A stretch of 63,784 nucleotides of DNA, filler included, from Octopus bimaculoides (taxonomy: Eukaryota): assembly GCF_001194135.2 (NCBI RefSeq). It is 5 parts of 4 records of this genome, joined end to end, with 100 filler letters (N's around TTAATTAATTAA, not from the genome) between each part and the next. Parts side by side here need not be neighbours in the genome. Positions count along the whole stretch, not along the records: positions 28,856 to 40,800 come from NC_068988.1; 4 more parts are not named here. One strand, 5' to 3'. This document shows positions 1-63,784 of the stretch, piece after piece. Each line of letters begins with the position of its first letter. The first letter of the stretch is position 1. The notes under the pieces are model-generated. The model saw nothing but the letters and a program-made list of their open reading frames with translations, did not search any database and had not been told where the DNA came from. The translations under genes were made by a program, and so were the position numbers.

Positions 1-27790: not shown

Positions 27791-28394
27791 AAGATTGTGT
27801 ATATATATATATATATAAGAAAATGGAGAGGATACAAAAATGACATACATCAAGTGGTAGACATTCTGGTATGTCCATTTATTCCAAAGTATTAGAAGAA
27901 TACATACACATGTAACAATATTACAGAAAGGAGCAAAAGATCAGATTGTCAGAAGGTACTAAGTTCCTTACAGCCATATAAATATNNNNNNNNNNNNNNN
28001 NNNNNNNNNNNNNNNNNNNNNNNNNNNNNNNNNNNNNNNNNNNNNNNNNNNNNNNNNNNNNNNNNNNNNNNNNNNNNNNNNNNNNNNNNNNNNNNNNNNN
28101 NNNNNNNNNNNNNNNNNNNNNNNNNNNNNNNNNNNNNNNNNNNNNNNNNNNNNNNNNNNNNNNNNNNNNNNNNNNNNNNNNNNNNNNNNNNNNNNNNNNN
28201 NNNNNNNNNNNNNNNNNNNNNNNNNNNNNNNNNNNNNNNNNNNNNNNNNNNNNNNNNNNNNNNNNNNNNNNNNNNNNNNNNNNNNNNNNNNNNNNNNNNN
28301 NNNNNNNNNNNNNNNGTTTTACATATTAGGTTGGCTTCGAAACGTTCCCTTTTGTCGCGGGCGACTGTTGAGCGTTGTATTATGTTGCTTATAG

Positions 28395-28395
<1 letters not shown>

Positions 28396-28464
<69 letters not shown>

Positions 28465-28511
28465 CAGCAGCAGCAGCAGCAGCAAGAAGAAGAAGAAGAA
28501 GAAGAAGAAGA
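28396..28511. repeat. Compound (GTA)n(GCA)n(GAA)n microsatellite
   Basis: Direct reading. Confidence 0.95.
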
Positions 28512-28855
28512 ATTGAAATAATTGTAATTGGCACATTAAAGATGTGCTTAATTGTTTCTTTGTCTTATTTGGATTGCATTATATCATAGCTATATTGAAC
28601 AAATTGTCTTGGACGATGAGTAAGGCAGTTAGTGTCGTTCGCCAATCCACCCGGCTGCCTCTCTGGGCCTCCACACGAGGTACCAAGTGGTGTACAAGAG
28701 TGCAGCGAGCATGGTCGACGTTGAGCTTTCAAATAGATTCGTATAATTAAATTACNNNNNNNNNNNNNNNNNNNNNNNNNNNNNNNNNNNNNNNNNNNNT
28801 TAATTAATTAANNNNNNNNNNNNNNNNNNNNNNNNNNNNNNNNNNNNNNNNNNNN

Positions 28856-28895
<40 letters not shown>

Positions 28896-29037
28896 CAAAT
28901 GGAGGGAGATACAGAGAGAGATATGAAGAAAGCTAGATAGATATACATAAAGATATATAGACAGATTGACTATAGATACACGCACACAGACACACACACA
29001 TGTATATATATATTTATTTGAGTGTGTGTGTTTGTGA

Positions 29038-29848
29038 AGTCTGATCCGGATTGTTGTCATAGTAATGAAGCAAAAGCACACAGAGTAAAACCGGTTGTGA
29101 AATATTGACCTTGAACTCTGCTGTACATACACACTAAGTGTTAATGCTCTAGCCTACTTCTGCTGTTTACAGCAGTGCTTTGAAGGAACGTGTGTAGCGT
29201 GTGATCGTCGCATTGGCCATGACAGAGAAAGTTGCCGTGACGATACCTGCTCAGACGCATACGCAACGTTGCAGAAATTGTATGGAGAGGAGTGTATGAG
29301 ACGTACACAAGTGTACGAGTGGTTCAGACGTTTCCAAGATGGCTGAAAAATATCGATATTGACGATCGTTCTGGGAGACCCACATCCAGCAGAACTGAGA
29401 TGTACAGATTAGTTCAGTCCATTATCACTGAATATTTCGGTATGAGATGCGTTTCTGCCAACATTGTGCCAAAACTGCTTTCAGCTGGCCAAAAATAAAA
29501 AAAAAAAATACGGGTTTCAGTTGCACAAAATTTCCTTGATTGTGTCAAGAATGATGAAAACTTTAAAAATACTTTTCAAAGGTCTTTGAGCAGGTATCAC
29601 CAAGCTTTTGGCAAAATTTGATGTAGATTCTCTGCTCAATTTTCTCTCTCATGGTCAACACGACGACCACACGCAACACACGTTCCTTTCAAGCACTGTA
29701 ATAAGCAGCGGAAGTGAGCTAGAGCGTTAAAATGTAGTATACATGCGCAGCAGCATTCAAGGTCAAACTGTGTCCAGCATCTTCACTTGGCGTGCTTTAA
29801 CTTCGTTACTATGGCAACAGTCTGGATTCTTATTGATCAGACCACGTA
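29038..29848. mobile_element. Two convergent mariner 5' ends forming a foldback element
   Basis: Left copy (+): ATG at 29219 and an HTH-type N-terminus YGEECMRRTQVYEWFRRFQDG...DDRSGRPTS...MRCVSANIVPKLL. Right copy (-): TIR TACGTGGTCTGATCAATAAG ending at 29848 and ATG at 29652 (MREKIEQRIYIKFCQKLGDTCS). The inverted arms are about 200 bp. Confidence 0.85.
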
Positions 29849-30000
29849 TGTCCGTGTATAAGATGTCTGGTAATATATAGACATTCTTATCATCACTGAA
29901 TAGAAGAAAAGCAGAAAAAGAAGGAGGAAGAGGAGAAAAATAATAAGAAGAGGAGGAGATGGAGGAAGAAGAAACGAAGGAATGAAAGAAAGAAATCAGC

Positions 30001-30300
30001 TATTAGGGACTATAGAATAACCCAAAAAGCTATTAGGGACTATAGAATAACCCAAAAAGCTATTAGGGACTATAAAATAACCCCAAAAGCTATTAGGGAC
30101 TATAGAATAACCCAAAAAGCTATTTGGGACTATAGAATAACCCCAAAAGCTACTAGGGACTATAGAATAACCCAAAAAGCTATTAGGGACTATAGAATAA
30201 CCCAAAAAACTATTAGGGACTATAGAATAACCCAAAAAGCTATTAGGGACTATAGAATAACCCAAAAAGCTATTAGGGACTATAGAATAACCCAAAAAGC
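30001..30300. repeat. 30-bp minisatellite, 10 copies
   Basis: Unit tattagggactatagaataacccaaaaagc with only scattered substitutions; no spacers. Confidence 0.97.
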
Positions 30301-30447
30301 ATTTGTCAATAAAAAATGGCGTCTTCCAAAATTTCTGTTAACGAGACTAGTTATTGCTATTGAAGTTCTTCAAGTGTCGTTCAATTGTGTCCTAAAAATA
30401 AGGCCATTGCTTAGACTGGACAATAGTGCGTCCATGTGAATAGTTTT

Positions 30448-30654
30448 CTAAGCCCTCACTCCAACATACTGCATTTCGGGAATAAGAGAAGACTTACGAT
30501 CAATTGTAGCTAATTCCCAGGACGAACACAAAGATTGAGTGAGTGAGAGAATGATGGAATGAATCAGAGATCGGTACAAAACAGTTGTCATAGTGAAATT
30601 TTTCTCATAGTGAAATCTTCCAAAGATGGAAGCTTTTGGTTCATTATGTAACGT
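30448..30654 (-). CDS. Candidate terminal exon for the GRL locus (68 codons, phase 0)
   Basis: An AG at 30656-30655 is followed by an open frame TLHNEPKASIFGRFHYEKNFTMTTVLYRSLIHSIILSLTQ...* that loosely resembles the GRL L...P...S.FG.F...K.F..T region before TM7. It lacks the TY...QF motif and the usual post-TM6 helix, so the call is tentative. Confidence 0.25.
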   Translation of the reverse strand, partial: TLHNEPKASIFGRFHYEKNFTMTTVLYRSLIHSIILSLTQSLCSSWELATIDRKSSLIPEMQYVGVRA

Positions 30655-30857
30655 CTATCTTATTTCTACAAATGGGAAACAAAAGTGGCATTACGGCCAT
30701 CGTAGTGTAAGATATTAGGTAAAGAATAAACGATTACATATTCTATTCATACATTAACGAATGTCCAAATTCTGTATCTTTTATGATGTAATACATATAA
30801 TAAAGGTACTTATAAAAAGCAGACGAGAGAATGCTATAAAATAATTATATTACTTAC

Positions 30858-31811
30858 CGATTTATTTAAGCGAACTCCAATCCAAACAATTACGATCAAA
30901 TACATAAGGTTAAGGGATGTCACAATAGTAACACAGATGTATCTATAGTTTACGGTTTTTAATGAATCATTTATAATTCCGTAAGTTGTAATACAACATC
31001 CAGTAATACTACTAAGTACGATAATTCCCGAAGACAACTGAAATGATTCATTTACTAATTTCAATATTGTACTCAGAGTATCATGTGTGTTACATATTTC
31101 AGTAATTTCTTTATATTTCTTAAAGAAATACGAAGTGTCTGATTGCTTTTCTTCTACGTATCTCTGGGCCTTACTCGCTAGTTTATTAAACTCATAAAGC
31201 AGTGCCGTCCCAATTGTAATATTCATATACCAATCAAAAAACGAGAATGCAATTGATATGCCATTGAGTAAAGCCTGTACAATTATCATTGATATGCGAT
31301 AAGGATTGCTGATTATTACAGCAATTCGTAAGCCAGTTCGAAATTTTTTAGTGGAAAAAGGTAGAACGAGATTGATAAGAAGATGACAAAGAACAGGCAA
31401 TGATATTGTTATGTAACGTAGGATATAAGAAAACAGTAAGTTATAATTATAGAATGTTCTATCATCTTCTTCAATTTTAAGTTTGGTGAATGCTTCAATG
31501 ATTTCTTTGTCTTTAGATTTTCTGAAGAGTTTGATCAGACAGTAGAGTGTAACGAAACATTGGTTGAATATTCTGTACAAAAATACAACTATTTCATCAG
31601 TTGATTCGAGACCAAATTGTTTGCCATTGACAATGATTTGAATTGGGATGACAATCAAAATTACACAATACACGAGATAAAAACCATAAAAACAGATTGT
31701 TTTAAATTTGAGTGACCTTAGTGATGTTATATTCGTAAGTGATATCCCAACGATGTTAATTTTCTGATAATATTCCAGTATTTTATAAAAATGTGTTTCT
31801 TTTAGTTCCAT
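30858..31811 (-). CDS. Gustatory-receptor-like (GRL/7TMIC) protein, paralog 1, large first coding exon (318 aa, TM1-TM6)
   Basis: ATG at 31811 and an open frame with six hydrophobic segments. A long amphipathic loop between TM4 and TM5 ends in THDTLSTILKLVNESF, resembling the GR-family H..L...v..lN..F pattern. TM6 ends VWIGVRLNKS, followed directly by a GTAAGT donor (30857-30852, phase 0). It aligns along its full length with paralog 2. Family assignment is by motif and topology recognition; no search was run. Confidence 0.8.
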
Positions 31812-32150
31812 AGTTCTCTGTGATTGTGTATTCTTCGCAAATTACTTCTATATGAGCTAAAATCGCTGACATAAACCAGAGCAGGTTAACTTCTTGTAAT
31901 ATTTCAAGTTCATCAAATTTACTATTACACTATGATGCACTGCTCGTTTGTCACGAAAGTTCTGACAATAAGGATGAGACGGGATGAAGATGTTATATAC
32001 CGTCTTAGGCTTTGTTTGCAGGTATTATCTCAAATCTTTTATTATAGATTTTATGTGAATATTAACTAAAATATCGTTCAGTAAGCTCCTTAAAAAAGAT
32101 CAACCACTTATGTTCATAAGAACATGCGCATAGGAACATGAATATACTTA

Positions 32151-32190
<40 letters not shown>

Positions 32191-33369
32191 NNNNNNNNNN
32201 NNNNNNNNNNNNNNNNNNNNNNNNNNNNNNNNNNNNNNNNNNNNNNNNNNNNNNNNNNNNNNNNNNNNNNNNNNNNNNNNNNNNNNNNNNNNNNNNNNNN
32301 NNNNNNNNNNNNNNNNNNNNNNNNNNNNNNNNNNNNNNNNNNNNNNNNNNNNNNNNNNNNNNNNNNNNNNNNNNNNNNNNNNNNNNNNNNNNNNNNNNNN
32401 NNNNNNNNNNNNNNNNNNNNNNNNNNNNNNNNNNNNNNNNNNNNNNNNNNNNNNNNNNNNNNNNNNNNNNNNNNNNNNNNNNNNNNNNNNNNNNNNNNNN
32501 NNNNNNNNNNNNNNNNNNNNNNNNNNNNNNNNNNNNNNNNNNNNNNNNNNNNNNNNNNNNNNNNNNNNNNNNNNNNNNNNNNNNNNNNNNNNNNNNNNNN
32601 NNNNNNNNNNNNNNNNNNNNNNNNNNNNNNNNNNNNNNNNNNNNNNNNNNNNNNNNNNNNNNNNNNNNNNNNNNNNNNNNNNNNNNNNNNNNNNNNNNNN
32701 NNNNNNNNNNNNNNNNNNNNNNNNNNNNNNNNNNNNNNNNNNNNNNNNNNNNNNNNNNNNNNNNNNNNNNNNNNNNNNNNNTATATATACATATATATAT
32801 ATATGCATACACAAATCAATTTGGTGACAATATTTGATATAGTAAAAACTAATTGATATCTATACACCATCGATATTCCTCTTAGCGGATTTGCGAAAAT
32901 CGAGTGAGCAGCAAAATAGATCCTATATAAACATATGTATATATACGTTATGTAGAATATCGACGTATATTGTTATCAATAAGCTTGCATTATATCAAGC
33001 ATTGTTACCAAATTGTCTTTTGTAAATCGATTAAAGGGACTTACTAACTTTGCCGCATGAAGGAGCATTTCTTTTTGTTTCTAATGAATATATTAGTGTA
33101 AATGCTGATGTAAACGACGATGATAATAAGAGATAGTTTATTAGGTCGTAACCTAAAGCTGGATGCGCAGGGGTGTGTCCGAGTACGTGTCTATATATGC
33201 ATATAACCGTGTGATTGTTTATATATATTCGTTTTGCAAGATTCTTGATGTAAATTGGAGTGTTGAAACTGATAGTATTGTATTTGGGGATGGCCATGTT
33301 GCCAGTTTAGCCAATAAAAACATACACACTATATATTTGGTGTTCACTTGCTTCAGCTTTATTTTATAT

Positions 33370-34005
33370 TAATTGTATTTCGGCCAGAGTTCTTTCGTCA
33401 CACATCTGTGACCTCATCAGTGGTCCTTTGCTTTCTTCTTTCTTTTTTTGTGTTTCTTCCCTTACTAATGATCAGCCATTTTGTTTTCCTATTGTATGTG
33501 TCTTTATTTGCGCATGCGTATACCCATGTGTGTGTTTGTTTAGTGTGTGTGTGTAGGGGGAATGTGACTCTATTATCAGTATCCTCTGTTTATACACGTT
33601 CGTTTAATTTGTTTTTATTTATTTTGTTCATGTGTTTATACCTACTTATTATTTTTTAATTCTTTCTTTTTTTGTATTTAATTTAATTTAATTTGGTTAA
33701 CGTATATAGTTAATTAATTCCATTTGTTTACCTGTGTATTGTATTCTATTTTGTTCATATTGTTATCAGTTTATGGGGATCACATTCTGTCATAGGTTGT
33801 GGTGTGTTGGGGGGTGGTGCTAGTGTTCCATTCCAGTTTCCTATTCAGGTTAGNNNNNNNNNNTGGGAGGTGGTGCTAGTGTTCCATTCCAGTTTCCTAT
33901 TCAGGTTAGGTTTATCTTCTATTATGTGTGTAGCTTCTGTAATTTGTCTAAGCGTCGCGTCTGTTCTATGCGTGGACAAGATTTTAACTTCTATGTTGTT
34001 GAGTC
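33370..34005 (-). mobile_element. Penelope-like element 3' fragment (GIY-YIG endonuclease C-terminus, 3' UTR, hammerhead)
   Basis: Minus-strand translation LNNIEVKILSTHRTDATLRQITEATHIIEDKPNLNRKLEWNT resembles PLE GIY-YIG C-termini. It is followed by an AT-rich UTR and a hammerhead motif, and truncated upstream by a SINE. Confidence 0.65.
33382..33426 (-). ncRNA. Hammerhead ribozyme motif at the 3' end of a Penelope-like element
   Basis: Minus strand reads GGACCA-CTGATGA-G-GTCAC-agatgt-GTGAC-GAAA-G-aa-CT-C-TGGCC. Stem II is a perfect 5 bp, stem I has one bulge, and stem III is minimal. Confidence 0.6.
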
Positions 34006-34014
34006 AGTCCCCGT

Positions 34015-34120
34015 GTTCCTGCTCGGCGTGCTGGTACAGAACCGACGAACTCTTCTCTTCCTTAAGATACTTGCCCCCGCTACCACGCAGTGGGACTGAA
34101 CCCGGAACAAGGTTGCGACA
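34015..34120 (-). mobile_element. SINE family A head fragment
   Basis: ccacgcagtgggactgaacccggaac is the reverse complement of the family A B-box region. Confidence 0.6.
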
Positions 34121-34246
34121 GCATATCCATAGGAATAGTATTCTCACCCTTCGCCAAATCCATCTGCATTCTTGGGATTAACGAAAGTTGGTGTTGAAAC
34201 TTCACCACACATCTAATGACAAATTGTAGCAATCTCCCAGAAACTG

Positions 34247-34332
<86 letters not shown>

Positions 34333-35065
34333 TAAGTGAGCAAGGGAGAAAGAAAGAGAATGAGGAAAAAATAAGATTCGTCCAGCATTTAATGGAGATT
34401 TTATTTTTCCACCTAAAATATGATAAATGCTAAGTTAAATAGATAGATAGATAGGGAGAGGGAGATAGAAAGACAGATAGATAGATCGATATATATATAT
34501 ATATATATANNNNNNNNNNNNNNNNNNNNNNNNNNNNNNNNNNNNNNNNNNNNNNNNNNNNNNNNNNNNNNNNNNNNNNNNNNNNNNNNNNNNNNNNNNN
34601 NNNNNNNNNNNNNNNNNNNNNNNNNNNNNNNNATATGGAGAGAGAGAGATAGACAGGGAGAGGGAGAGAGAGAGAGAGATTGAGTGAGATTGCTCGATAG
34701 ATAGATAAACAGATAGAGGGAGAGTGAGTGAGAGATAAAAAAAGAGAGAGAGATAAATAGAGAGAGAAGTCAGACAGACAGACAGAGGGAGAGAAATAAA
34801 GAAATAAAGAAATAAAGAAAGTAAGAAAGACAGAAAGAGAGTGGGGAAGGAATAGGATTCGTTCAATGTTTAACGGGGATTTTATTTTTCCACCTGACAA
34901 AAAAAAAAGAAAAAGATAAATGCTAAGTTGAACACCGGAGCGATTTTGATATCATCATTGAGAAACGGAACAAAAATATGTCACCTTCTTTATAAGGAAA
35001 TAACTATTATAAACATACGGAAGTTATGAAATAATTGAATTATATAAACACATGAAATAACTTAC

Positions 35066-36055
35066 CGATTTGTTTAAACAAATTCCTCTCCAAACCATTA
35101 TGATCACAAAAGTCAGGAAACAACATACCAGAATTGAAACATAAATGTAACTATAGAATGTATTTTTAAACGAACCATTTATAATTCCGTACGTTGCTAT
35201 ACAGCATCCAAGAATACCCATGAGTACCATAAATCCTGATCCCAGCTTTGTTGATTCATTTACTAATTTCAGTATTCTACTCAGAGAATCATGTGTATTA
35301 CATATTTCTGTAATATCTTTATAGTTTTTAACGAAATACAAAGTATCTGATTGCTTTTCTTCGACATACTTCTGAGCTTCACTCGCTACTTTGTTAAACT
35401 CATAAATAAGTGTTGTTTCCATGACAAGGTCTATGTACCAATCAATTACTATGAAGGTTAATGATATACAATTGAATAAAGCCTGTAACGTTAAAACTGG
35501 CCAGTGGTACGGATTGTTGATTGGTACAGGATATGTTAAGAAATTGCGCAAACTGGCACTAAAAAACGGAAGAGCATGATCAATAATGAGGTAAATAATG
35601 ACCGATAAGATCACAGTTATGTATAGTGCTTTATAGGAGTATGTAAAGTGACTATTATAGAATTTTCTATCTTCTATACTTGTAAGTTGGTTGAATGCTT
35701 CAACTAATTGTTTGTCATTAGATTCACAGAAGATTTCAGTTAAACAACCGATAGAAAGGAAGCTTTGGAAAAAAATGATATAAATATATACAAATAATTC
35801 ATCAGGTGAGATACCTTCCAGTTGTGTTATACCGACAATGCAGCGAATGGGGTTTACGATCAAATATAAGCAAAACAATAAATAAAAGCCATAAAAACAA
35901 ATGGTTTTAAATTGCGGTGGTTTCAGTTGTGATATATTTATAATTGATTTTCTGATAATATTCATTTTCCGATAAAATTCCATCATTTTTATGAATTGCG
36001 TTTCATTTGATTTCCTATTTTCTCCAATTTCGTCACCTTCAAAAATAGACGGCAT
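35066..36055 (-). CDS. Gustatory-receptor-like (GRL/7TMIC) protein, paralog 2, large first coding exon (330 aa, TM1-TM6)
   Basis: ATG at 36055 (MPSIFEG...). Shares FKTICFYGFYL, YEFNK.AS.AQ.YVEEKQSDT, ITEICNTHD.LS.ILKLVNES, GCCI.TYGIIN and VW.G..LNKS with paralog 1. The same TCG|GTAAGT phase-0 donor occurs at 35065. Confidence 0.8.
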
Positions 36056-36869
36056 ATCGACCACAGATATCGGTGAAATAGAAGACGCGAGATTTTTCTT
36101 TTTCTTTTTTTTCCCCTTTTTTTGTCCTTTGTAAAGCTATTAAATCTTCTACGTGGTTTAGTGTGCTTGATTGTTATACTAGTTATATAATCCGTTATAC
36201 TAAACGACTTTCTAACTAATGTAGTAATTATGAACGCTTCGTATGTATTGGCCTAGTATTCTATACGTGTGTGTTTCATGGAAAGAATTGAGACATTCAT
36301 TTTCAGTTTTCAAAGAATCTCATAAATTTACACTGGTATATGGATGTTAAGCGGTTTGTATATGAGCGTAATATGTGATGTTTTATATCTGTAGAATATC
36401 TCCTTTACATATAAAAATGACATACATGTTTCGACACAAGTAAACTGGTTCTGCTCTAATGTGCAATGTAATTGTCAACTGAATCTGTAGCAGCCCGTGT
36501 TTTTATATAAGCTCAATCATGCTATCAGTATTAGTTTTCCTTTGAAGCCACATTGATTTCTTCTGAGTCAATTAGTTCGTCCCTATTGCGTAGGCTTCAG
36601 CTAGTTTCTCTTACATAAAGCCTTAATTCAAAATGTATCCTAGTGTCTTATATAAGCAAATAAATATATTATTGTTGTATCATACACATGTTTAACTTTC
36701 TCATCAACATATTCGCTTATATTGAAACGGCAAGAATAATCAATACGCAATCGTTAATTTAACAACGGGAATGCTCTCGTTCGTTACTTTAAATTGGACA
36801 GGAATATGAAACATGTATGGGTGTGGCTATGTGTGTGTGTGTGTGTTTACATCTGTATGCATATACGTA

Positions 36870-37060
36870 TCTTTTGTCTTTTAGTTGTTTCATTCTGTAG
36901 CCTATGGCCATGCTGGGGCACCGCCTTGAATTTGTAGTCGAATGAATCAATCTCAGTTCTTATTTTGTAAGCCTGGTACTTATTCTATCGGTCTTTTTGC
37001 CGAACTGTTAAGTTACGTGGATGCAAACACACGAACACCAGTTGTTACGTGGTAATGGGA
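36870..37060 (-). mobile_element. SINE family A tail (copy 1 of local duplication)
   Basis: ggccatgctggggcaccgccttgaa...ggtacttattctatcggtctttttgccgaac. Confidence 0.8.
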
Positions 37061-37211
37061 AAAACAAACACAGACACAAACACACACACACACACACACA
37101 NNNNNNNNNNNNNNNNNNNNNNNNNNNNNNNNNNNNNNNNNNNNNNNNNNNNNNNNNNNNNNNNNNNNNNNNNNNNNNNNNNNNNNNNNNNNNNNNNNNN
37201 NNNNNNNNNNN

Positions 37212-37254
<43 letters not shown>

Positions 37255-38554
37255 TACGATGGTCTTCTTACAACATATGCATATGTACATATACATATAT
37301 ATATACTTAGGTTATGGTAGATGAGTTCAGCAAAAATTTAGATTCGAGTGAATATGGTACTTAAGTTTAGGCACCAGAATTTAGTACAGTATTATCCATA
37401 CCAATTTCAAAGTAAGGTGATTAAAATCAAAATAAGCATCAAGGATATCCAGTACGACCGTTTCATGCAACTCCATTTAATTCAACAATGTAATGATTAA
37501 ATCAATTTAAAATGCAGGGCAATCTTCAGCTGCACAATGAGATAGAATTTAAATTAGAACAGATGGACACATTAGTATAATGATACCTAAAATCTCCCAG
37601 AGGTTAGGGAAACAGACAGAGAACATCTTGCTTTAGTCACACCATGGAAGCTAATAAATAAAATGTCAAAGAAGATTCTGCCTGTCACTGATATTTTTTG
37701 TTTTTTTTTTAGTTTAGATTTATAGACTATCATATCAAAAACTTGTATATCTAAAGCTTAACAGAATAAAGGGCATTATCTATTAGGGGTAGGGGTGATA
37801 GAGCAGACAGAAGTCATAAACTCATGAGGTTTGGTAAAGGAAAACTTAAGGAAAACTTAAAACAAGATGTTAGCTGACAACTAAGGGGTCACCCACCCAC
37901 TAGCAGACTATTGATAATGAAACAGGGGAAGTCCTATCATGTAGTACTATAGTTAACAGTATTAAAACAATGTTGCTATACTAGCTAAAATCAATAAAAG
38001 ACTGATGTCTAGTATCAGTTAAAAGAATATTAAATTATGGAACATTCAACATTTTACACTAATCTTTCCATATATAAATTAAGGGATTATTTTATAGGTT
38101 TAAGAGTTAAAGAAGTTATTAGTTTTACTCCTTACATGGAATTTACAGTTTCTTGGTAGAACTTGTTTAAAAGGGTTATTTATATAAAGGCTTATATAAA
38201 ATACTAGGACAAGGAGGGTAGAGCCATTTAAGAAAGAGAAAAATCAAGTAACCTCCAAAGATCATTTAAAAACTATATTGTCTTATTGTACAGAGTTAAA
38301 ATTCAGGATAATCAAGAAGATTATTAATATTGAAATTTTAACAAAATGATAAAATAAAACTTCTATGAATATTAAGAGTATATACGAAAATATTTTTTTA
38401 CCACAATGGAGGGAGGAAAATGAAATAGTTTAATATTTACTTACTTATTACCTATCTAAATATTAACTTGTTATATGATTACTATAAAGATTGTTCAATT
38501 GGATTTGGCCATGTGTGTGTGTGTCTCTCTCTACATCTGTATGCATATACGCAT

Positions 38555-38745
38555 CTTTTATCTTTTAGTTGTTTCATTCTGTAGCCTATGGCCATGCTGG
38601 GGCACCGCCTTGAATTTGTAGTCGAATGAATCAATCTCAGTTCTTATTTTGTAAGCCTGGTACTTATTCTATCGGTCTTTTTTGCCGAACTGTTAAGTTA
38701 CGCGGACGCAAACACACGAACACCGGTTGTTACGTGGTAATGGGA
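38555..38745 (-). mobile_element. SINE family A tail (copy 2 of local duplication)
   Basis: Nearly identical to 36870-37060, including non-SINE flank. Confidence 0.8.
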
Positions 38746-39183
38746 AAAACAGACATAGACACACACACACACACACACACANNNNNNNNNNNNNNNNNNN
38801 NNNNNNNNNNNNNNNNNNNNNNNNNNNNNNNNNNNNNNNNNNNNNNNNNNNNNNNNNNNNNNNNNNNNNNNNNNNNNNNNNNNNNNNNNNNNNNNNNNNN
38901 NNNNNNNNNNNNNNNNNNNNNNNNNNNNNNNNNNNNNNNNNNNNNNNNNNNNNNNNNNNNNNNNNNNNNNNNNNNNNNNNNNNNNNNNNNNNNNNNNNNN
39001 NNNNNNNNNNNNNNNNNNNNNNNNNNNNNNNNNNNNNNNNNNNNNNNNNNNNNNNNNNNNNNNNNNNNNNNNNNNNNNNNNNNNNNNNNNNNNNNNNNNN
39101 NNNNNNNNNNNNNNNNNNNNNNNNNNNNNNNNNNNNNNNNNNNNNNNNNNNNNNNNNNNNNNNNNNTATATATATATATATAT

Positions 39184-40186
39184 CTGTAAATAATATGTGA
39201 CAATTATTCGGTAGCCATGATAAAACTCCAAGTTTCGAATATCGGGGCGAAACTCACGCCCCCATCTCTTCGCCATCGAAAAAATGCTATGAAAATGACA
39301 ATGGGAAATTACTGTGTGATTGACCGTTATTAAGACAAAAGAGCTATTATTAGACTGACCGCTAAGTGAGGGGAGGGAGTAAAGGTAAGGGAGTAAAAAT
39401 GTCTATAGTATTTGCGTAAGCCCACCAGTCCATACATACACATACGCGCCCGCACACCCTCGTAAATGCACCTATATGTATATACTCATCCACCCTCACT
39501 TGAAACACACACATGTTCACCCACACATTCGCCAAAAAATATATACATAACCGCATACACGCTCGCACACACACACGCGCAGATAAAAGGTTCATACACA
39601 CGTCTATATACGCACATGCACAAGTAAAAACAGGGCTAGAGGCAAAATACAAAAAAAAAAATGTAAAAATAGCAATAAGAGTAAAACACGTCTATATACG
39701 CTCATACCCGCACACACGCCCACATCCACAATCGCGCACAAAAGGTCACATATACACGTCTATATACGCACAGGAAAAATGGAAGGTGGAAGGTAGAATA
39801 CAGAAAAATATGTGTAAAAAATATATGAGCAATAAACCTATAAAACAATATCTCTATAAATATGCAAAAAATATTTAAAATATATAAGAAATATAAGTAA
39901 AAAGTATAGAGAGATAAAAAGCTTGTACGTGGACACAATATAGAAAGCAAGTCCTATCTGTAATCTCGAGGGAGAGGCAAAAACGTAACAAATATTTAGT
40001 CACATGTGGATATGATCCGAAAAGTTCAGTTCTTGAATTTAGACATGTGGCGGGGTCTAAGCTGCTTTTGCAGATGAGCAATCTTTCCACGTCATAAAGG
40101 CCGCACTTTCCGCTGCCGTTGGTGTAGGGCTTACACTTGGCTAAGATCTTCCAATGGATGTTGTAACTGACAGCTTTGTCTTTTAA
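39184..40186 (-). mobile_element. Penelope-like element 3' fragment (GIY-YIG C-terminus, UTR, degenerate hammerhead)
   Basis: 39985-40186 translates LKDKAVSYNIHWKILAKCKPYTNGSGKCGLYDVERLLICKSSLDPATCLNSRTELFGSYPHVTKYLL. This matches the WKI....PY......C.LC..E.......LN.R.E....C.H..K.LL pattern of PLE endonuclease ends. Confidence 0.75.
39217..39276 (-). ncRNA. Degenerate hammerhead motif, same family as 18232-18290
   Basis: Minus strand reads GCGAAGA-gat-GGGGCG...CGCCCC-gatattc-GAAAC-ttgga-GTT-ttatcatggctaccgaataattgtcacatattat. The 3' tail matches 18287-18320. The core CTGA is mutated to GCGA. Confidence 0.45.
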
Positions 40187-40189
40187 GGG

Positions 40190-40257
40190 CCACTACGCCA
40201 TATGCCCGTGGGATTATGGCGTAGTGGTTAAGAGCGCGGGTTACTAACCCCAAGATT
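40190..40257 (+). mobile_element. tRNA-derived SINE head, truncated by a gap, preceded by an inverted copy of its start
   Basis: TATGGCGTAGTGGTTAAGAGCGCGGGTTACTAACCCCAAGATT (A box and anticodon-arm-like region); CCACTACGCCATA at 40190-40202 is its reverse complement. Confidence 0.6.
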
Positions 40258-40299
40258 NNNNNNNNNNCACACACACACACACACATATATATATATACA

Positions 40300-40779
40300 T
40301 ATTTAATGATGGACCAACCGAGATTAAAAAACGTGATAATTGTATACCTTGAATTTGAAAATACGCAACCCAGACAGGTGAATAAAAATGGCCCAATTTT
40401 GCTCCACGACAATGCACGTCCTCACACTCATCAAGCTACGGTCCAAAAGTTGCAGAGCCCAAATTATGAGATTTTGCCACCACCTCCATATTCCCCTGAT
40501 TTGTCTCCTATTGATCATCAGTTATTTAAGCATTTTGAGCTTTTCATAAGCAATAAAACATTCTTAAATAGAGAAGAGGTAATTGAAGCATTAGGGCAGT
40601 TTATCACAACAAAAGATGAATTTTTATTAAAGATGGAATATATGACACAGAGAAGCGTTGGGCAAACGTCATAAATGAACGTGGATCATAACTTGATCAA
40701 ATAAATCAGTTCTCTAACACTTCTCACACTTTTATTATTACCTTTCAAATACGACATTTCATGTGAAACAACCTAATAT
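40300..40779 (+). mobile_element. Mariner transposase C-terminal fragment with 3' TIR
   Basis: PILLHDNARPH...KLQ..YEILPPPPYSPDLSPIDHQLFKHFELF. Ends tttcatgtgaaacaacctaata followed by TA. Confidence 0.9.
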
Positions 40780-40900
40780 ATATATATATATATATATATA
40801 NNNNNNNNNNNNNNNNNNNNNNNNNNNNNNNNNNNNNNNNNNNNTTAATTAATTAANNNNNNNNNNNNNNNNNNNNNNNNNNNNNNNNNNNNNNNNNNNN

Positions 40901-40950
<50 letters not shown>

Positions 40951-41064
40951 GTATATATGTGTATGTGTCTCTTTGTCATACTCTAACCATTCATCCTCTG
41001 ACACAAGTTTCCCTCTTCAAATGCCCTTCCCCTCGCATAATCCCTTGTCTTGTGAGTTACTTTG

Positions 41065-41366
41065 TTACCCTGCCAGTACTGGTGCCATGTGAAAAGCATC
41101 CAGTCCACACTGTAACGTGGTAGGCATTTGGAAGGGGTGCATCCAGCTGTAAAAATCATGCTGAAACTAACCTCACCTGTGCTAGTACCATGTAAAAAGC
41201 ACTGAGTCCACTCTGCAGAGTGGTTGGTGTTAGGAAGGGCGTCCAGTCATAAAATCCCTGCCAAAATAGACACGGTAGCCGAGGTTAGTTTTGCTACCTG
41301 GCCACCTCCTGTCAACCATCCTATCCATGCATGCATGGAAGATGGACATTAAACAATGACAATGAT
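41065..41366 (+). mobile_element. RTE-type LINE 3' UTR fragment
   Basis: gtggttggtgttaggaagggc.tccag...ccatgc..gcatggaagatggacattaaac with a (gat)-like tail. Confidence 0.65.
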
Positions 41367-41384
41367 AATATATACCATCCACAT

Positions 41385-41700
41385 TACTTAACATCCACTT
41401 CCATGCTGGCATGGGTTAGATGGATTGATTGTAACTGGTAAACTGGAGGGCTGCACCAAGTTCCTGTCTGATTTGGCATGGTTTCTTTGTTTGGATGCCC
41501 TTCCTAATGCCAACCATTCCAAGAGTGTAATGGGTGCTTTTTACGTCCCACCTGCATGGGTGTCATTTACATGACAGCAGCAACAGCCATGACTATGATT
41601 TCACTTGGCTTAATGGGTCCTCTCAAGCACCACATATTGCCAAAGGTCTCAGTCACTTGTCACGGCTTCAGTGAGGCCCAGTATTTGAAGACCATACTCC
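41385..41700 (-). mobile_element. RTE-type LINE 3' end
   Basis: Reverse-complement 3' UTR plus ORF2 end (..TSD.DLWQYVVLERT-like, at gtgcttgagaggacc). Confidence 0.7.
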
Positions 41701-41867
41701 AGCAACAGCCATGATTACAATTTGATGGATGCCATTTACTTGACACAAGCAACAGCCATGACTATGATTTCATATCTAAAGAAATCAATGCCATGAATGC
41801 TAATAGGGGTCCAGGAAGAAAGTATGAACCTAAAGATAGAACAAAAGAATACCCTCAGTGTAGATAA

Positions 41868-42305
41868 TCATCATCATCATCGTTTAACGTCCACTTTCCA
41901 TGCTAGCATGGGTTGGATGATTTGACTGAGGACTGGTGAAACCAGATGGCTACACCAGTCTCCAATCTGATTTGGCAGAGTTTCTACAGCTGGATGCCCT
42001 TCCTAACGCCAACCACTCAGAGAGTGTAGTAGGTGCTTTTACGTGTCACCCGCACGAAGGCCAGTCAGGTGGTACTGGCAACGGCCACGCTCAAAATGGT
42101 GTATTTTATGTGCCACCCACACAAGAGCCAGTCCAGGGGCACTGGCAACGATCTCGCTCAAAAATCCTTACACATGTCACAGGCACAAGTGCCAGAAAGG
42201 TGACGCTGGGCACAGGTGCCATCCTAATTTCGCTTTCGCTTGCCCCAGTAAGTCTTCGCAAGCTGAGTTTCGTGTCCAATGAAGGAGACGACGTTGGCAT
42301 GGGTG
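41868..42305 (-). mobile_element. RTE-type LINE 3' UTR with (GAT)n tail
   Basis: catcatcatcatcgtttaacgtccactttccatgctagcatgggttggatg...ctggatgcccttcctaacgccaaccact. Confidence 0.8.
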
Positions 42306-42329
42306 CTAGTCATCGAATTTAGTGTGGTT

Positions 42330-45300
42330 ACAAACATGTTAAAGACAAGAGTCCAACTGCAGGAAAAGTTTGTGACAAATGCAGTGGTTTGCCAGCATGG
42401 GTAAAACTAGAATACCATCTAGGCATGACGGATAACACACTAAAGAGAGAAAACAAACACTGTTGATAATTCTGAAGAAATTGAAGAATTTGAGGAATTA
42501 TTCATTAGACATATGGCCACTGATGAAAGCTGGTATGAGACTTTATTAATCAACAGGAAACCAGTGAAGTCAAACTGGATACAGGTACACAGTGCAATAT
42601 CATTTCCAAATCAATGTTCAACAGTTTGAATTTGAAGAATAAGGAATTGTCAAGATCAAAAGTGAAACGTGTGTCATATTTCGGAGAAAAGCGATTCCTG
42701 CTTGGACAAATAGAACTATCAGTATCAAGTGAACTCAGTGGCACTTCGAATGAAATACTAAGCCAAGTTGTGGAGGAAAACTACCCAAGTATATTGAGAA
42801 GAAAAACCTGTGAGAAATTGAAGTTGGTTCAGTGAGTTGACAACATTCAGAAAGTGAATAGACATACTGAAAGAATATCCAGAGCTGTTCCAAGGGCTCG
42901 GATGCATGCGGAGAGAATACCACTTAGTATTAGTGAACAAAATCACACCCATGGTACTGCCACCAAGGAAAGTGCCTGCTGTCTTGATGGAAAAGATGCA
43001 AGCAGAACTTGATGAAATGACCAAGCTTGGAGTTGTCATCAAAGAGACTCAACCCACAAACTGGGTTAATAACATGGTGACAGTAGTGAAACCAAACAAG
43101 ATTAGGATCTGTATAAACCCTAAAGATCTCAATCCTGCCATAAAAAGAGAACATTATCCTATGAGAACTATTAAGGAAATTATGTTATGAATGCCAGGTG
43201 CCAACTTGTTCTCTGTTCTTGACAGAGGGTCTGGGTTTTGGCAGATACAACTTTATGAAAGCAGTTTCAAGTTGTGTACCTTCAATACCCCGTTCAGTAG
43301 ATACCGGTGCACTCAACTACCTTTCGGAGTGAAGCCGGCACTGGATGTATTTCAGAGAACAATGTCACAGATCCCAGAAAGTTTATCAATTACAGAATGT
43401 ATCATTGATGACATTTTGGTGTGGTGGGTACAGATGTTAAGCAACATGATGAAAGACTGCATGCTGTTCTGAACAGAATACAATCGAGTGGCCTGAAATT
43501 GAATGCAAAGAAATGCACGATCAGAATGATGGTGGTTATATATGAAGGGCATCTTCTCACTGGAAAGAGACTGAAGCCAGATCCTGAAAAGGTGAAGGCT
43601 ATCCGAGGAATGCCAGAGCCTGAAAAGGTGAAGGCTATCCGAGGAATGCCAGAGCCTGAAAANNNNNNNNNNNNNNNNNNNNNNNNNNNNNNNNNNNNNN
43701 NNNNNNNNNNNNNNNNNNNNNNNNNNNNNNNNNNNNNNNNNNNNNNNNNNNNNNNNNNNNNNNNNNNNNNNNNNNNNNNNNNNNNNNNNNNNNNNNNNNN
43801 NNNNNNNNNNNNNNNNNNNNNNNNNNNNNNNNNNNNNNNNNNNNNNNNNNNNNNNNNNNNNNNNNNNNNNNNNNNNNNNNNNNNNNNNNNNNNNNNNNNN
43901 NNNNNNNNNNNNNNNNNNNNNNNNNNNNNNNNNNNNNNNNNNNNNNNNNNNNNNNNNNNNNNNNNNNNNNNNNNNNNNNNNNNNNNNNNNNNNNNNNNNN
44001 NNNNNNNNNNNNNNNNNNNNNNNNNNNNNNNNNNNNNNNNNNNNNNNNNNNNNNNNNNNNNNNNNNNNNNNNNNNNNNNNNNNNNNNNNNNNNNNNNNNN
44101 NNNNNNNNNNNNNNNNNNNNNNNNNNNNNNNNNNNNNNNNNNNNNNNNNNNNNNNNNNNNNNNNNNNNNNNNNNNNNNNNNNNNNNNNNNNNNNNNNNNN
44201 NNNNNNNNNNNNNNNNNNNNNNNNNNNNNNNNNNNNNNNNNNNNNNNNNNNNNNNNNNNNNNNNNNNNNNNNNNNNNNNNNNNNNNNNNNNNNNNNNNNN
44301 NNNNNNNNNNNNNNNNNNNNNNNNNNNNNNNNNNNNNNNNNNNNNNNNNNNNNNNNNNNNNNNNNNNNNNNNNNNNNNNNNNNNNNNNNNNNNNNNNNNN
44401 NNNNNNNNNNNNNNNNNNNNNNNNNNNNNNNNNNNNNNNNNNNNNNNNAGATCCTGAAAAGGTGAAGGCTATCCGAGGAATGCCAGATCCTGAAAAGGTG
44501 AAGGCTATCCGAGGAATGCCAGATCCTGAAAAGGTGAAGGCTATCCGAGGAATGCCAGAGCCTGAAAAGGTGAAGGCTATCCGAGGAATGCCAGAGCCTG
44601 AAAACAAAACAGGTCTGATGAGGTTCCTTGGTATGATAGATTAACTGGGAAAGTTCATGCCAAATCTCTCCAGTGAAACTGCAGCTCTACAAGAGCTATT
44701 GCTGAAGGACATTGTATGGCACTGGGAAGGAAGACAGCAAATATGTTTCAAGAATTTGAAACAAAGAGTGACAGAGATTCCAGTGTTACAGTACTTTGAT
44801 GTTACAAAGCCAGTAATGTTATCAGTTGATGCAAGCACCCAAGGGTTAGGAGCAGTATTGACGCAAGCTGACAAGCCTGTAGCATTTGCTTTGGGGTCAT
44901 GGACAAATGCACAAAAGAAGTATGTGCAGATTGAGAAAGAGATGCTAGGTATCCTACATGGATGTGAGAAGTTTCATCAGTACATCTATGGGAAAACAGT
45001 TCAAGTAGAAACTGATCACAAACCCCTTGAAATGATATTTCAGAAACCCTTGTGTAGAGCTCCTCAGAGGTTGCAGAGAATGTTGCTGCGTCTACAGAAA
45101 TATGATGTTCAAGTTACCTACAGACCCAGCAAAGAAGTGATTGTTGCAGATGCTTTGAGCTACCCATATCTTCAAGCCAGTAATAATTGGTTTGATGAAA
45201 CTGAGTATGACGTGGACCTAATACCACAACTGCTGATGACCCCAGGGAAGTTGAGCGAATTCAGGATTGCTACAGCAAATGACCCACAATTGCAACAGCT

Positions 45301-46300
45301 GAAATCAGTGATTAAGTGCAGATGGTTAGAAAACAGAAATTATGCCCCAGGAAGTGTGAGAGACTACTGGAATATTTGAGATGAACTGACCTCATCTTCA
45401 ATGCTGACAAAGTTGTAGTTCCTGCAACACTACAAACAGAATTGTTGAAGAGAATTCATGATACTCATTTCAGAGTGACAAAGTGCATAATCAGAGCGAA
45501 ATATGCTATCTTCTGGCAAGGAATGACTGAACAAACTGAAGAATTTGTATCACAATGTTCTGTGTGCAATGAGAACAAAAAGAATAATCTGAAACAACTG
45601 TTGAAGAGCCATGAAATTCCTGATCGACCATGGGCCAAAGTTGGAGCCAACTTGTTTGTGTACAAGAATAATGACTACCCGGTGTGTCTGGAATATTTTT
45701 CAAAGTATCCTGAAAGTGTGAAATTGTGTGACCTATCAAATAAAATGACAATCAGAGCAGCGAAATCTGTCTTTGCCAGATGGGCTCATGACAGGTAACG
45801 GACGGCAGTTTACAAATACAGAGTTCCTGCTAATGAGTAGGTGCCTGAAGATTCGCTTACCTGTGTCCGATGCCTTGGGTTACAGGACCAGAAACCGCTA
45901 CATGACCAACAGAAAGCATCTCAAGTACGGCAAAAGAATTACTACGACGGGGGTAAATAGAGAGTTACGTCCCTTGACAGCAAATCAGGATTCAAGAAAA
46001 CCAGTCATGGAAGCCCGGAATTGTCAAATCATTTAATGACGCACCAAGATCTAACAACATAACCACGTCAGAAGGAAGACAGTATCGACAAAATCGCTGT
46101 CATCTGTGGACAGATACTGAGAACCCCACAGTTCAGACATATTGAGAATGTGAAGAGACTATGAATTGTCATACATCTGAGTTCGAAACTACAGACACCG
46201 TCTGGAACCAAACTAAGAGATCCAGACAGAAAATCAACATGTCGGAACGATATCGAGATTTAATATCAGGAACTGTTGAATTCAAGAAGTGTTCAATGAA
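42330..46300 (+). mobile_element. Decayed Ty3/gypsy LTR retrotransposon pol (protease, RT, RNase H, partial integrase)
   Basis: Protease KLDTGTQCNII near 42575. RT motifs KIRICINPKDLN, FSVLDRGSGFWQI, LPFG and CIIDDILV. RNase H motifs LSVDASTQGLGAVL, IEKEMLGI and ETDHKPLE. Integrase HHCC-like IHDTHF...CSVC and PDRPWAKVG. Multiple stops and frameshifts; LTRs not confidently placed. Confidence 0.93.
43577..44604 (+). repeat. 36-bp in-frame minisatellite (PDPEKVKAIRGM)n inside gypsy pol
   Basis: Unit ccagatcctgaaaaggtgaaggctatccgaggaatg (GAT/GAG variants). About 2 copies are visible before the 787-N gap and about 4 after it. Confidence 0.9.
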
Positions 46301-47570
46301 AAAGAGAGATTCATGAACAGTGTTAAATGTCGAATTTGAAGTTAAACAAATTGAAATGTGTTAATTTAACTACACGTCAAGATATGCACACAAAAGTATG
46401 ACGTCACGAGTTCATGTGTACGACGATGTAAATACATACACAGTAATGGCTGCAACCGGTGTCGTGTCATAATGGACATTTGTCAATTATTACCGGTTCG
46501 TTAATAAATAAATATGCTATTGATTTGTCTTGTTATCAATTCTGCATCATTATTACTTTTCAGACAATCAGTGCTGGACAATAGAATTGATATCCATCTC
46601 TGATCAGCAATATAAAAAGTTTTCAATTACCGATGTTCACCTTAATTGTATTAAATAACCTTATTATATATCTTACCTGTTACTACTATATAAACCAGTG
46701 TTTAGTGAAATCTTTTTTTAAGTACACCAAATTTCCCTTCCTACGGCAATGTGATTCGACCGCGACTAACATCTGACAACAAAAACTCATTCGGAAACAC
46801 AAAAGGCGAAATGTATTTAGTTTCCCCTGATATACGCTGCTAGATGAATATTAATATTTCTAAAAATACCGCTAGATGAATATTAATATTTCTAAGAATG
46901 TTTCATATCTGCTACATCTTATAGATTTATTATTGTGTTGGAAGTTACAATAGAAACTAGTAACCTTTGTGAATATGTTTCTGAAGAAGAAAAAAGCCAT
47001 CGACCAGGTTCTGAACGTGTTCGAAAGACAAATAAAATACTACTCATATATTCAATGTATTTCTCGAACGGAAGCTTAAAACAAAACCGATGAATGGCGA
47101 AAATCCAGATGACAACTTCATGGCACTTCGTTTTGTTTTCTTTTCCAAGCCGTGTTTTGTAATGTCTTTCGTAAAATTCCAGTTGCTCAATGGAATAAAA
47201 CCGCAAAATAAAGATATTGGACATAATTTAGAGAAACATTGAGGACGAAATATTTATGAAGAAATACAAGTTCTTTATCTAGCAGTGTATAATGAATTAA
47301 TCACTGATTTAAATGATTAATTGAATGTATAATATAATTAGTAGTGAATATGCACGATGCCTTCACGACTTACCCAAGTAAACAATGTCGGTTTGTTTAA
47401 TTAATTGTATGATATAATAAGCTTTAAATATGTTGCCTTCTTCCTACTCACCCAGCTATAATAATGCATCAATTACCAATGGTCTTCTTCGCGCAGTTAA
47501 GCGGTATTGTATATCGATATTACACCTTAAAAATAACTCCATTAGATCTAAGAGAGTACAGCACAATTGT

Positions 47571-48518
47571 GGGCATAACTACAGAGTTGTACCCCCTCCC
47601 CCACCGACTTTGGAAGGTCATAAATGAATGTTTTTTAATGAAATCTTCTATGCATATATTATTTATTATGTAGATTCCGAATATACAAAAGTTTTCGGTG
47701 AAAGTGTTTTGGAATGGGGGTGGGGGACAATTTTGTGAAATTCCAACAGAGTCCACTTAAATTCCTCTTAACTTCCAGGAAAATGAATATTTTTTCGTGA
47801 ACTTTTCTACAAATATACCTTGATGTATGTACATTTCGAGCATGTAGGAATTTTGAAGGAAACAACTGCAGGTTATTTTTGAGAAGTGTTCCCCACTCGG
47901 TGGTGTTTCGGAGCAAATCATCTATAATTGTTTCATTTTCCTCTATTATGTGCGTATGTGCATCCGTAGATTTCTAATGAAGTAATACGCTGCTTCTGTT
48001 CTCTTCTACTTCTCTACTAGAAACGTTTACTTTCGAGTTTACTTCTATTGAGAAAAAAAAATCGTGTGCATGTTATTTTAAACGTAAGTTTTCTTATGAC
48101 GGCTTCACTTTTCTGCGTATTACTTCATTAGAAAATGAGAAAAATGAAACAATTATGGACGACTTGCTCCGAAACACCACCGAGTGGGGAACACTTCTCA
48201 AAAATAACCTGCAGTCGTTTCCTTCAAAATTCCTACATGCTCGAAATGTACATACATCAAGGTATATTTGTAGAAAATGTCACGAAAATATATTCATTTT
48301 CCTGGAAGTTAAGAGGAATTTAAGTGGACTCTGTTGAAATTTCCGAAAATTGTCCCCATCCCCCATTCAAAAACACTTTCACCGAAAATTTTTGTATATT
48401 CGGAATCTACATAATAATTAATATATGCATAGAAAATTTCATTAAAGAATATTCATTTTTCTGAAAGTTATGACCTTCCATAGTCGGTGGGGGGGGGTAT
48501 AACTCTGTAGTTATGCCC
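47571..48518. mobile_element. Large foldback element / MITE with about 400-bp inverted arms
   Basis: Left arm 47571 to about 47990 (GGGCATAACTACAGAG...) is the reverse complement of the right arm, about 48115 to 48518 (...CTCTGTAGTTATGCCC), at high identity. The spacer is about 125 bp. No clear TSD. Confidence 0.9.
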
Positions 48519-48984
48519 AATTTTGTAGATATAGGGAATATATTCGAAGAAAAAAAAATACTTACAACGACATTCTACTTTCAAGCGTGACTTTTCTGTT
48601 TAATTACAATTTGATTAACTAATTGTTCAACATATTTAATACTAGGAAAGAAGAATGAGAATGGGAGCGTGAGGCATTTTTGACAGGGAAAAGTATATTT
48701 TTTATTACATTTTACTACCTTAAATAACCATATCAGCTAAGCGCATGACTTTTTCTTAATAATTAAAAACATTATAACCTATTCCAGAAACTATTACAGA
48801 AAATATTTCCGTCCTCTCTGAGCATATCAAAGGTATTTAGATGGGGCAAAATGAGTAATAGTGGATAAGGTAAATTTGTTTCTATTATTCTACAGAATAA
48901 CATTTGGCAAAACACTCACACACAACAAGGTTCTTCCTTAGATATCAGAAACATGAGAAATCAACCAAAATTAAAGAAAATCTT

Positions 48985-49130
48985 TACTCTTTTACTCGTT
49001 TCAGTTATTTGCCTGCGGCCATGCTGGAGTACGGTCTTTTAGCCGAGCAAATCGACCCTTTATAAGCCTGGTACTTATTCTCTTCTCTTTTGCCGAACCG
49101 CAAACACACCAACATTGGTTGTCAAGTGAG
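48985..49130 (-). mobile_element. SINE family A tail
   Basis: gcggccatgctggag...aagcctggtacttattc...ttttgccgaaccg. Confidence 0.7.
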
Positions 49131-49159
49131 GGGGGCGGGGAAATAGATACATGAATATA

Positions 49160-49209
49160 TGTTGTTGTTGTTGTTGGCGCTCCGTCGCTTACGACGTCGA
49201 GGGTTCCAG
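49160..49209 (-). mobile_element. 3' tail of the same SINE family as 12228-12608
   Basis: Reverse complement of ctggaaccctcgacgtcgtaagcgacggag.gccaac(aac)n; the rest is lost in the gap. Confidence 0.75.
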
Positions 49210-49309
49210 NNNNNNNNNNNNNNNNNNNNNNNNNNNNNNNNNNNNNNNNNNNNTTAATTAATTAANNNNNNNNNNNNNNNNNNNNNNNNNNNNNNNNNNN
49301 NNNNNNNNN

Positions 49310-49369
<60 letters not shown>

Positions 49370-61705: not shown

Positions 61706-63784
61706 CAAAAGATATTATGAGTAAATGAAAAAACAAATGTGCCACAAAAGCAATTCTGCAACAGCAGAGTTGAGAGTTCAGCCTCACTGTGAGTTCTTAC
61801 AAACAAGCGTATTTTTATTCTATCATAACATCAGATAAACTAAAGCCTTGTGAGCTTATCTATCCTTACTTCCCATAACCTTTATTCTTCCATTCGTTCT
61901 TTCTTCCCATCCTTTATCCATCCAATCTTACCCGCCCCTCTCTCTCTTTTAACCTTGCTTTATCTTTCCCCATTTTTCTGTACCTTTCTTCTCTCACCTT
62001 ATGAAGTATATTTCCTTAACGGCATTTTCAAATTTTAGCGTTCCCTTCAATACTTGGCTTTCCATATATGTATATGCGTGTATATCTGGCTTTGTCCCTG
62101 TATGTATGCATACTGTGCTATTGTACATATATGTGTGTATGTGATTATTTAAGCATATGTGAGTATATGTATGTTTGGGTGTCCGAAGTTTTTTCTGGGT
62201 TGTGTATGCGCCTGTATGTGTATGTGTAAGTGTGCACATGTGCGTAAGTATGTATTCGTATTCGTCAATTAACGTTAGCATATATGTATATATGTATATG
62301 TTGTGAGTATATGCATGTTTTTAGATGTGATTNNNNNNNNNNNNNNNNNNNNNNNNNNNNNNNNNNNNNNNNNNNNTTAATTAATTAANNNNNNNNNNNN
62401 NNNNNNNNNNNNNNNNNNNNNNNNNNNNNNNNATATATATATATATAAATATGTATGTATGTATTTATATACGTATGTAAGTATATGTATGTGCATGTGT
62501 GTGCATGCGAGTGTGTGTGGGAGAGTGGGGTGTATGTTTGTGTTCGTGTATGCGTGTGTATGCATGTACGTATACGTATTAATACAGAAATCCTTTTATT
62601 TTAAAGCAAATATATGAATACTCATGTGGCATTTACTAATGAGGAGACACAATGCTAGGAAGAAAAATCAGTGTTCTTTTTTTTAAAAATAAATCATTCA
62701 ACTTGCATGGAACTTTCAAGCTTCGCCTAAAGACTTCTTTAGCCATTACAGAAAGAACAGCAGAATACATCTTCCGAAAATATGATTTTGAGAAATAAGT
62801 TATACAGTTACAATGAAAATAGCAATGAACAATTTTTATGTTTTTCAAAGTTGTGGCCAACGTAAATGGTTAAGTTCCGCTAAGCTGTTTATAGATGAAG
62901 ATTATTAAACGGAAAAGATTTGAAAAGTAACGTATGATGTAATAAAAGAAGTAAAAAAGATAAGGATTATGTGTAGAATATAGGTTAATATTCAGTAAAC
63001 AATGGTAATTTTCATGGCTTAATGCTGGTAGCTCTTTAAACAAACTTATTCTAAAGACTATAAATGTATGAGCTGGAGTATATAGGAAATATTTTCTCCT
63101 TTCTTTTTAAGCGTTTGCGTATATGTGTCTGTGTGCATAGACGTAATTGTCTAAAAATTATTCGTATGTATTTCTGTCTATAGAAAGAAGGATCTAAACT
63201 GAAATTATATGAATAATTCTCAAAGAGATTAATATTTCTGTTTAGTACTATAAAATAATTAACATTGTGATACATAAATTATGCGCATCGAAATCACAGA
63301 TATTATAAAATTCCACCTGTTTTTATGTACTATTATTGAATATCTTACAAGAAACAACAAAAGTGAGTCACATGAAATAATTGATGTAAAACATCATTAA
63401 CATTTTATTATGAAAGCTACAGTGTAATTAAATTAACAAAAGTAATAATTACAGTAAATTTTACATATTCTCTCGCACTGAATAGTAGGTTTAACTGCCA
63501 ACACATATGACCAGTATGTAGAACTAAAAGAAATAACATAATGCGCTTACAGTAAGCTACAAATATCGGTATTAACATTACAGCGTATCAATTAAAATAT
63601 AATGACTATATGGATGCATTTATGAAAGTATATTATAAATCATAGATTAATTGGGCTAGTCGCTATATAAAATCGTATTAAGTAGAAAATGAAATGTTAT
63701 AGAGAAATATAATTATAGTAAAATAGTAACTCCAATTAAGAAGTAGAGTATAAACAGTGGAGTATTATCAGTACATGTATATAT

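What the first reader, a model, noticed from the sequence alone, without database searches (positions are those of the whole stretch)
30448..35066. Both GRL exons stop at the same donor, with no private TM7 exon visible: possible variable-exon/shared-3'-exon locus
Seen: both ORFs end AAA TCG|GTAAGT at the same codon (LNKS), so the apparent ORF tails VSNIIIL and VSYFM... are likely intron read-through. Between paralog 2 and paralog 1 I found no phase-0 exon encoding a TM7-like segment homologous to anything after paralog 1. The only candidate is 30654-30448. Established: Drosophila Gr28b and Gr39a splice alternative large 5' exons to shared C-terminal exons, and TM7 forms the pore in this family. 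Inference: the same architecture may have arisen independently here, giving isoforms with different ligand-binding halves and one common pore helix. Caveat: N gaps at 32191-32781, 34510-34632 and 27986-28315 could hide private exons.
Basis: partly seen in the sequence, partly recalled or inferred. Interest (0 to 1): 0.75.

Follow-up and report, generated by a model that had tools for sequence, protein, structure and literature searches.

The report
Octopus taste-receptor-like alternative first exons
Two neighbouring octopus exons each encode the first six membrane helices of an insect-type taste-receptor-like channel and lack their own seventh helix; related octopus loci show such exons lined up in arrays that share one distant set of three small end exons, the layout known from the fly gene Gr39a.

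Summary
Two minus-strand exons (36055-35066 and 31811-30858, 52% identical, six TM helices each) end at the same codon on AAA TCG|GTAAGT. No TM7 exon is present in the readable piece. The gaps do not hide exons. In the collinear, gap-free O. vulgaris locus the two large gaps correspond to microsatellite. That locus holds orthologues of both exons, at least seven more large exons, and no tail exon in 73 kb. In three paralogous clusters, 2, 6 and 8 large exons (O. sinensis) and 5 (O. bimaculoides) precede a single tail of three phase-0 exons (69, 90 and about 57 nt) ending TYILVVIQTK. NCBI isoform models join different large exons to that one tail. Full-length relatives pass Pfam 7tm_7, and a model matches only insect GR/OR structures. 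The shared-3'-exon reading is therefore well supported for the family. For this locus it is inferred, because the tail lies beyond the piece. It is the Drosophila Gr39a layout in a cephalopod. I found no paper describing it, although it is implicit in the NCBI models.

The parts
35066..36055 (-). Large alternative 5' exon 'par2'. The CDS probably starts at ATG 36055 (the tool's ORF starts at GTG 36064). It encodes about 330 aa with six TM helices and ends ...LNKS.
   Evidence: ORF; six TM segments; family profile hit E = 5e-174; O. vulgaris orthologue 79.6% aa identical; dN/dS 0.51.
35060..35065 (-). Phase-0 5' splice donor GTAAGT of par2.
   Evidence: Sequence. The same position and sequence class occurs in about 24 family exons.
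30858..31811 (-). Large alternative 5' exon 'par1'. It starts at ATG 31811, encodes 318 aa with six TM helices and ends ...LNKS.
   Evidence: E = 9e-161; O. vulgaris orthologue 80.8% aa identical; dN/dS 0.63.
30852..30857 (-). Phase-0 5' splice donor GTAAGT of par1.
31812..35059 (-). Interval between the two large exons. It would be intronic for a transcript that starts at par2. It holds microsatellites, three assembly gaps and repeats, and no tail exon.
   Evidence: tblastn and HMM searches negative. Collinear with O. vulgaris L007 14337-19921, which is gap-free and also negative.
28856..30851 (-). Sequence downstream of par1 to the piece edge: intron-like, with no tail exon.
   Evidence: In O. 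vulgaris the next family element after the par1 orthologue is another large exon about 9 kb downstream, which is beyond this piece.

Best explanation
The window comes from an octopus, at about the O. bimaculoides distance from O. vulgaris. It shows the first two units of a tandem array of alternative large 5' exons of a gustatory-receptor-like (GRL, 7TM ion channel) gene. Each large exon has its own ATG, encodes the N-terminus to TM6 (the ligand-binding part) and ends in a phase-0 GTAAGT donor. None has its own C-terminus. Proposed mechanism (inferred): transcription starts just upstream of one large exon. Its cap-proximal donor is joined to the first available acceptor, at the start of a single distal block of three small phase-0 exons. 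Those exons encode the TM6-TM7 loop and TM7 with the TYxxxxxQ pore motif. Any large exons in between lack acceptors and are removed as intron. One locus thus gives many receptors with different sensing halves and one common pore and assembly helix, as in Drosophila Gr39a and Gr28b. Shown here: the exon anatomy, the conserved donor, the absence of private tails here and in the gap-free orthologue, and the many-exons-to-one-tail layout with isoform models in paralogous clusters. Inferred: that par1 and par2 use such a tail (it lies outside the piece and beyond the 73 kb of O. vulgaris sequence I could fetch), and that exon choice is made by promoter choice.
For: Anatomy. The donor is conserved at the same codon in about 24 exons. 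Family identity: spliced relatives pass the Pfam 7tm_7 gathering score (P0022 31.7, P0024 30.3, P0009 27.4 bits against a cut-off of 26.6). An AF2 model of P0025 (pLDDT 78, pTM 0.76) has insect Gr64a, Gr43a, BmGr9, ORs and Orco as its top 19 PDB matches, all at probability 1.00 and TM 0.46-0.64. The tail consists of three phase-0 exons with Py-tract/AG acceptors. Each tail exon is found once per cluster at E <= 1e-12 and nowhere in the window or the O. vulgaris orthologue. Cluster maps: O. sinensis LOC118764607 has 8 large exons and one tail over 87 kb; LOC118764608 has 6 large exons and one tail; LOC118764606 has 2 and one tail; O. bimaculoides LOC106880719 has 5 and one tail. NCBI isoforms join different large exons to the same tail (P0025, P0026 and P0015; P0030/P0027 versus P0009/P0024). 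One search lists a second CDS of LOC118764607 running from inside large exon 2 (25887) to the same tail end (97209). Orthology and gaps. Both window exons are intact. dN/dS is 0.51 for par2 (my chi-square on the counts gives p of about 0.002) and 0.63 for par1. ORFs have been kept open across dS = 0.71 between the paralogues.
Against: No tail exon was found for this particular array. The piece ends 2 kb after par1, and 73 kb of O. vulgaris sequence (at least 9 large exons) still shows none. I have no transcript evidence for par1 or par2. No annotated protein contains them and no RNA-derived spliced contig turned up. The NCBI isoforms are Gnomon predictions whose RNA support I could not inspect. 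Constraint on the exons is only moderate. The O. vulgaris par1 orthologue has a stop at codon 33, and 4 of 9 units there are damaged, so some units are dying.
Confidence: 0.8

Rival explanations
1. The two large exons are decaying or silent duplicates: orphan exons in an array that has lost, or never had, a usable tail. They make no receptor.
For: No tail was seen for this array in 73 kb of the orthologue. There is no annotated or assembled transcript containing them. The O. vulgaris par1 orthologue carries a premature stop and several neighbouring units are fragments. dN/dS of 0.5-0.6 is only moderately below 1.
Against: Both window exons keep 318-330 codon ORFs, ATGs, all family-invariant residues and perfect GTAAGT donors. 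For par2, dN/dS is significantly below 1. Five of nine O. vulgaris units are intact. Birth-and-death turnover of single exons is also normal at the functional Gr39a locus (PMC2204066).
Confidence: 0.12
2. Each large exon is the first exon of its own ordinary gene, and its private TM7 exons are hidden in the assembly gaps.
For: Three gaps lie between the exons. The 591-N gap could in principle hold small exons.
Against: The O. vulgaris orthologue is gap-free, collinear on both sides of each large gap, and holds only microsatellite there. The tail-exon HMMs find nothing anywhere in that locus. In every mapped cluster the tail is single-copy.
Confidence: 0.03
3. The transcripts are unspliced, and the products are six-TM proteins that end at the read-through stops.
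For: The ORFs do reach stops 7 and 13 codons after the donor. Automatic gene callers report such ORFs (P0001-P0008).
Against: The read-through tails are not conserved beyond the GTAAGT-encoded 'VS'. The donor consensus is conserved in all units. Family membership and the fold require TM7, which forms the pore. The relatives' gene models are spliced exactly there.
Confidence: 0.03

Closest known systems
Drosophila Gr39a (also Gr28b and Gr23a): alternatively spliced gustatory receptor loci
   Same: The layout matches. Gr39a has several large exons, each with its own start codon, six TM domains and a 5' donor. The first acceptor appears only at a block of three small constitutive exons that encode TM7 and the C-terminus. 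Large exons are gained, lost and pseudogenised individually (PMC2204066). The octopus clusters match on six TM per large exon, three small phase-0 tail exons and exon turnover.
   Different: The phylum differs (Mollusca, a GRL lineage) and the large exons are cephalopod-specific duplicates (40-60% identical to each other, 11-15% to insect receptors). The arrays are larger and longer: 8 exons over 87 kb, and at least 9 over more than 60 kb, against 4-5 exons in a few kb. Splicing and expression are demonstrated in the fly but only modelled or inferred here.
Clustered protocadherin and UGT1A loci of vertebrates (variable first exons with constant exons)
   Same: A tandem array of large variable first exons is spliced to a short shared set of 3' exons. 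Intervening variable exons are removed as intron. Each variable exon may have its own proximal promoter element: the motif CGTGTT[CT]A[ATC]CT lies 50-55 nt upstream of 10 of 23 ATGs.
   Different: The protein family is unrelated. Promoter choice, the role of the conserved motif and one-exon-per-cell expression are untested here.
NCBI Gnomon models LOC118764606, LOC118764607 and LOC118764608 (O. sinensis) and LOC106880719 (O. bimaculoides)
   Same: Same gene family and the same architecture. The isoforms already link different large exons to one tail.
   Different: These are paralogous clusters, not this array. par1 and par2 are at most 52% identical to any exon in them. The proteins are named 'uncharacterized protein', most large exons in the clusters are not in any listed model, and I found no paper describing them.

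Membership tests
GR/GRL (insect-type 7TM ion channel, Pfam 7tm_7 PF08395) | Match to the 7tm_7 profile above the gathering score | tested here: inconclusive
   The window exons alone give no Pfam hit. Spliced relatives of the same family pass: P0022 31.7, P0024 30.3 and P0009 27.4 bits against a cut-off of 26.6. P0028 scores 25.1, just below. The window exons hit the family profile at E = 1e-160 to 1e-174, so membership is by transitivity.
GR/GRL (insect-type 7TM ion channel, Pfam 7tm_7 PF08395) | Seven TM helices with the insect OR/GR fold | tested here: met
   There are six TM segments in each window exon and a seventh in the relatives' tail. The AF2 model of full-length P0025 (pLDDT 78) has GR/OR/Orco structures as its top 19 PDB matches and nothing else at high probability. 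This was tested on a relative, not on a window protein. The intracellular position of the N-terminus was not tested.
GR/GRL (insect-type 7TM ion channel, Pfam 7tm_7 PF08395) | Three phase-0 introns near the 3' end, the last at TM7 (criterion quoted in PMC5203786) | tested here: met
   In four clusters the junctions large exon|E2, E2|E3 and E3|E4 are all phase 0, and E4 starts at the beginning of TM7 (MIGSFITY...). In the window only the first of these introns (the donor) is visible.
GR/GRL (insect-type 7TM ion channel, Pfam 7tm_7 PF08395) | TM7 motif (T/S)Yhhhhh(Q/K/E)(F/L/M) (PMC7746228) | tested here: inconclusive
   The relatives' tails read TYILVVIQT or TYVIVVLQT, so three of four positions fit and the last is T rather than F/L/M. 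The tail of the window's own array was not available.
Gr39a/Gr28b-type alternatively spliced chemoreceptor locus | Two or more tandem large exons, each with its own ATG, six TM and a 5' donor, and none with a private C-terminal exon | tested here: met
   Window. Gap-free orthologue.
Gr39a/Gr28b-type alternatively spliced chemoreceptor locus | A single downstream block of small constitutive exons encoding TM7, carrying the first acceptor | tested here: inconclusive
   Met in four paralogous clusters. Not found for this array within the piece or within 73 kb of the O. vulgaris orthologue.
Gr39a/Gr28b-type alternatively spliced chemoreceptor locus | Transcripts that join each large exon to the common exons | not testable with these tools
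   Only NCBI predicted isoforms of paralogous clusters are available. I had no RNA-seq junction data.

The most novel reading that the evidence does not exclude
Cephalopod GRL genes are organised as protocadherin-like variable-exon arrays of up to 8-9 or more exons over 60-90 kb. Each variable exon carries a conserved proximal promoter element (CGTGTTYAWCT about 52 nt before the ATG). This would allow one-exon-per-neuron promoter choice and so a combinatorial chemoreceptor code from a few loci. It would be a second, so far unstudied ionotropic chemosensory system in octopus alongside the nicotinic-like chemotactile receptors.
Probability: 0.15. Interest if true: 0.75.

Novelty: new member of a known kind. 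Interest (0 to 1): 0.5.

Why it matters
If confirmed by transcripts, this shows that the Gr39a/Gr28b way of diversifying a chemoreceptor has been used on a larger scale in a mollusc. That way is to duplicate only the large exon that encodes the sensing half and keep one pore-forming tail. The ancestral GR gene structure (one large exon plus three small phase-0 exons) probably makes this easy. It also means that counts of octopus GRL genes from annotation underestimate receptor diversity. Four annotated loci hold 21 large exons, and the O. vulgaris array holds at least 9 more. Finally, it points to an unstudied receptor family for cephalopod chemosensation.

Tried and rejected
1. Pfam on the window exons alone gave no hit. 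The first AF2 model of par2 from 5 sequences was too poor to use (pLDDT 57).
2. An exact look-up of the par2 ORF and of P0028 found nothing on record.
3. A DNA comparison of the two units found homology only in the large exon plus about 28 nt of intron. A short resemblance I saw by eye at about 34230 and 30510 was not significant.
5. Searches mixed the coordinates of L007 and L008 because both sit in one file. I briefly read them as showing that the window exons lie inside LOC118764606. This was wrong and was corrected.
6. Megablast of the O. vulgaris array against the O. sinensis and O. bimaculoides clusters found only transposon matches, so the array is not the upstream part of any cluster I fetched.
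8. A profile search of PDB sequences found nothing.
9. Literature searches found no description of octopus GRL arrays.
10. A global alignment of upstream regions was weak; only the short motif stands out.
Full report
**What is in the window**

On the minus strand of the piece (28856-40800) there are two long ORFs, 36064..35024 and 31811..30834. They are paralogues, 52% identical over 317 aa with E = 3e-111. Each contains six hydrophobic TM-length segments.

Both run ...AAA TCG and then GTAAGT. The donor G is at 35065 and 30857, so the short tails VSYFMCLYNSIIS* and VSNIIIL* are read-through of a phase-0 intron. The upstream exon most likely starts at ATG 36055, since the tool's start at 36064 is a GTG.

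DNA similarity between the two units stops about 28 nt after the donor.

**The gaps**

No ORF or exon crosses a gap. I found the orthologous, gap-free locus in Octopus vulgaris (L007 and L009, OX597821.1:107,179,322-107,253,054, reverse strand). It is collinear with the window in blocks of 77-89% identity on both sides of each large gap.

- Gap 34510-34632 corresponds to about 8 nt within an (ATCT)n run.
- Gap 32191-32781 corresponds to about 315 nt of (TA)n/(TATG)n.
- Gap 33854-33863 is flanked by a duplicated block of about 41 nt, which looks like two unmerged contig ends.

The gaps hide simple repeats, not exons.

**What the family is**

The window exons alone hit no Pfam model and the family is small. 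A full HMMER scan of 1.84 billion representative proteins found 23 members. Most are short genomic contigs whose called ORFs read through the same GTAAGT.

A few are spliced NCBI models from O. sinensis (LOC118764606, -607, -608) and O. bimaculoides (LOC106880719). These continue after the conserved ...LN(K/R)S with a tail of about 71 aa, for example VHSITQSIHYMQFQGVDQEVVAK | ILVFLNRLTTESHGIDVGGCFVITPSSTLT | MIGSFITYILVVIQTKPL.

Evidence that this is a GRL family:
- The spliced proteins pass the 7tm_7 gathering score: P0022 31.7, P0024 30.3 and P0009 27.4 bits against a cut-off of 26.6.
- An AlphaFold model of P0025 (pLDDT 78, pTM 0.76) has Gr64a, Gr43a, BmGr9, several ORs and Orco as its 19 best PDB matches. 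All are at probability 1.00, and nothing else comes close.
- The tail is split by phase-0 introns, the family's hallmark (PMC5203786).

The GRL call therefore holds for the family. The window exons belong to it at E = 1e-160 to 1e-174 against the family profile.

**No private tail here**

- tblastn with the real tails against the piece gives nothing better than E = 1.8.
- HMMs of the three tail exons find each exon once per tail-bearing cluster at E <= 1e-12. Outside those clusters the best hit is E = 0.25, and none of the top hits is a window fragment.

Against O. vulgaris it is 92% identical, like the surrounding intron (94%) and the coding exon (90.5%). It contains a 17-nt indel that breaks any frame. 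It is not an exon.

**Architecture in relatives**

| Locus | Species and gene | Large exons (same strand) | Tail |
|---|---|---|---|
| L011 | O. sinensis LOC118764607, 87 kb | 8, plus two inverted fragments | one (91120-91188, 95070-95159, 97153-97209) |
| L006 | O. sinensis LOC118764608 | 6 | one |
| L008 | O. sinensis LOC118764606 | 2 | one |
| L010 | O. bimaculoides LOC106880719 | 5 | one, plus an inverted copy in a very gappy region |

The tail is always three phase-0 exons (69 nt, 90 nt, and 54-63 nt plus stop) with pyrimidine-tract/AG acceptors. All large exons end at the same codon with a GT(A/G)AGT or GTATGT donor.

NCBI isoforms join different large exons to the same tail:
- In LOC118764608, three different large exons (at 10001, 17145 and 28302 of L006) are used by isoforms X1, X2 and X3.
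- In LOC118764607, exon 1 is used by X1/X2 and exon 2 by X3/X4.
- The gene table lists a CDS running from 25887, inside exon 2, to the common end at 97209.

A further contig from an unidentified ENA assembly (L012) shows three divergent large exons in tandem with no tail within 10 kb.

**The window's own array**

In O. vulgaris the par2 orthologue (79.6% aa) and the par1 orthologue (80.8% aa) lie in the same order. They are followed on the same strand by at least seven further large exons, some broken. No tail exon occurs in the 73 kb I could fetch.

No same-strand large exon lies in the 13 kb upstream of the par2 orthologue, or upstream of par2 in the window. par2 may therefore be the first unit of the array.

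The next unit after par1 is about 9 kb downstream in O. vulgaris. The window piece, which ends 2 kb after par1, could not have shown it. The array matches none of the fetched clusters, so it is a fourth cluster whose tail I did not reach.

**Are the exons alive?**

- Both window exons are intact. Against O. vulgaris, dN/dS is 0.51 for par2 and 0.63 for par1.
- From the counts, my chi-square gives p of about 0.002 for par2 and about 0.06 for par1.
- The paralogues have kept open frames across dS = 0.71.
- The O. vulgaris par1 orthologue has a stop at codon 33, and four of nine units there are damaged.
- One O. bimaculoides exon has four co-orthologues in O. sinensis.

This is birth-and-death turnover of single exons, as described for Gr39a (PMC2204066).

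By contrast the tails of clusters 607 and 608 are 91.5% identical in protein but only 75% at third codon positions. The constant part is under much stronger constraint than the variable part.

**Most likely mechanism**

I put confidence at about 0.8 that the two window exons are alternative first coding exons. Each would be transcribed from its own start and spliced from its cap-proximal donor to the first acceptor, at a distal shared three-exon tail that supplies TM7. The rivals are silent or decaying orphan exons (0.12), private tails hidden in gaps (0.03) and unspliced six-TM products (0.03).

**Comparison with what is known**

[quoted passage not shown] The octopus clusters have the same layout in the same superfamily. 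They were built from cephalopod-specific exon duplications and are larger.

The architecture is implicit in the NCBI isoform models. I found no paper that describes octopus GRLs or their arrays. I file it as a new member of a known kind.

**Limits**

I had no RNA data. The tail of this array was not seen. The species of the window is inferred only from divergence: orthologous DNA of O. bimaculoides and O. sinensis is 84-90% identical, the same range as the window against O. vulgaris.

Noticed in passing
L006, L007, L009, L010 and L011, 50-55 nt upstream of large-exon ATGs; degenerate copy at window 31854-31865 (-): The motif CGTGTT[CT]A[ATC]CT occurs 11 times on the gene strand in about 395 kb. 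Ten of these lie 50-55 nt upstream of a large-exon ATG, where 0.08 would be expected. The ten come from two exon subfamilies that are only about 40% identical in protein. It is a possible exon-proximal promoter element. par1 has a 9/12 match (CGATTTTAGCTC).
   Followed up: partly
L007 20074-20076 (O. vulgaris orthologue of par1): There is an in-frame stop at codon 33 of the O. vulgaris par1 orthologue, while the window copy is intact. Four of the nine units in that array are truncated or frameshifted.
   Followed up: partly
window 33805-33910: The 10-N gap at 33854-33863 is flanked by a nearly identical block of about 41 nt on each side. This is probably overlapping contig ends that were not merged, or else a real tandem duplication.
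   Followed up: partly
window 29998-30300: A minisatellite with a 30-nt unit (AGCTATTAGGGACTATAGAATAACCCAAAA), 10.1 copies and 95% matches. The corresponding O. vulgaris region (L007 21503-21804) aligns to its flank.
   Followed up: partly
window 40306-40674 (+) and about 29216-29500 (+): Transposase remnants. ORF 40306-40674 matches DDE_3 (E = 5e-6, 26.8 bits, just under the cut-off). The stretch near 29216-29500 reads like a mariner-type N-terminus with stops; this is by eye, and Pfam was negative on the 68-aa ORF.
   Followed up: partly
window 36870-37100 and 38554-38781: Two copies of a repeat of about 230 nt, probably a SINE. Each abuts a (CA)n run and an assembly gap. Several copies at 69-76% identity occur in the O. 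vulgaris locus.
   Followed up: no
L011 91120-91188, and E2 of L010: NCBI isoforms X2/X4 of LOC118764607 and X2 of LOC106880719 lack the first 14 codons of tail exon E2 (VHSIT.SIH.MQFQ). This implies an alternative acceptor 42 nt inside E2, after ...TTT CAG.
   Followed up: no
L010 50545-52821 (-) versus 56105-59271 (+): The O. bimaculoides cluster shows an inverted second copy of the three tail exons, in a locus with 23.6 kb of N. It may be an assembly artefact or a real inverted duplication.
   Followed up: no
L007 1385-2335 (-): A very divergent family member (23% identity to P0002) lies on the opposite strand, 11 kb upstream of the par2 orthologue. It may be the start of a head-to-head neighbouring array.
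   Followed up: no
L006 versus L011 tail exons: The tails of two paralogous clusters are 91.5% identical in protein but 75% at third codon positions, while their large exons are 40-50% identical. The constant pore and anchor part is far more constrained than the variable part.
   Followed up: partly
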